Source: Escherichia coli (GTDB taxonomy: Bacteria > Pseudomonadota > Gammaproteobacteria > Enterobacterales > Enterobacteriaceae). Taken from it: a stretch of DNA of 64,000 nt. How positions within the stretch are numbered: the first letter of the stretch is position 1; each line of letters begins with the position of its first letter. The notes under the pieces are model-generated. The model worked only from the letters and a program-made list of their open reading frames with translations, did no database searches and was not told where the DNA came from. Both the position numbers and the translations under genes were made by a program. Shown here piece after piece: positions 1 through 64,000 of the stretch. The DNA is taken from assembly GCF_003790525.1 (NCBI RefSeq), contig NZ_CP033635.1; one strand, given 5' to 3'.

Positions 1-797
1 ACCGAAACTCCGTGGTGTAGTGCGTTTGTTGGTGCGGTGTTCCCTGCGCCAGCGGGGATAAACCGTTGGTATTAACGGGAATGTAGTCACTCCAGGAGTG
101 TTCCCTGCGCCAGCGGGGATAAACCGGCGATCGTATTTTCCGCTACGTCGCTCAAATGGTGTTCCCTGCGCCAGCGGGGATAAACCGTCGTTGATGGTGT
201 GATGAGTGTACAAAAAAAAGTGTTCCCTGCGCCAGCGGGGATAAACCGACGACTGAATCCGGCGAGGCTATCAACTGGCCGTGTTCCCTGCGCCAGCGGG
301 GATAAACCGCCGCACACGTCGAGCTGGTGGGGATTAATGCTGTGTTCCCTGCGCCAGCGGGGATAAACCGCAGTAAACGTTCGCGCGTTCTCGCGCTCAC
401 GAGTGTTCCCTGCGCCAGCGGGGATAAACCCTCTGTGTATTCGCTACCAGCCAGCACCGGTACGTGTTCCCTGCGCCAGCGGGGATAAACCGCAGGGTAA
501 CTGGCTGCTCCTCAACCATTCCGCGTGTTCCCCGCGCCAGCGGGGATAAACCGGGGTTTTAGCGACCGGACCAGAGTACGCAACAGTGTTCCCCGCGCCA
601 GCGGGGATAAACCGTTGCGCCTTAAGTTCCTTAACTTCCTCTGTATGTGTTCCCCGCGCCAGCGGGGATAAACCGGGAGTGATGAATTGGAAGTAACGGA
701 TAACCGCGTGTTCCCTGCGCCAGCGGGGATAAACCGGACGCACTGGATGCGATGATGGATATCACTTAGAGTTCCCCCCGCCCCTGCGGTAGAACTC
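1..797 (+). CRISPR. Type I-E CRISPR array, iap-proximal (distal) end; 13 repeats in window including a degenerate terminal repeat; truncated by window start
   Basis: 29-bp repeat GTGTTCCC(T/C)GCGCCAGCGGGGATAAACCG at a strict 61-bp period starting at 37,98,159,220,281,342,403,464,525,586,647,708; 32-bp unique spacers; degenerate repeat GAGTTCCCCCCGCCCCTGCGGTAGAACTC at 769-797; positions 1-36 are the end of a further repeat plus one spacer. Confidence 0.97.
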
Positions 798-819
798 CCA
801 GCTCCCATTTTCAAACCCA

Positions 820-1857
820 TCAAGACGCCTTCGCCAGCTCTTTCACCAGAGGTAGCATTATCCGCATAACGTCACGGCAGCGACGTTCTATTCTTCCAGG
901 AAGTGCCTTATCAATATGTTGTTGATTATCCAGTCTTACGTCATGCCAGCTATTTCCCGCAGGGAATGCAGCTGTTTTTGCGCGTTGCTGATAACCATCC
1001 TTATTTCCAAGATTCCAGTTGGTCGCCTCCACCGAAAGTACCGCAATACCGGCTTTGTCGAAAACTTCGGCGTCATTACAACAGCCAGTACCCTTCGGAT
1101 AATTTTTATTCAAACCCGGATTGGTCGTTGCGGCAATTCCATGACTACGCGCAATTGCCAGCGCCCTGTCGCGCGTTAATTTCCTTACTGCTTCAGGGGT
1201 TTTTACACCGCTGTTGAAATACAATTTATCGCCAACAATTAAGTTATCGAGATTAATCACCAGCAGTGTATTTTTCTTTTCGGAGTCACTCATCCGCTTG
1301 AGTAAATTCTCAGCGCCTAATTTCCCTTCCTCTTCGCCGCTGGTCGCCACAAATCGAATACCATACTCGGTAGGCGTATTTTTCAGGCGTTCTGCCAATT
1401 CCAGCATGACACCTAAACCTGCGGCGTTATCATCCATTCCTTGTAACGTCAGCCCGCCGAGATTGGCATCGGCGTCAGCATCGCTCAGCGGGGCGTAAGT
1501 ATCCAGATGCGCCATAATGATGATCTGCTGCGGCGCTTTGCCTTCATGAGCGGCAATCACCGTACTTCCCGTCACGTTATGCCAGCTCTTGCGATTATCG
1601 CGGGCGGTATAAATATACCGACTATTAAATGTCCGAATATCACTGCGATAACCCATTTGCTGAAACTGTTGGCGAATATAATCGGCAGATAACATTTCTG
1701 CTGGAGTTCCGGTCATGCGTCCCGGAAAGAAAGTAGCAATATGTCGTGCCTGGGTATTAGCAAAATCGCCAGGTTTAGGTGACGAGGCGTGTACGGGGAG
1801 AATAAAGCATACGCCGAGCGCCAGGGCAGCGGTACGGTGGCGCAATGCGGAAAACAT
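820..1857 (-). CDS. iap: Alkaline phosphatase isozyme conversion aminopeptidase
   Basis: 345-aa ORF, N-terminus MFSALRHRTAALALGVCFILPVHA with signal peptide; recognised as E. coli Iap; lies next to the CRISPR array as in E. coli. Confidence 0.93.
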   Translation of the reverse strand: MFSALRHRTAALALGVCFILPVHASSPKPGDFANTQARHIATFFPGRMTGTPAEMLSADYIRQQFQQMGYRSDIRTFNSRYIYTARDNRKSWHNVTGSTVIAAHEGKAPQQIIIMAHLDTYAPLSDADADANLGGLTLQGMDDNAAGLGVMLELAERLKNTPTEYGIRFVATSGEEEGKLGAENLLKRMSDSEKKNTLLVINLDNLIVGDKLYFNSGVKTPEAVRKLTRDRALAIARSHGIAATTNPGLNKNYPKGTGCCNDAEVFDKAGIAVLSVEATNWNLGNKDGYQQRAKTAAFPAGNSWHDVRLDNQQHIDKALPGRIERRCRDVMRIMLPLVKELAKAS

Positions 1858-2108
1858 AGTGAGTCCTTAAATACCATGCAAATTTTTTTACCGCCATAGT
1901 ATGAAACTGCCGCTGCGCTAAAACAATTTCAAATCTTCCTAAACGCCCGAAATCCGGTGCCTTAAGCACTTTTTGATATTAGCTTTGCCAAATCGTTATT
2001 CCGTTAAGGAACTACTCATTCTAATTGGTAATTTCATTCGTTCTCTTACGCTCCCTATAGTCGAAACATCTGATGGCAAGAAAATAGCGGTATTGCAAAG
2101 GAACGGTT

Positions 2109-3017
2109 ATGGATCAAATACGACTTACTCACCTGCGGCAACTGGAGGCGGAAAGCATCCACATTATTCGCGAGGTGGCGGCAGAATTCTCAAATCCGGT
2201 GATGCTCTACTCTATCGGTAAAGATTCCAGCGTCATGCTGCATCTGGCGCGCAAGGCGTTTTATCCAGGTACGCTGCCTTTCCCGTTGCTGCATGTCGAT
2301 ACCGGCTGGAAATTCCGCGAGATGTATGAGTTCCGCGATCGTACGGCGAAAGCCTACGGCTGCGAGCTGCTGGTGCATAAAAACCCGGAAGGCGTGGCGA
2401 TGGGGATTAATCCATTCGTACACGGCAGCGCGAAACATACCGATATTATGAAAACTGAAGGCCTGAAACAGGCGCTGAACAAATACGGTTTTGATGCCGC
2501 CTTCGGTGGTGCGCGCCGTGACGAAGAGAAATCCCGCGCTAAAGAGCGAATCTACTCTTTCCGTGACCGCTTCCATCGCTGGGATCCGAAAAATCAGCGC
2601 CCGGAGCTGTGGCACAACTACAACGGGCAAATTAACAAAGGCGAAAGCATCCGCGTCTTCCCGCTCTCTAACTGGACCGAGCAGGATATCTGGCAATACA
2701 TCTGGCTGGAAAATATCGACATTGTGCCGCTGTATCTCGCTGCGGAACGTCCGGTTCTGGAACGCGACGGTATGTTGATGATGATTGATGACAACCGTAT
2801 CGACCTGCAACCGGGCGAAGTGATTAAAAAACGGATGGTGCGTTTCCGTACGCTGGGCTGCTGGCCGCTGACCGGTGCGGTGGAGTCAAATGCACAAACA
2901 CTGCCGGAGATCATCGAAGAGATGCTGGTTTCCACCACCAGTGAACGTCAGGGCCGCGTGATTGACCGCGACCAGGCGGGGTCTATGGAGCTGAAAAAAC
3001 GTCAGGGGTATTTTTAA
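2109..3017 (+). CDS. cysD: Sulfate adenylyltransferase subunit 2
   Basis: 302-aa ORF, ATG at 2109, recognised CysD sequence; followed closely by cysN. Confidence 0.95.
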
Positions 3018-3018
3018 G

Positions 3019-4446
3019 ATGAACACCGCACTTGCACAACAAATCGCCAATGAAGGCGGCGTCGAAGCCTGGATGATTGCGCAACAACATAAAAGCCTGC
3101 TGCGTTTTCTGACCTGTGGTAGCGTCGATGACGGCAAAAGTACCCTGATTGGTCGCCTGCTACACGATACCCGCCAAATCTACGAAGATCAGCTCTCATC
3201 GCTGCATAACGACAGTAAGCGTCACGGCACCCAGGGCGAAAAGCTGGATCTGGCACTGCTGGTGGACGGCCTGCAAGCTGAGCGCGAACAGGGCATCACT
3301 ATTGATGTGGCCTACCGCTATTTCTCTACCGAGAAGCGTAAATTTATTATCGCCGACACCCCAGGGCACGAGCAGTACACCCGCAATATGGCGACTGGCG
3401 CATCGACATGTGAACTGGCGATCTTACTGATCGATGCCCGTAAAGGCGTGCTCGATCAAACCCGTCGTCACAGTTTTATCTCCACACTGTTGGGGATCAA
3501 ACATCTGGTCGTGGCGATCAACAAAATGGATCTGGTGGATTACAGTGAAGAGACGTTCACCCGTATTCGTGAAGATTATCTGACTTTTGCCGGGCAGCTG
3601 CCGGGTAATCTGGATATCCGCTTTGTGCCGCTCTCCGCACTGGAAGGCGACAACGTGGCTTCGCAAAGTGAAAGTATGCCGTGGTACAGCGGTCCGACAC
3701 TGCTCGAAGTGCTGGAAACCGTGGAGATCCAGCGAGTGGTGGATGCACAGCCTATGCGCTTCCCGGTGCAGTACGTTAACCGCCCGAATCTCGATTTTCG
3801 TGGCTACGCCGGAACGCTGGCATCCGGTCGCGTGGAAGTCGGGCAACGTGTAAAAGTGTTGCCCTCTGGTGTGGAATCAAACGTCGCGCGGATCGTGACT
3901 TTTGATGGCGATCGCGAAGAAGCCTTTGCCGGAGAAGCGATCACCCTGGTGCTGACGGATGAGATCGACATCAGCCGTGGCGATCTGCTGCTGGCGGCAG
4001 ACGAAGCGTTACCGGCTGTGCAGAGCGCGTCGGTGGATGTGGTATGGATGGCGGAACAGCCGCTTTCCCCAGGCCAGAGTTACGACATCAAAATTGCCGG
4101 TAAGAAGACGCGTGCTCGTGTTGATGGCATTCGTTATCAGGTTGATATCAATAACCTTACCCAACGCGAAGTTGAAAACCTGCCGCTGAACGGCATCGGC
4201 CTGGTAGATCTCACCTTTGACGAGCCGCTGGTGTTAGATCGTTATCAGCAAAACCCGGTTACCGGTGGGCTGATTTTTATCGATCGCCTGAGTAATGTGA
4301 CCGTAGGTGCCGGTATGGTGCACGAACCAGTTAGCCAGGCAACTGCTGCGCCATCTGAATTCAGTGCATTCGAACTGGAATTGAATGCCCTGGTTCGCCG
4401 CCATTTCCCGCATTGGGGTGCGCGCGATTTACTGGGAGATAAATAA
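3019..4446 (+). CDS. cysN: Sulfate adenylyltransferase subunit 1 (GTPase)
   Basis: 475-aa ORF with GTPase motifs ([18 protein letters not shown]); start 1 nt after cysD stop. Confidence 0.95.
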
Positions 4447-5051
4447 TGGCTCTGCATGACGAAAACGTCGTCTGGCATAGCCACCCAGTCACTGTGCAAC
4501 AACGCGAGCTACACCACGGTCATCGTGGTGTAGTGCTGTGGTTTACCGGCCTCTCCGGGTCCGGTAAATCAACGGTCGCCGGGGCGCTGGAGGAGGCGTT
4601 ACATAAACTTGGCGTCAGTACGTATCTGCTGGATGGCGACAACGTTCGCCACGGATTATGCAGCGATCTCGGTTTTAGCGATGCCGACCGTAAAGAGAAT
4701 ATCCGTCGCGTCGGTGAAGTGGCGAATTTGATGGTTGAAGCCGGACTGGTGGTGCTGACCGCATTTATCTCGCCACACCGCGCCGAACGCCAGATGGTTC
4801 GCGAACGCGTAGGAGAAGGGCGCTTTATCGAAGTGTTTGTCGATACGCCGCTGGCGATTTGCGAAGCCCGCGATCCAAAAGGCTTATATAAGAAAGCGCG
4901 TGCCGGTGAACTGCGTAACTTTACGGGAATAGATTCTGTTTACGAAGCGCCTGAATCGGCAGAAATTCATCTCAATGGTGAACAATTAGTAACAAATTTG
5001 GTACAGCAATTATTAGATCTGTTGAGACAGAACGATATTATCAGATCCTGA
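4446..5051 (+). CDS. cysC: Adenylylsulfate (APS) kinase
   Basis: 201-aa ORF with P-loop GLSGSGKST; ATAATGG stop/start overlap with cysN. Confidence 0.95.
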
Positions 5052-5100
5052 GACACCACCGGGTTTCCATGCCCGGTTCGTCAAAGTAACAGGATCAAAT

Positions 5101-5424
5101 ATGCGTAATAGCCATAACATTACACTAACAAATAACGACAGCCTTACTGAGGATGAAGAAACCACATGGTCACTGCCTGGTGCCGTGGTCGGTTTTATCT
5201 CATGGTTATTTGCGCTGGCGATGCCGATGTTGATTTATGGCTCTAACACGCTGTTCTTCTTTATCTACACCTGGCCTTTCTTTCTGGCACTGATGCCTGT
5301 CGCGGTAGTGGTGGGGATTGCGCTGCATTCATTGATGGACGGAAAGCTACGCTACAGTATTGTTTTCACCCTGGTGACAGTAGGCATTATGTTTGGCGCA
5401 CTGTTTATGTGGCTACTGGGCTAA
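5101..5424 (+). CDS. ygbE: Inner membrane protein YgbE (DUF3561)
   Basis: 107-aa hydrophobic ORF in the conserved position between cysC and ftsB. Confidence 0.85.
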   Translation: MRNSHNITLTNNDSLTEDEETTWSLPGAVVGFISWLFALAMPMLIYGSNTLFFFIYTWPFFLALMPVAVVVGIALHSLMDGKLRYSIVFTLVTVGIMFGALFMWLLG

Positions 5425-5617
5425 TTTGTACTTTCTTGTCTCCTCTGTTCATAATTCAAACCGTAACTAATAATGAGATTATGTTCTGCACGCCCTGGGT
5501 ATACGTAACAATGGACAAATGTGGTACATTTGCCCGCGTTGTCGCGGTATCCCCAACAGAGGATGTAGAGTCGTCTTCGGATGCATGGGATGATGATGCC
5601 GTTTTTCAGGGGGCAGG

Positions 5618-5929
5618 ATGGGTAAACTAACGCTGCTGTTGCTGGCTATTCTGGTCTGGCTACAGTATTCGCTGTGGTTCGGTAAGAACGGTATACATGA
5701 CTATACCCGCGTCAATGATGATGTGGCGGCACAGCAAGCTACAAACGCTAAACTTAAAGCGCGAAACGATCAACTTTTTGCCGAAATTGACGATCTCAAT
5801 GGCGGCCAGGAGGCGCTCGAAGAGCGTGCGCGTAATGAACTCAGCATGACCAGGCCGGGCGAAACTTTTTATCGTCTGGTGCCTGACGCGTCGAAGCGCG
5901 CACAGTCTGCGGGGCAAAACAATCGATAA
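5618..5929 (+). CDS. ftsB: Cell division protein FtsB
   Basis: 103-aa ORF, N-terminal TM segment then coiled coil; recognised FtsB sequence. Confidence 0.93.
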
Positions 5930-5947
5930 ATCAGCCCAGGAATTAAC

Positions 5948-6658
5948 ATGGCAACCACTCATTTGGATGTTTGCGCCGTGGTTCCGGCGGCCGGATTTGG
6001 CCGTCGAATGCAAACGGAATGTCCTAAGCAATATCTCTCAATCGGTAATCAAACCATTCTTGAACACTCGGTGCATGCGCTGCTGGCGCATCCCCGGGTG
6101 ACACGTGTCGTCATTGCCATAAGTCCTGGCGATAGCCGTTTTGCAAAACTTCCTCTGGCGAATCATCCGCAAATCACCGTTGTAGATGGCGGTGATGAGC
6201 GTGCCGATTCCGTGCTGGCAGGTTTGAAAGCCGCTGGCGACGCGCAGTGGGTATTGGTGCATGATGCCGCTCGTCCTTGTCTGCATCAGGATGACCTCGC
6301 GCGATTGTTGGCGTTGAGCGAAACCAGCCGCACGGGAGGGATCCTCGCCGCACCAGTGCGCGATACGATGAAACGTGCCGAACCGGGCAAAAATGCCATT
6401 GCTCATACCGTTGATCGCAACGGCTTATGGCACGCGCTGACGCCGCAATTTTTCCCTCGTGAGCTGTTACATGACTGTCTGACGCGTGCTCTAAATGAAG
6501 GCGCGACTATTACTGACGAAGCCTCGGCGCTGGAATATTGCGGATTTCATCCGCAGTTGGTCGAAGGCCGCGCGGATAACATTAAAGTCACGCGCCCGGA
6601 GGATTTGGCGCTGGCCGAATTTTACCTCACCCGAACCATCCATCAGGAGAATACATAA
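5948..6658 (+). CDS. ispD: 2-C-methyl-D-erythritol 4-phosphate cytidylyltransferase
   Basis: 236-aa ORF, recognised IspD; overlaps ispF start. Confidence 0.95.
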
Positions 6659-7137
6659 TGCGAATTGGACACGGTTTTGACGTACACGCCTTTGGCGGTG
6701 AAGGCCCAATTATCATTGGTGGCGTGCGCATTCCTTACGAAAAAGGGCTGCTGGCGCATTCTGATGGCGACGTGGCGCTCCATGCGTTGACCGATGCATT
6801 GCTTGGCGCGGCGGCGCTGGGGGATATCGGCAAACTGTTCCCGGATACCGATCCGGCATTTAAAGGTGCCGACAGCCGCGAGCTGTTGCGCGAAGCCTGG
6901 CGTCGTATTCAGGCGAAAGGTTATGCCCTCGGCAACGTCGATGTCACTATCATCGCTCAGGCACCGAAGATGTTGCCGCACATTCCACAAATGCGCGTGT
7001 TTATTGCCGAAGATCTCGGCTGCCATATGGATGATGTTAACGTGAAAGCCACTACTACGGAAAAACTGGGATTTACCGGACGTGGGGAAGGGATTGCCTG
7101 TGAAGCGGTGGCGCTACTCATTAAGGCAACGAAATGA
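6658..7137 (+). CDS. ispF: 2-C-methyl-D-erythritol 2,4-cyclodiphosphate synthase
   Basis: 159-aa ORF, recognised IspF. Confidence 0.95.
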
Positions 7138-8163
7138 TTGAGTTCGATAATCTCACTTACCTCCACGGCAAACCGCAAGGCACCGGGCTGCTGAAAGCGA
7201 ATCCGGAAGACTTTGTGGTGGTGGAAGATTTGGGCTTTGAGCCTGATGGTGAAGGTGAGCATATTCTGGTTAGAATCCTCAAAAACGGCTGCAATACCCG
7301 TTTTGTGGCGGATGCACTGGCGAAATTCCTGAAAATTCATGCCCGTGAAGTCAGCTTCGCTGGGCAAAAAGATAAACATGCTGTTACGGAACAGTGGTTA
7401 TGCGCTCGCGTGCCGGGCAAAGAGATGCCCGATCTGAGCGCCTTTCAACTGGAAGGCTGCCAGGTGCTGGAGTATGCGCGGCACAAGCGCAAGCTGCGTT
7501 TAGGGGCGCTGAAAGGTAACGCCTTTACCCTGGTACTACGCGAAGTGAGCAATCGCGATGACGTTGAACAACGTCTGATCGATATTTGCGTAAAAGGTGT
7601 ACCGAACTACTTCGGTGCCCAACGTTTTGGGATTGGCGGTAGCAACTTGCAGGGCGCGCTGCGCTGGGCGCAAACCAATACTCCGGTGCGCGATCGCAAT
7701 AAACGGAGTTTTTGGTTGTCGGCAGCCCGCAGTGCGTTGTTTAATCAGATTGTTGCTGAGCGCCTCAAAAAAGCAGACGTTAATCAAGTTGTTGACGGCG
7801 ATGCGCTACAATTAGCCGGACGTGGTAGCTGGTTTGTTGCAACCACCGAAGAAGTGGCGGAATTACAGCGTCGCGTCAACGATAAAGAGCTAATGATAAC
7901 CGCCGCATTGCCGGGCAGTGGCGAATGGGGAACTCAGCGTGAAGCGCTGGCATTCGAACAAGCAGCTGTCGCCGCAGAAACTGAATTACAAGCTTTACTG
8001 GTGCGCGAAAAAGTTGAAGCCGCGCGCAGAGCGATGCTGCTGTATCCGCAACAATTAAGCTGGAACTGGTGGGATGACGTCACCGTAGAAATCCGTTTCT
8101 GGCTTCCGGCGGGTAGTTTTGCAACCAGCGTTGTCAGGGAACTTATCAACACAACAGGTGATT

Positions 8164-8183
<20 letters not shown>
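7134..8183 (+). CDS. truD: tRNA pseudouridine(13) synthase
   Basis: 349-aa ORF, recognised TruD; 4-bp overlap with ispF. Confidence 0.93.
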
Positions 8184-9545
<1,362 letters not shown>

Positions 9546-9684
9546 AACGTGAGGAAATACCTGGATTTTTCCTGGTTATTTTGCCGCAGGTCAGCGTATC
9601 GTGAACATCTTTTCCAGTGTTCAGTATGGTGCCTTGCACGGTAATTATGTCACTGGTTATTAACCAATTTTTCCTGGGGGATAA

Positions 9685-10824
9685 ATGAGCGCGGGAAGCC
9701 CAAAATTCACCGTTCGCCGCATTGCGGCTTTGTCACTGGTTTCGCTATGGCTGGCAGGCTGTTCTGACACTTCAAATCCACCGGCCCCGGTCAGCTCCGT
9801 TAATGGCAATGCGCCTGCAAATACCAATTCTGGTATGTTGATTACGCCGCCGCCGAAAATGGGGACGACGTCTACAGCGCAGCAACCGCAAATTCAGCCG
9901 GTACAGCAGCCACAAATTCAGGCCACTCAACAACCGCAAATCCAGCCGGTGCAGCCAGTAGCTCAGCAGCCGGTACAGATGGAAAACGGACGCATCGTCT
10001 ATAACCGTCAGTATGGGAACATTCCGAAAGGCAGTTATAGCGGCAGTACCTATACAGTGAAAAAAGGCGACACACTTTTCTATATCGCCTGGATTACTGG
10101 CAACGATTTCCGTGACCTTGCTCAGCGCAACAATATTCAGGCACCATATGCGCTGAACGTCGGTCAGACCTTACAGGTGGGGAATGCTTCCGGTACGCCA
10201 ATCACTGGCGGAAATGCCATTACCCAGGCCGACGCAGCAGAGCAAGGAGTTGTGATCAAGCCTGCACAAAATTCCACCGTTGCTGTTGCTTCGCAACCGA
10301 CAATTACGTATTCTGAGTCTTCGGGTGAACAGAGTGCTAACAAAATGTTGCCGAACAACAAGCCAACTGCGACCACGGTCACAGCGCCTGTAACGGTACC
10401 AACAGCAAGCACAACCGAGCCGACTGTCAGCAGTACATCAACCAGTACGCCTATCTCCACCTGGCGCTGGCCGACTGAGGGCAAAGTGATCGAAACCTTT
10501 GGCGCTTCTGAGGGGGGCAACAAGGGGATTGATATCGCAGGCAGCAAAGGACAGGCAATTATCGCGACTGCAGATGGCCGCGTTGTTTATGCCGGTAACG
10601 CGCTGCGCGGCTACGGTAATCTGATTATCATCAAACATAATGATGATTACCTGAGTGCCTACGCCCATAACGACACAATGCTGGTCCGGGAACAACAAGA
10701 AGTGAAGGCGGGGCAAAAAATAGCAACCATGGGTAGCACCGGAACCAGTTCAACACGCTTGCATTTTGAAATTCGTTACAAGGGGAAATCCGTAAACCCG
10801 CTGCGTTATTTGCCGCAGCGATAA
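9685..10824 (+). CDS. nlpD: Murein hydrolase activator lipoprotein NlpD (LysM + M23 domains)
   Basis: 379-aa ORF, lipobox LAGC, Q/P-rich linker, LysM and C-terminal M23 region; recognised NlpD. Confidence 0.95.
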
Positions 10825-10886
10825 ATCGGCGGAACCAGGCTTTTGCTTGAATGTTCCGTCAAGGGATCACGGGTAGGAGCCACCTT

Positions 10887-11879
10887 ATGAGTCAGAATAC
10901 GCTGAAAGTTCATGATTTAAATGAAGATGCGGAATTTGATGAGAACGGAGTTGAGGTTTTTGACGAAAAGGCCTTAGTAGAAGAGGAACCCAGTGATAAC
11001 GATTTGGCCGAAGAGGAACTGTTATCGCAGGGAGCCACACAGCGTGTGCTGGACGCGACTCAGCTTTACCTTGGTGAGATTGGTTATTCACCACTGTTAA
11101 CGGCCGAAGAAGAAGTTTATTTTGCGCGTCGCGCACTGCGTGGAGATGTTGCCTCTCGCCGCCGGATGATCGAGAGTAACTTGCGTCTGGTGGTAAAAAT
11201 TGCCCGCCGTTATGGCAATCGTGGTCTGGCGTTGCTGGACCTGATCGAAGAGGGCAACCTGGGGCTGATCCGCGCGGTAGAGAAGTTTGACCCGGAACGT
11301 GGTTTCCGCTTCTCAACATACGCAACCTGGTGGATTCGCCAGACGATCGAACGGGCGATTATGAACCAAACCCGTACTATTCGTTTGCCGATTCACATCG
11401 TAAAGGAGCTGAACGTTTACCTGCGAACCGCACGCGAGTTGTCCCATAAACTGGACCATGAACCAAGTGCGGAAGAGATCGCAGAGCAACTGGATAAGCC
11501 AGTTGATGACGTCAGCCGTATGCTTCGTCTTAACGAGCGCATTACCTCGGTAGACACCCCGCTGGGTGGTGATTCCGAAAAAGCGTTGCTGGACATCCTG
11601 GCCGATGAAAAAGAGAACGGTCCGGAAGATACCACGCAAGATGACGATATGAAGCAGAGCATCGTCAAATGGCTGTTCGAGCTGAACGCCAAACAGCGTG
11701 AAGTGCTGGCACGTCGATTCGGTTTGCTGGGGTACGAAGCGGCAACACTGGAAGATGTAGGTCGTGAAATTGGCCTCACCCGTGAACGTGTTCGCCAGAT
11801 TCAGGTTGAAGGCCTGCGCCGTTTGCGCGAAATCCTGCAAACGCAGGGGCTGAATATCGAAGCGCTGTTCCGCGAATAA
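10887..11879 (+). CDS. rpoS: RNA polymerase sigma factor RpoS (sigma-38), full length
   Basis: ORF track start 10851 trimmed to ATG 10887 ([11 protein letters not shown]...), 330 aa; codon 33 is GAG (Glu). Confidence 0.96.
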
Positions 11880-11895
11880 GTAAGCATCTGTCAGA

Positions 11896-11930
11896 AAGGC
11901 CAGTCTCAAGCGAGGCTGGCCTTTTTCTTT
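11896..11930 (+). terminator. Rho-independent terminator downstream of rpoS
   Basis: GC-rich hairpin AAAGGCCAGTCTCAAGCGAGGCTGGCCTTT followed by a T-tract. Confidence 0.8.
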
Positions 11931-11998
11931 TATTTGGGAGTCGGTGTGTTTTGTCGCCTGGATAAGACACGTCAGCGTCCCACCCGGCAATCAACATC

Positions 11999-12439
11999 CT
12001 ATTTGCTCATCATCTTGCGCACCAGCTGCATAAACAGCTCCTGCTCTTCTGCACTCAAACGCCCCAAAAATTCCTCATCCACACTGTCACCAATCGGTAT
12101 CGCCGCAGCAAGTACCTTTTCTCCTTCGGCAGTCAGCCAGACAAAGCGTCGCCGCTTATCAGCAGAGTCATGTTCTCGTCTGACTAAGCCACGATTTTCC
12201 ATTCGTGCCAACATTTCTGCCAGCGTTGCTTTGGTGCTGACGGCTGCTTCTATCAGTGCCACCTGTTCGATACCAGGTTTATCAGCAATGGCGCGCATCA
12301 CCGCGTACTGTGGTTTGGTCAGATCAGGTAACTCGTGCTGCCAGCGAGCCGTGTGCTGCTGAAAAAGCTGTCGTAACTGATGGAACGCTTTATTTCGTAA
12401 CGCCATGTAAACTCCGGGCAAACTATCTGCCGCTATCAT
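11999..12439 (-). CDS. MarR/SlyA-family transcriptional regulator
   Basis: 146-aa ORF with winged-helix region typical of the MarR family; divergent from the decarboxylase operon. Confidence 0.85.
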   Translation of the reverse strand: MIAADSLPGVYMALRNKAFHQLRQLFQQHTARWQHELPDLTKPQYAVMRAIADKPGIEQVALIEAAVSTKATLAEMLARMENRGLVRREHDSADKRRRFVWLTAEGEKVLAAAIPIGDSVDEEFLGRLSAEEQELFMQLVRKMMSK

Positions 12440-12521
12440 AGCGGTTTTTCAGTGACGAAGAAGATGTTGTTACTTTTCAGCGCTTGCCGCGATGAAAACA
12501 GAGGCGTATTTTAATAATAAC

Positions 12522-12535
12522 GTTCGTATACGAAC
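12522..12535. promoter_or_regulatory. Perfect 14-bp palindrome GTTCGTATACGAAC, candidate operator for the adjacent MarR-family regulator
   Basis: Read directly; sits about 18 bp upstream of the ATG at 12553 inside the divergent intergenic region. Confidence 0.4.
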
Positions 12536-12552
12536 AATTTAGAGAGTAAGCA

Positions 12553-13146
12553 ATGAAACTGATCGTCGGGATGACAGGGGCTACCGGTGCGCCTCTTGGG
12601 GTGGCATTACTGCAAGCGCTGCGGGAGATGCCGAATGTCGAGACTCATCTGGTGATGTCGAAGTGGGCGAGAACCACCATTGAACTGGAAACGCCTTACA
12701 GCGCTCGCGATGTTGCTGCCCTCGCAGACTTCAGCCATAACCCGGCGGATCAGGCGGCGACCATCTCCTCAGGTTCCTTTCGTACCGACGGCATGATCGT
12801 TATTCCGTGCAGTATGAAAACGCTCGCCGGTATCCGTGCCGGTTACGCCGATGGCCTGGTGGGGCGCGCGGCGGACGTCGTGCTCAAAGAAGGCCGCAAA
12901 CTGGTGCTGGTGCCGCGTGAAATGCCGCTTAGCACAATCCATCTCGAAAATATGCTCGCACTTTCGCGCATGGGCGTGGCGATGGTGCCGCCGATGCCTG
13001 CCTTTTATAACCATCCCGAAACGGTAGATGACATTGTCCACCACGTGGTAGCCCGCGTGCTGGATCAATTTGGCCTCGAACATCCTCACGCCAGGCGCTG
13101 GCAAGGATTGCCGCAGGCCCGGAATTTTTCTCAGGAGAATGAATAA
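12553..13146 (+). CDS. UbiX/Pad1-family flavin prenyltransferase, B subunit of a non-oxidative hydroxyarylic acid decarboxylase system
   Basis: 197-aa ORF, N-terminus MKLIVGMTGATGA typical of the UbiX/PAD1 flavoprotein fold; translationally coupled (ATAATGG) to the UbiD-like gene; ecdB/kpdB/bsdB-type. Confidence 0.88.
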   Translation: MKLIVGMTGATGAPLGVALLQALREMPNVETHLVMSKWARTTIELETPYSARDVAALADFSHNPADQAATISSGSFRTDGMIVIPCSMKTLAGIRAGYADGLVGRAADVVLKEGRKLVLVPREMPLSTIHLENMLALSRMGVAMVPPMPAFYNHPETVDDIVHHVVARVLDQFGLEHPHARRWQGLPQARNFSQENE

Positions 13147-14573
13147 TGGCATTTGATGATTTACGCAGCTTTTTACAGGCGCTCGACGACCATGGGCAAT
13201 TGCTGAAAATCAGCGAAGAGGTGAACGCAGAACCGGATCTGGCAGCCGCAGCCAACGCCACCGGGCGTATCGGCGACGGCGCGCCCGCGCTGTGGTTTGA
13301 CAATATTCGCGGCTTTACCGATGCCCGCGTGGCGATGAACACCATCGGTTCCTGGCAGAACCACGCGATTTCCCTCGGCCTGCCGCCAAATACCCCGGTT
13401 AAAAAACAGATCGATGAGTTTATCCGCCGCTGGGACAACTTCCCGATAGCCCCGGAACGCCGAGCCAATCCAGCCTGGGCGCAGAACACCGTCGATGGCG
13501 AAAAGATTAACCTGTTCGATATCCTGCCGCTGTTTCGTTTAAACGACGGTGATGGCGGTTTCTATCTCGACAAAGCGTGCGTGGTTTCCCGCGATCCGCT
13601 CGACCCGGATAACTTCGGCAAGCAGAACGTCGGTATCTACCGCATGGAAGTGAAGGGCAAACGTAAGCTCGGCCTGCAACCGGTGCCGATGCACGATATC
13701 GCGCTGCATCTGCATAAAGCGGAAGAGCGCGGTGAAGATCTGCCGATTGCCATCACCCTCGGTAACGATCCGATCATCACCCTGATGGGGGCCACGCCGC
13801 TGAAATATGATCAGTCCGAGTACGAAATGGCGGGCGCGCTGCGCGAAAGTCCGTACCCGATTGCCACCGCCCCACTGACCGGTTTTGATGTACCCTGGGG
13901 CTCGGAAGTGATCCTCGAAGGGGTTATCGAAAGTCGTAAACGTGAAATCGAAGGGCCGTTCGGTGAGTTTACCGGGCACTACTCCGGCGGGCGCAACATG
14001 ACCGTGGTGCGCATCGATAACGTCTCTTATCGCAGCAAACCCATTTTTGAATCGCTCTATCTCGGGATGCCGTGGACGGAAATCGACTACCTGATGGGGC
14101 CAGCCACCTGCGTGCCGCTGTATCAGCAACTGAAAGCCGAGTTCCCGGAAGTGCAGGCGGTAAACGCCATGTACACCCACGGCCTGCTGGCGATTATCTC
14201 CACCAAAAAACGCTACGGTGGCTTTGCCCGCGCGGTGGGCCTCCGTGCGATGACCACGCCACACGGTCTGGGCTATGTGAAGATGGTGATTATGGTCGAT
14301 GAAGACGTTGATCCGTTCAACCTGCCGCAGGTGATGTGGGCGCTCTCTTCGAAAGTGAACCCGGCAGGGGATTTGGTGCAGTTGCCGAATATGTCCGTGC
14401 TGGAACTCGACCCTGGCTCAAGTCCGGCGGGGATCACCGACAAGCTGATTATCGACGCCACCACGCCTGTCGCCCCGGACAACCGTGGTCACTACAGTCA
14501 GCCGGTGGTGGATTTACCGGAAACCAAAGCCTGGGCTGAAAAACTGACCGCTATGCTGGCCGCACGTCAATAA
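13146..14573 (+). CDS. UbiD-family decarboxylase, C subunit of a hydroxyarylic acid decarboxylase
   Basis: 475-aa ORF of UbiD size and sequence character; in operon between UbiX-like and small-subunit genes; ecdC/kpdC/bsdC-type. Confidence 0.88.
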   Translation: MAFDDLRSFLQALDDHGQLLKISEEVNAEPDLAAAANATGRIGDGAPALWFDNIRGFTDARVAMNTIGSWQNHAISLGLPPNTPVKKQIDEFIRRWDNFPIAPERRANPAWAQNTVDGEKINLFDILPLFRLNDGDGGFYLDKACVVSRDPLDPDNFGKQNVGIYRMEVKGKRKLGLQPVPMHDIALHLHKAEERGEDLPIAITLGNDPIITLMGATPLKYDQSEYEMAGALRESPYPIATAPLTGFDVPWGSEVILEGVIESRKREIEGPFGEFTGHYSGGRNMTVVRIDNVSYRSKPIFESLYLGMPWTEIDYLMGPATCVPLYQQLKAEFPEVQAVNAMYTHGLLAIISTKKRYGGFARAVGLRAMTTPHGLGYVKMVIMVDEDVDPFNLPQVMWALSSKVNPAGDLVQLPNMSVLELDPGSSPAGITDKLIIDATTPVAPDNRGHYSQPVVDLPETKAWAEKLTAMLAARQ

Positions 14574-14583
14574 GGAGAACAAG

Positions 14584-14820
14584 ATGATTTGTCCACGTTG
14601 TGCTGATGAACAGATTGAAGTGATGGCGAAATCGCCGGTAAAAGATGTCTGGACGGTCTACCAGTGCCAGCATTGCCTCTATACCTGGCGCGATACCGAA
14701 CCGCTGCGCCGCACCAGCCGCGAACATTATCCCGAAGCGTTCCGCATGACGCAGAAAGATATTGATGACGCGCCGATGGTGCCGAGCATCCCGCCGCTGC
14801 TGGCGGAAGGTAAGTGTTAA
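14584..14820 (+). CDS. Small zinc-ribbon subunit (D) of the hydroxyarylic acid decarboxylase
   Basis: 78-aa ORF with CPRC...CQHC motif, 10 nt after the UbiD-like gene. Confidence 0.8.
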   Translation: MICPRCADEQIEVMAKSPVKDVWTVYQCQHCLYTWRDTEPLRRTSREHYPEAFRMTQKDIDDAPMVPSIPPLLAEGKC

Positions 14821-14821
14821 T

Positions 14822-14857
14822 AAAAAAGTGCCGGGTAGAGGCTTTGCTTTACCCGGC
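14822..14857. terminator. Bidirectional hairpin terminator between the convergent decarboxylase operon and pphB
   Basis: Hairpin GCCGGGTAGAGGCTTTGCTTTACCCGGC flanked by A-run on the + side (T-run on the - strand) and T-rich sequence on the other side. Confidence 0.6.
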
Positions 14858-14861
14858 CACG

Positions 14862-15518
14862 TTATTTAATTTTATAAAACGATAACCGTCTGCTTTCCGG
14901 CGAGCCGGTATCAATATAAACCTGATTGGCAAATGTCTGGATGTTATCAAACATCATATGTCCAAAGATAAAACAGTCGGCACCGTTTATTTCTTTTAAC
15001 TCTCCCTTGAATGATTTCTGCACGCGATCAACAGGCCAGAGTAATTCGCTTTCTGCTATTTCTTTACCAAACTGATATTCATCACCCGGATAATCCGCAT
15101 GTGCGATGACATATTTTATTCTGTCGTTAGTGATTTCAATAATATGTGGAAGATTATGAAAACGTAGCAACAGGTCTATTGCTTCTTTTTGTTCCGTATC
15201 ACTTAACTCAAAGAACCAGTCGCCACCGCTGGCAAGCCACATATTGCCATCGCCGGTCGCGAACGCATCCAACGCCATCGCTTCATGGTTGCCTTTAACC
15301 GATGTAAACCAGGGCTGGTTTAACAGGCGCAGCACGTTAAGACTCTCCGGCCCACGATCGATGTTATCGCCTACCGAAATAAGTAAGTCGGTTTCAGGGC
15401 AAAAAGAGAGTTGATGTAAGCGGGATTGTAATAATTGATAGTCACCATGAATATCACCAACGGCCCATATATGGCGATAGTGATGGACATTGATTTTTTG
15501 ATAGCGTGTAGATGGCAT
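14862..15518 (-). CDS. pphB: Serine/threonine protein phosphatase 2
   Basis: 218-aa ORF with metallophosphatase motifs GDIHGD, GDNIDRG, GNHE; recognised PphB. Confidence 0.92.
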   Translation of the reverse strand: MPSTRYQKINVHHYRHIWAVGDIHGDYQLLQSRLHQLSFCPETDLLISVGDNIDRGPESLNVLRLLNQPWFTSVKGNHEAMALDAFATGDGNMWLASGGDWFFELSDTEQKEAIDLLLRFHNLPHIIEITNDRIKYVIAHADYPGDEYQFGKEIAESELLWPVDRVQKSFKGELKEINGADCFIFGHMMFDNIQTFANQVYIDTGSPESRRLSFYKIK

Positions 15519-15623
15519 GGTTTTACCCTGTAAAATAAGATTTCCTATTATACAGGGTATTTTTATTTGATTCGTCAGTTGTCGTTAATATTCCCGATAG
15601 CAAAAGACTATCGGGAATTGTTA

Positions 15624-18185
15624 TTACACCAGACTCTTCAAGCGATAAATCCACTCCAGCGCCTGACGCGGAGTGAGTGAATCTGGGTCCAGGTTTTCCA
15701 GTGCCTCGACCGCAGGCGAAGTTTCTTCCGGTACGGATAGCAAAGACATTTGTGTACCATCCACTTGCGTAGCAGCGGCGTTCGGCGAAATGCTTTCCAG
15801 CTCACGCAGTTTTTGCCGTGCGCGCTTAATAACCTCTTTTGGCACGCCTGCCAGCGCTGCAACCGCCAGGCCGTAGCTTTTGCTTGCCGCGCCATCCTGC
15901 ACGCTATGCATAAAGGCAATGGTGTCGCCGTGCTCCAGCGCATCGAGATGCACGTTGGCGACGCCTTCCATTTTCTCCGGCAGTTGGGTCAGCTCGAAAT
16001 AGTGGGTAGCAAACAGCGTCAACGCTTTGATCTTATTTGCCAGATTTTCCGCGCATGCCCACGCCAGCGACAGACCATCGTAAGTGGACGTTCCACGCCC
16101 AATCTCGTCCATCAACACCAGACTGTATTCGGTGGCGTTATGTAAAATATTGGCGGTTTCGGTCATCTCCACCATAAAGGTTGAACGTCCGGAAGCCAGA
16201 TCATCCGCGGCACCTACGCGGGTAAAGATGCGATCGATCGGGCCAATCTCGACTTTTTGCGCCGGTACGTAGCTGCCGATATAGGCCATCAGCGCAATCA
16301 ACGCGGTCTGGCGCATATAGGTACTTTTACCGCCCATGTTCGGACCGGTGATGATCAACATGCGGCGCTGCGGCGACAGGTTCAGCGGGTTGGCGATAAA
16401 CGGCTCATTCAGTACCTGTTCAACCACCGGATGGCGGCCTTCGGTAATGCGAATGCCAGGTTTATCAATAAAGGTCGGGCAGGTGTAGTTCAGGGTATAG
16501 GCCCGTTCCGCCAGGTTCACCAGCACGTCGAGTTCCGCCAGCGCGCTCGCGCTCTGTTGCAACGCTTCCAGATGCGGCAACAGCAAGTCGAACAGCTCTT
16601 CATAAAGTTGTTTTTCCAGAGCCAGTGCTTTGCCTTTTGAGGTGAGAACTTTATCTTCGTACTCTTTCAGCTCCGGAATAATGTAACGCTCGGCGTTTTT
16701 CAGCGTCTGGCGGCGCATGTAGTTAATCGGTGCCAGATGGCTTTGCCCACGGCTGATCTGAATGTAGTAGCCGTGCACTGCATTAAAGCCAACTTTCAGC
16801 GTGTCCAGGCCGGTACGTTCACGCTCGCGGACCTCCAGACGCTCCAGATAATCGGTCGCGCCGTCAGCCAGCGCGCGCCACTCATCCAGCTCTTCGTTAT
16901 AGCCCGGTGCGATAACACCACCGTCGCGTACCAGCACTGGCGGTGTGTCGATGATTGCTCGCTCCAGCAGATCGCGCAGCTCGGCAAACTCGCCCATTTT
17001 TTCACGCAGCGCCTGTACCGGAGCGCTATCGACATTTTCTAATAGTGCACGCAGCTCCGGCAGTTGCTGGAAAGCGTGACGCATACGGGCCAGATCGCGT
17101 GGGCGAGCAGTTCGTAAAGCCAGACGTGCCAGAATACGTTCCAGGTCGCCGACCTGACGCAGTACCGGCTGCAGCTCGGCGGTGAAATCCTGCAATGCGC
17201 CAATAGTTTGCTGGCGCTCAAGCAACACGCGGGTATCGCGCACTGGCATATGCAGCCAGCGTTTCAGCATACGGCTGCCCATCGGCGTGACGGTGCAGTC
17301 GAGCACAGAAGCCAGCGTATTTTCCGCACCACCCGCCAGATTCTGGGTGATTTCCAGATTACGACGCGTCGCGGCATCCATAATGATGCTGTCCTGCTCA
17401 CGTTCCATGGTGATAGAACGAATATGCGGCAGGGTCGTGCGTTGGGTATCTTTCGCATACTGCAACAGACAACCGGCAGCACAAAGTCCGCGCGGCGCGT
17501 TCTCGACGCCAAAACCGACCAGATCGCGAGTGCCAAATTGCAGATTCAACTGCTGGCGCGCGGTGTCGATTTCAAACTCCCACAGCGGGCGACGGCGCAG
17601 TCCGCGACGACCTTCAATCAGCGACATCTCGGCGAAATCTTCTGCATACAACAGCTCTGCCGGATTAGTGCGTTGCAGCTCTGCCGCCATCGTTTCGCGG
17701 TCAGCCGGTTCGCTCAGGCGAAAACGCCCGGAACTGATATCCAGCGTCGCGTAGCCGAAACCTTTGCTGTCCTGCCAGATAGCCGCCAGCAGGTTATCCT
17801 GACGCTCCTGCAACAGCGCTTCATCGCTGATGGTGCCCGGCGTAACGATACGCACAACTTTGCGCTCAACCGGACCTTTGCTGGTCGCCGGATCGCCAAT
17901 TTGTTCGCAGATGGCAACGGACTCGCCCTGATTCACCAGTTTGGCGAGGTAGTTTTCCACCGCATGGTAGGGGATCCCCGCCATCGGGATCGGCTCTCCC
18001 GCTGAAGCACCGCGTTTGGTCAGTGAAATATCCAGCAGTTGCGAGGCGCGTTTTGCATCGTCATAAAATAGTTCATAAAAATCACCCATCCGGTAAAACA
18101 GCAGGATCTCGGGATGCTGGGCTTTCAGCTTGAGATATTGCTGCATCATGGGCGTATGGGCATCGAAATTTTCTATTGCACTCAT
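15624..18185 (-). CDS. mutS: DNA mismatch repair protein MutS
   Basis: 853-aa ORF, N-terminus [18 protein letters not shown], Walker [10 protein letters not shown]; recognised MutS. Confidence 0.97.
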
Positions 18186-18431
18186 GGGGTTATGTCCGGT
18201 TCCCTGATATTAAATGGGGTGTGATGGTTTTTATTTTCGTTGTAATCACATAAGGCGCACATGATACCGGAGTTAATCATTTCAGGGGAAGAAGCGAACG
18301 GCGAGTTCTTGATGGTGATTCCGGGAAAGATGCTGTTTTGCAGCTTTTGCGTGATGCTTATGAAGCAAGTACGCAAAATTGCGTCGGTTGAATAAACCTC
18401 CTCCTTCAGAGCCATAGTCCCCTTTCAAATT

Positions 18432-18454
18432 AAGTTGTAATATAAATACACCTT
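18432..18454. promoter_or_regulatory. Imperfect 11-1-11 inverted repeat AAGTTGTAATATAAATACACCTT, putative NsrR operator upstream of ygbA
   Basis: Half-sites match in 8 of 11 positions; located 18 bp upstream of the ygbA ATG; ygbA is a known NsrR regulon member. Confidence 0.45.
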
Positions 18455-18471
18455 AAGAGTATGGAGGCAGC

Positions 18472-18816
18472 ATGTCCGGCAAGCGTATCTCTCGTGAAAA
18501 ACTGACGATTAAAAAAATGATCGATCTTTATCAAGCGAAATGCCCGCAGGCGTCAGCGGAGCCGGAGCATTACGACGCGCTGTTTGCCTACGCGCAAAAG
18601 CGGCTGGATAAATGTGTGTTCGGCGAAGAGAAACCAGCCTGTAAGCAGTGTCCGGTGCACTGTTACCAGCCAGCAAAGCGTGAAGAGATGAAACAGATTA
18701 TGCGTTGGGCCGGGCCGCGAATGCTGTGGCGTCATCCGATCTTAACCGTGCGTCATCTCATCGATGACAAGCGTCCGGTGCCGGAGTTGCCAGAAAAATA
18801 TCGTCCAAAGAAATAA
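18472..18816 (+). CDS. ygbA: Uncharacterised protein YgbA (nitrosative-stress regulon)
   Basis: 114-aa cysteine-rich ORF, divergent from mutS as in E. coli. Confidence 0.85.
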   Translation: MSGKRISREKLTIKKMIDLYQAKCPQASAEPEHYDALFAYAQKRLDKCVFGEEKPACKQCPVHCYQPAKREEMKQIMRWAGPRMLWRHPILTVRHLIDDKRPVPELPEKYRPKK

Positions 18817-18854
18817 ATCTGCCGGAGAGCCATACTCTCCGGCAAATAAGGCGT

Positions 18855-19283
18855 TTACGCTTTGGTGGCAATCAGGATGGCTGATGCTTTGATCAATGCA
18901 ATAACGCGCGAGCCAGTGGTGAGTTTCATTTCATCCTGACTTTCATTTGTTACCACTGCCACAATTTCAAAACCCGCATCCGTTTTGATATGGACAGTGG
19001 CGTTCACTGCGCCTTCGGTGATTGTCGACACGCTGCCAGCAAACTGGTTGCGAGCAGAGAATTTCAGTCCACAGTCTTCCGTTGCCAGTGTTACCCACGG
19101 GGCTTTAATCAGGGCAATCGCTTCTTTCCCTTTTGCCAGACCAAGAGCCTGCTGGCTGCTGTGTGTAACAATTGCCACCAGCTTTGCACCACCTGCCAGC
19201 GTCAGTTCTACTTCATCATTCACAGCGCCCATTGCTACTGCGCTAACTGTTCCGGTTAATTGATTTCTTGCTGAAACTGCCAT
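18855..19283 (-). CDS. Tandem Mop/TOBE-domain (di-Mop) molybdate-binding protein
   Basis: Two internal ~65-aa repeats each beginning SARNQ.. and ending ..ALIKA; likely start ATG at 19283 preceded by AAGGAGG; longest ORF extends to 19322, 5 nt after the fhlA stop. Confidence 0.8.
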   Translation of the reverse strand: MAVSARNQLTGTVSAVAMGAVNDEVELTLAGGAKLVAIVTHSSQQALGLAKGKEAIALIKAPWVTLATEDCGLKFSARNQFAGSVSTITEGAVNATVHIKTDAGFEIVAVVTNESQDEMKLTTGSRVIALIKASAILIATKA

Positions 19284-19327
19284 ACTGCCTCCTTTCATTG
19301 AATGTTGATCGAGTATAACCACATCTG

Positions 19328-21406
19328 TTAAATCAATGCCGATTTATCAATTCCCAGTCGCTTCATCCGTGACAGCAGAGTCGTGCGTTTCAGCCCCAGA
19401 CGTTGCGCAGCGCCTTTAGGCCCGGCAACCACGCCGTTTGTTTCTTTCAGCACGCGAACAATCAACTGATATTCATCTTCGCCCTCCTGGGCGACAACCG
19501 TTGCGGCAGGCGGCGTTTCAGGTTCTGGTAAAGCAATATCTGGCAATGACAGCTGCAGCACGTTGCCGCGTGTTAGCAATACCGCGCGCTCGATGACGTT
19601 TTCCAGCTCACGCACGTTGCCCGGCCATTCCATGTTGCTCAGGATGCGCAGCGTCTCGGCAGGAATGCTGTCGATATTGCGCCCCAGACGACGGGCAATT
19701 TTGAAGGTAAAGGCTTTCGCCAGCAGCGGAATATCTTCCGGACGCTCGCGTAGTGGCGGCAGGTGGATCGGGAATACGTTCAGGCGGTAATAGAGATCAC
19801 TACGGAACTCTCGGTCGGCGACCATTTTTTTCAGATCGCGGTTAGTCGCGGCAATTAAACGTACGTCCGTCTGAATGATTTTGTTGCTGCCGAGGCGTTC
19901 AAACTCCTGTTCCTGTAATACACGCAGCAACTTCGGCTGTAACTCCAGCGGCATATCGCCCACTTCGTCGAGGAACAGGGAGCTTTTATCCGCCAGTTCA
20001 AAACGACCAATGCGCTGGGCGCTGGCACCGGTAAAAGCCCCACGCTCATGACCAAACAGATCGCTCTCCAGCAATCCGGCAGGCATCGCCGCGCAGTTCA
20101 TTTTTACCATGCGGCGATTATTACGCCCACTGAGATTATGGATAGCACGGGCAATCAGCTCTTTACCCGTGCCAGTTTCACCGAGGATCAGCACGGTACT
20201 GTCACTTTGCGCCACCATTTCAACTTGTTTAAGCACGCTGTACATGGCTTCGCTGCGGCCAATAATCTCGCCAAATTCACTATCAACATTGTTGAGCTGC
20301 TCGGTCAGGGCGAGGTTTTCATCAACCAGCCGTTCTTTCAGACGATGGATTTCCTGATAGGCGAGGGCGTTATCGACAGCGATTGCCACACGTTCGGCAA
20401 TCTGGCGCAGTAAATTCAGATTGGTAGTGGTAAACACTTTCTCTTCGCATTGCGCCAGTTTCAGCACGCCCAGCATGGTGTCGCCAGACATCAGCGGTAA
20501 CAGGCACAAGGTTTGAATCTGGTTGCCCCAGGTGTCGAACAACATGCGTTCATAGGGGGCTAAATCGTCCCGCTCGTGGAGATTAATCAACAGCATCTCT
20601 TTACTTTTGAAGACGCGTTCGGTGAGGGTTCCGGCTTCATCGACTTCGCTCTGTTCGTGGGCGGGATGCTGTTTATCAAGATAGTGAGTGGAGTAGATGT
20701 TGAGTTTGTTTTTACGGTGGCTGCGTAAGACGATGCTGATATCGTCAATGTCGAAGTAGTAATGGATTTCTTTGGCGACTTCGCTGACCAGTTCGTCCAT
20801 ATCCAGGCGGGAAAGCACCGCGTTGGTAATGGCAACCAGGATGCGGAAGTTATCGCGCTCCCGGCATAACAACTCATAGTCGACATTGTTAACGACGCGG
20901 CTCTGGATTTGTTCGGTGACGACCGAAACGATCTGCGTAAATGTTTGCAGACGATTGAACTCTTTTTCGCTCCAGGGGCGATCGTCATAACGAATAAATT
21001 CACAGCCACCAAAAATATGCCCTTCCGCCGCCAGTGGCATCAGGCAATAGTGACCAAATTTGGGGTATAGTCCACCTGCGGCCAGCTGCGGCCAGGTTTC
21101 ACAAAATTCTTCGTAACTGCAATGCAGCGTATCAGGGCGCGACAAAATGCTGCGTACCGGACCGTGTGCCAGAACAGTTTCGTCTTCATATTTAATGGGG
21201 GTGTCTTTTTCACGCGACGCGTAATAAGACGCACGTTGAGTCTGCGCTTGCCACAACACAATAGCCGCGTTGTCGGCGAGCGCAGAACGCTTTACCAGTT
21301 GCGAAAGAGCCTCACACAGCGAGGCCAGATCGGGCTGCTGCAATAGTGTCCGAGTGATGTCGAACAACCCTTGTTGTCCGAGATCACTCATCGGTGTATA
21401 TGACAT
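19328..21406 (-). CDS. fhlA: Formate hydrogenlyase transcriptional activator (sigma-54 enhancer-binding protein)
   Basis: Start trimmed to MSYTPMSDLGQQ (692 aa); AAA+ sigma-54 activator motifs [15 protein letters not shown]-terminal HTH. Confidence 0.95.
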   Translation of the reverse strand: MSYTPMSDLGQQGLFDITRTLLQQPDLASLCEALSQLVKRSALADNAAIVLWQAQTQRASYYASREKDTPIKYEDETVLAHGPVRSILSRPDTLHCSYEEFCETWPQLAAGGLYPKFGHYCLMPLAAEGHIFGGCEFIRYDDRPWSEKEFNRLQTFTQIVSVVTEQIQSRVVNNVDYELLCRERDNFRILVAITNAVLSRLDMDELVSEVAKEIHYYFDIDDISIVLRSHRKNKLNIYSTHYLDKQHPAHEQSEVDEAGTLTERVFKSKEMLLINLHERDDLAPYERMLFDTWGNQIQTLCLLPLMSGDTMLGVLKLAQCEEKVFTTTNLNLLRQIAERVAIAVDNALAYQEIHRLKERLVDENLALTEQLNNVDSEFGEIIGRSEAMYSVLKQVEMVAQSDSTVLILGETGTGKELIARAIHNLSGRNNRRMVKMNCAAMPAGLLESDLFGHERGAFTGASAQRIGRFELADKSSLFLDEVGDMPLELQPKLLRVLQEQEFERLGSNKIIQTDVRLIAATNRDLKKMVADREFRSDLYYRLNVFPIHLPPLRERPEDIPLLAKAFTFKIARRLGRNIDSIPAETLRILSNMEWPGNVRELENVIERAVLLTRGNVLQLSLPDIALPEPETPPAATVVAQEGEDEYQLIVRVLKETNGVVAGPKGAAQRLGLKRTTLLSRMKRLGIDKSALI

Positions 21407-21479
21407 TTTGTTCTTCCAGGAAAGCACCGCAAAGCGGTGCAAAAGGTCATTGACTAACTATAGGAGATTTAGAATTTTA

Positions 21480-22490
21480 TTAGCATATACGCGGAAGCGG
21501 TTCGGCGTGTGGTAAATCGAGGGTTCGTTTCACGCCATACAGACCGGCAAGACGAACACCTTTACGTTCCACCACTTCACCAATCAGCGCCGCGTCTTTC
21601 CCCAGTGGATGGGAATGTAACGCTGCCAGCACTTGCTCTGCCGCGTTGCGTTCAACGGCGATCACCAGTTTGCCTTCGTTGGCAAAGTTAAGGGCGTCCA
21701 GTCCCAGCAGCTCGCAAACGCCACGCACAGCAGGTTTAACCGGCAGTGCCGCTTCTGAAAGTTCAATACCACAACCGCAGGCTGCCGCGAACTCATGTAC
21801 CACCGCGTTTACACCACCACGGGTGGCATCACGCAGCGCTTTCACGCCGGGAATGTCACGCAGCGTCTGAATAAGCGGCGTTAGTACCGCACAGTCGCTG
21901 ACCAGTTCGCCATCCAGCCCCAGCTGCTCACGCAGGTTAAGGATAGTCGCCCCGTGGTCGCCGAGAGTTCCACTCACCAGCAGAACATCGCCTGCGGTTA
22001 GCGTTTGTGCGCCCCAGTGAATATTCGCCGGAATTGCGCCCATGCCAGCGGTGTTGATAAACAGTTTATCTGCCGCGCCGCGCTGCACCACTTTAGTGTC
22101 GCCAGTAACGATGGCAATGCCTGCCGCGCGGGCGGTTTCTGCCATGCTGGTCACTACGGCTTTCAGTGTCTCCATCGGCAATCCTTCTTCGAGGATAAAG
22201 CCACAGGAGAGATAGCGCGGAATAGCGCCACTGACCGCAACGTCATTCGCGGTGCCGCAAATCGCCAGCTTGCCGATATTACCGCCAGGGAAGAACAGCG
22301 GGTCAATAACGTAACTGTCGGTGGAGAACGCCAGACGGTCGCCTTCCGCTACCAGCTGCGCCAGATCAAGACGTGCCTGATCTTCCTGCTCTGCCAGCCA
22401 CGGGTTGGCAAAGGCTTCCATAAACAGGCTGTTGATTAATTGCTGCATCGCCTGGCCGCCGCTACCGTGGGCGAGTTGGATATTATTCAC
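21480..22490 (-). CDS. hypE: Hydrogenase maturation protein HypE
   Basis: 336-aa ORF, N-terminus MNNIQLAHGSGG; recognised HypE. Confidence 0.95.
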   Translation of the reverse strand: MNNIQLAHGSGGQAMQQLINSLFMEAFANPWLAEQEDQARLDLAQLVAEGDRLAFSTDSYVIDPLFFPGGNIGKLAICGTANDVAVSGAIPRYLSCGFILEEGLPMETLKAVVTSMAETARAAGIAIVTGDTKVVQRGAADKLFINTAGMGAIPANIHWGAQTLTAGDVLLVSGTLGDHGATILNLREQLGLDGELVSDCAVLTPLIQTLRDIPGVKALRDATRGGVNAVVHEFAAACGCGIELSEAALPVKPAVRGVCELLGLDALNFANEGKLVIAVERNAAEQVLAALHSHPLGKDAALIGEVVERKGVRLAGLYGVKRTLDLPHAEPLPRIC

Positions 22491-23608
22491 GCTTCACTCT
22501 CCTGCTGACGATACTGATACCACGCGGCGCACGCTCCTTCGGAGGAAACCATCAGCGCACCAAACGCGGTTTGAGGATTACAGGTGTTACCAAACAGCGG
22601 GCATTGATGCGGCTTACATTTGCCCGTTAATACTTCGCCACAACGTGCGCGCGGGTCATCGCAGACCTGCTGCGGTGCCGGGCGGAAATGCGCTTCGGCA
22701 TCGAATCGTTGATAATCCGGCGTCAGGTGTACACCAGAAGATTCAATCACGCCTAAGCCGCGCCATTCGCTGTCGCCGTTGACACAGAACACATCGGCAA
22801 TCGCCTGTTGCGCCAGCAGGTTACCGGCATCCGGCACCACCCGACGATACTGATTCTCTACCTTGCTGTGGGCCGCTATTTTCTGCTCCACCAGCATGAC
22901 CACGCCTTGCAGTAGATCAAGCGGTTCGAAACCAGCCACCACCAGCGGACGATGAAAATCGCTGGCGATAAAATTATAGGCATCAGTGCCGATCACCATA
23001 CTGACGTGGCCGGGCGCGAGGAACGCGTCGATACCGTTATCCGGCTGTTCCAGCAAACTGCGCAGTGTTGGGATGAGCGTAATGTGCTGGCAGAAGAAGT
23101 AAAAATTCTGCACATCGCGGGCTTTTGCCTGTTGCAGAGTGATGGCGGTGGTCGGCATGGTGGTTTCAAAACCCAAGCCGAAGAACACCACTTTGCGGGT
23201 TGGATTCTCCTGCGCCAGTTTCAACGCATCCATCGGCGAGTAAACGATGCGCACATCGGCACCGCGTGCCTTTGCCTGTAACAGCGAACCCTGTTTCCCT
23301 GGTACGCGCATGGCGTCGCCAAAGGTACAGAAGATGACTTCCGGATGGCTGGCAATCTCCACGCAGGTGTCGATTCTACCCATCGGCAGTACACACACCG
23401 GGCAACCGGGACCGTGGATAAACTCAACGTTTTCCGGCAGCAACTGGTCGAGGCCGAATTTAAAAATGGCGTGGGTATGACCGCCACACACTTCCATAAT
23501 CCGCAGAGGGCGTTCGGCGGTGTAAGAGAGATGTGAAGCACGTTCGCGCAGATGCTCAATTAACTGCATCACCTGTTCCGGCGCGCGATATTCATCAACA
23601 AAACGCAT
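22487..23608 (-). CDS. hypD: Hydrogenase maturation protein HypD
   Basis: 373-aa ORF with CGGxH and CPVC motifs; overlaps hypE and hypC. Confidence 0.95.
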   Translation of the reverse strand: MRFVDEYRAPEQVMQLIEHLRERASHLSYTAERPLRIMEVCGGHTHAIFKFGLDQLLPENVEFIHGPGCPVCVLPMGRIDTCVEIASHPEVIFCTFGDAMRVPGKQGSLLQAKARGADVRIVYSPMDALKLAQENPTRKVVFFGLGFETTMPTTAITLQQAKARDVQNFYFFCQHITLIPTLRSLLEQPDNGIDAFLAPGHVSMVIGTDAYNFIASDFHRPLVVAGFEPLDLLQGVVMLVEQKIAAHSKVENQYRRVVPDAGNLLAQQAIADVFCVNGDSEWRGLGVIESSGVHLTPDYQRFDAEAHFRPAPQQVCDDPRARCGEVLTGKCKPHQCPLFGNTCNPQTAFGALMVSSEGACAAWYQYRQQESEA

Positions 23609-23880
23609 TATTTTTCCTCGCCATACAACAGCGCACCGACATCCGGCTCAACGTCAAACATGTTTTGTAAGGCGTCGAGAGTGTCGCGCGCTTCGGCTTC
23701 ATTAATTACGCTCATGGCAAAGCCAACGTGAACCAGTACCCACTGGCCTACGCGTGGCTGACCGTTTTCATCGCAGCTGCCGACTAACGTTAAATCGACA
23801 TCGCGCTGAATGCCGCAGACGTCGACTTTCGCCTGGTTGCCGTCAATGGTGCGGATCTGGCCGGGAACGCCTATGCACAT
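23608..23880 (-). CDS. hypC: Hydrogenase maturation chaperone HypC
   Basis: Start trimmed to [14 protein letters not shown] (90 aa), the invariant HypC N-terminus. Confidence 0.92.
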
Positions 23881-24743
23881 CGCTGTGTCTCCAGCCAGTT
23901 CAGCCACTGGTCCATCCCTTCGCCGCTGGTGGCGGAAATAAGGATGATTTCAATTTCTGGATTGACTTCGCGGGCGCAGGCGATGCACTTCTCAACGTCA
24001 AAGTTGAGATACGGCAGCAGGTCAACTTTGTTGAGCAGCATCAGTGAGGCGGCGGCAAACATATGTGGATATTTCAGCGGTTTGTCTTCACCTTCGGTAA
24101 CGGAAAGCACCGCCACTTTGTGTTTTTCACCGAGATCGAAGCTCGCCGGACATACGAGGTTGCCAACGTTTTCGATAAACAGAATACCGTTATCGTCCAG
24201 TGGCAGGCGCGGCGCGGCGTCGGCGATCATCTGTGCGTCAAGATGGCAACCTTTACCGGTATTCACCTGAATCGCTGGTGTGCCGGTAGCACGAATGCGT
24301 GCGGCATCGTTCACGGTTTGCTGATCGCCTTCAATAACCGCGCACGGAACGCTGTCTTTCAGGCGCATTAAGGTTTCCGTCAGCAGGGTGGTTTTACCGG
24401 AACCAGGGCTGGAAACCAGGTTGAGCACCAGTTGCTTGCGGGCAGCAAAGCGCGCGCGGTTGCGTTCAGCCAGACGGTTGTTTTTGTCCAGCACGTCAAT
24501 TTCGACTTCCAGCATCCGACGCTGGCTCATGCCCGGCGCGTGAGTGCCCGCTTCGCCATGACCGTAATGCAGGTCGCCTTCTTCAGTCTGGCTGGGGGTA
24601 AATTCAGGCGCTTTAATGCCGGTGATTTTCATCTTCGGGCGTGCCGCCGGGGCAAATGGCGCGCTACGAAACGCGGAATGAGGGTTATGTTCATCACCCT
24701 CAATATAGAGGTTGCCTTCACCGCAACCGCATGTTGTACACAT
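23871..24743 (-). CDS. hypB: Hydrogenase nickel-incorporation GTPase HypB
   Basis: 290-aa ORF, N-terminal [10 protein letters not shown] metal-binding motif, P-loop GSGKTT. Confidence 0.95.
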
Positions 24744-24746
24744 CGC

Positions 24747-25097
24747 TCACTCCTGGTCTATTTCTATCCGCCGAATCTGTAAACCGTCGTCTGCCACAAT
24801 CTGTAGCATGTCACCATGACACTGTGGACAGCGGCGGACGCGCTGGGTCAGTAGCGTCACATACTGTTGGCATGTTTCACACCAGCATTCGGCCTCTTGT
24901 TCTTCGAGGTGCAGTTTACAACCTTCCGCCATGCTGCCGCGGCAAACCAGATCAAAACAAAAGGCAAGAGAGCTGGTTTCGACACAAGAAAATGCGCCAA
25001 TTTTGAGCCAGACCCCAGTTACGCGTTTTGCGCCGTGTTTTGCGGCCTGCTGTTCGATCAATTCCAGTGCCCGTTGGCAGAGGGTTATTTCGTGCAT
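24747..25097 (-). CDS. hypA: Hydrogenase nickel-incorporation protein HypA
   Basis: Start trimmed to MHEITLCQ (116 aa); zinc-finger CxxC...CxxC. Confidence 0.93.
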   Translation of the reverse strand: MHEITLCQRALELIEQQAAKHGAKRVTGVWLKIGAFSCVETSSLAFCFDLVCRGSMAEGCKLHLEEQEAECWCETCQQYVTLLTQRVRRCPQCHGDMLQIVADDGLQIRRIEIDQE

Positions 25098-25124
25098 ATC
25101 GCCTCCCATTAACTATTGCCAGCT

Positions 25125-25141
25125 ACAAGCAATAATTGTGC
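25125..25141 (-). promoter_or_regulatory. Candidate sigma-54 (-24/-12) promoter for the hyp operon
   Basis: Minus-strand reading TGGCACAATTATTGCTT matches the TGGCAC-N5-TTGCW consensus, upstream of hypA. Confidence 0.6.
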
Positions 25142-25256
25142 CAGTGTTGATTATCCCTGCGGTGAATAATGTCGATGATGTCGAAATGACACGTCGACAC
25201 GGCGACGAAATTCATCTTTAGCTTAAAAATCTCTTTAATAACAATAAATTAAAAGT

Positions 25257-25273
25257 TGGCACAGAAAATGCTT
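25257..25273 (+). promoter_or_regulatory. Sigma-54 (-24/-12) promoter of the hyc operon
   Basis: TGGCACAGAAAATGCTT, GG and GC elements correctly spaced, about 40 bp upstream of hycA. Confidence 0.7.
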
Positions 25274-25308
25274 AAAGCTGGCATCTCTGTTAAACGGGTA
25301 ACCTGACA

Positions 25309-25770
25309 ATGACTATTTGGGAAATAAGCGAGAAAGCCGATTACATCGCACAGCGGCATCGTCGCCTACAGGACCAGTGGCACATCTACTGTAATTCGCT
25401 GGTTCAGGGGATCACGTTATCGAAAGCGCGCCTGCATCACGCCATGAGCTGCGCGCCGGACAAAGAACTCTGTTTCGTCCTTTTTGAACATTTTCGTATT
25501 TATGTCACCCTGGCGGATGGCTTTAACAGCCACACCATCGAGTATTACGTCGAAACAAAAGAGGGTGAAGACAAACAGTGGATTGCGCAGGCGCAACTGA
25601 GCATTGACGGCATGATTGATGGCAAGGTCAACATCCGCGATCGGGAACAGGTTCTGGAACACTATCTCGAAAAAATCGCTGGCGTTTACGACAGCTTATA
25701 TACCGCCATTGAAAACAATGTGCCGGTGAATTTAAGCCAACTGGTAAAGGGACAAAGCCCGGCAGCATGA
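25309..25770 (+). CDS. hycA: Formate hydrogenlyase regulatory protein HycA
   Basis: 153-aa ORF, recognised HycA. Confidence 0.93.
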   Translation: MTIWEISEKADYIAQRHRRLQDQWHIYCNSLVQGITLSKARLHHAMSCAPDKELCFVLFEHFRIYVTLADGFNSHTIEYYVETKEGEDKQWIAQAQLSIDGMIDGKVNIRDREQVLEHYLEKIAGVYDSLYTAIENNVPVNLSQLVKGQSPAA

Positions 25771-25894
25771 GCTGAGGCTTTGCCCGTTTTGCAGGCGTTA
25801 CGCCTGTTTGGGGATGGGCGTGTCGATGAGTGTCGAAAATGACATTTCATCGGCATGTTTTCGTCAAAAATGACAATCACCTGAGGAATGCCTG

Positions 25895-26506
25895 GTGAAT
25901 CGTTTTGTAATTGCTGACTCCACGCTCTGTATCGGCTGCCACACTTGTGAGGCTGCCTGTTCAGAGACGCATCGCCAGCACGGCCTGCAATCAATGCCGC
26001 GCCTGCGAGTGATGCTCAATGAAAAAGAATCTGCGCCGCAGCTCTGTCACCACTGTGAAGATGCGCCCTGTGCGGTGGTTTGCCCGGTTAACGCCATCAC
26101 CCGCGTTGATGGGGCCGTGCAGTTGAATGAAAGTCTGTGCGTAAGCTGCAAACTGTGCGGCATCGCCTGCCCGTTTGGCGCAATTGAATTTTCCGGCAGC
26201 CGTCCGCTGGATATTCCGGCAAACGCCAATACCCCGAAAGCGCCACCGGCACCGCCTGCTCCGGCGCGTGTCAGCACATTGCTTGACTGGGTGCCAGGTA
26301 TTCGCGCGATCGCCGTCAAATGTGACCTTTGTAGTTTTGATGAACAAGGTCCGGCCTGCGTGCGGATGTGCCCGACTAAAGCCCTGCATCTGGTGGATAA
26401 CACCGATATCGCCCGCGTCAGCAAACGTAAGCGTGAGCTGACTTTTAACACGGACTTTGGCGATCTCACCTTGTTTCAGCAGGCTCAAAGTGGAGAGGCT
26501 AAATGA
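25895..26506 (+). CDS. hycB: Formate hydrogenlyase 4Fe-4S ferredoxin subunit HycB
   Basis: 203-aa ORF with multiple CxxCxxCxxxCP motifs; GTG start with upstream GAGG. Confidence 0.93.
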   Translation: MNRFVIADSTLCIGCHTCEAACSETHRQHGLQSMPRLRVMLNEKESAPQLCHHCEDAPCAVVCPVNAITRVDGAVQLNESLCVSCKLCGIACPFGAIEFSGSRPLDIPANANTPKAPPAPPAPARVSTLLDWVPGIRAIAVKCDLCSFDEQGPACVRMCPTKALHLVDNTDIARVSKRKRELTFNTDFGDLTLFQQAQSGEAK

Positions 26507-28329
26507 GCGCAATTTCCCTGATCAATAGCGGCGTGGCGTGGTTTGTCGCCGCCGCTGTTCTGGCATTTCTCTTTTCTTTTCAAAAGGCGCTAAGCGGCTG
26601 GATAGCCGGAATTGGCGGCGCGGTTGGTAGCCTGTATACGGCAGCCGCGGGCTTTACTGTGCTGACTGGCGCGGTTGGCGTGAGCGGTGCGCTGTCGCTG
26701 GTAAGCTACGATGTGCAAATCTCTCCGCTTAACGCGATTTGGCTGATTACGCTCGGTCTGTGCGGTCTGTTTGTCAGCCTCTACAACATTGACTGGCATC
26801 GCCACGCGCAGGTGAAGTGCAACGGCTTGCAGATCAATATGTTGATGGCTGCCGCCGTCTGCGCCGTCATTGCCAGCAACCTCGGCATGTTCGTGGTAAT
26901 GGCCGAAGTCATGGCCTTGTGTGCGGTGTTCCTCACCAGCAACAGCAAAGAGGGCAAACTGTGGTTTGCGCTGGGGCGTCTTGGCACTCTGCTGCTGGCG
27001 ATTGCTTGCTGGCTGCTGTGGCAGCGTTACGGCACGCTGGATCTGCGCCTGCTGGATATGCGTATGCAACAGTTGCCGCTCGGTTCCGATATCTGGCTGC
27101 TCGGTGTGATTGGCTTTGGCCTGCTGGCCGGGATTATTCCGCTGCACGGCTGGGTGCCGCAGGCACATGCTAACGCCTCTGCGCCAGCTGCCGCGTTGTT
27201 TTCCACGGTAGTCATGAAAATTGGCCTGCTGGGCATTTTAACCCTGTCACTGCTGGGCGGTAATGCACCGCTGTGGTGGGGGATCGCACTGCTGGTACTC
27301 GGCATGATCACCGCATTCGTCGGCGGTCTGTATGCGTTGATGGAACATAATATCCAACGTCTGCTGGCTTACCACACCCTGGAGAATATCGGCATTATCC
27401 TGCTGGGGCTGGGCGCTGGCGTAACGGGTATCGCGCTCGAACAACCGGCGCTGATTGCCCTTGGTCTGGTCGGTGGTCTGTACCATCTGCTTAACCATAG
27501 CCTGTTCAAAAGCGTGCTTTTCCTCGGGGCGGGGAGCGTCTGGTTCCGTACCGGTCATCGCGATATCGAAAAACTCGGTGGTATTGGCAAGAAAATGCCG
27601 GTTATCTCCATCGCCATGTTAGTCGGGCTGATGGCAATGGCTGCGCTGCCGCCACTGAACGGGTTTGCCGGGGAATGGGTTATCTATCAATCCTTCTTCA
27701 AACTGAGCAATAGTGGCGCGTTTGTTGCCCGTCTTCTCGGGCCGCTGCTTGCCGTGGGGCTGGCAATTACCGGTGCGCTGGCGGTGATGTGTATGGCGAA
27801 AGTTTATGGCGTTACTTTCCTCGGCGCGCCGCGTACCAAAGAGGCCGAAAACGCCACCTGTGCGCCGCTCCTGATGAGCGTAAGCGTAGTGGCACTGGCG
27901 ATTTGCTGCGTAATTGGCGGTGTTGCTGCGCCGTGGCTACTGCCGATGCTCTCTGCTGCTGTACCTCTGCCGCTGGAGCCTGCTAACACCACCGTTTCTC
28001 AACCCATGATCACGTTGCTGCTGATTGCCTGCCCGCTGCTGCCATTCATCATTATGGCGATTTGCAAAGGCGATCGTTTGCCGTCGCGTTCCCGCGGCGC
28101 GGCCTGGGTGTGCGGCTACGATCATGAAAAATCAATGGTGATTACCGCTCACGGTTTTGCCATGCCGGTGAAACAGGCGTTTGCGCCGGTGCTGAAACTA
28201 CGCAAATGGCTGAATCCGGTGTCGCTGGTGCCGGGCTGGCAGTGCGAGGGGAGTGCGTTGCTGTTCCGCCGGATGGCGCTGGTTGAACTGGCGGTGCTGG
28301 TGGTGATTATTGTTTCACGAGGAGCCTGA
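26503..28329 (+). CDS. hycC: Formate hydrogenlyase membrane subunit HycC (NuoL-like)
   Basis: 608-aa polytopic membrane ORF. Confidence 0.93.
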   Translation: MSAISLINSGVAWFVAAAVLAFLFSFQKALSGWIAGIGGAVGSLYTAAAGFTVLTGAVGVSGALSLVSYDVQISPLNAIWLITLGLCGLFVSLYNIDWHRHAQVKCNGLQINMLMAAAVCAVIASNLGMFVVMAEVMALCAVFLTSNSKEGKLWFALGRLGTLLLAIACWLLWQRYGTLDLRLLDMRMQQLPLGSDIWLLGVIGFGLLAGIIPLHGWVPQAHANASAPAAALFSTVVMKIGLLGILTLSLLGGNAPLWWGIALLVLGMITAFVGGLYALMEHNIQRLLAYHTLENIGIILLGLGAGVTGIALEQPALIALGLVGGLYHLLNHSLFKSVLFLGAGSVWFRTGHRDIEKLGGIGKKMPVISIAMLVGLMAMAALPPLNGFAGEWVIYQSFFKLSNSGAFVARLLGPLLAVGLAITGALAVMCMAKVYGVTFLGAPRTKEAENATCAPLLMSVSVVALAICCVIGGVAAPWLLPMLSAAVPLPLEPANTTVSQPMITLLLIACPLLPFIIMAICKGDRLPSRSRGAAWVCGYDHEKSMVITAHGFAMPVKQAFAPVLKLRKWLNPVSLVPGWQCEGSALLFRRMALVELAVLVVIIVSRGA

Positions 28330-28331
28330 GA

Positions 28332-29255
28332 ATGAGTGTTTTATATCCGTTAATTCAGGCGCTGGTGTTATTTGCCGTTGCGCCGCTGCTCTCCGGTATA
28401 ACCCGCGTGGCGCGCGCCCGCTTGCATAACCGTCGCGGGCCGGGCGTGTTGCAGGAGTATCGCGACATTATCAAACTGCTGGGTCGCCAGAGCGTTGGCC
28501 CGGATGCCTCCGGCTGGGTGTTCCGCCTGACGCCGTATGTGATGGTGGGCGTCATGCTGACTATCGCCACTGCGCTGCCGGTGGTGACCGTCGGTTCTCC
28601 GCTGCCGCAACTGGGCGATTTGATCACCTTACTGTATCTCTTCGCCATCGCGCGTTTCTTCTTTGCCATTTCTGGTCTGGATACCGGTAGCCCGTTTACC
28701 GCTATCGGCGCGAGCCGTGAAGCGATGCTTGGCGTGTTGGTTGAACCGATGCTGCTGCTTGGTCTGTGGGTCGCCGCACAGGTTGCCGGTTCCACCAACA
28801 TCAGCAACATCACCGACACCGTTTATCACTGGCCACTGAGCCAGAGCATCCCGCTGGTGCTGGCGCTTTGTGCCTGTGCGTTCGCCACTTTTATCGAAAT
28901 GGGCAAACTGCCGTTCGACCTGGCGGAAGCCGAGCAGGAGTTGCAGGAAGGTCCGCTCTCTGAGTACAGCGGCAGCGGTTTTGGCGTCATGAAATGGGGC
29001 ATCAGCCTGAAACAGCTGGTGGTGTTGCAGATGTTCGTCGGGGTGTTTATTCCGTGGGGACAAATGGAAACCTTCACCGTCGGTGGGCTGCTGCTGGCAC
29101 TGGTGATTGCCATCGTCAAACTGGTGGTCGGCGTACTGGTTATCGCGCTGTTCGAAAACAGCATGGCCCGTCTGCGTCTTGATATTACTCCGCGCATTAC
29201 CTGGGCTGGGTTTGGCTTTGCATTTTTAGCGTTCGTCTCCTTGCTGGCGGCGTGA
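28332..29255 (+). CDS. hycD: Formate hydrogenlyase membrane subunit HycD (NuoH-like)
   Basis: 307-aa membrane ORF. Confidence 0.93.
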   Translation: MSVLYPLIQALVLFAVAPLLSGITRVARARLHNRRGPGVLQEYRDIIKLLGRQSVGPDASGWVFRLTPYVMVGVMLTIATALPVVTVGSPLPQLGDLITLLYLFAIARFFFAISGLDTGSPFTAIGASREAMLGVLVEPMLLLGLWVAAQVAGSTNISNITDTVYHWPLSQSIPLVLALCACAFATFIEMGKLPFDLAEAEQELQEGPLSEYSGSGFGVMKWGISLKQLVVLQMFVGVFIPWGQMETFTVGGLLLALVIAIVKLVVGVLVIALFENSMARLRLDITPRITWAGFGFAFLAFVSLLAA

Positions 29256-29272
29256 TTAAAGAGAGTTTGAGC

Positions 29273-30982
29273 ATGTCTGAAGAAAAATTAGGTCAACATT
29301 ATCTCGCCGCGCTGAATGAGGCATTTCCGGGCGTCGTGCTGGACCACGCCTGGCAGACCAAAGATCAGCTAACCGTCACCGTGAAGGTGAACTACCTGCC
29401 GGAAGTGGTGGAGTTTCTCTACTACAAACAAGGGGGCTGGCTGTCGGTGCTGTTTGGTAACGACGAACGCAAACTGAATGGTCATTACGCCGTTTACTAC
29501 GTGCTGTCGATGGAGAAGGGCACCAAATGCTGGATAACCGTGCGCGTCGAAGTTGACGCCAACAAACCGGAATATCCGTCCGTGACACCGCGCGTTCCGG
29601 CGGCGGTGTGGGGCGAGCGCGAAGTGCGCGATATGTACGGTTTGATTCCGGTAGGGCTTCCGGATGAACGTCGTCTGGTGCTGCCGGATGACTGGCCGGA
29701 TGAACTTTATCCGCTGCGTAAAGACAGCATGGATTATCGTCAGCGTCCGGCACCGACTACCGATGCTGAAACCTACGAGTTCATCAACGAACTGGGCGAC
29801 AAGAAAAACAATGTCGTGCCGATTGGTCCGCTGCACGTCACTTCTGACGAACCGGGTCACTTCCGTCTGTTCGTCGATGGCGAAAACATTATCGACGCCG
29901 ACTACCGCCTGTTCTATGTCCATCGCGGCATGGAAAAACTGGCGGAAACCCGCATGGGTTACAACGAAGTGACCTTCCTCTCTGACCGTGTGTGCGGGAT
30001 CTGCGGCTTTGCTCACAGCACCGCCTACACCACGTCGGTGGAAAACGCGATGGGTATTCAGGTGCCAGAACGTGCGCAGATGATCCGCGCCATTCTGCTG
30101 GAGGTGGAACGCCTGCACTCGCATCTGCTCAACCTCGGCCTGGCCTGTCACTTTACCGGCTTCGACTCCGGCTTTATGCAGTTCTTCCGCGTGCGTGAAA
30201 CCTCCATGAAAATGGCAGAGATCCTTACCGGTGCACGTAAAACCTACGGCCTGAACCTGATCGGCGGGATTCGTCGCGATCTGCTGAAAGACGACATGAT
30301 CCAGACCCGCCAGCTGGCACAACAGATGCGTCGTGAAGTGCAGGAGCTGGTGGATGTGCTGCTGAGCACACCGAACATGGAACAACGCACCGTCGGCATT
30401 GGTCGTCTGGACCCGGAAATCGCTCGCGACTTCAGTAACGTTGGCCCGATGGTCCGTGCCAGCGGTCATGCCCGTGATACCCGTGCCGATCACCCGTTTG
30501 TTGGTTATGGCCTGCTGCCAATGGAAGTCCACAGCGAGCAGGGCTGCGACGTTATTTCCCGTCTGAAAGTGCGTATCAACGAAGTCTATACCGCGCTGAA
30601 TATGATCGATTACGGTCTGGATAACCTGCCGGGCGGCCCGCTGATGGTGGAAGGCTTTACCTACATTCCGCACCGTTTCGCGCTGGGCTTTGCCGAAGCG
30701 CCGCGCGGCGACGATATCCACTGGAGCATGACCGGCGACAACCAGAAGCTGTACCGCTGGCGCTGCCGTGCGGCGACCTACGCAAACTGGCCGACCCTGC
30801 GCTACATGCTGCGCGGCAACACCGTTTCCGATGCGCCGTTGATTATCGGTAGCCTGGACCCTTGCTACTCCTGTACCGACCGCATGACCGTGGTCGATGT
30901 ACGTAAGAAGAAGAGCAAAGTGGTGCCGTACAAAGAACTCGAGCGCTACAGCATTGAGCGTAAAAACTCGCCGCTGAAATAA
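29273..30982 (+). CDS. hycE: Hydrogenase 3 large subunit HycE
   Basis: Start trimmed to MSEEKLGQHYL (569 aa); NiFe large-subunit motifs including RVCGICGFAH and C-terminal DPCYSCTDR. Confidence 0.95.
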   Translation: MSEEKLGQHYLAALNEAFPGVVLDHAWQTKDQLTVTVKVNYLPEVVEFLYYKQGGWLSVLFGNDERKLNGHYAVYYVLSMEKGTKCWITVRVEVDANKPEYPSVTPRVPAAVWGEREVRDMYGLIPVGLPDERRLVLPDDWPDELYPLRKDSMDYRQRPAPTTDAETYEFINELGDKKNNVVPIGPLHVTSDEPGHFRLFVDGENIIDADYRLFYVHRGMEKLAETRMGYNEVTFLSDRVCGICGFAHSTAYTTSVENAMGIQVPERAQMIRAILLEVERLHSHLLNLGLACHFTGFDSGFMQFFRVRETSMKMAEILTGARKTYGLNLIGGIRRDLLKDDMIQTRQLAQQMRREVQELVDVLLSTPNMEQRTVGIGRLDPEIARDFSNVGPMVRASGHARDTRADHPFVGYGLLPMEVHSEQGCDVISRLKVRINEVYTALNMIDYGLDNLPGGPLMVEGFTYIPHRFALGFAEAPRGDDIHWSMTGDNQKLYRWRCRAATYANWPTLRYMLRGNTVSDAPLIIGSLDPCYSCTDRMTVVDVRKKKSKVVPYKELERYSIERKNSPLK

Positions 30983-30991
30983 GGAATCGCC

Positions 30992-31534
30992 ATGTTTACC
31001 TTTATCAAAAAAGTCATCAAAACCGGCACGGCGACCTCGTCTTATCCGCTGGAGCCGATTGCGGTTGATAAAAACTTCCGTGGTAAGCCAGAGCAGAACC
31101 CGCAGCAGTGCATCGGCTGCTCGGCCTGCGTCAATGCCTGCCCGTCAAACGCCTTAACGGTTGAAACTGACCTCGCCACAGGAGAGCTTGCCTGGGAGTT
31201 TAATCTCGGGCGCTGCATCTTCTGTGGACGCTGCGAAGAAGTTTGCCCGACGGCGGCGATCAAACTGTCGCAAGAGTACGAACTGGCGGTGTGGAAGAAA
31301 GAAGACTTCCTGCAACAGTCCCGCTTCGCGCTGTGCAACTGTCGCGTCTGCAATCGTCCTTTCGCCGTCCAGAAAGAGATCGACTACGCCATTGCGCTGC
31401 TTAAGCACAACGGCGACAGCCGCGCGGAAAACCACCGCGAAAGCTTTGAGACTTGCCCGGAATGTAAGCGCCAGAAATGCCTGGTGCCGTCCGACCGTAT
31501 TGAACTGACTCGCCATATGAAAGAGGCCATCTGA
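30992..31534 (+). CDS. hycF: Formate hydrogenlyase iron-sulfur subunit HycF
   Basis: 180-aa ORF with two 4Fe-4S cysteine clusters. Confidence 0.93.
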
Positions 31535-32301
31535 TGAGCAATTTATTAGGCCCCCGTGACGCTAACGGCATTCCGGTCCCGATGACGGTGGATGAATCCA
31601 TCGCCAGCATGAAGGCGTCGTTACTGAAAAAAATCAAACGTTCTGCCTACGTTTACCGCGTGGACTGCGGCGGCTGCAACGGCTGTGAAATCGAAATTTT
31701 CGCCACGCTTTCGCCGCTGTTCGATGCAGAACGCTTCGGCATTAAAGTCGTCCCGTCACCGCGTCATGCGGATATTTTACTGTTTACCGGCGCGGTCACC
31801 CGTGCAATGCGATCCCCTGCGCTGCGTGCGTGGCAGTCCGCGCCGGACCCGAAAATCTGTATCTCCTACGGTGCCTGCGGTAACAGCGGCGGGATCTTCC
31901 ACGATCTCTACTGCGTGTGGGGCGGTACGGATAAAATCGTCCCGGTAGATGTCTACATCCCTGGCTGCCCGCCAACGCCAGCCGCTACGCTATACGGCTT
32001 TGCAATGGCGCTCGGCCTGCTGGAGCAGAAAATTCACGCCCGTGGCCCGGGTGAGCAGGATGAACAACCGGCGGAAATCCTTCATGGCGATATGGTGCAG
32101 CCGCTGCGTGTGAAAGTGGATCGCGAAGCACGCCGCCTGGCGGGTTATCGTTACGGTCGCCAGATTGCCGATGATTTCCTGACGCAATTAGGGCAGGGCG
32201 AAGAACAGGTTGCACGCTGGCTGGAAGCGGAAAACGATCCGCGTCTGAACGAGATTGTCAGCCATCTGAATCATGTTGTTGAAGAGGCGCGTATCCGATG
32301 A
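31534..32301 (+). CDS. hycG: Hydrogenase 3 small subunit HycG
   Basis: 255-aa ORF, NuoB-like cysteine motifs. Confidence 0.93.
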
Positions 32302-32708
32302 GTGAAAAGGTGGTGTTCAGTCAACTGAGCCGTAAATTTATTGATGAGAACGATGCCACGCCCGCCGAGGCGCAGCAGGTGGTCTATTACAGCCTGGCGA
32401 TTGGTCACCACCTTGGGGTTATCGATTGCCTGGAAGCGGCGCTCACCTGCCCGTGGGATGACTATCTGGCATGGATTGCCACTCTGGAGGCGGGCAGCGA
32501 AGCCCGCCGTAAAATGGAAGGCGTGCCGAAGTACGGTGAGATCGTCATCGACATTAACCATGTGCCGATGCTGGCTAACGCATTCGATAAAGCCCGGGCA
32601 GCGCAAACTTCGCAGCAGAAAGAATGGAGTACCATGCTGTTAAGTATGCTGCATGATATTTATCAGGAAAATGCCATCTATTTGATGGTGAGGAGATTGC
32701 GTGACTGA
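32298..32708 (+). CDS. hycH: Formate hydrogenlyase maturation protein HycH
   Basis: 136-aa ORF, recognised HycH. Confidence 0.92.
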
Positions 32709-33171
32709 CGTTTTACTCTGTGTTGGCAATAGCATGATGGGCGATGATGGCGCAGGCCCGCTGCTGGCGGAAAAGTGCGCCGCCGCGCCGAAAGGTAACT
32801 GGGTGGTGATTGACGGCGGTAGCGCACCGGAAAACGATATCGTCGCCATCCGTGAACTGCGCCCGACACGACTGCTGATTGTCGACGCCACGGATATGGG
32901 GCTAAACCCCGGCGAGATCCGCATCATCGACCCGGATGACATCGCCGAGATGTTTATGATGACTACCCATAACATGCCGCTGAACTACCTTATCGACCAG
33001 TTGAAAGAAGACATTGGCGAAGTGATTTTCCTCGGCATCCAGCCGGATATCGTCGGCTTTTACTACCCGATGACCCAGCCGATTAAAGATGCGGTGGAAA
33101 CCGTTTATCAACGTCTGGAAGGCTGGGAAGGGAATGGCGGCTTCGCGCAGTTAGCGGTGGAAGAAGAGTAG
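32701..33171 (+). CDS. hycI: Hydrogenase 3 maturation endopeptidase HycI
   Basis: 156-aa ORF, N-terminus [20 protein letters not shown]. Confidence 0.93.
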   Translation: MTDVLLCVGNSMMGDDGAGPLLAEKCAAAPKGNWVVIDGGSAPENDIVAIRELRPTRLLIVDATDMGLNPGEIRIIDPDDIAEMFMMTTHNMPLNYLIDQLKEDIGEVIFLGIQPDIVGFYYPMTQPIKDAVETVYQRLEGWEGNGGFAQLAVEEE

Positions 33172-33195
33172 TTTTTCAGTAAGGAATTCAGGGAA

Positions 33196-33969
33196 TTGAA
33201 CATCAGAACAGGGATGTGCGCTTTTTTATTGAGCTTAGTGCTGCCTGCACAGGCCACCAGCTTTACCGAATATCTGCCGATGAGTGACAGCGAATACGCG
33301 CAAAAGCGGGCGCTTAAACCTCTCCTGACCATGCCTTATGATGCCGAGCAAAACTGGCATTTTAGAAAAGTGGGCGTTGCTGGCGTGACGCTTGAGAAGA
33401 TGCCAAATGAAGAGGATTACTGGCAATTAACTGCTAAAGACCGCACCGGTAAATCCTGGAAGGTGCCTGTGGGTTTGCTGGCAAATATGGCGGGCAAAGG
33501 GCAGTTCTATCGTGCCGATCTGGATCGTAACGGCATTCAGGATCTGGTTATCTGGTTACCAAGTGCTGGTAATGGTCTGGCTCCTTATGCACATTTAATC
33601 CTTATGACGTTCACGCGCGATGGTCGTCCCTGTGTCTTTGAACCTTGGGGATTCTACACCGCAAGCAAAACTGGCGTAGATGATTTGCTGGATTTGCAAG
33701 GCAATGGCCACACGCAATTGCTGGATATGCAGTTTGATTCCGGTTACTGGATAACCAGTCTGTATCAGGTAAAAGACGCCAAATGGCAGCGTGTTCACGG
33801 CTGGTTTGGCAAGTTAAGCTATCCCGCGCTCACGCGTTTTACTTATACCCCCAACCGTAAACTCGTCCTCAAACCCATCGCCGGGCGCGACCCGCAAACG
33901 GAAGATCTGGCACTGACGCAGCGTTGCTTGATAAAGGGGGATGTTCTTGATGGGGTGAACCAGCTCTGA
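33196..33969 (+). CDS. Hypothetical secreted (periplasmic) protein, family unknown
   Basis: 257-aa ORF; Sec-type signal peptide MNIRTGMCAFLLSLVLPAQA then TSF (TTG start at 33196, alternative ATG at 33214); Trp-rich; two D-x-D/N-x-N-G-like motifs (DLDRNGIQD, DLQGNGHTQ); not recognised as a named E. coli protein. Confidence 0.65.
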   Translation: MNIRTGMCAFLLSLVLPAQATSFTEYLPMSDSEYAQKRALKPLLTMPYDAEQNWHFRKVGVAGVTLEKMPNEEDYWQLTAKDRTGKSWKVPVGLLANMAGKGQFYRADLDRNGIQDLVIWLPSAGNGLAPYAHLILMTFTRDGRPCVFEPWGFYTASKTGVDDLLDLQGNGHTQLLDMQFDSGYWITSLYQVKDAKWQRVHGWFGKLSYPALTRFTYTPNRKLVLKPIAGRDPQTEDLALTQRCLIKGDVLDGVNQL

Positions 33970-33985
33970 TGCCAAACGCCAGATT

Positions 33986-34049
33986 GCCCGATGCGCAACG
34001 CTTATCGGGCCTTGTAGGCCGGATAAGGCGTTCACGCCGCATCCGGCAA
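33986..34049. repeat. REP/BIME-type repetitive extragenic palindromic element
   Basis: GCCCGATGCGCAACGCTTATCGGGCC..GTAGGCCGGATAAGGCGTTCACGCCGCATCCGGCA, two inverted REP-like units. Confidence 0.8.
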
Positions 34050-34055
34050 TGTTAC

Positions 34056-36946
<2,891 letters not shown>

Positions 36947-37031
36947 CGGATTTTATCCTGTTATCAGTAGGGTAGATGTAGTTGTTATCAGTCGACGTGA
37001 CGGAAAAATGCCGATGCTGAAACGGAATTAG

Positions 37032-37043
37032 GAAACCGGTTTC
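37032..37043. promoter_or_regulatory. Perfect 12-bp palindrome GAAACCGGTTTC, candidate AscG (LacI/GalR-family) operator; second imperfect copy GTGAAACCGGTCAC at 37106-37119
   Basis: Both read directly in the ascF-ascG divergent intergenic region; half-site resembles GalR/LacI-family operators. Confidence 0.45.
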
Positions 37044-37205
37044 ACAAAATCATGAATAGTTGTCACTAAATAAGCAAGAGAGTTAATTGTTCATTTTTTA
37101 TATTTGTGAAACCGGTCACCTGAATATTTTTCCCGCCGATTGCGCAAGGACAATCGGCAAACGGTGCAGTACACTGCGTTGATTGCGTGTAAAGGGATGA
37201 AAATG

Positions 37206-38216
37206 ATGACGACGATGCTGGAAGTGGCGAAGCGCGCCGGGGTTTCAAAAGCGACCGTTTCCCGCGTGCTTTCAGGTAATGGCTACGTCAGCCAGGAGAC
37301 TAAAGATCGCGTGTTTCAGGCGGTAGAAGAGAGCGGTTACCGCCCAAATTTGCTGGCCCGCAATCTGTCGGCGAAAAGTACCCAGACGCTGGGGCTGGTA
37401 GTGACTAACACGCTTTACCACGGCATTTATTTTAGTGAACTACTGTTTCATGCCGCGCGAATGGCGGAAGAGAAAGGGCGGCAGTTGCTATTGGCAGATG
37501 GTAAACACAGCGCCGAAGAAGAGCGCCAGGCGATTCAGTATCTGCTGGATCTGCGCTGCGACGCGATCATGATTTATCCGCGCTTTTTAAGCGTGGATGA
37601 AATTGATGACATCATTGACGCGCACAGTCAGCCGATAATGGTGCTTAATCGCCGCCTGCGCAAAAATAGCAGCCATAGCGTCTGGTGCGATCATAAACAG
37701 ACCAGCTTTAACGCCGTGGCAGAGTTGATAAACGCCGGGCATCAGGAGATTGCTTTCCTTACCGGCTCGATGGATTCCCCCACCAGCATTGAACGTCTTG
37801 CCGGGTATAAAGACGCGCTGTCGCAGCATGGTATTGCGCTCAATGAAAAACTTATCGCTAACGGTAAATGGACGCCTGCCAGCGGGGCCGAAGGGGTAGA
37901 AACGTTGCTCGAACGTGGGGCTAAATTTAGCGTGTTAGTTGCCAGTAACGACGATATGGCGATAGGTGCGATGAAAGCGTTGCACGAGCGCGGCGTAGCG
38001 GTGCCAGAGCAGGTGTCAGTTATCGGATTCGATGATATCGCTATTGCCCCCTACACCGTTCCGGCGCTCTCCAGCGTAAAAATTCCGGTAACTGAGATGA
38101 TTCAGGAAATTATTGGACGGCTGATTTTTATGCTCGATGGTGGGGATTTCTCACCGCCGAAAACCTTCAGCGGAAAACTGATCCGCCGCGGCTCCCTCAT
38201 TGCTCTTTCGCAATAA
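37206..38216 (+). CDS. ascG: LacI-family repressor of the asc operon
   Basis: Start set to MTTMLEVAKRAGVSKATVSRV (336 aa; HTH at N-terminus); upstream alternative starts possible. Confidence 0.88.
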   Translation: MTTMLEVAKRAGVSKATVSRVLSGNGYVSQETKDRVFQAVEESGYRPNLLARNLSAKSTQTLGLVVTNTLYHGIYFSELLFHAARMAEEKGRQLLLADGKHSAEEERQAIQYLLDLRCDAIMIYPRFLSVDEIDDIIDAHSQPIMVLNRRLRKNSSHSVWCDHKQTSFNAVAELINAGHQEIAFLTGSMDSPTSIERLAGYKDALSQHGIALNEKLIANGKWTPASGAEGVETLLERGAKFSVLVASNDDMAIGAMKALHERGVAVPEQVSVIGFDDIAIAPYTVPALSSVKIPVTEMIQEIIGRLIFMLDGGDFSPPKTFSGKLIRRGSLIALSQ

Positions 38217-38364
38217 ACATTGTCATCACATGTCATCGTCACTAGTGTCGATGACATCGTTTTTCCTGCATTACAGAATTTAATTTCTTTAAATAACAGT
38301 AAATTAAAAACTGGCATGATTTGTGAATGTATCGGCGCATTAACTGTCATTGCTGGAGAATTTG

Positions 38365-38892
38365 ATGAACCGTTTCATCATTGCTGACGCGAGTAAATGT
38401 ATTGGTTGCTGTACCTGTGAAGTGGCGTGCGTGGTTTCTCATCAGGAGAATCAGGACTGTGCATCGCTGACCCCGGAAACTTTTTTACCGCGAATCCATG
38501 TCATTAAAGGTGTGAACATTTCTACGGCAACAGTCTGCCGTCAGTGTGAAGATGCACCGTGTGCTAACGTCTGCCCGAATGGTGCTATCAGCCGTGATAA
38601 AGGGTTTGTTCATGTGATGCAGGAACGTTGCATTGGTTGCAAAACCTGCGTTGTGGCTTGCCCGTATGGCGCGATGGAAGTGGTGGTACGTCCGGTGATT
38701 CGCAACAGCGGCGCGGGGCTGAATGTACGGGCTGACAAAGCCGAAGCCAATAAATGCGACCTCTGTAACCATCGTGAAGACGGCCCGGCGTGTATGGCGG
38801 CTTGCCCGACCCATGCGCTGATTTGTGTCGATCGTAATAAACTTGAACAACTGAGCGCAGAAAAACGTCGCCGTACGGCGCTGATGTTCTAA
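38365..38892 (+). CDS. hydN: Electron transport protein HydN (4Fe-4S ferredoxin-type)
   Basis: Start trimmed to [22 protein letters not shown] (175 aa); four Fe-S cysteine clusters. Confidence 0.92.
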
Positions 38893-39044
38893 AAATCTTA
38901 CAGAACTGTTCTGGCATCAAAGGAATTCCCGGAAATATTCGTAGAATACGAAGCGGGCAGTATCGCCGACCTGTGACTGCCGGATGCGACGCTGTCGTGT
39001 CCGGCAGGGCGGGTTACGAAATTCATGATGGCGGGAATAACTCA

Positions 39045-41285
39045 ATGGCAAAAAACATATCTTGCGGTGTCCAACTGCGTATTCGTGGCAAAGTGCAGGG
39101 CGTCGGTTTTCGTCCGTTTGTCTGGCAACTGGCACAGCAATTAAATCTTCACGGCGATGTCTGTAATGACGGCGATGGCGTAGAAGTCCGGCTGCTGGAA
39201 GCCCCGGAAACGTTTCTTGTTCAATTGCATCAGCACTGCCCGCCGCTGGCGCGTATTGATAGCGTCGAGCGTGAGCCGTTTATCTGGTCACAACTGCCCA
39301 CTGAGTTCACTATCCGCCAGAGCACAGGCGGCACCATGAATACGCAAATTGTCCCGGATGCCGCCACTTGCCCTGCTTGCCTTGCCGAAATGAATACCCC
39401 GGGCGAGCGGCGTTATCGTTATCCGTTTATCAACTGTACCCACTGCGGCCCGCGTTTCACCATTATTCGCGCGATGCCTTACGACCGCCCGTTTACCGTG
39501 ATGGCGGCGTTTCCGCTGTGTCCGGCTTGTGACAAAGAGTACCGCGACCCGCTCGATCGTCGCTTCCACGCCCAGCCGGTGGCCTGCCCGGAGTGTGGCC
39601 CACATCTTGAATGGGTAAGTCATGGTGAACATGCAGAACAAGAGGCGGCATTACAGGCGGCTATCGCACAGTTAAAAATGGGCAACATTGTCGCCATCAA
39701 AGGGATTGGCGGATTTCATCTCGCCTGCGATGCGCGTAACAGTAACGCGGTGGCGACACTACGGGCACGTAAACATCGCCCGGCGAAACCGCTGGCGGTC
39801 ATGTTGCCAGTGGCTGACGGTTTACCAGACGCTGCGCGCCAGTTGCTTTCCACGCCCGCCGCGCCGATTGTGCTGGTGGATAAAAAATACATACCTGAGC
39901 TTTGTGATGATATCGCCCCTGGCCTTAACGAAGTTGGGGTGATGTTGCCTGCGAACCCGCTCCAGCATTTGCTGTTACAGGAACTGCAATGCCCGCTGGT
40001 GATGACCTCCGGCAACCTGAGCGGTAAACCACCAGCTATCAGCAACGAACAGGCGCTGGCGGATTTGCAGGGCATTGCCGACGGATTCTTGATACATAAC
40101 CGCGACATCGTGCAGCGGATGGATGATTCGGTGGTGCGCGAAAGCGGCGAAATGCTGCGCCGTTCGCGGGGGTATGTGCCGGATGCGCTGGCTTTGCCTC
40201 CGGGCTTTAAAAATGTTCCGCCTGTGCTGTGTCTCGGCGCGGATCTGAAAAATACCTTCTGCCTGGTGCGCGGTGAACAAGCGGTGTTGAGTCAGCATCT
40301 GGGCGATTTAAGTGACGATGGCATCCAGATGCAGTGGCGCGAAGCGTTACGCCTGATGCAAAACATCTACGATTTTACCCCGCAATACGTTGTGCATGAC
40401 GCACATCCGGGCTATGTCTCCAGCCAGTGGGCGCGCGAAATGAATCTGCCGACGCAAACGGTGCTGCATCATCATGCCCACGCGGCGGCGTGTCTGGCAG
40501 AACATCACTGGCCACTGGAGGGCGGTGATGTCATTGCTTTGACGCTCGACGGTATCGGTATGGGGGAGAACGGCGCTTTGTGGGGCGGCGAGTGTCTGCG
40601 GGTGAACTATCGCGAATGCCAGCACCTGGGCGGCTTGCCAGCGGTGGCGCTTGCTGGGGGCGATTTGGCTGCAAAGCAGCCGTGGCGTAACCTGCTGGCG
40701 CAGTGCCTGCGCTTTGTGCCGGAGTGGCAGAATTACCCTGAAACGGCAAGTGTGCAACAGCAAAACTGGAGCGTGCTGGCGCGGGCCATTGAGCGTGGAA
40801 TTAACGCGCCGCTGGCGTCATCGTGTGGGCGTTTGTTTGATGCTGTGGCGGCGGCACTGGGCTGTGCGCCAGCCACGTTAAGTTATGAAGGTGAAGCGGC
40901 TTGTGCTCTGGAGGCGCTCGCAGCTTCATGCGACGGAGTGACGCATCCGGTGACGATGCCGCTGGTGGACAATCAACTGGATCTCGCCACTTTCTGGCAG
41001 CAGTGGCTGAACTGGCAGGCACCGGTTAATCAACGCGCGTGGGCGTTTCATGATGCGCTGGCGCAGGGTTTTGCCGCGTTGATGCGTGAGCAGGCCACGA
41101 TGCGCGGTATCACTACGCTGGTATTTAGCGGTGGGGTTATTCATAACCGATTGCTGCGTACACGCCTGGCGCATTATCTCGCTGATTTCACATTACTCTT
41201 TCCGCAGAGTTTACCGGCGGGTGATGGCGGCTTGTCTCTGGGGCAGGGGGTTATTGCTGCGGCGCGCATCCTGCATGCTGCATAG
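39045..41285 (+). CDS. hypF: Carbamoyltransferase HypF (hydrogenase maturation)
   Basis: Start set to [25 protein letters not shown] (acylphosphatase domain), two zinc-finger CxxC pairs, YrdC and Kae1-like regions; exact start uncertain. Confidence 0.92.
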
Positions 41286-41363
41286 TGGCGGATGTGGCGT
41301 AACTAAGCGTTAAAAGTAGCGCGGACAGTCCCCTCGCCCTTTGGGCGAGGGAGAAAACCATGC

Positions 41364-42497
41364 CTACATCGGCAACGTTTTCAACAATCCAAACGCCTCT
41401 TTCATCCGATCCTCACTGACCACAAAGGCGCGAAGCTGGTCAGCATCGTCAACACCGCGCGCAACCATTCCCTGGCGTTCGGTATTAATTTGCCAGCGTA
41501 AATCCTGACGCTGGGTTTCGCCTGCCAGATGCAGCGGTAATTCTGGCGTTTTGATTTTCACCAGCATCGCCGGGAGTTTCAGCGGCGTGTTATTGCCGAG
41601 AAGATTTTTTGCCAGCACCATTGCGCTAAGTTGAATCGGCTGGAGGAACGGCAATACCTGACCGTTAATTTCCGCGCAATCGCCCAGCGCATAAATATCG
41701 GCATTACTGGTTTGCAGATAACTATCGACGCAAACGCCACGATTAATCGTCAGCCCGGCGCGTCGTGCCAGGGCGGTTTCCGGGCGCAGTCCGGTGGCGG
41801 CAATTACCGCATCCACTTCAATGCAGCGCTGGCATTCCAGCGTTGCCAGAATGCCAGAATCCGTTTTTTCCAGTCCCTGCAACTGAGATTTTAACAGCAG
41901 ATGAACGCCCATCTCCGTCAACCGATGCTGCAAGCGGCTGCTTACTTCCGGTGGCATTAACGACGCCAGAATACTGGCAGCGTTGTCGATCAGCGTGACC
42001 GCTTTGCCTGCCCGACAAAAATCCATCGCCAGCTCGCTACCAATCAAGCCACCGCCAACAATCAACACGCGTCGGGCATCCCGCAGTTGCGTTTCACAGG
42101 CGCGATACTCTTGCTGACTATTTAACGTCAGCATTAACTCACGCCCGGGCACTGGCGGGACAAAGGCGCTGGCACCGGTTGCCAGCACTAACTTGTCGTA
42201 TTGCCACTGATTATTCTGACTTTTCACCACATGGGCTTCGGCATCGATATCCGTTACCCAGGTGTGCGGAAACAGGCGCAGATTAAACTGCTCGGCAAAT
42301 TCACCTGCCGTCTGGCGGGTAAGGTCGTCGGCACGTTGCCCCTGACTGATAACATGGCTGAGGTCAGGTTTGTTGTACTCATCCATGCTGTCGGCGGCAA
42401 TCAGAGTTAATGGAATACTGGCGTCCTGTTTGCGAATATTTTTCACCAGTTGGCGGGCGGCGAAGCCCGAACCAATGATCACAATGCTGTTGCTCAT
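41364..42497 (-). CDS. norW: NADH:flavorubredoxin reductase
   Basis: 377-aa ORF with FAD/NAD Rossmann motifs ([18 protein letters not shown]). Confidence 0.95.
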
Positions 42498-43933
42498 TTT
42501 GCCTCCGATGCCAGTTCGTCAAAGACGTCTTTGCCGAGAGAGCATTCCGGGCACAGGAAGTTATCCGGGACTTCACTCCACGGCGTTCCTGGCGCAACGT
42601 CCTGCATTGGCTCACCTTTTGCCGGATCGTAAATCCACTGGCAGACGCTGCATTGCATCCGTGGGCCGAGGTCAGCCGTCGTGGTGGCAGAGGTTTCTTC
42701 TTTAACTACCGTATTCACCGTGCTCTGCGGCAGCGGCGCGAGCGCCCACTGACGGGCGATTTCGCGACCGTGTTCACGACATAACTCCAGAGCGTCCTGG
42801 TCTGGTCGCCATTTGGCTTTCAGGCTAAGCGACATTTCGAAACCCGCATCCTGCAGGCGCGTGGAAAGACGATCCACCGCACCGCCGCTCCAGCCGTGAG
42901 AGCCGAAAGCGCTGGCGCGTTTGTTACGGAAGCGTAATCCGGTCATCTCCTCCACCAGCCCGGCGATTTTCGGCATCATCACATTATTCATCGTAGAGGT
43001 GCCGACCAGCATGCCTTTTGAGCGGAAGACATTGGTCAGGATTTCGTTTTTATCGCTTCGGGCGACGTTGAAAATTTTCACCGCCACGCGTGGGTCGGTT
43101 TCCGCAATCCCCTGGGCGATAGCGTCAGCCATCATGCGGGTGTTATTCGACATGGTGTCGTAGAAAATGGTGATTCTGTCTTCCTGATAATCCGCCGCCC
43201 ATTTCAGGTACAGCTCGACAATTTGCGTCGGGTTATCGCGCCATACCACGCCGTGAGAGGTCGCTATCATATCGACTGGCAAGTTAAAGCCCAGGATCTC
43301 GGTAATTTTCGGCGTTACCAGGCGGCTGAACGGCGTCAGGATATTGGCGTAGTAACGCTGGCACTGCTCGAAAAGCTCCGTCTGATCCACTTCATCGTTG
43401 AACAGATGCTCGTCGCAGTAGTGCTGACCGAAAGCATCGTTACTGAACAGCACCGCGTCGCCTGTCAGGTAAGTCATCATGCTGTCCGGCCAGTGCAGCA
43501 TTGGCGTTTCGACAAAAATGAGCTGTTTGCCGTTGCCGATATCCAGCGTGTCGCCAGTTTTCACCACATTAAAATTCCACTCCGGATGATGGTGATGACC
43601 ATTTATCGAGTCGATAGCGTTGGCAGTACAGTAGATCGGCGTATCGGGAATTTGTGCCATCAGTTCGGTCAGCGCCCCGGCGTGGTCCTCTTCAGCATGG
43701 TTAATTACGATGTAATCGATATCTGCCAGATCGATTTCATTACGCAGGTTCTGCACAAATTCGCGGCTGAATTTATGGTCGACGGTGTCGATCAGCACGT
43801 TTTTTTCTTCACGGATGAGGTAGCTGTTGTAGCTGCTGCCGCGCAGCGTTTTATATTCTGTACCGTGAAAATCACGCACTTCCCAGTCACGTTGACCAAC
43901 CCAATGAATGTTATTTTTCACCACAATAGACAT
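42494..43933 (-). CDS. norV: Anaerobic nitric oxide reductase flavorubredoxin
   Basis: 479-aa ORF: metallo-beta-lactamase-like domain, flavodoxin domain, C-terminal rubredoxin CxxC...CPxC. Confidence 0.95.
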
Positions 43934-43980
43934 AGCAACCTCAATTTATTCAGCGTGTTCTAAAAAGATGTCTTGCTAAT

Positions 43981-43997
43981 TGCAGATTGCGTGCCAG
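43981..43997 (-). promoter_or_regulatory. Sigma-54 (-24/-12) promoter of norVW
   Basis: Minus-strand reading CTGGCACGCAATCTGCA, GG-N10-GC spacing, about 45 bp upstream of the norV ATG. Confidence 0.75.
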
Positions 43998-44051
43998 TTT
44001 TTTATCTGATTGATTTTTATGTATAAATTAATTCATGCTCATTAATGAGTA

Positions 44052-44107
44052 GTCAAAATGACTATTAATCAAATGGTCGATATGACAATATCTATAGTCA
44101 AATTGAC
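44052..44107. promoter_or_regulatory. Three NorR enhancer binding sites (GTCA-N3-TGAC) in the norR-norV divergent region
   Basis: GTCAAAATGAC (44052-44062), GTCGATATGAC (44076-44086), GTCAAATTGAC (44097-44107). Confidence 0.85.
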
Positions 44108-44119
44108 AGTGAGGCAAAG

Positions 44120-45634
44120 ATGAGTTTTTCCGTTGATGTGCTGGCGAATATCGCCATCGAATTGCAGCGTGGGATTGGTCATCAGGATCGTTTTCAGCGC
44201 CTGATCACCACGCTGCGTCAGGTGCTGGAGTGTGATGCCTCTGCGTTGCTACGTTATGACTCGCGGCAGTTTATTCCGCTTGCCATCGACGGGCTGGCGA
44301 AGGATGTACTCGGTAGACGCTTTGCGCTGGAAGGGCATCCACGGCTGGAAGCGATTGCCCGCGCCGGGGACGTGGTGCGCTTTCCCGCAGACAGCGAATT
44401 GCCCGATCCCTATGACGGTTTGATTCCCGGGCAGGAGAGTCTGAAGGTTCACGCCTGCGTTGGTCTGCCATTGTTTGCCGGGCAAAACCTGATCGGCGCA
44501 TTGACGCTCGACGGGATGCAGCCCGATCAGTTCGATGTTTTCAGCGACGAAGAGTTACGCCTGATTGCCGCGCTGGCGGCGGGAGCGTTAAGCAATGCGT
44601 TGCTGATTGAGCAACTGGAAAGCCAGAATATGCTGCCGGGCGATGCCGCGCCGTTTGAAGCGGTGAAACAGACGCAGATGATCGGTCTGTCGCCAGGCAT
44701 GACGCAATTGAAAAAAGAGATTGAGATTGTGGCGGCGTCCGATCTCAACGTCTTAATCAGCGGTGAGACGGGAACCGGTAAGGAGCTGGTGGCGAAAGCG
44801 ATTCATGAAGCCTCGCCAAGGGCGGTGAATCCGCTGGTCTATCTCAACTGTGCCGCACTGCCGGAAAGTGTGGCGGAAAGTGAGTTGTTCGGGCACGTGA
44901 AAGGGGCGTTTACTGGCGCTATCAGTAACCGCAGCGGGAAGTTTGAAATGGCGGATAACGGCACGCTGTTTCTGGATGAGATCGGCGAGTTGTCGTTGGC
45001 ATTGCAGGCCAAGCTGCTGCGGGTGTTGCAGTATGGCGATATTCAGCGCGTTGGCGATGACCGCAGTTTGCGGGTCGATGTGCGCGTGCTGGCGGCGACT
45101 AACCGTGACTTACGCGAAGAGGTACTGGCAGGGCGATTTCGCGCTGACTTGTTCCACCGCCTGAGCGTGTTTCCACTTTCAGTGCCGCCGCTGCGTGAGC
45201 GGGGCGATGATGTCATTCTGCTGGCGGGGTATTTCTGCGAACAGTGCCGCCTGCGGTTGGGGCTCTCCCGCGTGGTATTAAGTGCCAGAGCGCGAAATTT
45301 ACTGCAACACTACAATTTTCCGGGGAACGTTCGTGAACTGGAACATGCTATTCATCGGGCGGTAGTGCTGGCGAGAGCCACTCGCAGCGGCGATGAAGTG
45401 ATTCTTGAAGCGCAACATTTTGCTTTTCCTGAGGTGACGTTGCCGCCGCCAGAAGCGGCGGCGGTGCCTATCGTTAAGCAAAACCTGCGTGAAGCGACAG
45501 AAGCGTTCCAGCGTGAAACCATTCGTCAGGCACTGGCACAAAATCATCACAACTGGGCTGCCAGCGCACGGATGCTGGAAACCGACGTCGCCAACTTGCA
45601 TCGGTTGGCGAAACGTCTGGGGCTGAAGGATTAA
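44120..45634 (+). CDS. norR: Anaerobic nitric oxide reductase transcription regulator (sigma-54 activator with GAF domain)
   Basis: 504-aa ORF; AAA+ motifs GETGTGKE and GAFTGA; C-terminal HTH. Confidence 0.95.
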
Positions 45635-46596
45635 ATAATCCCGGCCTGATAGAAATCCTGCAGGTTAATTGCGCCGGTGAGTTTGCCGTTTTCATCCACT
45701 ACCGGTGCGGCGGTGATTTTGCGTTTCATCAGGATTTCTTTGGCGTCGATGGCACGGCTTTGCGATTGCAACGTGGTGCCGCCGACCGTCATCGCTTCAT
45801 TGACTGGCGTGGTGAGTGCGCCGCCGCCAACCAGCCAGCGACGTAAATCACCGTCGGTAAAGACGCCTTGTACCTGTTGCTGAGCGTCACATACCGCCAC
45901 CAGCCCCAGACCGGTGCGGCTGAGTTCCAGCATCGCATCCATCACGCTGGCGGTTAACGCTACCTGCGGAATAGCGTCATCACGGCGCATCAGATGATGC
46001 ACTTTATTCAGCAAGCGAGCGCCCAGTGCCCCGGCTGGGTGGGAGCGGGCAAAATCTTCTTCATTAAAACCACGCGCCTGCATGACTGCCATCGCCAACG
46101 CGTCGCCCATCATCAGGGTATTCACGGTGCTGGAGGTCGGCGCAAGATGCATCGGGCAGGCTTCGCGTTCTACGGAGATATCCAGCACCGCTTTCGCCGC
46201 CAGGCCCAGCGGTGACGTCGGTTTGCCGGTCATCGCCAGCAGCGCGATAGATTTATCTTCCAGACGCGGAATAATCAGATCCAGTTCCTTCGCGCCACCG
46301 GAGTAAGAGATAAACAGCATCACATCGCGGCTTTCGATCATCCCCAGGTCGCCGTGCAATGCCTCTGCCGGATGGACAAAAAAGGCAGGAGTGCCGGTGC
46401 TGGCAAGCGTTGCGGCGATTTTCTTACCAATGTGGCCCGATTTGCCAATTCCCGAAACCACCACTTTGCCTTCGCAGTGCAGGATGATATTGGCGGCGCG
46501 AACAAAATCATCGCCCAGACGTTCCGGTAAACGGCTTGCTTCCTGTAACTCCAGCATTAACGTCTGACGTCCCGCGTTCAGTAGTGCTTCACTCAT
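45631..46596 (-). CDS. gutQ: Arabinose 5-phosphate isomerase (SIS + CBS domains)
   Basis: 321-aa ORF, recognised GutQ; overlaps srlR stop. Confidence 0.92.
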
Positions 46597-47362
46597 TGCT
46601 CTCTCCGGTTATGATCACATCGATCCCTTTCTTTTCCAGCGCCTGACGAAACGCCGGATCGATACCTACGTCGGTAATTAGCTTATCGACGCTTTCAAGA
46701 CTACAAACCACGTTGGGGCTTTTACGACCAAACTTCGATGAGTCAGCCATCAAAATCACTTCGCGCGCGGCATTACACATCGCCTTACTGACGGTATAGA
46801 CCTCGTTGAAGGTGGTTACGCCCGCATTGAGATCGATGCCGTCGGTGCCCATAAACAATTTATCGAAGGTGAAATGCTCGAAGGCATTCTCTGCCAGTTG
46901 CCCGTGAAATGAGGCCGATTTTTTACGAAATGTTCCGCCTGGCATCAGGATAGTTTGTTCGTTATCCAGTTCGGATAGCGCATTGACGATATGCAGGCTG
47001 TTGGTCATCACTGTGATGTTATTAAAGCGCGAGAGCAGGGGAACCATCTGCAAAACGGTACTGCCAGCATCAAGAATGATCGAATCGCCATCATGGATAA
47101 AACTAACGGCAGCTTCTGCAATCAGCTCTTTCTTGTGGGTGTTGATGAGTGTTTTATGATCGATAGGCGGATCGGATTCCTCTTTATTCAACACCACTCC
47201 GCCATAAGTACGAATGACGGTTCCGGCATGTTCCAGAATGACCAGATCTTTGCGAATGGTTGTTCCTGTGGTGTCAAAGTATTGCGCCAATTCTTCAACC
47301 GAGCATTTACCCTGCTTTTGCAGATACTCCAGAATGGCGGCCTGACGCTGACGAGGTTTCAT
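46589..47362 (-). CDS. srlR: Glucitol operon repressor (DeoR family)
   Basis: 257-aa ORF with N-terminal HTH. Confidence 0.93.
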
Positions 47363-47428
47363 GGGCGTGATTACCTGATTTAGGTTTCAAAATGATAACT
47401 TCGCAAGCAAGTAACATTCACAACGAAA

Positions 47429-47788
47429 TTATCCACGTTTCAGTTTAAGCGCCAATGATAGAGCATTCTGTGATAGTGGATCATGGGGAAAGATCACATC
47501 GGGCTGTAAATCACCCGCATGCATACCGGTAATTGCGGGAATTTTTTGCGGTCGGGCGAAGACGGTCAGTCCTTTCATAAACAAGGTGTCGACGATGCGC
47601 TGCTGATCGTCCAGGGCGATGGCGACCACGACCCGCGGTTTAAAGCGCCCGCTGGAACGGCCCACGCCAACCCGCCCTTGCTGGCATAGTGTGTCGAAGG
47701 CACGGTTAAAACGAGAAATTTGCCAGCCGCCTAAAGCCAGTTGCGCACACCAGGCGATAACGGCGACGGTGATGAGTGCGGATACCAT
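47429..47788 (-). CDS. gutM: Glucitol operon activator
   Basis: 119-aa ORF with N-terminal TM segment in the conserved operon position. Confidence 0.9.
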   Translation of the reverse strand: MVSALITVAVIAWCAQLALGGWQISRFNRAFDTLCQQGRVGVGRSSGRFKPRVVVAIALDDQQRIVDTLFMKGLTVFARPQKIPAITGMHAGDLQPDVIFPHDPLSQNALSLALKLKRG

Positions 47789-47818
47789 AACTTCTCCGTA
47801 ATGTAGTGGCGGAAGTCC

Positions 47819-47848
47819 TGTAGGCCTGATAAGCGTAGCGCATCAGGC
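47819..47848. repeat. REP element between srlD and gutM
   Basis: GTAGGCCTGATAAGCGTAGCGCATCAGGC matches the classical E. coli REP consensus. Confidence 0.8.
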
Positions 47849-47893
47849 ATTCTATTAGTCGCGCGGAGATCCTTAAAAGATCTCCGCTGTTGA

Positions 47894-49048
<1,155 letters not shown>

Positions 49049-49058
49049 GTTTCAGCCT

Positions 49059-50596
<1,538 letters not shown>

Positions 50597-50834
50597 TTAT
50601 TGTTTTATTACCAAACGGCAATCTAATCTAATCAGATTGAAAGATTTAAAAGTGTTATTTTGATCGCAAAATGAAAGATAAATATTTTATTTTGAAAGTT
50701 TATATAAAGAAGGTAGTGAGGAGAATGAGTTGAGTTATGTAAAGTCCGTATCGGGCAGTGACTACCGCTTCCTTGTGCGGGGCGGGATGCTTTACCATAC
50801 TTGCCCCTGGTTGAATCTGTTAAATGGACCCCTC

Positions 50835-51920
50835 ATGTTCAAGCGTCGTTATGTAACATTGCTTCCCCTTTTTGTGTTGCTTGCCGCCTGTAGCAGCAAG
50901 CCAAAACCTACTGAGACTGAAACGACCACCGGAACGCCGTCTGGCGGCTTCCTGCTTGAGCCGCAGCACAATGTGATGCAGATGGGCGGTGACTTCGCCA
51001 ATAACCCGAATGCCCAGCAGTTCATCGACAAAATGGTGAACAAACACGGTTTCAATCGTCAGCAGTTGCAGGAAATTCTCTCCCAGGCGAAACGTCTGGA
51101 TTCGGTACTGCGGCTGATGGATAACCAGGCACCAACCACATCGGTGAAACCGCCATCAGGTCCGAACGGCGCATGGCTGCGTTATCGCAAAAAATTTATT
51201 ACGCCGGACAACGTGCAGAATGGTGTGGTTTTCTGGAATCAGTATGAAGATGCGTTGAATCGCGCGTGGCAGGTGTATGGCGTACCGCCGGAAATTATCG
51301 TCGGGATTATCGGCGTTGAAACCCGTTGGGGGCGCGTGATGGGGAAAACCCGTATCCTCGATGCGCTGGCAACGCTGTCATTTAACTACCCACGCCGCGC
51401 GGAATATTTCTCTGGCGAGCTGGAAACCTTCCTGTTAATGGCGCGCGACGAGCAGGACGATCCGCTCAATCTGAAAGGTTCCTTTGCCGGGGCGATGGGC
51501 TACGGACAGTTTATGCCGTCGTCTTACAAACAATATGCGGTAGATTTCAGCGGCGACGGGCATATCAACCTGTGGGATCCGGTTGATGCCATTGGTAGTG
51601 TGGCGAACTATTTCAAAGCGCACGGCTGGGTGAAAGGTGATCAGGTTGCGGTAATGGCAAACGGTCAGGCTCCAGGCTTGCCAAATGGCTTCAAAACCAA
51701 GTACAGCATTTCGCAGCTTGCCGCGGCAGGTTTAACGCCACAGCAGCCGCTGGGCAACCATCAACAAGCCAGCCTGCTGCGTCTGGATGTTGGAACAGGT
51801 TACCAGTACTGGTACGGTCTGCCGAACTTCTACACCATTACCCGTTATAACCACAGCACCCATTACGCAATGGCGGTCTGGCAGTTAGGACAAGCCGTGG
51901 CGCTGGCGCGCGTGCAGTAA
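50835..51920 (+). CDS. mltB: Membrane-bound lytic murein transglycosylase B
   Basis: Start trimmed to MFKRRYVTLLPLFVLLAACS (lipoprotein signal, 361 aa); ORF track start at 50730 is an upstream extension. Confidence 0.92.
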   Translation: MFKRRYVTLLPLFVLLAACSSKPKPTETETTTGTPSGGFLLEPQHNVMQMGGDFANNPNAQQFIDKMVNKHGFNRQQLQEILSQAKRLDSVLRLMDNQAPTTSVKPPSGPNGAWLRYRKKFITPDNVQNGVVFWNQYEDALNRAWQVYGVPPEIIVGIIGVETRWGRVMGKTRILDALATLSFNYPRRAEYFSGELETFLLMARDEQDDPLNLKGSFAGAMGYGQFMPSSYKQYAVDFSGDGHINLWDPVDAIGSVANYFKAHGWVKGDQVAVMANGQAPGLPNGFKTKYSISQLAAAGLTPQQPLGNHQQASLLRLDVGTGYQYWYGLPNFYTITRYNHSTHYAMAVWQLGQAVALARVQ

Positions 51921-52064
51921 CTCTTTGCAAGAGGGGGGCGTGAGCTTCCCTCTGGCTAATCAGCTTTTTTCTGAATCCTCCTCGTAAAATTGCAACGCCA
52001 ACACCATCTTCCTGACGAAAGTGCTATCTTGTCCGGCATAAATTTTTGACTGACAGAGGTTGTG

Positions 52065-52538
52065 ATGACTGACAGTGAACTGATGCAGTTAAGCGAACAG
52101 GTTGGGCAGGCGCTGAAAGCCCGTGGCGCAACCGTAACAACTGCTGAGTCTTGTACCGGTGGTTGGGTAGCGAAAGTGATTACCGATATTGCCGGTAGCT
52201 CCGCCTGGTTTGAACGCGGATTTGTCACCTACAGTAACGAAGCCAAAGCGCAAATGATCGGCGTACGTGAAGAGACGCTGGCGCAGCATGGCGCGGTGAG
52301 TGAACCCGTCGTGGTGGAAATGGCGATAGGCGCACTGAAAGCGGCTCGTGCTGATTATGCCGTGTCTATTAGTGGTATCGCCGGGCCGGATGGCGGCAGT
52401 GAAGAGAAGCCTGTCGGCACCGTCTGGTTTGCTTTTGCCACCGCCCGCGGCGAAGGTATTACCCGCCGGGAATGCTTCAGCGGTGACCGTGATGCGGTGC
52501 GTCGTCAGGCTACTGCGTATGCATTGCAGACCTTGTGA
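52065..52538 (+). CDS. pncC: NMN amidohydrolase PncC (CinA C-terminal domain), apparently 8 codons shorter than the K-12 protein
   Basis: ATG at 52065 (MTDSELMQLSEQ...), 157 aa ending ...ALQTL then TGA; a second in-frame stop 8 codons later at 52560-52562. Confidence 0.88.
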   Translation: MTDSELMQLSEQVGQALKARGATVTTAESCTGGWVAKVITDIAGSSAWFERGFVTYSNEAKAQMIGVREETLAQHGAVSEPVVVEMAIGALKAARADYAVSISGIAGPDGGSEEKPVGTVWFAFATARGEGITRRECFSGDRDAVRRQATAYALQTL

Positions 52539-52558
52539 CAACAATTTCTACAAAACAC

Positions 52559-53703
<1,145 letters not shown>

Positions 53704-53723
53704 TCGTCTTGTTTGATACACAA

Positions 53724-53753
53724 GGGTCGCATCTGCGGCCCTTTTGCTTTTTT
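53724..53753 (+). terminator. Rho-independent terminator/attenuator between recA and recX
   Basis: Hairpin GGGTCGCATCTGCGGCCC followed by TTTTGCTTTTTT. Confidence 0.8.
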
Positions 53754-53771
53754 AAGTTGTAAGGATATGCC

Positions 53772-54272
53772 ATGACAGAATCAACATCCCTTCGCCCGGC
53801 ATATGCTCGCCTGTTGGATCGTGCGGTACGCATTCTGGCGGTGCGCGATCACAGTGAGCAAGAACTGCGACGTAAACTCGCGGCACCGATTATGGGCAAA
53901 AATGGCCCGGAAGAGATTGATGCCACGGCAGAAGATTACGAGCGCGTTATTGCCTGGTGCCATGAACATGGCTATCTTGATGACAGCCGATTTGTTGCGC
54001 GCTTTATCGCCAGCCGTAGCCGCAAAGGTTATGGACCTGCGCGTATTCGTCAGGAACTGAATCAGAAAGGTATTTCCCGCGAAGCGACAGAAAAAGCGAT
54101 GCGTGAATGTGACATCGACTGGTGCGCACTGGCGCGCGATCAGGCGACGCGAAAATATGGCGAACCTTTGCCAACTGTCTTTTCAGAAAAAGTTAAGATC
54201 CAGCGTTTTCTGCTCTATCGTGGCTATCTGATGGAAGATATCCAGGATATTTGGCGAAATTTTGCCGACTGA
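53772..54272 (+). CDS. recX: RecA regulator RecX
   Basis: 166-aa ORF, recognised RecX. Confidence 0.93.
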
Positions 54273-54400
54273 ACGCATACGGTATTTTACTTCCCAGTCA
54301 AGAAAACTTATCTTATTCCCACTTTTCAGTTACCAGCCGGGCGGTTAACGACACGCAACGGCTGGTGGCGATATTTCGTTAGCTTGATTTCAGGATAATT

Positions 54401-57031
54401 ATGAGCAAGAGCACCGCTGAGATCCGTCAGGCGTTTCTCGACTTTTTCCATAGTAAGGGACATCAGGTAGTTGCCAGCAGCTCCCTGGTACCCCATAACG
54501 ACCCAACTTTGTTGTTTACCAACGCCGGGATGAACCAGTTCAAGGATGTGTTCCTTGGGCTCGACAAGCGTAATTATTCCCGCGCTACCACTTCCCAACG
54601 CTGCGTGCGTGCGGGTGGTAAACACAACGACCTGGAAAACGTCGGTTACACCGCGCGTCACCATACCTTCTTCGAAATGCTGGGCAACTTCAGCTTCGGC
54701 GACTATTTCAAACACGATGCCATTCAGTTTGCATGGGAACTGCTGACCAGCGAAAAATGGTTTGCCCTGCCGAAAGAGCGTCTGTGGGTTACCGTCTATG
54801 AAAGCGACGACGAAGCCTACGAAATCTGGGAAAAAGAAGTAGGGATCCCGCGCGAACGTATTATTCGCATCGGCGATAACAAAGGTGCGCCATACGCATC
54901 TGACAACTTCTGGCAGATGGGTGACACTGGTCCGTGCGGCCCGTGCACCGAAATCTTCTACGATCACGGCGACCACATTTGGGGTGGCCCTCCGGGAAGT
55001 CCGGAAGAAGACGGCGACCGCTACATTGAGATCTGGAACATCGTCTTCATGCAGTTCAACCGCCAGGCCGATGGCACGATGGAACCGCTGCCGAAGCCGT
55101 CTGTAGATACCGGTATGGGTCTGGAGCGTATTGCTGCGGTGCTGCAACACGTTAACTCTAACTATGACATCGACTTGTTCCGCACGCTGATCCAGGCGGT
55201 AGCGAAAGTCACTGGCGCAACCGATCTGAGCAATAAATCGCTGCGCGTAATCGCTGACCACATTCGTTCTTGTGCGTTCCTGATCGCGGATGGCGTAATG
55301 CCGTCCAACGAAAACCGTGGTTATGTACTGCGTCGTATCATTCGTCGCGCAGTGCGTCACGGTAATATGCTCGGCGCGAAAGAAACCTTTTTCTACAAAC
55401 TGGTTGGTCCGCTGATCGACGTTATGGGCTCTGCGGGTGAAGACCTGAAACGCCAGCAGGCGCAGGTTGAGCAGGTGCTGAAGACTGAAGAAGAGCAGTT
55501 TGCTCGTACTCTGGAGCGCGGTCTGGCGTTGCTGGATGAAGAGCTGGCAAAACTTTCTGGTGATACGCTGGATGGTGAAACTGCTTTCCGTCTGTACGAC
55601 ACCTATGGCTTCCCGGTTGACCTGACGGCTGATGTTTGTCGTGAGCGCAACATCAAAGTTGACGAAGCTGGATTTGAAGCAGCAATGGAAGAGCAGCGTC
55701 GTCGTGCGCGCGAAGCCAGCGGCTTTGGTGCCGATTACAACGCAATGATCCGTGTTGACAGTGCATCTGAATTTAAAGGCTATGACCATCTGGAACTGAA
55801 CGGCAAAGTGACCGCGCTGTTTGTTGATGGTAAAGCGGTTGATGCCATCAATGCAGGCCAGGAAGCTGTGGTCGTGCTGGATCAAACGCCATTCTATGCG
55901 GAATCCGGCGGTCAGGTTGGTGATAAAGGCGAACTGAAAGGCGCTAACTTCTCCTTTGCGGTGGAAGATACTCAGAAATACGGCCAGGCGATTGGTCACA
56001 TCGGTAAACTTGCTACGGGTTCTCTGAAAGTGGGCGACGCGGTGCAGGCTGATGTTGATGAGGCTCGTCGCGCCCGTATTCGTCTGAATCACTCCGCAAC
56101 GCACCTGATGCACGCTGCGCTGCGCCAGGTTCTGGGTACTCATGTATCGCAGAAAGGTTCACTGGTTAACGACAAAGTGCTGCGCTTCGACTTCTCACAC
56201 AACGAAGCGATGAAACCAGAAGAGATTCGTGCGGTCGAAGACCTGGTGAACGCACAGATTCGCCGTAACTTGCCGATCGAAACCAACATCATGGATCTCG
56301 AAGCGGCGAAAGCGAAAGGTGCGATGGCGCTGTTTGGCGAGAAGTATGATGAGCGCGTACGCGTGCTGAGCATGGGTGATTTCTCCACCGAGTTGTGTGG
56401 CGGTACTCACGCCAGCCGCACTGGTGATATTGGTCTGTTCCGCATCATCTCTGAATCGGGTACTGCTGCAGGCGTTCGTCGTATCGAAGCGGTAACCGGA
56501 GAAGGCGCTATCGCCACCGTTCATGCAGACAGTGATCGCTTAAGCGAAGTCGCGCATCTGCTGAAAGGCGATAGCAATAATCTGGCTGATAAAGTGCGTT
56601 CAGTACTGGAACGTACGCGTCAGTTGGAAAAAGAGTTACAACAGCTTAAAGAACAAGCTGCCGCACAGGAGAGCGCAAATCTTTCCAGTAAGGCAATTGA
56701 TGTTAATGGTGTTAAGCTGTTGGTTAGCGAGCTTAGCGGTGTTGAGCCGAAAATGTTGCGTACCATGGTTGACGATTTAAAAAATCAGCTGGGGTCGACA
56801 ATTATCGTGCTGGCAACGGTAGCCGAAGGTAAGGTTTCTCTGATTGCAGGCGTATCTAAGGACGTCACAGATCGTGTGAAAGCAGGGGAGCTGATTGGTA
56901 TGGTCGCTCAGCAGGTGGGCGGCAAGGGTGGTGGACGTCCTGACATGGCGCAAGCCGGTGGTACGGATGCTGCGGCCTTACCTGCAGCGTTAGCCAGTGT
57001 GAAAGGCTGGGTCAGCGCGAAATTGCAATAA
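54401..57031 (+). CDS. alaS: Alanine--tRNA ligase
   Basis: 876-aa ORF, N-terminus [16 protein letters not shown]; recognised AlaRS. Confidence 0.97.
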
Positions 57032-57265
57032 TATAAGCGTCAGGCAATGCCGTGGACTCGCTTCACGGCATTCGCATTAACGCTATCGACAACGATAAAG
57101 TCAGGTTGAAGTTGTGTATATCGGCTAAACTTAGGTTTAACAGAATGTAATGCCATGACTGCTTAGATGTAATGTGTTTGTCATTGCTTACTTTTTGGCG
57201 TTATATGATGGATAATGCCGGGATACAGAGAGACCCGACTCTTTTAATCTTTCAAGGAGCAAAGA

Positions 57266-57451
57266 ATGCTGATTCTGACTCGTCGAGTTGGTGAGACCCT
57301 CATGATTGGGGATGAGGTCACCGTGACAGTTTTAGGGGTAAAGGGCAACCAGGTACGTATTGGCGTAAATGCCCCGAAGGAAGTTTCTGTTCACCGTGAA
57401 GAGATCTACCAGCGTATCCAGGCTGAAAAATCCCAGCAGTCCAGTTACTAA
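57266..57451 (+). CDS. csrA: Carbon storage regulator CsrA
   Basis: 61-aa [64 protein letters not shown]. Confidence 0.98.
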
Positions 57452-57676
57452 TCTTTCCGCGTCTCATCTTTATCGGTGAGACGCACCCTCAAAATTTCTC
57501 TTTCACTCCATTGTCTTTTCGCTTTACTCCCGTTCATTCAACTTAAGTCTCCATTTTTTTGCATTACTGCTATCTGTCAGACCTCCGTTTTTCTGTTGAT
57601 AAAACACTCTTTTTGACGTTTTTACAGACTAATTGAGCGTGAAGTGTGCAAACGATAAAAGTGTGGGAAAAATTGT

Positions 57677-57704
57677 TTGACTTATAAGTCTCAGAAAGTA
57701 ATAT
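57677..57704 (+). promoter_or_regulatory. Candidate sigma-70 promoter of the tRNA-Ser/tRNA-Arg operon
   Basis: -35 TTGACT, 16-bp spacer, -10 TAATAT, then GC-rich discriminator GTGCGCC typical of stable-RNA promoters. Confidence 0.55.
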
Positions 57705-57766
57705 GTGCGCCACGCAGCGACGATGAGCGATAAACAAGTTCTTCGAAGCACTCGTAAGAGGCGTGT

Positions 57767-57859
57767 GGTGAGGTGGCCGAGAGGCTGAAGGCGCTCCCCT
57801 GCTAAGGGAGTATGCGGTCAAAAGCTGCATCCGGGGTTCGAATCCCCGCCTCACCGCCA
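57767..57859 (+). tRNA. serV: tRNA-Ser (anticodon GCU)
   Basis: 93-nt sequence GGTGAGGTGGCCGAGAGGCTGAAGGCGCTCCCCTGCTAAGGGAG...CGCCTCACCGCCA with long variable arm and encoded CCA. Confidence 0.95.
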
Positions 57860-57862
57860 TTT

Positions 57863-57939
57863 GCATCCGTAGCTCAGCTGGATAGAGTACTCGGCTACGA
57901 ACCGAGCGGTCGGAGGTTCGAATCCTCCCGGATGCACCA
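57863..57939 (+). tRNA. tRNA-Arg (anticodon ACG), copy 1
   Basis: 77-nt GCATCCGTAGCTCAGCTGGATAGAGTACTCGGCTACGAACCGAGCGGTCGGAGGTTCGAATCCTCCCGGATGCACCA. Confidence 0.95.
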
Positions 57940-58003
57940 TCTCTTACTTGATACGGCTTTAGTAGCGGTATCAAAAAATCTGCAGTAAAGTAAGTTTCCC
58001 GAT

Positions 58004-58080
58004 GCATCCGTAGCTCAGCTGGATAGAGTACTCGGCTACGAACCGAGCGGTCGGAGGTTCGAATCCTCCCGGATGCACCA
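58004..58080 (+). tRNA. tRNA-Arg (anticodon ACG), copy 2
   Basis: Identical 77-nt sequence. Confidence 0.95.
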
Positions 58081-58142
58081 TCTCTTACTTGATATAGCTT
58101 TAGTGGCGGTATCAATATCAGCAGTAAAATAAATTTCCCGAT

Positions 58143-58219
58143 GCATCCGTAGCTCAGCTGGATAGAGTACTCGGCTACGAACCGAGCGGTCGGAGGTTCG
58201 AATCCTCCCGGATGCACCA
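58143..58219 (+). tRNA. tRNA-Arg (anticodon ACG), copy 3
   Basis: Identical 77-nt sequence. Confidence 0.95.
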
Positions 58220-58282
58220 TCTCTTACTTGATATGGCTTTAGTAGCGGTATCAATATCAGCAATAAAATAAATTTTCCCGAT

Positions 58283-58359
58283 GCATCCGTAGCTCAGCTG
58301 GATAGAGTACTCGGCTACGAACCGAGCGGTCGGAGGTTCGAATCCTCCCGGATGCACCA
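58283..58359 (+). tRNA. tRNA-Arg (anticodon ACG), copy 4
   Basis: Identical 77-nt sequence. Confidence 0.95.
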
Positions 58360-58473
58360 TCTTCTCCGTAATCTTCAGCAATGAAGATATCGAAGAGGTA
58401 GCGGTATTAACCGCAGGCACCAGGGAGGATAACGCCGGCCAGCAACGGCCCGAAGGGCGAACGCCAGTGAGTC

Positions 58474-58499
58474 ATCCTCCCGGATGCACCATCTTCTCC
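58474..58499 (+). repeat. Direct repeat of the tRNA-Arg 3' end (18 nt) plus 8 nt of downstream flank
   Basis: ATCCTCCCGGATGCACCATCTTCTCC repeats the sequence at 58342-58367 (end of tRNA-Arg copy 4 and its 3' flank). Confidence 0.85.
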
Positions 58500-58638
58500 A
58501 AAAAATTTCCTTCAAAAATATCTCATTTCTAAATAACTACTTTATCCATTTCCTGAATTTTCTTCTCCTTCGCCATCAGCGACAAAATCAAGCAATTACG
58601 CTAAAGTAGCGTCATATTTTTCGACTTGCGAGAAGACC

Positions 58639-59205
58639 ATGTACGAGCGTTATGCAGGTTTAATTTTTGATATGGATGGCACCATCCTGGATACCGAGCC
58701 TACGCACCGTAAAGCGTGGCGCGAAGTATTAGGGCACTACGGTCTTCAGTACGATGTTCAGGCGATGATTGCGCTTAATGGCTCGCCCACCTGGCGTATT
58801 GCTCAGGCAATTATTGAGCTGAATCAGGCCGATCTCGACCCGCATGCGTTAGCGCGTGAAAAAACAGAAGCAGTAAGAAGTATGCTGCTGGATAGTGTCG
58901 AGCCGCTTCCTCTTGTTGAAGTGGTGAAAAGTTGGCATGGTCGTCGCCCAATGGCTGTAGGAACGGGGAGTGAAAGCGCCATCGCTGAGGCATTGCTGGC
59001 GCACCTGGGATTACGCCGTTATTTTGACGCCGTCGTCGCTGCCGATCACGTCAAACACCATAAACCCGCGCCAGACACATTTTTGTTGTGCGCGCAGCGT
59101 ATGGGCGTGCAACCGACACAGTGTGTGGTCTTTGAAGATGCCGATTTCGGTATTCAGGCGGCCCGTGCAGCAGGCATGGACGCTGTGGATGTTCGCTTGC
59201 TGTGA
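58639..59205 (+). CDS. yqaB: HAD-family sugar phosphatase YqaB
   Basis: 188-aa ORF with HAD motif I FDMDGT; recognised YqaB. Confidence 0.92.
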   Translation: MYERYAGLIFDMDGTILDTEPTHRKAWREVLGHYGLQYDVQAMIALNGSPTWRIAQAIIELNQADLDPHALAREKTEAVRSMLLDSVEPLPLVEVVKSWHGRRPMAVGTGSESAIAEALLAHLGLRRYFDAVVAADHVKHHKPAPDTFLLCAQRMGVQPTQCVVFEDADFGIQAARAAGMDAVDVRLL

Positions 59206-59630
59206 GTGAAGCGTTATCGCTTTTCTCGTTGTTTGCCAGTAGTTTTCTCAGCGCTACACTATTACCCGGCAACTCCGAAGTCGTGCTGGTGGCAATGTTG
59301 CTTTCCGGGATCAGTCATCCCTGGGTTTTAGTTTTAACAGCAACAATGGGTAATAGCCTTGGAGGGTTAACTAACGTTATCCTTGGGCGTTTCTTTCCAT
59401 TGCGTAAAACATCGCGCTGGCAAGAGAAAGCTACCGGCTGGCTGAAACGCTATGGTGCAGTCACGCTATTATTAAGCTGGATGCCCGTGGTTGGCGATTT
59501 ACTGTGTCTGTTAGCGGGATGGATGCGCATCTCGTGGGGACCGGTAATCTTTTTTTTGTGCCTTGGTAAAGCGTTACGCTATGTTGCAGTTGCAGCAGCT
59601 ACCGTTCAGGGCATGATGTGGTGGCACTAA
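59202..59630 (+). CDS. yqaA: DedA/SNARE-associated family inner membrane protein YqaA
   Basis: 142-aa membrane ORF overlapping the yqaB stop. Confidence 0.9.
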   Translation: MSEALSLFSLFASSFLSATLLPGNSEVVLVAMLLSGISHPWVLVLTATMGNSLGGLTNVILGRFFPLRKTSRWQEKATGWLKRYGAVTLLLSWMPVVGDLLCLLAGWMRISWGPVIFFLCLGKALRYVAVAAATVQGMMWWH

Positions 59631-59675
59631 TTGTAGGCCTGCACATATGGTCACCATTACAGTTATGCTAATTAA

Positions 59676-61259
<1,584 letters not shown>

Positions 61260-61264
61260 CAGAA

Positions 61265-61340
61265 AAGAAAAAGGCCACTCGTGAGTGGCCAAAATTTCAT
61301 CTCTGAATTCAGGGATGATGATAACAAATGCGCGTCTTTC
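61265..61340 (-). ncRNA. micA: Small regulatory RNA MicA (SraD)
   Basis: Minus-strand reading GAAAGACGCGCATTTGTTATCATCATCCCTGAATTCAGAGATGAAATTTTGGCCACTCACGAGTGGCCTTTTT matches MicA including its terminator hairpin; divergent from luxS. Confidence 0.92.
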
Positions 61341-61408
61341 ATATACTCAGACTCGCCTGGGAAGAAAGAGTTCAGAAAATTTTTAAAAAAATTACCGGAG
61401 GTGGCTAA

Positions 61409-61924
61409 ATGCCGTTGTTAGATAGCTTCACAGTCGATCATACCCGGATGGAAGCGCCTGCAGTTCGGGTGGCGAAAACAATGAACACCCCGCATGGCGA
61501 CGCAATCACCGTGTTCGATCTGCGCTTCTGCGTGCCGAACAAAGAAGTGATGCCAGAAAGAGGGATCCATACCCTGGAGCACCTGTTTGCTGGTTTTATG
61601 CGTAACCATCTTAACGGTAATGGCGTAGAGATTATCGATATCTCGCCAATGGGCTGCCGCACCGGTTTTTATATGAGTCTGATTGGTACGCCAGATGAGC
61701 AGCGTGTCGCTGATGCCTGGAAAGCGGCAATGGAAGACGTGCTGAAAGTGCAGGATCAGAATCAGATCCCGGAACTGAACGTCTACCAGTGTGGCACTTA
61801 CCAGATGCACTCGTTGCAGGAAGCGCAGGATATTGCGCGTAACATTCTGGAACGTGACGTGCGCATCAACAGCAACGAAGAACTGGCGCTGCCGAAAGAG
61901 AAGTTGCAGGAACTGCACATCTAG
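61409..61924 (+). CDS. luxS: S-ribosylhomocysteine lyase (AI-2 synthase)
   Basis: 171-aa ORF, N-terminus [14 protein letters not shown], metal-binding HTLEH motif. Confidence 0.97.
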
Positions 61925-61950
61925 TCAGTAAACTATCTTCACAATTAATT

Positions 61951-61985
61951 GAAAAAAGCCAGTTCAAATGAACTGGCTTAGTTGT
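61951..61985. terminator. Bidirectional terminator between convergent luxS and emrB
   Basis: Hairpin AAGCCAGTTCAAATGAACTGGCTT preceded by an A-run (T-run on the minus strand). Confidence 0.7.
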
Positions 61986-61987
61986 AC

Positions 61988-63526
61988 TTAGTGCGCACCG
62001 CCTCCGCCGCCACCTGCGCCAAATGGCGGTTTAGCAAACCACACCAGCCCCAGCAAGACGAGGAATATCCCGGCTGACATCCAGAAGATCTCATTGGCGG
62101 AAATAATCAGCCCCTGATTGGTGATCTGCTGGGCAATCCAGCCTGATGCCTGCTGTTGCGTCATCCCAAGCCCTTCCAGTTGACTGTACATCGCCTGGGC
62201 ATTCGGGTTGAACGGGTTTACCGACTCAGTCAACTGCGCATGGTGCAGCGACTCGCGGTTGGTCCACATAGTCGTGGTTATCGATGTGCCGATAGACCCC
62301 GCCAGCGTTCGCGTAAAGTTGGAGAGGCTCGATGCTGCCGCCAGTCGTTCCGGTGGCAAACCGGACAGCGTAATGGTGGTTAGCGGCATAAAGAAGCAGG
62401 CCACCGCAAAACCCTGGATAAACTGCGGCCAGGCCGACGCGCCAAAATCCATACCCGGTTCAAAGGTATAGGCACGCCAGTAGAAGCAGACGGCATACAT
62501 AATAAAGCTGAAGGTTACCAGTCGGCGCATATCCAGTTTATGCGCGAAGCGGCCGATAATCGGCGACAGGATCACCGGAATAATCCCTACCGGTGCAGAG
62601 GCCAGCCCTGCCCACGTCGCCGTGTAACCGTAGACCTCCTGCAACAACTGCGGCAGCAGAACAATCGCGCCGAAGTAGAGCATATACGCGAGGCTGATAC
62701 ACAAGCAGCCGATGGTGAAGTTGCGCGACTTAAACAACGACAGATCGACTATCGGGTTATCGTCGGTCAGCTCCCAGACAATCAGGAAGCAGATAGCCAC
62801 CACCGCCACCACGGTGAGGATGATAATTTCCTGTGATGAGAACCAGTCCAGCTCTTTACCGCGGTCGAGCATAATCTGCAGGCTGCCGATACCAATAACC
62901 AGCAGTGCCAGCCCCACGGCATCAATCCGCCGCCGTTCGGTGCGGGTTTCACGTCCGCGCAGAGTTTGCAGTGTCATCAACACCACCGCCACGCCAATCG
63001 GCACGTTGATGAAGAATATCCAGCCCCAGTGGTAATTATCACTGATATAACCGCCGAGGATCGGACCGCAAATTGGCGCAACAATCACCGTCATCGACCA
63101 CAACGCCAGCGCGATCGAGCGTTTGGCTGGCGGGTAGTTATTCAGCAATAGACTTTGCGAAAGCGGGATCAGCGGCCCGGCGACAATCCCCTGAATCACG
63201 CGGAAGAAGATCAGCATATTCAGGCTGCTGGAGACACCACACGCCCACGACGCAATAGCAAAGGCGATGGTTGACCAGAGGAACAATTTCACTTCCCCGA
63301 CGCGCTTTGCCAGCCAGCCGGTAAGCGGGATCGAGATGGCATTCGCCACCCCGAAAGAAGTGATTACCCACGTTCCCTGGCTGAGCGATGAGCCCAGATT
63401 CCCGGCGATAGTGGGGATCGCCACGTTAGCAATGGTGGAGTCCAGCACCTGCATGAATGTCGCCAGTGACAGCGCAATCGTCATAATGACCAGTTGCGCG
63501 CCTTCCAGCGGTTTTTGCTGTTGCAT
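61988..63526 (-). CDS. emrB: Multidrug efflux MFS transporter EmrB
   Basis: Start trimmed to MQQQKPLEGAQL (512 aa); 14-TM MFS with glycine-rich C-terminus. Confidence 0.95.
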   Translation of the reverse strand: MQQQKPLEGAQLVIMTIALSLATFMQVLDSTIANVAIPTIAGNLGSSLSQGTWVITSFGVANAISIPLTGWLAKRVGEVKLFLWSTIAFAIASWACGVSSSLNMLIFFRVIQGIVAGPLIPLSQSLLLNNYPPAKRSIALALWSMTVIVAPICGPILGGYISDNYHWGWIFFINVPIGVAVVLMTLQTLRGRETRTERRRIDAVGLALLVIGIGSLQIMLDRGKELDWFSSQEIIILTVVAVVAICFLIVWELTDDNPIVDLSLFKSRNFTIGCLCISLAYMLYFGAIVLLPQLLQEVYGYTATWAGLASAPVGIIPVILSPIIGRFAHKLDMRRLVTFSFIMYAVCFYWRAYTFEPGMDFGASAWPQFIQGFAVACFFMPLTTITLSGLPPERLAAASSLSNFTRTLAGSIGTSITTTMWTNRESLHHAQLTESVNPFNPNAQAMYSQLEGLGMTQQQASGWIAQQITNQGLIISANEIFWMSAGIFLVLLGLVWFAKPPFGAGGGGGGAH

Positions 63527-63542
63527 CACACGCACCTCTGGA

Positions 63543-64000
63543 TTAGCCAGCGTTAGCTTTTACGATATCGTCGATCAGTTTATTGACAGGTGCCAAGCTG
63601 ATTTCACGCGCGGTGCTTACCGCTACCGGTGTGGAACGTACTTTATTTGCCAGTACCTGACCGTCACGGTTAGTGGTATTGACGCTCACCAGCGTGGACA
63701 AACCGATACGCAGCGGGTATTGCTCGAGCTGTTTCTGGTCCAGTTCAATACGAACAGGCAGACGCTGAACGACTTTGATCCAGTTACCGGTGGCGTTTTG
63801 CGCCGGAAGCAGTGAGAACGCGCTACCTGTGCCCATATCCAGACCAACCACTTTACCGGTGTATTTCACATCATCGCCGTAAATATCGGTGGTGATGGTG
63901 ACCGGTTGACCGATACGCATATTGGCAATCTGCGTCTCTTTAAAGTTGGCATCCACCCACATATTGGTGGCTGGAACGACCGCCATCAGCGGCGTCGTTG
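63543..64000 (-). CDS. emrA: Multidrug efflux membrane fusion protein EmrA, C-terminal part only (runs off the window end)
   Basis: Open frame continues to position 64000; C-terminal sequence ...LAPVNKLIDDIVKANAG; immediately upstream of emrB. Confidence 0.9.
   Translation of the reverse strand, partial: TTPLMAVVPATNMWVDANFKETQIANMRIGQPVTITTDIYGDDVKYTGKVVGLDMGTGSAFSLLPAQNATGNWIKVVQRLPVRIELDQKQLEQYPLRIGLSTLVSVNTTNRDGQVLANKVRSTPVAVSTAREISLAPVNKLIDDIVKANAG

Follow-up and report, generated by a model that had tools for sequence, protein, structure and literature searches.

The left end of the window, by which we mean the whole 64,000-nucleotide stretch of E. coli DNA that was analysed, carries the leader-distal part of a type I-E CRISPR array that runs on the plus strand towards the convergent gene iap. 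The features to which the text refers are listed below. Repeats are numbered as they occur in the window and spacers as they occur in the full array counted from the leader, and C9 and T9 denote the base found at position 9 of a repeat.

1-798, plus strand: iap-side type I-E array (CRISPR2.1), leader-distal part, comprising 12 full repeats with 13 spacers, preceded by one repeat tail and followed by the degenerate terminal repeat; identical in E. coli SMS-3-5 (NC_010498.1), where it is annotated as CRISPR
1-4, plus strand: ACCG, the 4 nt with which the tenth of the 22 repeats in the full array ends (L001 15976-16004)
37-492, plus strand: eight T9 repeats in succession (GTGTTCCCTGCG...) and spacers 11-17, the end of a run of 18 such repeats that starts at the leader
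310-341, plus strand: spacer 15, with a 32/32 match to the 5' end of a putative phage holin gene
403-463, plus strand: repeat 7 (C at base 431) and spacer 17 (432-463)
525-707, plus strand: three canonical C9 repeats (525-553, 586-614, 647-675) with spacers 19-21, the older part of the array
708-736, plus strand: last full repeat, T9
737-768, plus strand: oldest "anchor" spacer, common to K-12 and O157:H7
769-798, plus strand: degenerate terminal repeat GAGTTCCCCCCGCCCCTGCGGTAGAACTCC, 30 nt
820-1857, minus strand: iap, alkaline phosphatase isozyme conversion aminopeptidase, the convergent flank which defines the CRISPR2.1 locus
2109-3017, plus strand: cysD

The 12 full 29-nt repeats begin on the plus strand at positions 37, 98, 159, 220, 281, 342, 403, 464, 525, 586, 647 and 708, which gives a period of exactly 61 nt with 32-nt spacers, and no further copy of the repeat was found on the minus strand or elsewhere within the 64 kb. 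A 61-nt-periodic run of 12 near-identical 29-mers is far beyond chance. Nine of the 12 (repeats 1-8 and 12) correspond to GTGTTCCCTGCGCCAGCGGGGATAAACCG, with T at position 9, and repeats 9-11 to GTGTTCCCCGCG..., with C at this position. The final base of repeat 7 (403-431) is C, and all 12 repeats differ from GWGTTCCCCGCGCCAGCGGGGATAAACCG by 0-2 bases. Each repeat comprises a 28-nt duplicon and one spacer-derived base (29 nt in all), and the 22 spacers of the full SMS-3-5 array are without exception 32 nt in length, or 33 nt when the last repeat base is counted with the spacer.

The original prediction, made from the DNA letters, had described this region as a type I-E array with a degenerate repeat at the iap side. 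The 29-nt repeats, the 61-nt period and the I-E cas operon upstream of the array in an identical genome bear out the assignment, and the degenerate repeat was found at 769-798 with iap beyond it at 820-1857 on the minus strand. Listing of the repeats likewise reproduced the C-to-T change at position 9 in nine of the 12, the C at the end of repeat 7 and the C9 form of the GTG consensus in repeats 9-11 (525-553, 586-614 and 647-675). The number of repeats stood at 12 as given, but the spacers number 13 rather than 12, and the window opens inside a repeat.

The degenerate terminal repeat, located between the array and iap, contains one C more than the K-12 copy and was predicted by folding to form a strong hairpin of its own (GAGTTC...GAACTC, -12.5 kcal/mol, z = -5.1). 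Most of its sequence is conserved in K-12 and O157:H7; in O157 both arms of the hairpin contain substitutions. Neither a gathering-threshold Rfam scan of the whole window nor an E-value scan of positions 1-900 returned a CRISPR repeat family, and only chance hits were obtained.

Elsewhere in the window the rpoS-mutS interval (11999-15518), which we take to be a known polymorphic region of E. coli, contains a MarR-family regulator, hydroxyarylic acid decarboxylase subunits B, C and D, and pphB. Downstream of csrA there is a tandem tRNA cluster of one Ser followed by four identical Arg tRNAs (57767-58356), and the MicA sRNA is found beside luxS (61269-61340). The remainder is ordinary core genome, from cysDNC to emrAB.

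Leader, cas operon and I-E variant

The first 800 bases of the window were 100% identical in seven complete E. coli genomes including SMS-3-5 (NC_010498.1), and its first 16.8 kb matched SMS-3-5 exactly. The leader and cas genes, which lie outside the window, were taken from this 100% identical public genome. The CRISPR2.1 array of SMS-3-5 contains 22 full repeats (L001 15427-16736); its older part nearest to iap, which amounts to 60% of it, falls in the window, and each of the ten repeats beyond the left edge of the window is T9. A 96-nt AT-rich leader (28% GC) is found directly upstream of the array, and upstream of it the operon cas3-cse1-cse2-cas7-cas5-cas6e-cas1-cas2 is unbroken with no pseudogene flags. 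A promoter match in the leader was at chance level (1 found vs 1.0 expected). Seven of the eight Cas proteins (Cascade and adaptation) scored above the curated type I-E NCBIfam cut-offs (for example Cse1, 605 vs 70 bits; Cas6e, 283 vs 45; Cas1e, 380 vs 216), while Cas3 passed the core-helicase and HD-domain models and failed the full-length Cas3 model (423 bits vs a cut-off of 569). In nine other genomes of the lineage the protein accessions of Cas6e, Cas1, Cas2 and Iap were all the same as those of SMS-3-5. A CDS of the Hok/Gef family is located between cysH and cas3 (L001 6422-6574).

Apart from the full-length Cas3 model, the array has the adjacent AT-rich leader and full cas operon of a type I-E system, both off-window in the identical genome. 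The leader, the newest spacers and any cas operon had been placed beyond position 1, and ten newer repeats, a leader and eight cas genes were indeed found there in SMS-3-5. An orphan or decaying array lacking functional cas genes, of the kind seen in BL21 and in many B2 strains, would agree with the window itself, which has neither cas gene nor leader, and with the ten aligned complete-genome arrays of the lineage, which differ by spacer losses and one duplication or conversion only. However, the cas operon of the identical genome is full and unflagged, its products score as type I-E or Cas3-family proteins, every member of the lineage examined carries the same Cas proteins, and the leader-end spacers differ between two branches. 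Since SMS-3-5 has an intact leader and cas operon the array is not to be classed as an orphan, and we consider a relic extremely improbable.

From the established I-E pathway, the array would be transcribed rightwards from the leader. Cas6e would bind the 7-bp hairpin of each repeat and cut at its 3' base to give a crRNA of 61 nt, composed of an 8-nt AUAAACCG 5' handle, the 32-nt spacer and a 21-nt hairpin 3' handle, and Cascade with Cas3 would then destroy DNA in which a matching protospacer lies beside an AWG PAM. Both crRNA production and Cascade/Cas3 interference in SMS-3-5 are predicted on this basis. The I-E system of K-12 is silenced by H-NS.

In the published scheme "CRISPR-A" (GTG) repeats pair with leader-A and the cas-EO genes, and "CRISPR-T" (GAG) repeats with leader-T and cas-EK (PMC3737337, Diez-Villasenor et al. 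2013). The two gene sets were renamed E1 and E2, with E1 described as "the more prevalent" and the K-12 set as "a minor variant"; hok/sok was found in all strains but those with E2, and the cas-E modules were reported to be exchanged horizontally (PMC3903273, Almendros et al. 2014). Read in the direction of transcription, all 22 SMS-3-5 repeats have T at position 2, as in CRISPR-A, for which the publication gives A because it writes the repeat in reverse. An O157-type leader and O157-type cas genes are accompanied by a hok/sok-type gene between cysH and cas3, as in cas-EO/I-E1. The leftward extension which had been proposed as a check on the leader and cas operon thus found both intact in SMS-3-5, and the subtype is cas-EO, or I-E1.

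The likeness to O157:H7 extends to the cas2-leader-array-iap locus, the GTG repeat, AAG/ATG PAMs and hok/gef upstream of cas3, and the anchor spacer (one difference) and degenerate terminal repeat are common to both. In comparison with O157:H7 (strain Z885), Cas6e was 96% identical, with 9 of 216 residues differing between the lineage and O157 proteins; the cas3-cas6e DNA was about 94% identical and the leader agreed at 89 of 96 bases. What distinguishes SMS-3-5 from O157:H7-type CRISPR-A arrays is the C9-to-T change in 19 of its 22 repeats and a spacer content which, other than the anchor, is lineage-specific save for spacers 7, 12 and 15, which recur or have near-copies elsewhere.

CRISPR I of K-12 (cas-EK/I-E2) has the same chromosomal position, repeat length, hairpin and 61-nt period, and shares the oldest spacer (two differences), the terminal repeat and a Cas1 which is 85% identical. 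In contrast, repeat position 2 is A in K-12 and T in SMS-3-5, the Cascade and Cas3 proteins are only 21-29% identical (Cas6e 26%, Cse1 21%, Cas3 29%), and about a third of the leader bases differ, the invariant columns amounting to 64 of 96 (about two thirds) once K-12 joins SMS-3-5 and O157:H7. The published acquisition motif is AWG for the SMS-type (cas-EO) system and AAG only for K-12. Upstream of cas3, hok/gef is present in SMS-3-5 and O157:H7 whereas K-12 has sokX only, which fits arrangement A (PMC3903273). The C9 form GTGTTCCCCGCGCCAGCGGGGATAAACCG is in addition the repeat quoted for CRISPR1 and CRISPR2 of Salmonella enterica in many Salmonella typing papers, a likeness by quoted repeat alone to another species with other flanking genes.

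Counted with a 5' extension of the repeat, as a 28-mer seed with trailing G can skip position 2, the GTG C9 repeat occurred in 4232 of 5426 complete E. coli genomes and totalled at least 49,671 copies. The same repeat also serves the second array (queE-ygcE) of other strains. An SMS-type cas set, scored by the cas3-cas6e block, was found in 2420-2788 of the 5426 genomes, the figure of 2420 referring to at least 80% coverage of the block, and in 69 genomes the cas3-cas6e region was at least 99% identical in DNA sequence to the SMS-type. The GTG repeat is the commonest E. coli repeat and the GAG form of K-12 is in the minority. The statement that the repeat is not the K-12 form was therefore correct, but the proposal of a variant type failed for the C9 form, which by the genome counts (4232 of 5426) and by PMC3737337 is the ordinary repeat, the very outcome that the original prediction had named as removing this point; only T9 is rare. 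The array is a member of the known E. coli CRISPR2.1/I-E1 (cas-EO) system, and as such is known and ordinary. The locus is already annotated as CRISPR in RefSeq, and the combination of GTG repeat, leader-A and cas-EO was described in 2010-2014. These counts correct the common assumption that the K-12 GAG repeat is the norm for E. coli.

Distribution and folding of the T9 repeat

An exact T9 29-mer was found in 29 of the 5426 complete E. coli genomes, 24 with 10-20 copies and five with a single copy. The 24 genomes with runs all belonged to the SMS-3-5 lineage, and the five singletons were internal repeats (4th, 4th, 4th, 13th and 20th) of the other array. When 100,044 species, represented by one genome each, were searched for exact matches, T9 was seen as two singletons (Mixta theicola and Pectobacterium aroidearum), and metagenome contigs contained ten singletons and no runs. 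The C-to-T change at position 9 recurs sporadically and forms runs only in the SMS-3-5 lineage, for which the run is a clean marker.

These searches bear on an import of the array from a species in which T9 is the standard repeat. Although horizontal exchange of cas-E modules is known (PMC3903273), T9 occurred only as single copies among the 100,044 species and as singletons in metagenomes, and the oldest spacer, the terminal repeat and the flanks of the array are all typical of E. coli. We give this origin next to no credence.

Folding of the repeat variants placed position 9 in a pair with G18 within a 7-bp stem closed by a GCCA loop. The T9 repeat folded to the same structure with a G-U pair at 9-18 and a centroid energy of -12.9 kcal/mol vs -15.1 kcal/mol for C9, a loss of 2.2 kcal/mol. 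The 7-bp stem and tetraloop which form the Cas6e handle, as in type I-E, were the same for the T9, C9 and GAG forms. It had been claimed that the C-to-T change turns a G-C pair of the stem into G-U, and the folds agree, with a wobble at 9-18 and retention of the hairpin. Position 9 also falls inside IR1 "CCCCGCG", which in K-12 is a molecular-ruler anchor needed for adaptation (Goren et al., PMC5039180).

Inheritance of the T9 run and of the terminal C

Along the full array from leader to iap, position 9 is T in 18 consecutive repeats, C in the next three and T in the last. New spacers would enter at the leader end via Cas1-Cas2 with duplication of the first repeat, and the C-to-T change at position 9 would have arisen in the first repeat of that time. 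T9 would have passed to all later repeats, which would account for the unbroken series of 18 next to the leader and for C9 in the older part. As the first repeat is copied at each integration, a mutation there marks the repeats that follow, hence a polar run. We hold it to be very probable that the window contains the old part of a majority-variant I-E array in which T9 was inherited from a mutated first repeat and the C at position 29 of repeat 7 goes with spacer 17.

The sister assembly GCA_050164035.1 (L030; 4966-5540) agrees with SMS-3-5 in its leader and in spacers 12, 13 and 22, but the six spacers at its leader end are different, and each of them is flanked by T9 repeats. Two branches have thus gained spacers independently while their first repeat was T9. 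The comparison gives about 17 such acquisitions in one branch and 6 in the other, or at least about 23 integrations. All of the integrations on T9 have 29-nt repeats and 32-nt spacers, and this natural record suggests that the substitution is tolerated by adaptation. In this way the T9 run provides field evidence that in the majority I-E variant, which has been studied less, spacers can be integrated repeatedly and at accurate length in spite of a point change in the stem and IR1. Among the ten aligned lineage arrays from complete genomes the leaders were identical and all but M172-1, which has lost spacers 1-7, had spacer 1; otherwise the arrays differed by internal deletions and by one duplication or conversion in SBF22. 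Since the arrays with a leader end in this set all share spacer 1, there has been no recent acquisition in that subset.

In SBF22 (L004, units 17-19, compared with window 403-553) a spacer-17 unit stands where spacer 18 would be, and the repeat after it is T9 instead of C9. This is a duplication-deletion or a gene conversion between repeat-spacer units. The last full repeat (708-736) is T9 despite the three C9 repeats which precede it, and simple first-repeat inheritance does not account for the T there. At the same position K-12 and O157:H7 have GTGTTCCCCGCATCAGCGGGG..., and the SMS-3-5 copy is without their CATCAG changes; it has the appearance of an unaltered T9 copy and not of an old repeat that has mutated. 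Short-patch conversion from a neighbouring T9 repeat would be the most economical idea, and SBF22 shows that units do recombine. Spacers 19-21 occur only in 23 genomes of the SMS-3-5 lineage, and therefore an outgroup cannot decide the origin of T9 in the last repeat.

The same two observations could be extended to the run as a whole, which would then have arisen by concerted evolution (gene conversion or unequal recombination) instead of serial copying: the spacer-17 unit of SBF22 overwrote spacer 18 with conversion of the following repeat from C9 to T9, and the last full repeat, free of CATCAG, is as if overwritten by a T9 copy. Homogenisation, however, predicts no polarity, and the 18 contiguous T9 repeats are strictly leader-side with a sharp boundary. 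Moreover, the six different new spacers of the sister assembly all come with T9, and the T9 singletons of other genomes never spread. Concerted evolution is on these grounds an unlikely source of the run, and serial copying from a mutated first repeat is preferred.

The C at base 431 co-segregated with spacer 17 across the 10 arrays, being missing from all four strains which lack spacer 17 and doubled along with spacer 17 in SBF22. The last base of the repeat is known to enter together with the spacer (PMC3737337), and because of this the terminal C is best read as base 1 of a 33-nt spacer-17 unit and not as a repeat mutation. This C would go back either to a PAM in which the base at -1 was not G or to a point change at a later time. 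The linkage of C and spacer 17 would be equally expected for a plain mutation of the last repeat base, and the C may have its origin in the PAM. No protospacer for spacer 17 was found in an exact 22-24-mer scan of IMG/VR. The earlier observation that repeat 7 ends in C is accurate as to the base, which was here assigned to the spacer-17 unit and is not counted as a change in the repeat.

An adaptive role for T9 was also weighed, in which the G-U pair would alter Cas6e binding, crRNA turnover or the fidelity of integration, possibly together with Cas6e substitutions of the lineage. The nine of 216 Cas6e residues by which the lineage departs from O157 are in line with such a role, as is the finding that, among the 25 longest contigs read, the exact lineage Cas6e occurred only with T9 arrays, and as is the position of base 9 within the IR1 ruler anchor (PMC5039180). 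Neutral hitch-hiking from the first repeat, however, fully accounts for the pattern, the cas3-cas6e region is at least 99% identical in 69 genomes of which T9 runs are seen in only 24, and the lengths of spacers and repeats are unchanged. Selection on T9 is accordingly very unlikely in our estimation, and we retain neutral inheritance from the first repeat. The new findings are small. A rare repeat SNP is confined to one lineage and shows a clear pattern of inheritance, there is evidence that spacers were acquired independently in two branches, and a few protospacers were identified.

Spacer targets and PAMs

Comparison of the whole array with phage and plasmid collections returned mostly other CRISPR arrays, some of which were misfiled as phage or plasmid records. 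Two candidate protospacers were discarded, one in a Stenotrophomonas phage (E = 2e-4) where the alignment runs from spacer 8 into the repeat, and one in Pectobacterium phage ZF40 (28/31, E = 0.4) which was too weak. Spacers 7 and 12 were also found in arrays of unrelated strains, in which near-copies of spacer 15 with about 92-94% identity occurred as well. Spacer 15 had no credible match in the phage or plasmid collections, and exact 22-24-mer scans of IMG/VR yielded nothing for spacers 19 and 21.

Of the off-window spacers, spacer 4 matched gpI, a tail gene found in P2-like phages and prophages (28/32), with an AAG PAM, and spacer 5 matched the same strand of gpI 9 nt downstream of the spacer 4 site (27/32), with ATA in the diverged phage copy (spacers 4 and 5, L001 15639-15731; gpI sites, L013 3001-3073). 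Such neighbouring same-strand sites are reminiscent of primed acquisition in a natural isolate. Spacer 9, also off-window, had a 32/32 match with an ATG PAM in a lambdoid prophage region of strain JX2.

A 32/32 match to spacer 15 was obtained in a 41-kb IMG/VR contig (UViG_2529293142_000021; L022 6549-6580), where the protospacer follows straight after an ATG start codon, which is itself the PAM. The gene concerned has a weak match to the holin/anti-holin family phrog_126 (E = 2.7e-6) and is a putative holin. It is located in a lysis-terminase cassette with an ORF matching tail lysozymes and endolysins, a short ORF which has a signal sequence like that of lipoproteins and may encode a spanin, and the genes terS and terL. 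The protospacers of spacers 4, 9 and 15 all have a 5'-AWG PAM, the G being aligned with the last repeat base. For cas-EO the motif CWT (= AWG) has been shown experimentally, and CAT (= ATG) is the commonest natural PAM (PMC3737337). The PAMs of the three spacers fit this AWG motif, and the identified protospacers lend it natural support in the majority I-E variant.

The spacer 15 site was found to be targeted, with a 2-nt offset, by spacer 1 of the orphan I-F array (clpA-infA) of strain 536 (L015 4001-4032). The two spacers overlap as CCGCACACG...GCT for spacer 15 and GCACACG...GCTGG for strain 536 spacer 1 (target region L022 6546-6581), so that at the putative holin site the ATG serves as I-E PAM and the CC that follows as I-F PAM. 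The coincidence of the two spacers on one site hints that both E. coli CRISPR types may have acted on a single phage family over a long time. Independently of this, T9 might be regarded as a natural experiment, a single-base change in IR1 and in the Cas6e hairpin which may subtly change crRNA processing or integration. We put both readings forward as speculative and rather doubtful.

A possible action of spacer 15 against the I-F cas genes was rejected, there being no match within 3 mismatches across the I-F locus of LF82. Spacer 2 of the strain 536 I-F array (L015 4061-4092), by comparison, hit cas3f of LF82 with one mismatch (L018 9789-9820). The latter match reproduces the published phenomenon of "anti-cas" spacers.

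Follow-up and report, generated by a model that had tools for sequence, protein, structure and literature searches.

The first 797 nucleotides of the analysed E. coli DNA (the window, 64 kb in full length) very probably belong to the type I-E CRISPR1 array of an SMS-3-5-type E. coli strain and make up its older, leader-distal half. Thirteen complete spacers are present. Targets with at most four mismatches were found for six of them (S0, S1, S2, S4, S5 and S10), all in temperate-phage or plasmid genes, which bears out the statement of the preliminary description that these type I-E spacers are a record of past invaders. A convincing target was lacking for the other seven (S3, S6-S9, S11 and S12). 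The features of the locus are listed in Table 1.

Table 1. Features of the array and its flank in the window, with the best target of each spacer.
Feature	Position	Strand	Description
Type I-E CRISPR1 (CRISPR2.1) array, leader-distal part	1..797	+	61-nt periodic repeats; identity to SMS-3-5
Twelve 29-nt repeats	37..736	+	starts at 37+61i
Spacer starts S1-S12	66, 127, 188, 249, 310, 371, 432, 493, 554, 615, 676, 737	+	exact string match
Spacer S0 AAACTCCGTGGTGTAGTGCGTTTGTTGGTGCG	5..36	+	28/32, PAM ATG, CHAP/TIGR02594 lysis gene (L006 6001-6032)
Spacer S1	66..97	+	29/32, PAM ATC, tail-sheath gene, E. coli ETEC1738 prophage (L003 11999-12030)
Spacer S2	127..158	+	30/32, PAM GCG, tail gene phrog_2048, JNE151685 prophage (L153 22058-22089)
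Spacer S3	188..219	+	no target in phages, plasmids, E. coli genomes or representative-genome wobble scan
Spacer S4	249..280	+	29/32, PAM ATG, major capsid gene, JNE151685 prophage (L153 15001-15032)
Spacer S5	310..341	+	32/32, PAM ATG, start of holin/antiholin gene (phrog_126)
Spacer S6	371..402	+	no target in phages, plasmids or E. coli genomes
Spacer S7	432..463	+	no target in phages, plasmids, E. coli genomes or IMG/VR
Spacer S8	493..524	+	no target in phages, plasmids, E. coli genomes or IMG/VR
Spacer S9	554..585	+	no target in phages, plasmids, E. coli genomes or IMG/VR
Spacer S10	615..646	+	28/32, PAM ATG, KfrA_N-domain DNA-binding gene (kfrA), pMB3565_2 (L007 2660-2691)
Spacer S11	676..707	+	25-26/32, non-functional PAM GCT, three related metagenomic viral contigs
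Spacer S12	737..768	+	ancestral leader-distal terminal spacer
Degenerate terminal repeat GAGTTCCCCCCGCCCCTGCGGTAGAACTC	769..797	+	18/29 vs consensus
iap (alkaline phosphatase isozyme conversion aminopeptidase)	820..1857	-	345-aa ORF; named iap in SMS-3-5 and all close relatives

Throughout the array region, direct repeats recur every 61 nt without deviation. When the window was searched for approximate copies of the E. coli I-E consensus (GWGTTCCCCGCGCCAGCGGGGATAAACCG), 12 repeats of 29 nt were recovered, which differ from the consensus by 0-2 substitutions; this search detected no further I-E repeat outside the array in the 64 kb. Repeats 1-8 and 12 have the sequence GTGTTCCCTGCGCCAGCGGGGATAAACCG. 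Position 9 of the repeat is a T in 9 of the 12 copies and a C in repeats 9-11, and the final base of repeat 7 (403-431), the repeat preceding S7, is C, not G. The 3' boundary of S12 is set by the degenerate terminal repeat, which lies beyond the CRISPR feature of RefSeq (ending at window position 736). At the opposite end, the first four bases (ACCG, positions 1-4) are the 3' remainder of a repeat truncated by the window edge, and the 32 nt that follow are therefore a complete 13th spacer, S0. All 13 spacers are distinct, each is 32 nt long and the 61-nt period is constant. The twelve 32-nt spacers reported previously were all correct in sequence and place, but S0 had been missed and the complete total is 13. 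For both versions of the repeat, folding gives a hairpin with a stem of 7 bp capped by a tetraloop (z-scores -2.9 and -3.2); that of the T variant contains a G-U wobble (-13.0 vs -15.2 kcal/mol). The modelled hairpin matches the stem-loop known for Cas6e recognition, and binding of Cas6e is predicted. An Rfam 15 gathering search of positions 1-1000 returned no family, and the lack of a model hit says little.

The chromosomal context was taken from E. coli SMS-3-5, which is free of mismatches to window positions 1-15200. Positions 1-2200 are 100% identical to SMS-3-5 and twelve other complete genomes. Downstream of the array lies the iap gene, the landmark that marks the locus as CRISPR1. In SMS-3-5 the array is already annotated by RefSeq between cas2e and iap; it starts 574 bp upstream of the window and contains nine extra spacers (U0-U8). 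A 96-nt leader (72% AT) precedes it, and a complete cas3-casA-casB-cas7e-cas5e-cas6e-cas1e-cas2e operon lies upstream. As neither the cas operon nor the leader falls within the window, both were taken from the sequence-identical SMS-3-5 record alone. The site between iap and cas2, the full operon and the AT-rich leader are those of a type I-E CRISPR1 array. The transcribed strand is the + strand, with the leader and the cas genes located to the left, off the window.

Targets were searched by blastn (word size 11, E up to 10) with the spacers joined by N linkers, against 50,697 phage records, 72,556 plasmids and 5,426 complete E. coli genomes. Further scans covered IMG/VR, representative genomes and metagenomes using patterns degenerate at codon wobble positions, and prophage contigs were recovered with an exact-protein index. 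A target was accepted at ≤4 mismatches over 32 nt, ungapped, as published (PMC10910852). At this threshold, with equal base frequencies assumed, all 13 spacers together should give by chance ∼0.01 matches in the phages, 0.03 in the plasmids and 0.12 in the E. coli genomes. The wobble-pattern scans of IMG/VR yielded no match for S1, S4, S7, S8 and S9. Scans of representative-genome contigs for S5 and S3 were likewise negative, as was a metagenome scan for S5.

The perfect match of S5 lies in a temperate myovirus that combines a lambda-like head module with a P2-like tail module. The PAM of this protospacer is the start codon of a 123-aa holin/antiholin, and a CHAP-domain endolysin gene and then the terminase genes follow downstream. 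The prophage is integrated at icd, flanked by mnmA-nudJ-rluE-icd on one side and ycgX-bluR-bluF-ymgA/B on the other, and was found in many draft E. coli genomes and SRA assemblies; its contigs were recovered via the exact-protein index only. The protospacer is also contained in the IMG/VR UViG 2529293142_000021. A search of the 5,426 complete E. coli genomes gave no case in which the protospacer occurs together with its flanks. A string search of the literature for the S5 core sequence found no paper. Three of the extra SMS-3-5 spacers match the same prophage: U6 (32/32, PAM ATG), U3 (31/32, PAM AAG) and U4 (29/32, and 32/32 in one allele). Thus S5, U3, U4 and U6 are four spacers against a single strand of one phage, a pattern typical of primed adaptation. 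A site homologous to the S0 target is also present in the icd prophage (24/32, PAM ATG). The early region of the prophage, from the integrase to Q, was scanned and contained no additional spacer match.

One HK97-like siphovirus, carried as a prophage by E. coli JNE151685, is targeted by both S2 and S4, which match the same strand. S4 deviates from its target at three spacer positions (6, 12 and 24), all of which fall on codon position 3. When Cascade binds its target, every sixth spacer position is flipped out and remains unpaired. Since positions 6, 12 and 24 are such flipped-out positions, the S4 target would act like a perfect match. The gene matched by S2 is located between those of the distal tail protein and a J-like fibre. 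In IMG/VR, at least 120 contigs encode the corresponding DRIFRYVAQM stretch, with up to 29/32 identities to S2, and some of the variants carry the PAM AAG. For S1, about 415 E. coli genomes and four induced phages (the vB_EcoM-569R10 group) matched at 27/30. U3 and U4 also match the ETEC1738 prophage, 1.5 kb from the S1 site, and each of the five mismatches of U3 to this prophage is on codon position 3. The best relatives found for S1 and S2 carry non-functional PAMs (ATC and GCG), so the true donor alleles were not recovered.

Two spacers have targets on plasmids. The S0 target is carried by ∼85-kb non-mobilizable Citrobacter plasmids (pCfr13-1), which also encode phage head, portal, ddrA and giant methylase genes; from this gene content we infer that they are phage-plasmids of the P1/D6 kind. 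The seed of S0 is intact in the target (positions 1-14), and the mismatches at positions 20 and 26 are on codon position 3. The S10 target plasmid, pMB3565_2, is a conjugative IncP-like plasmid (MOBP, MPF_T). Positions 1-12 of S10 are perfect in this target, and a second copy of the site, with 26/32 identities, is located 141 bp away.

Of the six assigned targets, four (S0, S4, S5 and S10) are preceded by the PAM ATG and five have a G at position -1; S1 (ATC) and S2 (GCG) are non-canonical in the relatives found. During I-E adaptation the last PAM base is copied into the repeat end. The repeats of this array are of the GTG type, the CRISPR-A variant tied to cas-EO, for which the acquisition motif is CWT (AWG on the spacer-identical strand); natural arrays of this type most often show CAT (ATG) (PMC3737337). 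The target PAMs fit this AWG motif as well as a G copied into the repeat end. The check for an I-E PAM proposed earlier thus gave ATG at four of six targets, but the motif to be expected is AWG, not only AAG.

The matches of S0, S1, S2, S4 and S10 (28-30/32) are imperfect, and S5 might be the one spacer with a real target, the others matching by chance. Taken one by one, the blastn E-values of these matches are weak (0.003 to 10) because the databases are huge. The chance expectation for all 13 spacers together (0.01-0.12, depending on the database) argues against this reading, and so does the nature of the matches: every one lies in a phage or plasmid gene, the mismatches fall mainly on codon third positions, and three of the five near-matches carry ATG, for which the chance is about 1/64 each. 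In addition, S2 and S4 share a prophage and a strand, and S1 is backed by U3 and U4 in the ETEC1738 prophage, 1.5 kb away. Coincidental matching is therefore very improbable.

It had also been suggested that the spacers may reveal current self-targeting. Some of them would then be directed at host genes or a resident prophage, with autoimmunity or regulation as the outcome. No such target was found in the window or in the SMS-3-5 chromosome. The nearest match to any spacer elsewhere in the 64 kb has 11 mismatches over 32 nt, and the earlier remark, made by eye, that no spacer is repeated elsewhere in the window therefore held. In SMS-3-5 the array itself was the only matching place in four independent searches with a sensitivity of roughly 28-29/32. 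We consider self-targeting extremely improbable.

Among the spacers lacking an assigned target, S12 stands apart: it is found beside iap in roughly 4,200-4,700 of the 5,426 complete E. coli genomes, K-12 included. No mobile-element target was found for it; the sole match (22/23, Pseudomonas phages, E = 10) is at chance level.

K-12 MG1655 CRISPR1 has the same site by iap, the same layout of 29-nt repeats and 32-nt spacers, a degenerate terminal repeat and S12. In contrast to K-12, where the repeats start with GAG (CRISPR-T), those described here start with GTG (CRISPR-A), position 9 is changed from C to T in nine of the 12, and all spacers except S12 differ. The array resembles the O157:H7-type combination of CRISPR-A, leader-A and cas-EO (Diez-Villasenor et al. 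2013, PMC3737337), whose repeat ...GGGGAACAC corresponds to GTGTTCCCC here. The motif predicted for CRISPR-A in that work, CWT (AWG), compares with ATG at four of six targets in the present array, where the link to cas-EO is made via the repeat type. E. coli spacers target mostly prophages when the ≤4-mismatch criterion is applied (Dion et al. 2024, PMC10910852). As in the arrays of that study, the targets found here are nearly all temperate-phage genes, about half of the spacers are assignable, and the occurrence of a spacer together with its prophage in one genome is absent or rare. Unlike that repertoire, the targets here include a conjugative plasmid (S10) and a phage-plasmid (S0). Overall, the array is known and annotated, it behaves as the E. 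coli I-E literature predicts, and it is ordinary.

According to established I-E biology, the array would be transcribed from the AT-rich leader beside cas2, and Cas6e would cleave every repeat 3' of the hairpin. Each resulting 61-nt crRNA would consist of an 8-nt AUAAACCG handle, the 32-nt spacer and a 21-nt hairpin handle, and would guide Cascade and Cas3 to AWG-flanked DNA for interference. The spacers very probably constitute a memory of enterobacterial temperate phages and plasmids, with S5 recalling the icd-integrated myovirus prophage, S1 a related sheath-bearing prophage, S2 and S4 the HK97-like siphovirus prophage, S0 the lysis gene of a phage-plasmid and S10 the kfrA gene of an IncP-like plasmid. 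S12 is an ancient spacer that has become fixed in most of the species.

How active this memory is today can be judged in two ways. The array may be a fossil, an inherited memory in a silenced system that reports old encounters only and gives no protection today. At least 13 complete genomes, whose sources are humans, chickens and water in several countries, carry it without a single base difference, and ∼24 genomes contain most of its spacers; these identical and shared arrays suggest that spacers turn over very slowly. S12 has become fixed in the majority of E. coli, and the E. coli I-E system is reported to be generally repressed by H-NS, with arrays stable over years (PMC10910852). Several observations speak against it: SMS-3-5 has an intact cas operon, four spacers against one strand of one prophage show that the adaptation machinery worked in this lineage, S5 has a perfect target (32/32), and S4, whose mismatches are confined to positions 6, 12 and 24, is functionally perfect. 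We regard the fossil reading as quite possible, if somewhat short of probable. It concerns the present activity of the array, not its identity, and is compatible with the main explanation, a leader-distal CRISPR1 segment with spacers from phages and plasmids. That adaptation worked in the lineage is shown by the intact cas operon together with the clusters of same-strand spacers, while the identity across 13 genomes, the reported H-NS repression and the slow turnover favour a largely static memory. The array may still protect its host at present.

The S5 and S2 sites recur in other arrays. The S5 protospacer was found in CRISPR1 of 24 complete genomes and, in the same register, in CRISPR2 of about 85 genomes (e.g. 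O104:H4 2011C-3493), where the spacer differs at positions 3 and 24, in both cases synonymously with respect to the holin frame. With a 2-nt shift, the site is present in an orphan type I-F array between clpA and serW in about 106 genomes; in this version the leading CC of S5 is the I-F PAM. These genome counts rest on identical match geometry, with one array of each kind inspected. The S2 site is found at offset -3 in another E. coli I-E array, with the PAM ATG in the JNE151685 phage, and at offset -1 in an array of Salmonella Senftenberg, where both differences are synonymous. On the opposite strand it occurs in type I-F arrays of three chicken isolates; the GG that follows on the + strand corresponds to a CC PAM. 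It is conceivable, though rather unlikely, that the S5 and S2 sites are protospacer hot spots captured independently by both E. coli CRISPR types. Repeated capture could reflect a shared acquisition hot spot or strong selection for spacers in conserved phage sequence. The convergence of I-E and I-F arrays on the same protospacers may be undescribed; it is the one mildly unusual element of the array.

The S5 and S0 sites both lie in a lysis cassette, with the terminase genes some 0.7-1.3 kb downstream. This position upstream of the terminase genes places them near the inferred cos end, at a distance of ∼1.1-1.3 kb in the case of S5. As a speculation, sites near cos would fit a spacer sampling driven by DNA ends or RecBCD.

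In the clpA-serW orphan I-F array of strain 317, one spacer is directed against cas3f and another overlaps S5 by 30 nt. In the part of PMC8616872 that summarises Almendros et al. 2016, orphan I-F CRISPR4 arrays are described as carrying anti-cas spacers; PMC4489801 makes no mention of orphan-array spacers. The overlap between S5 and a spacer of the orphan CRISPR4 array was the reason for considering an anti-cas role against type I-F genes for S5 as well. Neither S5 nor its 34-nt extension matched the I-F locus of LF82 (12-13 mismatches). The neighbouring spacer of the orphan array served as a positive control and matched LF82 cas3f at 31/32 with a CC PAM. The anti-cas reading of S5 was rejected, its perfect match being the prophage holin. 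S5 itself resides in a type I-E array and matches the holin, whereas its orphan-array relative is of type I-F.

The biology of the array is already known: E. coli I-E arrays are textbook material and the strain has been sequenced, so that on its own the array matters little. The outcome is a target list for the lineage, comprising two temperate-phage families, a phage-plasmid and an IncP-like plasmid. In addition, the ATG PAM expected with GTG-type repeats was confirmed, and the outcome for self-targeting was cleanly negative. If the hot spots are real, they would form a naturally occurring data set that shows at which sites temperate-phage DNA is sampled by the adaptation complexes of enterobacteria.

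The start of the holin gene in the icd-integrated prophage, matched by spacer S5 of the CRISPR1 array, was also found as a spacer at two further loci, CRISPR2 and an orphan array of type I-F flanked by clpA and serW. In CRISPR2 of ~85 genomes the spacer lies in the same register and carries 2 synonymous changes. In the orphan array, present with this spacer in ~106 genomes, it is shifted by 2 nt and its target has a CC PAM; both counts rest on identical match geometry, with one array of each kind inspected. The second spacer of the orphan array is directed against cas3f (31/32). In the full set of 5,426 complete E. coli genomes, ~215 contain a spacer against the holin-start site, and the protospacer with its flanks was found in none of the 5,426. 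The prophage itself does occur in numerous draft genomes and SRA assemblies. The absence from complete genomes may reflect exclusion or sampling.

The region matched by spacer S2 was likewise captured several times independently. An E. coli type I-E array (LR536431) contains a spacer at offset -3, and a Salmonella Senftenberg array contains one at offset -1. In MS1170, MS1266 and VTB97074v, type I-F arrays target the same region on the opposite strand, with the correct CC PAM.

Spacer S4 matches a capsid gene of an HK97-like prophage except at three of its positions, 6, 12 and 24, which do not pair in the Cascade R-loop; 3/3 mismatches fall on codon third positions. The target of spacer S10 occurs twice, 141 bp apart, within a kfrA-like gene of an IncP-like plasmid, and both copies have the PAM ATG. 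The doubled target indicates an internal repeat in this coiled-coil gene.

The repeats vary at the last base and at position 9. Repeat 7, which precedes spacer S7, ends in C, where G is usual. In type I-E systems the PAM supplies the final base of the repeat, and S7 may therefore originate from a non-canonical (..C) motif or from slipped integration; S7 had no identifiable target against which to check its motif. At position 9 the base is T (CCCTGCG) in repeats 1-8 and 12 and C in repeats 9-11. The T leads to a G-U wobble in the stem and is found in 9/9 off-window repeats of the SMS-3-5 array. A single T repeat stands at the old end of the array, which suggests past recombination or parallel mutation.

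Elsewhere in the window, the stretch downstream of rpoS holds a MarR-family regulator and a cluster of three hydroxyarylic acid decarboxylase genes, for subunits B, C and D, followed by pphB. The stretch seems to be the strain-variable segment between rpoS and mutS and has no relation to the CRISPR finding.

Coordinates of spacers, targets and further features (L-numbers, sequence records)
Feature	Window	Other record	Match
Repeats compared at position 9	37-736
S2	127-158
Captures of S2 region		L154; L155; L008 5999-6030
S4	249-280	L153 15001-15032 (target)
S5	310-341
S5 site as spacer at further loci		L002 5971-6128; L009 2501-2532
Repeat 7	403-431
S10 target, copy 1		L007 2660-2691	28/32
S10 target, copy 2		L007 2801-2832	26/32
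Stretch downstream of rpoS	about 11999-14820	L001 24999-27820
U3, U4, U6 (SMS-3-5)		L001 12610-12884
Protospacers of U3/U4/U6 in icd prophage		L140 13158-13230 and 18391-18422

Upstream of the window, the SMS-3-5 array holds three spacers, U3, U4 and U6, against the icd-integrated prophage that S5 also targets, and all of these targets are on one strand. U3 and U4 are adjacent spacers, with only 9 nt between their protospacers. The perfect target of U4 has the non-canonical PAM ATA. The one-strand set of U3, U4, U6 and S5 is a priming-like cluster.

Follow-up and report, generated by a model that had tools for sequence, protein, structure and literature searches.

The nlpD gene of Escherichia coli carries a degenerate 24-bp tandem repeat that encodes QQPQIQPV-like octapeptides. 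An earlier note, made from the letters of this DNA alone, had proposed that an in-frame array of this kind can change its copy number by slippage. The locus raises the question of whether the number of units really differs between strains and, if it does, in which steps it changes and what this would mean for the protein. In-frame coding VNTRs are known in bacterial surface and envelope proteins, and TonB has a proline-rich spacer that spans the periplasm. We followed the nlpD repeat from a 64,000-nucleotide stretch of E. coli DNA, referred to here as the window, into the E. coli population. The repeat itself is an already known and ordinary feature: the 1994 paper by Ichikawa et al. (J Bacteriol 176:1630), as cited in PMC2736372, names a proline/glutamine-rich repeat in its title, and the NlpD repeat was also noted by Tidhar et al. 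2009 (PMC2736372). When the window was compared with E. coli K-12, the repeat was found in the same gene, at the same position and with the same protein sequence, with no difference in kind.

The repeat is located between the lipid anchor and LysM of NlpD

The assignment of the gene to NlpD, made in the earlier note by reading alone, was confirmed by profile search. The open reading frame matched the NCBIfam NF008123 NlpD equivalog with 679 bits against a cut-off of 311, and the match covered residues 4-379 and the whole 365-position profile. The gene is flanked by a pcm equivalog upstream (8919-9545) and an RpoS equivalog downstream (10887-11879), and the same order, pcm - nlpD - rpoS, is found in the RefSeq annotation of matching genomes. 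Over 9685-10120 (436 nt) the gene is 100% identical to that of E. coli AR_0013, and the encoded protein is exactly that of K-12, named NLPD_ECOLI in the protein collection. The octapeptides had been placed between the lipoprotein anchor and the LysM domain, which agrees with the order of lipobox (aa 23-26), repeat (aa 66-89) and LysM (aa 123-165) in the translation (table 1). Residues G25 and C26 showed no variation across 33 orthologues. Where active M23 enzymes carry HxxxD and HxH motifs, the NlpD M23 domain reads, by inspection, NKGIDI and RLHFE, which suggests a degenerate active site.

Table 1. Coordinates of nlpD, its domains, the repeat units and the perfect direct repeats within the array (positions are those of the window).
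Feature	Position	Strand	Evidence
nlpD coding sequence, 379 aa + stop; murein hydrolase (AmiC) activator lipoprotein	9685-10824	+	ORF list, NCBIfam NF008123, Pfam
Lipobox LAGC, aa 23-26; Cys26 is the lipidated anchor residue	9751-9762	+	read from translation
N-terminal linker, aa 27-122, lipid anchor to LysM, low complexity	9763-10050	+	composition; DISOPRED in PMC5533458
Repeat unit 1 (u1), CAGCAACCGCAAATTCAGCCGGTA, QQPQIQPV	9880-9903	+	exact match, Tandem Repeats Finder
Repeat unit 2 (u2), CAGCAGCCACAAATTCAGGCCACT, QQPQIQAT	9904-9927	+	exact match, Tandem Repeats Finder
Repeat unit 3 (u3), CAACAACCGCAAATCCAGCCGGTG, QQPQIQPV	9928-9951	+	exact match, Tandem Repeats Finder
Degenerate unit 4 (u4), CAGCCAGTAGCTCAGCAGCCGGTA, QPVAQQPV	9952-9975	+	14/24 identity to unit 1, same 3' end
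CAACCGCAAAT, left copy; 11-nt perfect direct repeat, 48-nt spacing	9883-9893	+	direct-repeat search; hybrid units in EC4115, AMSHJX01, PapRG-04-4
CAACCGCAAAT, right copy, 48-nt spacing	9931-9941	+	direct-repeat search
CAGCCGGTACAG, left copy; 12-nt perfect direct repeat, 72-nt spacing	9895-9906	+	breakpoint of 72-bp deletion
CAGCCGGTACAG, right copy, 72-nt spacing	9967-9978	+	breakpoint of 72-bp deletion
LysM peptidoglycan-binding domain, aa 123-165	10051-10179	+	Pfam PF01476, E = 2.7e-12
Apparently degenerate LytM / M23 domain, aa 279-372, amidase-activating	10519-10800	+	Pfam PF01551, E = 4.6e-33

Several further observations concern the gene and its surroundings. RefSeq/PGAP annotation uses a TTG as the start of nlpD, 45 nt after the classical ATG, so that the protein has 364 instead of 379 aa (window 9685-9732) and its signal peptide lacks the positively charged N-region; the record of strain 300033 keeps the 1140-nt form. 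The 15-aa NlpD length differences seen in databases result from this alternative start annotation and are unrelated to the repeat. Five to six of 5,426 complete E. coli genomes had zero match to the 5' part of nlpD. In O55:H7 DEC5A, the sole match to the nlpD 5' query was 49 nt inside an unrelated gene, and the region may have been lost or rearranged in these five to six genomes. A 67-aa open reading frame on the opposite strand (9872-10075), antisense through the repeat, was given no weight, as it lies wholly inside the confirmed nlpD. Directly downstream of rpoS, a 146-aa open reading frame occupies 11999-12439 on the minus strand; a MarR-family regulator is annotated at the matching position in the genomes compared, and we take this frame to be the start of the rpoS-mutS region, variable between E. 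coli strains.

Three units form a degenerate in-frame array

All three consecutive 24-bp units described in the earlier note are present with the sequences it quoted, but the coordinates given for them, 9886-9957, were 6 nt too high, the true positions being 9880-9951. Units 1-3 stand head to tail, occur once each in the window and are in frame with nlpD; together with the degenerate unit 4 they encode aa 66-97. Tandem Repeats Finder called one array with a 24-nt period at 9880-9955, with 3.2 copies, 72% matches and a score of 83. The outer units resemble each other most (u1/u3, 21/24 identical), followed by u1/u2 (17/24) and u2/u3 (15/24). Searching for self-matches of at least 33/48 at lags 6 to 60 singled out the repeat as the unique such place in the 64-kb window. 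The periodicity of the nlpD repeat is above chance: the observed value was reached in 0/2000 codon shuffles of the whole linker, in 21/2000 shuffles restricted to Q/P-rich codons and in 5/20000 shuffles at the peptide level.

Only two other tandem arrays in the whole window scored at least 50, a CRISPR array and a tRNA array. The CRISPR array spans 220-492 and continues beyond, with the 29-nt repeat GTGTTCCCTGCGCCAGCGGGGATAAACCG present at least five times and 32-nt spacers; the repeat resembles that of E. coli type I-E. The tRNA array at 57767-58359 consists of tRNA-Ser(GCT) followed by four tandem tRNA-Arg(ACG) with a period of 139-141 nt, and is the top-scoring tandem repeat of the window (Tandem Repeats Finder score 919).

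Within the nlpD array, perfect direct repeats reach a length of 9 nt at lag 24, of 11 nt at lag 48 and of 12 nt at lag 72, in agreement with the step sizes seen in the variants described below. The 11-12-nt repeats spaced by 48 and 72 nt exist because u1 and u3 are nearly identical and because u1 and u4 share their 3' end. The 72-nt pair of CAGCCGGTACAG is found in alleles like that of the window, where unit 1 ends GTA, while the K-12-type allele has a 7-nt direct repeat, GTGCAGC, at lag 48. Within the repeat, the K-12 allele and the window differ by three synonymous DNA changes. The window carries a rarer synonymous allele, with only 41 of 5,340 matched genomes at least 99% identical to it over 92 nt spanning the repeat. 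Eight codons are polymorphic among E. coli alleles, four of them purely synonymously, and the three differences between u1 and u3 are all synonymous as well. Because u1 and u3 differ only synonymously and half of the polymorphic codons (4/8) vary only in this way, the constraint on the repeat is at the level of the peptide rather than of the nucleotides.

Junction probes detect rare length variants of nlpD

We scored copy number in 5,426 complete E. coli genomes with 113 junction probes, which represent all -24, -48, -72, +24 and +48 bp products whose microhomology is 3 nt or longer, built on ten E. coli allele backgrounds. The probes shared zero 28-mers with 13 wild-type-length alleles, namely the ten backgrounds and three from other Escherichia lineages. 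Both previously found variants, Z142-6 and PEC411, were picked up again, a positive control for the screen. Matches were obtained in 82 of the 5,426 genomes. When the screen was repeated minus the main probe family for the 48-bp deletion, 23 genomes matched, and 18 of these were counted as false positives: 17 of the UTI89/NU14/UM146 group and 2017-02-2CC. The nlpD genes of UTI89 and 2017-02-2CC were read directly and are of wild-type length, with an allele outside the wild-type set; the other 16 genomes were taken as wild-type length from their UTI89-like match pattern, among them AH21F008 with a one-piece full-length match. In-frame length variants of nlpD were thus counted in about 64 of 5,426 genomes (1.2%), a number that rarer or more complex variants may escape, as the probes cover microhomologies of 3 nt or more on ten backgrounds.

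This result overturned the picture of a near-invariant array given by BLAST with wild-type queries of 436, 146 and 92 nt. With megablast and blastn, these queries matched 5,338 to 5,420 of the 5,426 genomes at 80% coverage or more and left 2-4 odd genomes; the only outliers were Z142-6, with a 72-bp deletion, and PEC411, with a 48-bp deletion. The BLAST summaries merge two aligned pieces, and in-frame indels of 24-72 bp then leave coverage and identity unlowered. The apparent near-invariance is explained by these two-piece joins, which masked 48-bp deletions while keeping coverage at or above 80% and identity high. A 371-aa clustered protein that had been considered a repeat variant shorter by 8 aa was only C-terminally truncated.

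Copy number changes by 48 or 72 bp

In the most common variant, present in about 59 genomes, 48 bp are deleted and units 1 and 3 are joined into a hybrid (CAGCAACCGCAAATCCAGCCAGTG), the one full unit that is left. We read it directly in EC4115 and AMSHJX01, where the hybrid unit CAGCAACCGCAAATCCAGCCAGTG is followed by u4 in a protein of 363 aa. Its carriers include O157:H7 strains EC4115, TW14359, SS17, SS52 and JEONG-1266 and Argentine cattle isolates, and also many isolates outside O157, which come from chicken, humans and other hosts. The 48-bp deletion of PEC411 and PEC145 has its breakpoint elsewhere, in GTGCAGC. In Z142-6 and USMARC-49610, 72 bp are deleted between the copies of CAGCCGGTACAG, which removes the degenerate u4 as well, leaves one full unit and gives a protein of 355 aa. 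The baboon isolate PapRG-04-4 carries a 48-bp duplication, u1-u2-(u3/u1 hybrid)-u2-u3, with five units and 395 aa. Every variant is in frame and encodes a full-length NlpD of 355, 363 or 395 aa. In a collection of 15 billion proteins, the exact variant proteins were found on at least 1000 contigs for the O157:H7 48-bp deletion and on 160, 38 and 6 contigs for the others; Shigella boydii and S. dysenteriae entries found in the protein collection have the 379-aa form.

Alleles of ±24 bp were found in none of the 5,426 genomes by the 54 of 113 probes aimed at these products, despite the 9-nt microhomology at lag 24. With the four-unit allele of E. albertii as query, no four-unit E. coli genome was found, the best matches all being 24 nt shorter than the query. 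Comparison across strains therefore does not give one constant number of units: E. coli has 1, 3 or 5, and the claim that copy number can change survives the comparison by which the earlier note had proposed to judge it. The claim of slippage is narrowed by the same data, as the in-frame variants in about 64 of 5,426 genomes differ from the wild type by 48 or 72 bp and never by 24 bp.

Because all variants are in frame, rare and largely clonal, with full-length NlpD kept throughout, we rejected the idea of a phase-variable contingency locus.

The variants are mostly clonal and arose on several backgrounds

Variation at the nlpD repeat is rare and mostly clonal. Outside the deletion, the nlpD gene of EC4115 equals the wild-type-length gene of O157:H7 FRIK944 at all other 1,092 positions. 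The 48-bp deletion is not found in FRIK944, RIMD 0509939 and other O157:H7 genomes, and with the gene otherwise identical it looks like a marker of one O157:H7 sublineage. We assume that these one-unit O157:H7 strains possibly correspond to clade 8 or lineage I/II. In the literature searched, we found no report of a published nlpD length polymorphism in O157:H7.

The other carriers of length changes sit on different backgrounds. AMSHJX01 and ECCWS199 differ from EC4115 nlpD at 9-10 sites, and PEC411 nlpD is identical to that of K-12 except for the deletion. Z142-6 and USMARC-49610, the pair with the 72-bp deletion, share an identical nlpD on a separate background, and the duplication is on yet another. 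Taken together, the nlpD sequence backgrounds indicate that the length changes go back to five or more independent events.

The crisp octapeptide array is largely restricted to Escherichia

We then looked at the repeat outside E. coli. E. whittamii and two other Escherichia sp. lineages have 3 units. The orthologue of E. albertii shares the octapeptide and the period of 24 bp with the window, and has four full units compared with three, in a protein of 386 aa. In Citrobacter, Salmonella, Enterobacter, Kosakonia, Buttiauxella and others, the linkers are 82-106 aa long and contain about 2 degenerate Q/P-rich units, and one Enterobacteriaceae isolate has its own three-unit array. Yersinia is without the repeat region (PMC2736372). 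The crisp octapeptide array thus appears to be largely Escherichia-specific and to have formed on an older Q/P-rich spacer whose length drifted.

Breakpoints point to misalignment of direct repeats

The crossovers of the length variants fall within CAACCGCAAAT (11 nt, lag 48), GTGCAGC (7 nt, lag 48) and CAGCCGGTACAG (12 nt, lag 72). CAACCGCAAAT explains both the common 48-bp deletion and its reciprocal product, the 48-bp duplication. We infer a slippage mechanism from these breakpoints: copies of a direct repeat would misalign, by replication slippage or short-homology recombination, and such misalignment would now and then delete or duplicate 48 or 72 bp with the frame kept. The resulting one- or five-unit alleles would then persist in lineages. 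The lack of single-unit changes fits a longest lag-24 repeat of only 9 nt and neighbouring units that are identical at only 15-17 of 24 positions.

Compared with known systems, the nlpD repeat is like coding VNTRs in that its units stand head to tail, have a length that is a multiple of three and differ in copy number between strains. It is unlike them in that its degenerate units agree at only 15-21 of 24 nt (62-88%) and the variation is rare (1.2%) and mostly clonal; changes by single units were not found in nlpD with the 54 probes aimed at them. Like the spacer of TonB, the nlpD repeat is a low-complexity, proline-rich periplasmic spacer.

The octapeptides belong to a long linker of low complexity

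Residues 27-100 of the linker are 41% P+Q and 80% disorder-promoting, with zero aromatics and almost no charge. Disorder of the NlpD linker was predicted with DISOPRED by Tsang et al. (PMC5533458). An AlphaFold2 model built with 33 close orthologues had a mean pLDDT of 34, with even the M23 domain below 50, and was too poor to judge disorder. In the shortest natural allele, 72 residues are left between Cys26 and LysM, or about 22-26 nm when fully extended. LysM is the septal localisation determinant of NlpD (PMC5533458).

The importance of the linker has been addressed by El Rayes et al. (bioRxiv 10.1101/2021.01.05.425367), for whom NlpD was one of three outer membrane (OM) lipoproteins studied, its linker beginning right after the lipidated Cys. 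When linker residues 29-64 were deleted, about 60% of NlpD stayed in the inner membrane and the chaining phenotype was complemented less well, and the linker is needed for efficient Lol-dependent OM sorting of NlpD (bioRxiv 10.1101/2021.01.05.425367). That deletion ends just before the repeat block (66-97), which stayed in place.

From the composition of the linker, the breakpoints and the population data, we consider it highly probable that the repeat is a Q/P-rich spacer in the apparently unstructured NlpD linker, with a length that is changed by rare in-frame misalignment of direct repeats. The octapeptides would act as a spacer in a flexible tether between the lipid anchor and the two domains, LysM and degenerate LytM. 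Composition and approximate length of the spacer would matter, and the exact unit count would not. Judging by their persistence, the length variants are probably near neutral. The spread of the one-unit allele in O157:H7 could reflect hitch-hiking or selection.

Alternative readings of the repeat

One alternative is that the number of units is functionally tuned. The octapeptides would then form a polyproline-II-like rod that sets the reach of the LysM and degenerate LytM domains from the outer membrane, and the alleles of different lineages would be adaptive. Conservation of the peptide while synonymous sites vary speaks in favour of this, as does the presence of the one-unit allele, on at least 1000 contigs, in an apparently whole O157:H7 sublineage. 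Tsang et al. propose that the distance to peptidoglycan could regulate NlpD (PMC5533458), and for RcsF linker length and disorder matter in sorting (bioRxiv 10.1101/2021.01.05.425367). However, Tsang et al. also point out that long linkers make it unlikely that anchoring alone limits reach (PMC5533458), and even the shortest allele retains 72 linker residues. Genera differ in linker length (82-106 aa), and Yersinia does without the block. The 48-bp deletion, moreover, recurs at low frequency on unrelated backgrounds, as neutral slippage predicts. We therefore regard tuning of the unit number as unlikely.

A related and rather improbable idea concerns the one-unit O157:H7 allele only, which would be non-neutral if its tether, shorter by 16 residues, altered NlpD sorting or AmiC activation and thereby envelope or cell-separation properties.

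It is very doubtful that the repeat acts as a DNA or RNA element, as a structure or binding site for nlpD-rpoS expression, with the peptide being incidental. In favour of such an element is that nlpD and rpoS form an operon with an rpoS promoter inside nlpD (PMC5533458). However, there were zero Rfam matches in 9400-11000 at E up to 1, and the RNA fold of 9860-9990 had z = +0.77, with 155 of 200 shuffles at least as stable. The main rpoS promoter presumably lies several hundred nt downstream of the repeat, and the units vary synonymously with the peptide kept.

It is hardly credible that errors of sequencing or assembly in a repetitive stretch produced the length variants. Some are indeed single or come as pairs from one study (PEC411 and PEC145; PapRG-04-4), but the array is just 96 bp and thus below read length, and many complete genomes that were sequenced independently carry the O157:H7 deletion (EC4115, TW14359, SS17, SS52 and others). 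Each exact variant protein is, moreover, encoded on between 6 and at least 1000 contigs, which come from several sources.

Significance

The repeat itself is not new, and its polymorphism in the population, including the O157:H7 deletion, is a small addition to what was known. For degenerate repeats, the nlpD array suggests that it is the spacing of the longest perfect direct repeats (48 and 72 nt in this case), and not the apparent 24-nt period, that determines which unit slips. The 48-bp in-frame deletion of the O157:H7 sublineage can be scored by simple PCR and is a possible lineage marker. Natural one-unit and five-unit alleles, one of them lacking u2-u4 entirely, suggest that the block is a dispensable spacer, and these alleles may help in designing linker mutants that address the reach of NlpD to peptidoglycan. 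Should the one-unit allele turn out to be non-neutral, NlpD linker length would be a tunable trait in Escherichia, where E. albertii has 4 units and the alleles of E. coli have 1 full unit, 3 or 5.

Follow-up and report, generated by a model that had tools for sequence, protein, structure and literature searches.

An rpoS gene with GAG at the polymorphic codon 33 in a stretch of Escherichia coli DNA of the natural-isolate type

The rpoS locus

The window, by which we mean the whole 64-kb stretch of Escherichia coli DNA analysed here, carries rpoS, the gene for the general stress and stationary-phase sigma factor, sigma-S. The features of the locus are listed in Table 1. In brief, the rpoS ORF is 993 nt long and encodes 330 aa, beginning with ATG at position 10887 and ending with TAA at 11877..11879, which is its sole stop, and no stop occurs within it. 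The original prediction had placed GAG at positions 10983-10985, as codon 33 of a gene for a 330-aa RpoS, and direct reading and translation agree with it in position, codon and length. ORFs and the annotations of strains SMS-3-5 and MG1655 give the gene order surE-pcm-nlpD-rpoS, a conserved enterobacterial context.

The main promoter of rpoS, together with the greater part of its long 5' leader, presumably lies within the upstream gene nlpD. The 1,250 nt that precede rpoS run collinear with MG1655; they contain 15 substitutions and no indel, and the last 161 nt of these (10726..10886) are free of changes. On the other side of the gene, a terminator scan found a hairpin resembling an intrinsic terminator 14 nt past the rpoS stop.

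Beyond the terminator lies a variable segment, which encodes a MarR-family regulator and the subunits B, C and D of a hydroxyarylic acid decarboxylase. The gene for subunit D is followed by pphB and then mutS; MG1655 has ygbN-ygbI in the place of the segment. K-12 and similar genomes share only the first 46-52 nt after rpoS, terminator included, of the sequence found downstream in the window. The 3-kb MarR-decarboxylase segment is present at a coverage of at least 80% in 2,379 of 5,426 genomes (44%). It belongs to the well-known polymorphic region between rpoS and mutS, of which PMC3074542 also speaks. In the genome of 23CRST013 the match to the segment is interrupted, giving two parts, and an ISVsa5 transposase is annotated within it.

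Table 1. Features of the rpoS locus, in positions of the window
Feature	Position	Strand	Description and basis
nlpD	9685..10824	+	ORF; so annotated by RefSeq in SMS-3-5, where the sequence is identical
Shine-Dalgarno GGAG	10875..10878	+	8 nt 5' of the rpoS ATG; function assigned from position
rpoS	10887..11879	+	330 codons and TAA; sigma-S, general stress / stationary-phase sigma factor; ORF, translation, family models
rpoS codon 33	10983..10985	+	GAG (Glu33), polymorphic site; 10887+96, direct reading
Intrinsic-terminator-like hairpin	11893..11926	+	15 pairs, then a T run; 14 nt past the rpoS stop; terminator scan
Variable rpoS-mutS segment	11999..14820		Occupies the place of K-12 ygbI-ygbN; ORFs, SMS-3-5 and MG1655 annotations
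MarR-family regulator	11999..12439	-	ORF, SMS-3-5 annotation, Pfam MarR
Hydroxyarylic acid decarboxylase subunit B	12553..13146		ORF, SMS-3-5 annotation
Hydroxyarylic acid decarboxylase subunit C	13146..14573		ORF, SMS-3-5 annotation
Hydroxyarylic acid decarboxylase subunit D	14584..14820		ORF, SMS-3-5 annotation

The RpoS protein

By its sequence, the gene is an rpoS gene, and its product belongs to sigma-S, group 2 of the sigma-70 family. The protein scores 604.6 bits against the NCBIfam equivalog model for RpoS, NF004207 (cut-off 394, residues 1-329), and 480.7 bits against TIGR02394 (cut-off 378.7), where the alignment begins at residue 48. Every score of the protein against the NCBIfam models for RpoD and RpoH was under the cut-off. 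The Pfam sigma-70 regions are found in order, Sigma70_r1_2 at residues 56-88, r2 at 94-163, r3 at 174-248 and r4 at 262-315, all above their gathering scores. Over its residues 1-330 the protein also matches two E. coli RpoS chains of known structure, 5ipl and 6kj6.

The numbering of codon 33 depends on the start codon. In the ORF listing the rpoS frame is open back to an ATG at 10851, and translation from there would give a protein of 342 aa in which codon 33 becomes codon 45. We regard this longer form as very improbable and dropped it for the 330-aa start, which is the one annotated by RefSeq in both MG1655 and SMS-3-5. Positions 1-329 of NF004207 align to residues 1-329 of the 330-aa form, the E. 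coli RpoS chains of known structure have the Met of that form as their first residue, and the GGAG motif sits at the distance given in Table 1 ahead of the ATG at 10887.

Counted from the 330-aa start, residue 33 is located in the acidic N-terminal tail of RpoS, ahead of region 1.2 and outside all conserved sigma regions of Pfam and TIGR02394. This position fits the tolerance of Glu, Gln or Tyr at the site. The PDB constructs have E33 in 5ipl and Q33 in 6kj6.

There is a slight chance that Glu33 and Gln33 differ subtly in sigma-S activity, stability or RssB-mediated turnover. If so, the physiology of K-12 strain MG1655 would misrepresent that of natural isolates as far as residue 33 is concerned. 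Nothing in the window itself argues for such a functional difference, and the activity of the Q33E form is noted as functionally similar in the literature to which PMC3074542 refers. Since Glu33 and Gln33 are reported to be functionally equivalent, we treat codon 33 as a marker of strain, with protein function unchanged.

Codon 33 in complete E. coli genomes

Probes of 63 nt centred on codon 33 were matched against 5,426 complete E. coli genomes, and exact matches were counted. The GAG probe matched exactly in 4,818 of the 5,414 genomes with any match (approximately 89%), and those listed were natural isolates from many sources. It should be noted that approximately 138 genomes with other variants of the flanks or the codon fall outside these exact counts.

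The other alleles were much less frequent. CAG was found in 173 genomes, and the best 60, which were those listed, were all K-12 strains, namely MG1655, BW25113, DH10B, MC4100, DHB4 or similar. TAG was found in 121 genomes, among them, within the best 60 listed, W3110, J53, EMG2, WG1, NCM3722, AG100, HMS174 and RR1, as well as the B derivative BLR(DE3). The TAT probe matched a single genome, that of C600. Among the matches listed, the carriers of CAG, TAG and TAT are thus, apart from BLR(DE3), laboratory strains of K-12 or strains derived from them; rare carriers outside K-12 may exist beyond the best 60 for CAG and the best 60 for TAG.

A further 163 genomes matched the GAG probe at 90-95% identity. 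The idea that these hold a different codon-33 allele was rejected on the example of strain Ec-FL1-1X, which has GAG, 26 differences across rpoS that are all synonymous, and the same protein as the window (WP_000081550.1).

MG1655 does not share the GAG codon: a base-by-base comparison with NC_000913.3 (b2741) reads CAG (Gln) at codon 33, as the original prediction had it. The same prediction had named amber TAG for some K-12 lineages and GAG as the form usual in natural isolates, and both statements hold in the survey, the latter also for Ec-FL1-1X and in agreement with PMC2700278 and PMC3074542. Judged from these counts, GAG is the species-wide state of codon 33 in E. coli.

Two genomes gave split alignments of the codon-33 probe. 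In FDAARGOS_1058 (NZ_CP065970.1 2111503..2111581) the probe falls into two aligned pieces that together span 79 nt, a sign that 16 bp may have been duplicated or inserted near codon 33. In strain 2020N21-246-1 (NZ_CM125665.1 1373933..1373971) parts of the probe align at two separate places of the record, a sign that rpoS may be disrupted. From these alignments, both appear to be examples of naturally damaged rpoS alleles.

In the window, rpoS is approximately 40 kb from srlAEBD (47894..50578) and recA (52642..53703), that is, within the range of P1 co-transduction. The K-12 amber allele TAG in the B derivative BLR(DE3) would fit an rpoS allele that was carried along when a recA or srl marker was transferred between laboratory strains.

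Origin of the polymorphism

The polymorphism of codon 33 and the variable rpoS-mutS region are already known, having been described since about 2000-2004, and our survey of 5,426 complete genomes supplies current allele numbers for a known polymorphism. In K-12 strains codon 33 is TAG in some and GAG, TAT or a Gln codon in others, natural isolates outside K-12 commonly have GAG, and the codon of MG1655 is CAG (Dong et al. 2009, PMC2700278). For the polymorphism, the text of PMC2700278 refers to Atlung et al. 2002 (PMID 11810263) and Subbarayan & Sarkar 2004 (PMID 14618393). Among the sequenced ECOR strains, nearly all are listed with the change C97G/Q33E (Ferenci et al. 2011, PMC3074542).

From its distribution within E. 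coli, GAG is most likely the ancestral state of codon 33. The codons are linked by single-base steps, GAG to TAG and then TAG to either CAG or TAT. These steps agree with published work that traces the K-12 variants back to an amber mutation, with the direction deduced rather than observed. We suggest that the derived states of the K-12 laboratory lineage would be amber TAG, followed by the single-base changes to CAG (Gln) in MG1655 and to TAT (Tyr) in C600.

Strain affinity of the window

The whole window is collinear with positions 2887636..2951635 of strain SMS-3-5 (NC_010498.1), with four single-base differences, none of which is in rpoS. Over its first 25 kb the window is without a difference from SMS-3-5 and from five other genomes (100% identity). 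In the collection of complete genomes none is identical to the whole window, nor to its positions 25001-50000, where the best genomes have 2 mismatches. The rpoS gene itself is 100% identical in nucleotide sequence to that of SMS-3-5 and 20 other listed complete genomes. Chance is not at issue, because the observation concerns the state of one codon, in a gene that these 21 genomes share without a difference.

Compared with MG1655, the window rpoS differs at 8 of 993 bases. Only the difference in codon 33 (Q33E) alters the protein, and the other 7 are synonymous. DNA of MG1655 would have CAG at codon 33 and ygbI-N between rpoS and pphB-mutS; the window has GAG at the one and the genes for MarR and the decarboxylase subunits BCD at the other. 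The latter replacement, together with the 7 synonymous differences and the collinearity with SMS-3-5, means that the window is not from MG1655, and the original prediction, which had drawn this from codon 33, was right. The window certainly does not derive from MG1655 or any other K-12 strain.

Some K-12 strains are reported to have Glu (GAG) at codon 33, according to the account in PMC2700278, which cites Atlung 2002. The source of the window might therefore be imagined as a K-12 stock with its amber codon reverted to GAG, and GAG would then be no marker of natural isolates. We give this origin a next to negligible probability. It is refuted by the synonymous differences of rpoS from K-12 and by the different flanking genes, namely those for MarR and decarboxylase BCD, which stand where K-12 has the ygbI-N segment. 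Against it stand also the 15 substitutions upstream of rpoS, the match of 64 kb to SMS-3-5 with only four mismatches, and the presence of extra genes that MG1655 lacks.

The window rpoS is the ordinary wild-type gene of an E. coli of the natural-isolate type, of the SMS-3-5 lineage, encoding a full-length sigma-S with Glu33. As an overall explanation, an ordinary wild-type Glu33 rpoS, with GAG species-wide and most likely ancestral and the K-12 states derived, is in our view very nearly assured. Codon 33 types the window as E. coli of the non-K-12, natural-isolate kind with an undamaged rpoS. Such typing is useful for interpreting stress-related genes elsewhere in the genome, and is otherwise bookkeeping.

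Other features of the window

The four differences from SMS-3-5 are at positions 25644 (hycA), 36672 (ascF), 38410 (hydN) and 52538 (pncC). Three of these, 25644, 38410 and 52538, are private to the window, and the latter two are absent from the approximately 5,420 complete genomes probed. In pncC (52065..52562, + strand), TGG has become TGA at 52538, where SMS-3-5 has G. This W158* change shortens nicotinamide-nucleotide amidase PncC by 8 residues at its C-terminal end. The 63-nt context of this base in the window had an exact match in 0 of 5,419 complete E. coli genomes, and the TGA may have arisen by private mutation or been introduced, or it may be an error of sequencing.

In hydN (38365..38892, + strand), a C-to-T change at 38410 gives R16C in the N-terminal CIGCRTCEVAC iron-sulfur cluster motif of HydN. 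The window base is shared by 0 of 5,424 genomes, and SMS-3-5 and MG1655 both have C. The hycA change at 25644 is synonymous, with C in both MG1655 and SMS-3-5. At 36672 in ascF the window agrees with MG1655, and the change is specific to SMS-3-5, in which AscF has E92 versus V92.

The window begins inside a type I-E CRISPR array adjoining iap; in positions 1..739 the repeat GTGTTCCCYGCGCCAGCGGGGATAAACCG occurs 12 times, with a period of 61 nt. In SMS-3-5 the array extends upstream to a complete cas3-casABCDE-cas1-cas2 set. Relative to MG1655 the window has two small gene insertions. One (33196..33969, + strand) is an ORF of approximately 251-257 aa between hycI and ascB, corresponding to hypothetical protein WP_012311597.1, where the gap in MG1655 is only 158 bp. 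Pfam gave no match for this ORF, and its N-terminus is hydrophobic and resembles a signal peptide. The other (18855..19283, - strand) encodes a 142-aa protein with tandem TOBE domains, of the molybdate- or anion-binding type, between fhlA and ygbA, which are only 36 bp apart in MG1655. A tRNA-Ser(GCT) followed by four tRNA-Arg(ACG) is found downstream of csrA (57767..58359, + strand).

Intact gene and general stress response

The original prediction had taken the allele to predict an intact general stress response. The part of this that concerns the gene stands, as both the ORF and the leader are intact. An intact gene is necessary and not sufficient for the response. Among ECOR strains, one and the same RpoS sequence goes with RpoS levels anywhere from very low to the highest: the RpoS amino-acid sequence of ECOR69, the strain with the most RpoS, is also that of ECOR2 and ECOR22, in which RpoS is very low (PMC3074542). 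The prediction needs softening, because RpoS levels vary in this way among strains with the same RpoS and the phenotype also depends on loci outside the window. RpoS expression and activity in the source strain are here what we infer from sequence.

It may be that rpoS is intact and the stress response is nevertheless weak or altered, from a cause outside the ORF such as rssB, crl, hfq, sRNAs, ppGpp levels or a regulatory change. We consider this unlikely. Besides the ECOR strains that combine one RpoS sequence with low or high levels, rpoS is defective in 20-30% of natural isolates (PMC3074542), and none of the trans-acting loci (rssB, crl, hfq etc.) is located within the window. On the other hand, the locus is intact in its ORF, its Shine-Dalgarno sequence, its leader and its terminator, the gene is identical to that of the 21 listed independent isolates, and the rpoS region of the window has no positive sign of any defect.

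Comparison with known RpoS

RpoS of MG1655 (b2741, NP_417221.1) is like that of the window in length and in the 329 other residues, and the nlpD-rpoS arrangement, the leader and the terminator are also alike. The two differ in that MG1655 has Gln33 (CAG) and the window Glu33 (GAG), besides the 7 synonymous differences. The downstream neighbour of rpoS is ygbN in MG1655 and the MarR-family gene in the window.

The amber allele of W3110-type K-12 strains is the same gene with the same polymorphic codon, in which TAG halts translation, whereas the window has no stop there. As Subbarayan and Sarkar are said to have found in 2004, strains with TAG at codon 33 yield little full-length sigma-S unless they are rescued by a suppressor tRNA or by internal re-initiation.

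The closest counterpart is the RpoS of natural isolates, WP_000081550.1, as found in SMS-3-5 and Ec-FL1-1X. It is identical to the window protein over 330 aa, Glu33 included, with no difference between them.

Follow-up and report, generated by a model that had tools for sequence, protein, structure and literature searches.

A probable HosA-controlled non-oxidative hydroxyarylic acid decarboxylase locus between rpoS and pphB of Escherichia coli, and its likely ancestry

The window, a stretch of 64,000 nucleotides (one strand) from Escherichia coli assembly GCF_003790525.1, contig NZ_CP033635.1, carries at positions 11999-14820 what is very probably a HosA-controlled non-oxidative hydroxyarylic acid decarboxylase locus (ecdBCD / HAD / vdcBCD-type). 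The HosA/EcdBCD locus has already been published, including its regulator with inducer and operator, the chemistry of the cofactor, the substrates, and the polymorphism among strains. Since the locus is already characterised, the value of this analysis as a discovery is small, and its useful point is a corrected direction of evolution. Our own analysis shows what the genes are, where the operator and the junctions lie, how far the synteny extends, and how many genomes carry the module; the ligand response, the synthesis of prenylated FMN (prFMN), the substrates, and the role of subunit D come from the work of others on orthologues. In older annotations, the genes appear under the names slyA/hosA, pad1, and yclC. 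The locus can serve to type E. coli lineages by their mutS-rpoS hot spot and is the source of a HosA biosensor for 4-hydroxybenzoate and parabens, and the operon offers a possible way for gut E. coli to produce phenol.

Layout of the locus and comparison with other strains

The features of the locus and its flanks are the following:

10887-11879, plus strand: rpoS, left flank
11893..11926, plus strand: rpoS intrinsic terminator hairpin (terminator scan, inverted repeat, and alignment with K-12 and O157)
11956..11988, no strand: imperfect palindrome GCCTGGATAAGACACGTCAGCGTCCCACCCGGC in the gap that separates the rpoS terminator from the stop codon of hosA, read from the sequence
11999..12406, minus strand: hosA, MarR-family repressor of 135 aa
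12522..12535, no strand: assigned HosA operator GTTCGTATACGAAC, a perfect 14-bp palindrome
12553..13146, plus strand: subunit B (ecdB / pad1 / vdcB), predicted UbiX-type flavin prenyltransferase
13146..14573, plus strand: subunit C (ecdC / yclC / vdcC), UbiD-family prFMN-dependent decarboxylase
14584..14820, plus strand: subunit D (ecdD / vdcD), 78-aa zinc-ribbon activator of C
14830..14857, plus strand: REP-like hairpin GCCGGGTAGAGGCTTTGCTTTACCCGGC, 3' of D, a terminator-like site from the terminator scan
14862..15518, minus strand: pphB (NF007425, 459 bits vs. a cut-off of 332; annotation agrees), right edge, convergent with the operon
15624-18185, minus strand: mutS, beyond pphB

An earlier note on this DNA had described, between rpoS and pphB, a MarR gene divergent from an operon of UbiX-like, UbiD-like, and zinc-ribbon genes, and all four open reading frames were found in the ORF list at the coordinates it gave. 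The divergent genes hosA and B are separated by a spacer of 146 bp. In the operon, the TAA stop codon of B overlaps the start codon of C by one base (TAATG), and the stop codon of C is followed by GGAGAACAAG and then by the start of D, which leaves a 10-nt gap holding a Shine-Dalgarno sequence. The operon transcript probably ends at the hairpin 14830..14857, which is also present in O157, Escherichia sp. E1V33, Pseudocitrobacter, Citrobacter, and Enterobacter, and is absent in the composite DEC9B. The palindrome at 11956..11988, which may be REP-like judging from the REP consensus, was found by alignment in O157 and DEC9B too.

The window and the corresponding DNA of E. coli SMS-3-5 are 100% identical. 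In K-12 MG1655, the corresponding region reads pphB-ygbI-ygbJKLMN-rpoS, without the module. The rpoS terminator is the final stretch common to the window and K-12: in the alignment, identity stops at 11925 and is found again from the stop codon of pphB (14862) onwards, so that the DNA absent from K-12 comprises positions 11926-14861, that is, 2,936 bp, in agreement with the segment of about 2.9 kb that had been proposed to be missing there. A 2.9-kb polymorphic mutS-rpoS segment is attributed to LeClerc 1999 and Herbelin 2000 by the papers that relay them (PMC4209514, PMC5491219). The genes, order, orientation, flanks, and operator all match those of O157:H7, with 95.3% identity in the module DNA and only 88.6% in pphB, and the divergence from both O157 and K-12 jumps at the rpoS terminator. 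The window is an allelic variant of the O157:H7 / EPEC / UPEC HosA-EcdBCD locus. Its description as O157:H7-like in the earlier note is right for gene content and order, but the sequence is that of the SMS-3-5 lineage, with a module about 5% different from that of O157.

HosA and its operator

HosA differs at two positions from the protein deposited as PDB 8AGA ('Transcriptional regulator HosA', the EPEC structure), with 133/135 residues aligned and identical, and it shares 129/135 residues with the O157 orthologue. An in-frame ATG upstream, at 12439, would extend the ORF to 146 aa; the RefSeq protein, annotated as a 408-nt ORF, and the PDB protein begin at 12406, where a GGAG is located 6 nt 5' of the ATG.

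The palindrome at 12522-12535 lies 17 nt 5' of the B start codon, immediately 5' of the B ribosome-binding site. Together with its flanks (TAATAAC..AATT), it is contained exactly in the HosA-binding oligonucleotide T_H (PMC6261655 supplement), a match by which it can be equated, at the level of sequence, with the published HosA binding site. The half-sites GTTCG/CGAAC are kept in 78/78 related loci, with two mismatches at most over the 14 bp, and the site mostly precedes the start codon of B by 15-19 nt. A second palindrome (12429-12445) was also considered as a conserved HosA site and was dropped, its conservation being confined to Escherichia.

It has been demonstrated by EMSA, BLI, and ITC with the UMN026 protein that the binding of 4-hydroxybenzoate (4-HBA) frees HosA from its operator; the Kd from ITC was 4.7 uM (PMC6261655). 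Work by Roy and Ranjan, as summarised in a preprint (bioRxiv 10.1101/2024.04.24.590444), describes an operon that is repressed and that 4-HBA induces. Given these near-identical orthologues, the HosA of this window would be expected to respond to 4-hydroxybenzoate in the same way.

A consensus scan of 11860-14900, hosA-B spacer included, returned no sigma-70 site reaching the threshold, and for this reason no promoter is claimed. A candidate promoter at 12484-12512 (TTGCCG-17 nt-TATTTT) agrees with the consensus at only 8/12 positions. As the scan was empty and the candidate agrees so poorly, the position of the operator relative to the transcription start is taken from the literature, where a summary places it downstream. 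In the paper on the sigma-S regulon (PMC3141248), we found only the housekeeping ubiX and no mention of this operon.

A similar logic is found in PcaV and other MarR sensors of phenolic acids (PDB 4FHT, E=2e-16), in which a hydroxybenzoate-type ligand also frees a MarR-fold repressor and the catabolic genes are divergent. However, the sequences are distant, and both ligand and target genes differ: protocatechuate and the genes of ring cleavage for PcaV, 4-hydroxybenzoate and those of a decarboxylase for HosA.

Decarboxylase subunits, substrates, and proposed mechanism

Subunit B passes the profile models NF041206 VdcB (312 bits vs. a cut-off of 290) and TIGR00421 (245 vs. 109), matches PDB 1SBZ with E=4e-129, and is identical at 195/197 residues to the O157 protein of that structure (WP_000767724), with His164 present. 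The O157 UbiX protein has been shown to form prFMNH2 and, as an enzyme of the O157 type of B, to take both DMAP and DMAPP, whereas K-12 UbiX takes DMAPP only (PMC6541611). B is assigned by this similarity as a flavin prenyltransferase predicted to make prenylated FMN.

Subunit C scores 788 bits on the VdcC model NF041204 (cut-off 650) and 419 on TIGR00148 (cut-off 245), but only 172 on the UbiD-equivalog model NF008175, whose cut-off is 788. It matches chain A of PDB 7AE4 (ShVdcC) over residues 3-471 with E=4e-159, and the motifs NVGIYR (161-166), MHDIA (182-186), SEYEM (224-228), and EGPFGEF (269-275) are conserved in this alignment. According to its authors, ShVdcC keeps all catalytic residues, and motif identity suggests that those of C would play the same catalytic E(D)-R-E and metal/phosphate-binding roles. 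Compared with O157, C is identical at 469/475 residues; 75 codons differ and only 6 of them alter the amino acid, a clear sign of purifying selection.

Subunit D passes the VdcD model NF041205 (121 bits vs. a cut-off of 30), is identical to its O157 counterpart at 77/78 residues, and aligns with ShdD of PDB 7AE4. Its Cys3, Cys6, Cys28, and Cys31, arranged in two CxxC knuckles, occupy the zinc-ligand positions of ShVdcD and form a predicted zinc site. VdcD binds zinc via C3, C6, C28, and C31, and the activity of VdcC requires VdcD, a requirement demonstrated in the Bacillus and Sedimentibacter enzymes (PMC8379154).

The order B-C-D, the adjacency of the genes on one strand, and the passing of all three subunit models place the operon in the VdcBCD/EcdBCD/BsdBCD class. 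The families that the earlier note had proposed were recovered for each gene: MarR for the regulator, UbiX for the first gene, zinc ribbon for the small protein, and, for the large subunit, UbiD of the VdcC type. The note had named two findings that would overturn its reading, a large subunit outside the UbiD family and the presence of the segment at this site in K-12; both were checked, and neither was observed.

Among the closest known systems are the Sedimentibacter hydroxybenzoicus enzyme VdcCD/ShdCD and the Bacillus subtilis enzyme BsdBCD (PDB 7AE4; PMC8379154), which share with this locus the B-C-D set, a UbiD-fold C, a Cys4 zinc-ribbon D, the substrates 4-hydroxybenzoate and vanillate, and the catalytic and metal-binding motifs. 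The C protein of the window is ~60% identical to ShVdcC, and its D protein ~40% identical to the corresponding subunit, with a 6-residue insertion. The regulation differs as well: to our knowledge, a HosA regulator has not been described for either S. hydroxybenzoicus or B. subtilis. UbiX and UbiD of ubiquinone synthesis in K-12 (PDB 2IDB, 5M1C) also combine UbiX-made prFMN with a decarboxylase of the UbiD family whose substrate has a 4-hydroxybenzoate ring, but K-12 UbiD uses a polyprenylated substrate without a D subunit, and ubiX and ubiD are unlinked in that strain.

As the earlier note had stated, the substrate and the signal are unreadable from the letters; experiments on orthologues, however, do give 4-hydroxybenzoate, plus vanillate as second substrate. 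In PMC6644310, a table that cites Lupa 2005 gives these two compounds as substrates of O157:H7 EcdCD, 4-hydroxybenzoate being the best listed. The C and D proteins of this strain, with a 99%-identical orthologue in O157:H7, would be expected to decarboxylate both.

According to the mechanism that we propose, a HosA dimer on GTTCGTATACGAAC would keep both B-C-D and its own gene from being transcribed until 4-hydroxybenzoate binds HosA, which would then leave the DNA. B, C, and D would be produced from a single, closely packed transcript, and B would prenylate reduced FMN with dimethylallyl phosphate or pyrophosphate to yield prFMNH2. This cofactor would be taken by C, clamped by the Cys4 zinc ribbon of D in a manner that steadies the loops bearing the catalytic Glu-Arg-Glu, and the C-D complex would convert, reversibly, 4-hydroxybenzoate to phenol and CO2, and vanillate to guaiacol and CO2. 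The operon is presumed to be active in this particular strain from O157/EPEC proteins 96-99% identical to its HosA, B, C, and D.

Two other readings of the function have been weighed. The main substrate or direction might differ, with decarboxylation of protocatechuate or gallate, or anaerobic carboxylation of phenol, or B might serve as a spare UbiX. This class of enzymes is reversible and takes several phenolic acids, related UbiD enzymes use protocatechuate (the AroY structure 5O3M matches C at E=3e-27), and the B orthologue is a fully competent prFMN synthase in a species whose K-12 UbiD needs prFMN too. Yet the cognate regulator answers to 4-HBA, the compound that also heads the substrates listed for the O157 enzyme in PMC6644310, C does far better on the VdcC model than on NF008175, AroY is a far more remote match, and the operon is dispensable and missing in K-12, so it is not the primary ubiquinone route; a different main role is thus very unlikely. 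It is extremely unlikely, in turn, that HosA acts mainly as a global regulator of motility and virulence and neighbours the decarboxylase genes by chance. The first description of HosA was as a regulator of the SlyA family affecting motility in EPEC (Ferrandiz 2005, as reported by a citing paper), which indicates that it may have targets besides this operon. Nevertheless, hosA, the operator, and C-D are kept together in 78/78 loci, including those of genera with the module away from rpoS, and the operator lies in the ribosome-binding region of the operon. Moreover, adherence, type III secretion, and LEE regulation were found to be unaffected, and a local role can coexist with extra targets. 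HosA-controlled decarboxylation of 4-hydroxybenzoate remains the preferred reading.

Distribution and ancestry of the module

The module is present in ~2,400 of 5,426 complete E. coli genomes and absent from ~55% of them. In 1,602 of the ~2,400 it coexists with ygb alongside, and ~805 show the direct D-pphB junction of the window. As so many genomes hold both, the module and ygb do not stand in for each other at a single site. Outside E. coli, the order nlpD-rpoS-hosA-B-C-D-(pphB)-mutS has been found in over 40 species belonging to over 15 genera of enterobacteria, among them Citrobacter, Pseudocitrobacter, Enterobacter, Klebsiella, Kluyvera, Leclercia, Kosakonia, Atlantibacter, Franconibacter, Cedecea, and Mangrovibacter. 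This conservation across so many Enterobacteriaceae genera implies that K-12 lost the module. It is highly likely that the ancestor of Enterobacteriaceae already held the module in its rpoS-mutS interval; the arrangement in the window is, in all probability, the nearest to the ancestor, with the module deleted in K-12-like strains; and many E. coli strains have the ygb cluster as an insertion between D and pphB. Annotations of an islet based on comparison with K-12 are misleading, because K-12 is the exception among Enterobacteriaceae in missing the module. In Salmonella and Phytobacter, the module is inverted beside rpoS, which points to a history more complicated than simple retention. The derivation of the window arrangement from a module-plus-ygb composite via simple deletion was rejected, since the hairpin after D is absent there and common to other genera.

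The earlier note had interpreted the segment as an islet that replaced ygbI-N, and this claim does not survive the conserved synteny and the genomes with both clusters. A horizontally acquired islet displacing ygbI-N in this lineage would account for the absence of the module from K-12 and from more than half of the complete genomes, for its slightly higher G+C (0.557 vs. 0.522 in pcm-rpoS), and for the abrupt rise in divergence from O157 and K-12 at the rpoS terminator; in addition, a 2024 preprint terms HosA 'horizontally acquired' from Shigella. The unusual likeness of C-D in Escherichia and Pseudocitrobacter could be invoked as well, and indicates that alleles do get exchanged at this locus. 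However, the module bears none of the mobility genes, repeats, or tRNA of a genomic island or mobile insertion: the ORF list contains no integrase or IS element, a search for direct repeats on either side of the module gave only short chance matches, and no tRNA was found nearby, the Rfam scan being empty in or near the module. The K-12 junction, in which 9 filler bases separate the terminators of rpoS and ygbN, resembles a deletion, and the data fit allele replacement by recombination rather than a first-time insertion. Added to the synteny and to the 1,602 genomes with both clusters, this makes acquisition as an islet very improbable, and an ancestral module is preferred.

Among E. coli plasmids, the module was never found. 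A search of PLSDB with the C protein gave enteric matches that were mislabelled chromosomes or very large replicons (~0.57-0.73 Mb), and the matches in Pantoea, Rahnella, and Chimaeribacter were plasmids of 200-794 kb.

The DNA of this E. coli lineage and that of Pseudocitrobacter were also compared along the locus. The C-D block (13146-14820), possibly with pphB, is 91-96% identical between them, and the adjacent hosA and B are 60-74% and 78-90% identical, respectively. A recent intergeneric exchange of the catalytic C-D genes alone, inside an otherwise vertical locus, might explain this pattern and may be unpublished, although we propose it tentatively, with the balance slightly against it; alternatively, C-D DNA may be unusually constrained, with no exchange between Escherichia and Pseudocitrobacter.

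Genes of the module and their products

The description in the earlier note of a MarR-family regulator gene divergent from a three-gene operon is borne out in full by the ORF list, which gives the four genes at 11999-14820.

Features of the hosA-decarboxylase module
11999-12406, minus strand: hosA, MarR-family regulator, 135 aa
12553-13146, plus strand: B, UbiX-type subunit, 197 aa
13146-14573, plus strand: C, UbiD-family subunit, 475 aa
14584-14820, plus strand: D, zinc-ribbon subunit, 78 aa
14830-14857: REP-like hairpin 3' of D

The genes pcm, nlpD and rpoS lie upstream of the module, while pphB and mutS lie downstream and are convergent with the operon. B and C overlap by one base (TAATG), and the 10-nt gap between C and D contains a GGAG. 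An in-frame ATG at 12439 lengthens the mechanical hosA ORF to 146 aa; the start used in RefSeq and in the crystallised protein gives MALRNK.

The reading of the operon as UbiX-like, UbiD-like and zinc-ribbon decarboxylase genes was confirmed at the protein level. B, C and D each score above the curated NCBIfam cut-offs for subunits B, C and D of non-oxidative hydroxyarylic acid decarboxylases, and the general UbiX and UbiD models are also passed by B and C, respectively. B matches PDB 1SBZ ("Pad1" from E. coli O157:H7; E=4e-129) and differs in 2 of 197 residues from the O157 protein (WP_000767724, the accession annotated at the O157 locus), which makes prenylated FMNH2 from DMAP or DMAPP (PMC6541611). 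C is matched over its whole length by ShVdcC (7AE4; E=4e-159), a vanillate/4-hydroxybenzoate decarboxylase, with the motifs near the cofactor and the catalytic residues kept. D aligns with ShdD/VdcD, and its cysteines at positions 3, 6, 28 and 31 are the zinc ligands of the crystal structure. VdcC requires VdcD for activity; the latter is a zinc ribbon and stabilises the loops holding the catalytic Glu-Arg-Glu residues (PMC8379154). A table in a review lists 4-hydroxybenzoate (the best) and vanillate as substrates of EcdCD from E. coli O157:H7 (PMC6644310). HosA shows two mismatches to PDB 8AGA (133 of 135 residues aligned and identical).

Operator and inducer

The 146-bp spacer between hosA and B contains a 14-bp perfect palindrome, GTTCGTATACGAAC, at 12522-12535, 17 nt 5' of the B start codon. 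This palindrome and its flanks are found within the oligonucleotide used for HosA binding measurements in PMC6261655, a study in which HosA was freed from the site by 4-hydroxybenzoate, with a ligand Kd of 4.7 uM. The half-sites GTTCG/CGAAC appear in all 78 of the 78 related loci of other species, with up to two mismatches over the 14 bp and usually 15-19 nt 5' of the first operon gene, and no other stretch of the spacer is strongly conserved. Since no consensus promoter reached threshold in a scan of the region, the promoter position was taken from the literature. According to a preprint's account of the original biochemical work, HosA represses both itself and the decarboxylase operon, 4-hydroxybenzoate is the inducer, and the HosA site lies 3' of the transcription start, where it acts as a roadblock.

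The feature is thus real, was correctly read from the DNA, and is already characterised in detail. It is true that neither the substrate nor the signal can be read from sequence, as had been stated, but both have already been established for proteins that share 96-99% identity with these, and the impression of an unknown inducer needs correcting.

At 12429-12445, 23 nt 5' of the start codon of hosA, there is a second palindrome, GCCGCTATCATAGCGGT. O157, Escherichia sp. E1V33 and DEC9B share this palindrome, but other genera do not, and it may be a hairpin of the hosA leader or a second regulatory site.

Ancestry of the module in the rpoS-mutS interval

Over the 9.3 kb around the module, the DNA matches E. 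coli SMS-3-5 and a number of further isolates at 100% identity. As had been proposed, the gene content is that of O157:H7, which has the same gene order at 95.3% identity, and K-12 carries ygbI-ygbN here without the module (pphB-ygbI-ygbJKLMN-rpoS). Identity to K-12 ends at 11925, just past the rpoS terminator, and restarts at 14862, the pphB stop codon, so that 2,936 bp are missing from K-12. The mutS-rpoS literature knows this stretch as the "2.9-kb" segment, and it corresponds to "pattern I" of PMC4209514.

The idea that the module is an islet which replaced the ygb cluster was not upheld. In DEC9B the order is rpoS-hosA-B-C-D-ygbN...ygbI-pphB-mutS, so both segments coexist side by side in a composite arrangement.

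Arrangement counts from searches for the junctions in 5,426 complete E. coli genomes
D-ygbN junction (module plus ygb): 1,602 genomes
Direct D-pphB junction (as in the window): 804 genomes
Contiguous pcm-to-mutS block without ygb: 809 genomes
Module in any arrangement: 2,379-2,414 genomes

Synteny outside E. coli was studied in the best 80 loci encoding a C homologue (one genome per species), with neighbouring genes placed by tblastn. The order nlpD-rpoS-hosA(-)-B-C-D followed by mutS, sometimes with pphB between, is found in many genera: Citrobacter, Pseudocitrobacter, Enterobacter, Klebsiella, Kluyvera, Lelliottia, Leclercia, Kosakonia, Atlantibacter, Franconibacter, Cedecea, Mangrovibacter, Pluralibacter and others. 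Among these 80 loci, other contexts occur only outside Enterobacteriaceae (Pantoea, Rahnella, Erwinia and a Vibrio). In Salmonella enterica subsp. arizonae and diarizonae (L021, L023) and in Phytobacter (L028, L047, L048), the module still adjoins rpoS in inverted orientation, with D instead of hosA facing it, and ygbI/ygbK homologues adjoin hosA in the two Salmonella loci, indicating that the interval has been rearranged more than once.

O157, a further Escherichia species, Pseudocitrobacter, Citrobacter and Enterobacter also have the hairpin after D, but the composite arrangement lacks it. The ORF list and the repeat and RNA searches revealed no mobility genes, flanking repeats or tRNA genes at the module, and no E. 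coli plasmid carries it. Nine unrelated bases connect the terminators of rpoS and ygbN in K-12, a junction that looks like a deletion scar. Taken together, synteny, the shared hairpin, this scar and the lack of mobility signs argue that the module is the ancestral occupant of the interval. On these comparative data, the arrangement in the window is the closest to the ancestor and K-12 lost the module. The ygb cluster is an extra segment, situated between D and pphB. This view accords with the title of Herbelin et al. 2000, "Gene conservation and loss", and with what that paper reportedly argues.

Some variants were also observed. Strain 23CRST013 (NZ_AP045773.1) is 100% identical to 11880-14861 and holds an IS4-like ISVsa5 in the module region, a natural insertion variant. 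In loci L041, L052, L054, L063, L064, L070, L073-L075, L077, L083 and L084, C and D come immediately after a hosA-like gene and no B separates them; a ubiX at another genomic site presumably serves these species. The MAG "Citrobacter sp. HRGM_Genome_0066" has two locus copies, one E. coli-like (HosA 99% and MutS 100% to the window) and one Citrobacter-like (L005 and L010), probably due to E. coli contamination of the bin.

Divergence across the interval and other observations

Up to the end of rpoS the DNA differs from that of K-12 and O157 by about 1%; the divergence then rises abruptly to 2-8% within the module and 11-13% within pphB, and is about 4.5% for mutS (95.5% identical). The step in identity at the rpoS terminator (98-100% to its left versus 86-98% from 11880 to 18185) fits the known mutS-rpoS recombination hot spot. 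Compared with O157, only 6 of the 75 codons that differ in C, and 3 of the 110 in mutS, change the amino acid; these genes are thus maintained by selection.

C-D (13146-14820) shows 91-96% DNA identity to three Pseudocitrobacter loci (L007, L008, L009) and 92-98% to O157, while hosA (60-74%), B (78-90%) and nlpD (68-79%) are less similar to the same three loci. This pattern suggests that the catalytic genes may have been exchanged between Escherichia and Pseudocitrobacter.

pphB (14862-15518, minus strand) has 87-89% DNA identity to the K-12, O157 and DEC9B alleles, compared to 99% for rpoS, with 22-27 of 218 residues changed in its product. Its G+C is 0.423 versus 0.534 for the whole window, and among the 80 loci of other species it appears only in Escherichia, Pseudocitrobacter and Klebsiella spallanzanii (61% identity), setting aside L005, a Citrobacter-labelled MAG locus with pphB that resembles E. 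coli DNA. By its divergence, low G+C and narrow distribution, pphB resembles an acquired gene more than the module does.

Between fhlA and ygbA, where K-12 has just 36 bp, there is a 142-aa ORF (18855-19283, minus strand) whose product has two molybdenum-pterin-binding (Mop/TOBE) domains. This ORF is the counterpart of "c3292", described for CFT073 and E2348/69 in PMC4209514, so a B2-type fhlA-mutS spacer occurs in this strain together with an O157-type rpoS-pphB arrangement. Between ascB and hycI, a 251-aa ORF annotated as hypothetical (33214-33969, plus strand) gave no family match in an NCBIfam search. RpoS (10887-11879) has Glu33 versus Gln33 in K-12 MG1655, the sole difference in 330 residues, at a codon known to be polymorphic. 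Finally, the csrA-luxS region has its ordinary content, namely a tRNA-Ser gene with four identical tRNA-Arg genes after it, as well as the MicA sRNA (57767-58356 and 61269-61340).

Follow-up and report, generated by a model that had tools for sequence, protein, structure and literature searches.

The 14-bp palindrome between hosA and the vdcBCD decarboxylase operon of Escherichia coli: a known HosA operator, very probably, and its conservation across Enterobacterales

The window, as the whole 64,000-nucleotide stretch of Escherichia coli DNA analyzed here is called, contains the genes pcm, nlpD, rpoS, hosA, vdcB, vdcC, vdcD, pphB, and mutS in this order, with hosA, pphB, and mutS on the minus strand and the three vdc genes on the plus strand. 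The locus is the known variable rpoS-mutS region of E. coli, and within it hosA lies divergent from the vdcBCD operon, also named ecdBCD. The 3 kb around the site that is the subject of this work (positions 11900 to 14900 of the window) are 100% identical to the corresponding DNA of E. coli SMS-3-5 and several other strains. More broadly, the hosA-vdcBCD segment was identified in 2417 of 5426 complete E. coli genomes, in every case on the chromosome. The segment forms deep allele groups, the hosA-vdcB spacer being 80 to 90% identical in 1313 genomes of the E. coli collection, and in strain 23CRST013 the match is interrupted by an IS4-like ISVsa5 element. Some further features of the window were noted in passing. 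A hairpin followed by a T-run directly after the rpoS stop codon (11900 to 11919) is the likely rpoS terminator and separates rpoS from the 3' end of hosA. Elsewhere, matches to Rfam comprise a five-tRNA gene cluster and the MicA small RNA, at 57767 to 58356 on the plus strand and 61269 to 61340 on the minus strand, which are unrelated to the operator.

The regulator is a MarR winged-helix protein and an orthologue of HosA. It matches the Pfam MarR family (E value of 6e-12; 45.7 bits against a cut-off of 24.6) and is identical at 132 of 134 positions to PDB entry 8aga, "Transcriptional regulator HosA," the crystal structure of the protein from strain E2348/69; six more PDB entries were also matched. 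The match to the NCBIfam MarR model, by comparison, is weak (28.7 bits against a cut-off of 240). Mechanical calling of open reading frames extends hosA to an in-frame upstream ATG at 12439, which would give a protein of 146 amino acids. The start was taken to be at 12406, because homologues and the RefSeq annotation begin there (the RefSeq hosA coding sequence in related strains is 408 nt long and encodes 135 amino acids), and the divergent intergenic region therefore spans 12407 to 12552, that is, 146 nt. On the other side of this region, the three genes of the operon follow in the subunit order B (UbiX-like), C (UbiD-like), D, with all three products scoring above the respective NCBIfam cut-offs. 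By these profile matches, the operon is identified as vdcBCD/ecdBCD, which encodes a non-oxidative hydroxyarylic acid decarboxylase (HAD). The features of the locus are compiled in Table 1.

Table 1. Genes and control elements at the hosA-vdcBCD locus (window coordinates, except for O2)
Feature	Position	Strand	Basis and remarks
hosA, MarR-family repressor, 135 aa plus stop	11999..12406	-	Pfam, PDB match, RefSeq
Conserved CTATCATAGC, containing TATGAT (12440 to 12435)	12433..12442	-	Candidate hosA -10
Predicted -35 of the decarboxylase operon, TTGCCG	12484..12489	+	Conservation; inferred
Predicted -10 of the decarboxylase operon, TATTTT	12507..12512	+	Conservation; inferred
HosA operator (O1), GTTCGTATACGAAC	12522..12535	.	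Perfect 7+7 14-bp palindrome, read from sequence
Likely ribosome-binding site of ecdB/vdcB, GAGAG	12542..12546	+	Read from sequence; does not overlap the operator
ecdB/vdcB, UbiX-type flavin prenyltransferase subunit B	12553..13146	+	NCBIfam VdcB, 312 bits vs cut-off 290; Pfam Flavoprotein; RefSeq name
ecdC/vdcC, UbiD-type decarboxylase subunit C	13146..14573	+	NCBIfam VdcC, 788 bits vs cut-off 650; Pfam UbiD N, core, and C domains
ecdD/vdcD, small subunit D	14584..14820	+	NCBIfam VdcD, 121 bits vs cut-off 30
O2, HosA-like site of other genera	Upstream of hosA, ~2830-3000 in locus coordinates		Loci L006, L008, L014, L016, L019, L021, L024, L025, L027, L031, L033, L035, L037, L038, L040-L051, L053, L054, L056-L060, L065, L068

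An earlier note on this DNA had pointed to a perfect 14-bp palindrome some 18 bp upstream of the decarboxylase start codon, between divergent genes, and had proposed that the adjacent MarR-like regulator uses it as its operator. The description holds: GTTCGTATACGAAC has full 7+7 symmetry, 17 nt separate it from the ecdB/vdcB ATG, and the two transcription units diverge as described. Palindromes of this kind are not rare in themselves. Three perfect 14-bp palindromes were observed in the 64-kb window, compared with 5.4 ± 2.3 expected from sequences simulated under a first-order Markov model with the base-transition frequencies of the window, whereas the shuffled 146-nt intergenic region contained one in about 1% of the cases (209/20000). 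A search of the remainder of the 64-kb window with up to 2 mismatches returned no further copies of GTTCGTATACGAAC. Near matches to the arms alone (GTTCGN4CGAAC with 1 mismatch) numbered 5 in the window, four of them additional to the operator, compared with 2.5 expected, which is not above chance. The palindrome by itself is thus within chance expectation, and its support comes from position and conservation; it stands above chance because no other 14-nt stretch of the intergenic region is as well conserved in the 74 related loci.

To assess this conservation, an alignment of HosA orthologues was used to define 80 loci, one per species, from Escherichia, Citrobacter, Salmonella, Klebsiella, Enterobacter, Kluyvera, Kosakonia, Leclercia, Lelliottia, Phytobacter, Pseudocitrobacter, Atlantibacter, Rahnella, and other genera. 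The ecdB gene lies divergent upstream of hosA in 75 of the 80 loci, 74 of which could be analyzed. In the remaining five (L052, L061, L067, L071, and L078, from Pluralibacter, Superficieibacter, Cedecea, and Rahnella victoriana), no ecdB was found within 3 kb upstream of hosA. Looking for the same palindrome upstream of homologous operons was among the checks that the earlier note had suggested, and the operator is present, with at most 2 mismatches, in all 74 analyzed loci, at a distance of 15 to 24 nt from the ecdB ATG (35 to 36 nt in Rahnella). Positions 2 to 5 (TTCG) and 10 to 14 (CGAAC) are invariant in 75/75 sequences, variation being confined to position 1 and the central positions 6 to 9. 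Mean identity to the window is 0.95 over the 14 operator positions but only 0.48 over the rest of the intergenic region. Within the species, four other sampled E. coli alleles, with spacer identity down to 87%, all carry the exact 14-mer. The present comparisons themselves show the identity of the regulator, of the operon, and of the site with the published one, as well as how deeply the site and the promoter signature described below are conserved.

The site is already known from another strain of the same species. Synthetic DNA containing a "14-bp palindromic TFBS of HosA," with flanks as in the window, was used by Cao et al. 2018 (PMC6261655), who reported binding of HosA to this site by EMSA and biolayer interferometry, dissociation of HosA from the site DNA by 4-hydroxybenzoate (4-HBA), and an apparent Kd of 0.09 nM (RT-qPCR biosensor assay). 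The supplementary oligonucleotides of that work have the form CAGAGGCGTATTTTAATAATAAC-site-AATTAAGAG, matching the window from 12499 on; oligonucleotide T_H contains the exact 14-mer, and DNAHosA-F0 has the same flanks as the window, so that the operator sequence and the published HosA binding site are the same. A literal query of the literature full text with the 14-mer gave no match, the sequence being found in the supplementary table alone. In Table S1 of PMC6261655, the site appears on both strands as the 15-nt GTTTCGTATACGAAC, an impossible reading for complementary strands. The genome that represents this allele (strain 7/2, locus L081, positions 151 to 209) carries the 14-mer, and the extra T is therefore presumed to be an error of printing or text extraction. 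The published binding concerns HosA and DNA of strain UMN026, an E. coli strain other than that of the window. Compared with the UMN026-like allele of strain 7/2, the window is identical in the 14-mer and in the 23 nt on its 5' side, and differs by 3 substitutions between the site and the ATG and by 2 more in the upstream spacer. The UMN026 operator of the HAD operon is the same 14-bp site in the same divergent hosA/vdcBCD arrangement between rpoS and mutS; the differences are at the strain level only, and the element is thus the same one in another strain.

The origin of the site, as cited in PMC6261655, is Roy & Ranjan 2016 (Biochemistry 55:1120; doi 10.1021/acs.biochem.5b01163). According to the account of that study given in a preprint (10.1101/2024.04.24.590444), HosA represses the HAD operon as well as its own gene, and the palindromic site is located "downstream to transcriptional start site"; preprint summaries of the same study also state that 4-hydroxybenzoate relieves the repression. 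The mapped start site and the footprint limits of Roy & Ranjan 2016 are quoted here second-hand, via two preprints. Two more groups have used the HosA motif and its release by 4-HBA in biosensors (PMC6694116 and PMC10992608). It is this literature that provides the evidence for physical binding and its reversal by 4-hydroxybenzoate, for repression in vivo, for autorepression, and for where the site lies relative to the transcription start. Together, the identity with the published HosA site and the conservation footprint bear out the proposal that the palindrome serves the adjacent regulator: it is almost certainly the operator of the divergently encoded HosA and controls vdcBCD/ecdBCD, and none of the evidence contradicts this assignment.

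Three other explanations of the palindrome were considered. The inverted repeat might act as RNA, either as a hairpin at the 5' end of the ecdB mRNA or as an intrinsic terminator on the minus strand, instead of binding a protein. Indeed, a terminator scan reports a minus-strand stem (12536 to 12521) followed by a T-rich tail, and the palindrome folds as RNA into a 5-bp stem with a 4-nt loop. However, five pairs are all that this stem has, and the fold is no more stable than expected (z = 0.23, with 111 of 200 shuffles equally stable). Moreover, the arms do not vary across the 75 sequences and show no compensatory change; in Rahnella, the outer G is replaced by A and the opposite arm has no matching change. 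Such base-by-base invariance is what contact with a sequence-specific protein would predict, rather than the requirement for a stem, and protein binding at the site has been published (PMC6261655). Given the z score and the invariant arms, the hairpin or terminator reading was rejected and is considered very improbable. That the palindrome is a functionless product of chance agrees with its frequency, about 5 per 64 kb being expected at the composition of the window and 3 seen, but not with its maintenance in 74/74 orthologous intergenic regions of numerous genera, where its distance from the start codon is fixed and the spacer is otherwise just 48% conserved. Because of this conservation and the published binding (PMC6261655), a chance palindrome is excluded for all practical purposes.

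It could also be that the main binder of the site is another regulator, such as SlyA or some other MarR paralogue, and that the binding of HosA in vitro is incidental. The MarR/SlyA paralogues have a common fold and some of them recognize AT-rich palindromes, as is generally known for the family; in addition, HosA was originally described through a motility phenotype, as related in the preprint (10.1101/2024.04.24.590444). Against this, the site accompanies hosA, being carried by each of the 74 analyzed HosA loci with a divergent ecdB. The reported apparent Kd is as low as 0.09 nM (RT-qPCR biosensor assay; PMC6261655), with release that is specific to the substrate of the operon, and the nearest other MarR proteins of solved structure score only about 63 bits. 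Another principal binder is hence hardly to be expected, and HosA remains the strongly preferred one.

The position of the operator relative to the promoter bears on how HosA would act. A simple sigma-70 scanner with a threshold of 9 of 12 did not call a promoter here, and the hexamers were therefore assigned from conservation. Across 73 related intergenic regions, the TTG at 12484 to 12486 is conserved at 99 to 100%, and 17 nt after TTGCCG there follows the signature TAnnnT (12507 to 12512), in which T1 and A2 are each conserved at 99% and T6 at 100%. In the likely ribosome-binding site, G12546 is 88% conserved. From these elements, transcription is predicted to start at about 12519 to 12520, which would place the operator at approximately +2 to +16, in accord with the location, downstream of the transcription start, that the literature gives. 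The earlier note had envisaged a repressor that blocks initiation at the palindrome. The operator role is supported by the literature and by the footprint; the block, however, would operate at the predicted start site, by occlusion or as a roadblock, and not over the -35 and -10 hexamers, because of the position of the operator.

In the mechanism that we propose, a HosA dimer would occupy two half-sites, the GTTCG and CGAAC arms, which are separated by a 4-bp AT-rich center, just past the transcription start of the sigma-70 promoter TTGCCG-17-TATTTT. Bound in this way, HosA would lie inside the polymerase footprint and could stop open-complex formation, initiation, or promoter clearance. Binding of 4-hydroxybenzoate, a substrate of the encoded UbiX/UbiD-type decarboxylase, releases HosA from the DNA, so that the operon would be made only when the substrate is present.

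For hosA itself, two candidate promoter elements were observed. In CTATCATAGC, all but the central base show 82 to 99% conservation among the genera; from the end of its minus-strand TATGAT it is 28 nt to the hosA ATG, which is preceded by GGAG at a distance of 5 nt. A terminator scan flags a plus-strand hairpin with a T-run at 12429 to 12445, which covers this element. Separately, the minus strand contains a promoter-like pair directed toward hosA, consisting of TTGTTC (12537 to 12532), which overlaps the operator, an 18-nt spacer, and TAAAAT (12513 to 12508); A12537, which falls just beyond the palindrome, shows 99% conservation. This TTGTTC-18-TAAAAT pair could be a hosA promoter that is repressed from the operator and, if used, would account for the repression of hosA, too, by one site.

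HosA can be compared with several known systems. The family prototype, E. coli MarR with its operator marO, is a winged-helix dimer that phenolic ligands release from a palindromic operator in the promoter region; MarR has two marO sites, which overlap the -35/-10 region and the ribosome-binding site of its own operon, whereas HosA of E. coli has a single site, predicted at about +2 to +16 of the divergent target operon. PcaV of Streptomyces coelicolor is a MarR repressor that is released by protocatechuate, a ligand of the hydroxybenzoate type. Its operator is likewise a palindrome between divergent genes, with a sequence unrelated to that of the HosA operator, and PcaV controls a ring-cleavage (pca) pathway, not a decarboxylase. 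Among proteins of solved structure, PcaV (PDB 4fht/4g9y) is the next best relative of HosA and, at 63 bits, a distant one. The decarboxylase operon, for its part, has a homologous counterpart in bsdBCD of Bacillus subtilis, which comprises UbiX-like, UbiD-like, and D subunits and is induced by phenolic acids. The regulator of bsdBCD, BsdA, is a LysR-type activator, unlike the MarR repressor HosA.

In about half of the other loci, the intergenic region contains a second, weaker HosA-like site. This element, denoted O2, typically has the asymmetric sequence GATCGTrTACGAAC, with up to 3 mismatches to the main site, and was detected in 35 of the 74 loci, including those of Klebsiella, Enterobacter, Kluyvera, Leclercia, Lelliottia, Pseudocitrobacter, and others. 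It precedes the main operator by 56 to 57 bp, and 4 nt separate its end from the -35. The right arm, CGAAC, is the same in all of these sites; the left arm is degenerate. The chance of an O2-like match is about 0.1% per locus. In this comparison, O2 is absent from the window, from other Escherichia, from Salmonella, and from the Citrobacter freundii group; at the corresponding position of the E. coli spacer, 4 of the 14 bases match in the alignment, which makes it unrecognizable there. The hosA-ecdB spacer is 145 to 146 nt long in Escherichia, compared with ~170 nt in most other genera, a difference of about 25 nt, and the alignment places a gap of ~27 nt in the Escherichia spacer between 12454 and 12455. 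Judging from these alignments, the ancestral control region possibly had two HosA sites of which Escherichia retained only one, although we rate this scenario at somewhat below even chances. The element in E. coli having been characterized before, the comparison of the two sites and the loss in Escherichia are the sole part of this analysis that might be new.

Through HosA and its operator, many Enterobacteriaceae turn on the decarboxylation of 4-hydroxybenzoate, including that from hydrolyzed parabens, only when the substrate is available. The operator 14-mer already serves as the DNA part of in vitro biosensors for 4-hydroxybenzoate. If O2 is a real HosA site, E. coli would represent a pared-down, single-operator form of this control region, and the strength of repression or the autoregulation of hosA could vary between genera.

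Follow-up and report, generated by a model that had tools for sequence, protein, structure and literature searches.

A ModG-like tandem Mop-domain gene at the end of the hyp-fhlA string of Escherichia coli and its deletion in K-12

The genes hypABCDE and fhlA, the latter encoding the formate hydrogenlyase transcriptional activator, form a string in Escherichia coli whose 3′ end differs between strains. In K-12 MG1655 no gene lies between fhlA and the convergent ygbA, and the gap between the two is 36 nt. The 64,000-nt stretch of E. coli DNA analysed here (the window; NCBI RefSeq assembly GCF_003790525.1, contig NZ_CP033635.1) carries an additional open reading frame in the same interval, referred to below as mop. 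This raises the questions of whether mop is a genuine gene, what its product is likely to do, and whether it was gained by some E. coli strains or lost by others. The features of the locus are collected in Table 1.

Table 1. Features of the fhlA-ygbA interval and its neighbours, in window coordinates
Feature	Position	Strand	Description
ygbA	18472-18816	plus	114 aa, convergent with mop; Pfam YgbA_NO, NCBIfam NF007713
Intrinsic terminator hairpin	18817-18847	minus	14 pairs followed by UUUAUUUCUUU; 3′ of mop, overlaps the last ygbA codons
Segment missing from K-12-type genomes	18851-19324		About 474 bp, spacer and whole mop ORF; from the alignment of the window, K-12 and 536
Maximal ORF	18855-19322	minus	155 aa from GTG; six-frame ORF list
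mop/modG-like CDS	18855-19283	minus	142 aa, ATG at 19283, stop TAA at 18855-18857
fhlA-mop spacer	19284-19327	minus	44 nt, no terminator-like hairpin
Shine-Dalgarno AAGGAGG	19288-19294	minus	4 nt upstream of the mop ATG; read from the sequence
fhlA	19328-21406	minus	Formate hydrogenlyase transcriptional activator, annotation of an identical strain; adjoins mop upstream
hypABCDE	21480-25097	minus	From annotation; presumed transcription unit hypABCDE-fhlA-mop

The preliminary description of this DNA had placed an ORF immediately 3′ of fhlA, in the same orientation and within 50 nt of its stop codon, and had taken the whole of the maximal ORF as the gene. The placement is right, the gap from the fhlA stop (19328-19330) to the mop ATG being 44 nt, and the ORF is present; its start was set too far upstream, however, and the interval 18855-19322 includes 39 nt of leader, the true CDS being 18855-19283. 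The ATG at 19283 is assigned as the start because four features agree on it. RefSeq annotates a CDS of 429 nt (WP_000301062.1, 'TOBE domain-containing protein') in an identical strain and in 536, Nissle 1917, and 042. The orthologues begin at the equivalent ATG and are 142 aa long in 47 of the 49 extracted, the two most distant ones having 140 and 143 aa; one further copy (locus L046) is truncated at 113 aa. The methionine encoded by this ATG is the first residue of the alignment with ModG, and the strong AAGGAGG ribosome-binding site that had been claimed is found at the expected place before it. The GTG, from which 155 aa would be read, was rejected as a start: no ribosome-binding site precedes it, other genera do not conserve it as a start codon, and the homology to ModG sets in only at the ATG. 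Among the orthologous loci whose upstream sequences were compared, an (A/T)GGAGG or AAGGAG box is kept before the mop ATG, with weaker exceptions in Klebsiella indica (GCGGAGG) and Edwardsiella (ATAGGAG). The ORF list also extends fhlA, to 19328-21442, beyond its annotated CDS of 19328-21406.

Domain searches uphold the claim that the product carries tandem Mop domains. The protein matches Pfam TOBE twice (E 1.3e-34) and NCBIfam TIGR00638 Mop ('molybdenum-pterin binding domain') twice (E 6e-42), and it consists of two tandem Mop/TOBE domains only, at about residues 1-70 and 73-142 of 142. A phmmer search of the PDB returned ModG of Azotobacter vinelandii (1H9J) with an E value of 5e-33, aligning mop residues 1-140 to chain residues 4-143 at 48-49% identity. 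The di-Mop part of E. coli ModE came next (E 1e-15), followed by the single-domain proteins Mop and Tub. The AlphaFold2 model of the protein, a monomer built on 34 sequences, has a mean pLDDT of 96.5, and its top Foldseek matches are the ModG structures 1H9J, 1H9K, and 1H9M, with TM scores of 0.94-0.95, an rmsd of 1.3-1.4 Å, and 48% identity.

[quoted passage not shown] In Tub, type 1 contacts are made by backbone atoms of residues A20, V21, and N22, which lie on the threefold axis, and type 2 contacts by S4, R6, S40, K60, and A61 where subunits meet (PMC11980592). The corresponding positions in the first half of the mop protein are S4, R6, A20, V21, N22, T40, K60, and A61, and those in the second half, at an offset of 72, are S76, R78, A92, V93, N94, T112, K132, and A133. 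In the alignment of 34 sequences the ligand residues of both halves are invariant or at least 90% conserved. By its architecture, its homology, its di-Mop fold, and the ligand residues in both halves, the mop protein qualifies in silico as a ModG-type molbindin.

The gene is also under purifying selection. Its dN/dS against orthologues is 0.03-0.085, and the window allele, which is of phylogroup F type, differs from the B2 allele of 536 by 8 synonymous and 0 non-synonymous changes. Among the E. coli copies, 1889 of 1892 match the query over at least 80% of its length. The TOBE/Mop domain scores and the low dN/dS establish mop as a real gene and not a chance ORF.

The distribution of mop within E. 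coli was determined from 5426 complete genomes. The gene is carried by 1892 of these, as a single chromosomal copy in every case, and the K-12-type junction, counted with a 65-nt junction-specific probe, is present in 3474 (64%). The 3′ end of fhlA was found in 5398 genomes; from these three counts, mop and the K-12-type junction account for all but about 32 of the genomes that bear fhlA. The identical protein occurs in 536, Nissle 1917, 042, and SMS-3-5, and the SMS-3-5 allele is 100% identical to that of the window. The named strains without mop are K-12, a B strain, NCTC86, O157:H7, and O104:H4. We take 536 and Nissle 1917 to belong to phylogroup B2, 042 to D, and SMS-3-5 to F, and the named non-carriers to belong to A, B1, and E.

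Alignment of the window with K-12 and 536 defines what is missing from the K-12 type. MG1655 does lack the ORF, as had been supposed, and the missing segment of about 474 bp runs essentially from stop codon to stop codon, with a gap placement that is ambiguous by a few nucleotides. K-12 retains a diverged form of the post-mop terminator hairpin, which stands directly after fhlA. The different junction is also the cause of the longer K-12 YgbA, which has 117 aa vs 114 aa in the window, as seen from the K-12 annotation and the alignment. FhlA of the window and FhlA of K-12 are 99% identical in amino acid sequence.

Strain variability at this position could have arisen by gain as well as by loss, and the preliminary description had allowed for both. 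The variability is borne out by the genome counts, whereas gain is not, and the difference lies in a loss from the K-12 lineage. No sign of mobility of the E. coli gene was found in tblastn searches against plasmids. These returned only diverged paralogues or orthologues of at most 85% identity on Klebsiella and Pantoea plasmids, with uninformative neighbours, and two plasmid matches of at least 99% identity proved to be mislabelled chromosomes of 4.9 Mb.

The evidence for ancestry comes from other species, through their gene order and synonymous divergence. One genome of each species was scanned with a search that relies on exact peptide words. This gave 49 mop loci, of which 45 lie in enterobacterial species, and in 35 of these 45 the order is hypE-fhlA-mop, usually with ygbA next. 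These 35 loci come from Escherichia (including E. albertii and a cryptic-clade Escherichia), Citrobacter, Klebsiella, Raoultella, Kluyvera, Enterobacter, Pluralibacter, Yokenella, Lelliottia, and Kosakonia, and their fhlA-mop spacer measures 36-101 nt, or 36-56 nt in most genera. The same exact-peptide-word search, with one genome per species, returned no mop locus for Salmonella, E. fergusonii, or K. pneumoniae. The gene is kept where fhlA is gone in a Raoultella sp. (L015) and an Enterobacter sp. (L031), and it follows hypE directly in Phytobacter and in one Kosakonia. Orthologues also stand alone among unrelated genes in Serratia, Cedecea, and Edwardsiella, on a Pantoea megaplasmid, and on Klebsiella plasmids. 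Outside the core Enterobacteriaceae (Serratia, Cedecea, Edwardsiella, and betaproteobacteria), the neighbours include genes for an AI-2E transporter, LysE, an aldehyde dehydrogenase, an amino-acid permease, and DHFR/ThyA, and these unrelated genes give no clue to function.

The dS of mop was compared pairwise with that of the flanking genes fhlA, hypE, ygbA, and mutS. Against B2 the value is 0.078 for mop and 0.07-0.15 for the flanking genes, against E. albertii it is 0.34 and 0.35-0.61, and against Citrobacter it is 1.1 and 1.0-2.3. The synonymous divergence of mop follows that of its neighbours throughout, and the gene has therefore been passed down vertically along with them. The common gene order and the matching dS make mop ancestral in Enterobacteriaceae, and the K-12 state is therefore the deletion of an ancestral gene. 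One deletion is the simplest history: on the branch from which K-12, B, O104:H4, and O157:H7 descend, a single event of about 474 bp would have joined the fhlA stop to the post-mop terminator.

The transcription signals around mop are consistent with its position at the end of a longer unit. The terminator scan found none in the 44-nt spacer between fhlA and mop, and the hairpin after mop is a strong terminator, with a 14-bp stem, a U-rich tail, and a folding energy of -28.5 kcal/mol that none of 200 shuffled sequences reached (z -4.7). Because the spacer is short and free of terminators, read-through from fhlA is plausible, and mop is probably co-transcribed with it. The spacer also contains a -10-like TATACT at 19312-19317. 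A TATA(C/A)(T/A/C) box is fixed at -34 from the mop ATG in Escherichia, Citrobacter, Pseudocitrobacter, and Pluralibacter and is absent from Klebsiella/Raoultella. The promoter scan called no sigma-70 promoter in the spacer, where TATACT has no -35 element, and the conserved box may be a candidate for a weak promoter of mop itself. In Lelliottia a hairpin separates fhlA from mop. Some independent transcription of mop is likely because of this hairpin and of the loci that keep mop without fhlA; together, the -10-like box and the Lelliottia hairpin suggest that transcription of mop is at least partly independent. K-12 fhlA is served by a weak promoter of its own as well as by the hyp promoters.

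Control by ModE was considered for the same region. The consensus for the ModE box reportedly goes back to a paper by Studholme and Pau from 2003. Three forms of the box, TATAT-N7-TAYAT, CGYTATATA-N6-TATATARCG, and RTTATRT-N8-AYATAAY, taken in part from PMC12327845, were scanned in the 250 nt upstream of mop in the window and in 32 other loci. No ModE operator was found in these regions and no match was shared across genera; the best matches in the window have 3/10, 7/18, and 3/14 mismatches. A scan of the whole window against Rfam found no RNA family, such as the Moco riboswitch, near mop. The Rfam matches elsewhere in the window are tRNAs and MicA only.

The reading that we favour, and consider probable, is that the mop protein is a ModG-type molbindin that serves as an intracellular buffer or store of molybdate, that its gene ends the hyp-fhlA string, and that the gene was lost once by deletion. 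We infer the oligomeric state, the ligand, the co-transcription, and the role in formate hydrogenlyase function as follows. By analogy with ModG, Mop, and Tub, the protein would assemble as a trimer equivalent to the Mop hexamer, with binding sites for as many as eight oxyanions, either molybdate or tungstate. Two of these would sit on the threefold axis, held by the backbones of A20-V21-N22 and A92-V93-N94, and six would sit at the subunit interfaces, contacted by S4, R6, T40, K60, and A61 and by S76, R78, T112, K132, and A133. Through this binding the trimer would act as the intracellular buffer or store. As the presumed last gene of hypABCDE-fhlA-mop, mop would be expressed by read-through from fhlA, possibly with a weak promoter of its own in addition, and its product would be made when formate hydrogenlyase and the molybdo-selenoenzyme FdhH are induced. 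The protein could then ease the supply of molybdenum for FdhH. The functional link between mop and formate hydrogenlyase is one of synteny only and is not obligate, because K-12-type strains run formate hydrogenlyase without mop, and mop occurs without fhlA and fhlA without mop.

A stronger version of this role holds that the ancestral hyp-fhlA operon ends in a dedicated molybdate handler, which either feeds molybdenum to cofactor synthesis for FdhH or tunes FhlA-dependent transcription. This version is unlikely. If it were true, all experimental work on how molybdate controls formate hydrogenlyase would concern a system that lacks one native component, because K-12 and B have deleted mop. Different formate hydrogenlyase behaviour under molybdenum limitation or tungstate stress would then be expected of the mop-bearing strains of B2, D, and F, among them Nissle 1917 and uropathogens.

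An alternative that makes mop a regulatory partner is that the protein, once loaded with molybdate, interacts with FhlA or with the hyc/hyp promoter complex and relays the molybdate status, in the manner of a detached sensor domain of ModE. The tight association with fhlA, maintained in about ten genera, is in keeping with this proposal, as is the homology to the molybdate-sensing C-terminal half of ModE (36% identity, TM 0.89-0.90). In K-12, moreover, transcription of hyc and fdhF requires molybdate. The mop protein, however, has no DNA-binding domain, its match to the ModE equivalog NF007957 scoring 90.5 bits against a cut-off of 369, and K-12 lacks mop and yet expresses hyc in a molybdate-dependent manner. 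Orthologues also persist with no fhlA nearby, and FhlA is 99% identical between strains with and without mop, so that no co-adapted change is evident in FhlA. A role as a co-regulator of FhlA is thus unlikely.

Tungstate is the other ligand to be weighed, as sites of the Mop family bind both oxyanions and sequence does not separate a preference of the mop protein for molybdate from one for tungstate. A protein of this kind ('TudG'-type) would sequester tungstate and so protect FdhH or other molybdenum enzymes from mis-metallation, or it would store tungsten. A Mop-like protein of a gut anaerobe stores tungstate, and the di-TOBE architecture occurs in more gut species predicted to use tungsten than in species predicted to use molybdenum (PMC11980592). 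The ligand residues of the mop protein are the same as those of the tungstate-storing Tub (PMC11980592). Against this, no tup genes or genes for tungsten enzymes lie near mop in any locus examined, and among solved structures the nearest relative is ModG, which binds molybdate. The Enterobacteriaceae, moreover, are users of molybdenum with ModABC, and we know of no tungstoenzymes in them. A tungstate-specific function is accordingly improbable.

That mop is a decaying or functionless remnant, simply not yet lost from some E. coli lineages, agrees with its being dispensable and absent from 64% of complete E. coli genomes and from some other enterics, but this is very unlikely and is contradicted by the selection data (dN/dS 0.03-0.085; 0 non-synonymous vs 8 synonymous differences between the F-type and B2 alleles), by the constant length of the protein (142 aa in 47 of 49 orthologues, with L046 as one further, truncated copy, and at least 80% coverage in 1889 of 1892 E. 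coli copies), and by the intact ribosome-binding site and terminator.

A molybdate buffer or store of the ModG type therefore remains the preferred reading of mop, and its significance is best stated within limits. The protein is an uncharacterised member of the well-known and well-understood Mop/ModG family, and homology-based annotation has already labelled it in thousands of genomes, so that no concept is changed. Work on molybdate and formate hydrogenlyase has nevertheless never included mop, because the standard laboratory strains K-12 and B have lost this gene from the ancestral 3′ end of the hyp-fhlA string. A full-text search of open-access papers found no publication on mop or on its linkage to fhlA. 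The gene provides a clean presence/absence marker that separates the four named strains that we take to be B2, D, and F from the named strains that we take to be A, B1, and E. It also offers an easy way of asking whether a cytoplasmic molybdate buffer has any importance for a molybdo-selenoenzyme pathway in E. coli of the gut and the urinary tract.

Comparison with the known TOBE-containing systems supports the assignment to the ModG type. Databases label the mop protein 'TOBE domain-containing protein', 'molybdopterin-binding protein', or, on some GenBank copies, 'transporter'. The last of these is a mis-transfer from the TOBE domain of ModC/WtpC. The ATPases ModC and WtpC of ABC transporters, in which an ABC ATPase domain precedes a single TOBE domain, have the TOBE fold in common with the mop protein, but an identity with them was rejected, as the match reaches 26-49 bits against cut-offs of 285-440, with 48 against 285 as one such pair, covers only the last 65 or so profile positions, and includes no ATPase domain.

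The C-terminal di-Mop part of E. coli ModE (1H9R/1H9S, 1O7L, and 1B9M) has the same fold as the mop protein, with TM scores of 0.83-0.90 and 33-36% identity. The first Mop half of ModE shares the ligand residues S, R, T, S, K, and A with the mop protein, whereas its second half lacks the SARN, T-x-x-S, and KA motifs that are intact in both halves of the mop protein. ModE itself, in which a winged-helix DNA-binding domain at the N-terminus precedes the di-Mop part, was rejected as an identity for mop, since the NF007957 match, at the score given above, is confined to positions 121-261 of the 263-position profile and the mop protein has 142 aa. Because the matches to ModE and to ModC/WtpC extend only to C-terminal TOBE parts and fall below the cut-offs, the mop protein is neither a DNA-binding regulator nor a transporter ATPase.

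The single-domain molbindins, namely MopII of C. pasteurianum (1GUG), Mop of S. ovata (1FR3), and Tub of E. limosum (9BEB), are proteins of about 70 aa that form hexamers. Each half of the mop protein matches single-domain Mop/Tub with E values of 2e-9 to 3e-5 and an rmsd of 1.0-1.4 Å, with the ligands at the same positions, and the expected function in storage is alike. Tub is the tungstate store of a Firmicute. In contrast to the single domain of Mop/Tub, the mop protein is a covalent tandem that is expected to form a trimer, and an identity with this group was rejected on the two domains in one 142-aa chain.

The closest known system is ModG of A. vinelandii (1H9J, 1H9K, and 1H9M), although the genetic setting and the host differ. 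The modG gene of A. vinelandii lies by the molybdate-transport genes modEABC, is controlled by ModE, and serves nitrogenase and molybdenum homeostasis, whereas mop ends the hyp-fhlA string and has no mod genes nearby. Linkage to mod genes or control by ModE is a feature of A. vinelandii modG that does not strictly define the type, and it is absent at mop, where the neighbours are hyp-fhlA and ygbA. A. vinelandii is a nitrogen fixer, whereas the host of mop is a non-diazotrophic enteric. The proteins themselves correspond closely. ModG is cytoplasmic and consists of two tandem Mop domains only, as does the mop protein, the lengths are 141-145 aa for ModG and 142 aa for mop, and both proteins carry the SARN, GAVN, T-x-x-S, and KA(P/S) motifs in each of their two halves.

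The spacer between fhlA, the formate hydrogenlyase activator gene, and the di-Mop gene mop features a -10-like TATACT box, from which mop may be transcribed as from a weak promoter or one that depends on an activator. A TATACT-type box is located exactly 34 nt upstream of the mop ATG in Escherichia, Citrobacter, Pseudocitrobacter, and Pluralibacter, and the surrounding spacer diverges between genera while the box is kept. In Kluyvera the -10-like box is located 46 nt upstream of the mop ATG. Comparison of the fhlA-mop spacers revealed no such box in Klebsiella and Raoultella, and no -35 partner of the TATACT box was found within the window's spacer. In the window and in the compared RefSeq records, the NCBI pipeline labels the fhlA gene "flhA" and calls its product "formate hydrogenlyase transcriptional activator FlhA". 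The letters are transposed in error: flhA denotes a gene for flagellar export.

The mop gene is also found where fhlA is missing: in Raoultella sp. BIGb0138 (L015), Enterobacter sp. BIGb0383 (L031), and the Phytobacter and Kosakonia sp. S29 loci (L036, L041, and L048). In L015 the final ~50 nt of fhlA remain upstream of mop and adjoin a glycosyl hydrolase gene, and in the Phytobacter and Kosakonia loci hypE is followed directly by mop. Homologous 142-aa di-Mop proteins with ~75–85% identity to the window protein are carried by conjugative IncF Klebsiella plasmids, for example K. pneumoniae pCAV1344-250 (L053), and by a Pantoea megaplasmid, pPAT9B01 of Pantoea sp. At-9b (L054); no molybdenum genes were found near the homologues in these two examples. 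PLSDB additionally lists two 4.9 Mb "plasmid" records with mop, NZ_CP134663.1 and NZ_CP141089.1, which are evidently chromosomes of E. coli that were wrongly entered as plasmids.

Downstream of mop, the YgbA protein is 114 aa long in the window, whereas in K-12 (L001 3454–3807) it is 117 aa long, with ...PHE added, since the 3' end of ygbA was also altered by the K-12-type junction, which is without mop. Alignment of the terminator hairpins, which follow mop in the window and fhlA in K-12, revealed a compensatory pair that distinguishes the stems, GCCGGAGAG/CTCTCCGGC versus GCCGGACAG/CTGTCCGGC. The 44-aa ORF on the other side of ygbA is annotated by RefSeq in an identical strain and in strain 042, but not in K-12. 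Between rpoS and pphB, K-12 features ygbI-ygbN in place of the MarR-family and decarboxylase genes of the window, and strain 042 shares the arrangement of the window with an additional TPR protein. This interval belongs to the well-known polymorphic rpoS-mutS region.

Coordinates of features in the window
Feature	Position	Strand	Location or basis
End of cas2e and type I-E CRISPR array (160-738)	1-738		left edge; annotation
MarR-family regulator and hydroxyarylic acid decarboxylase subunits B, C, D	12000-14821		between rpoS and pphB
44-aa ORF, hypothetical protein WP_000611937.1	18261-18395	+	between mutS and ygbA; RefSeq
ygbA	18472-18816	+	
-10-like TATACT	19312-19317	-	fhlA-mop spacer
fhlA	19328-21406	-	
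Five-tRNA gene cluster	57767-58356	+	Rfam scan
MicA sRNA	61269-61340	-	Rfam, 83.9 bits

In six Raoultella, Klebsiella, and Enterobacter loci (L014, L015, L017, L019, L022, and L033) ygbA is located ~4 kb beyond mop. The first gene in this gap in Raoultella sp. L015 encodes a ZnuA/SitA-type periplasmic binding protein, which is followed by three further ORFs on the same strand. The L015 genes resemble sitABCD, which adjoin fhlA where Salmonella SPI-1 begins or ends, and the mop-ygbA gap thus seems to be an insertion hotspot.
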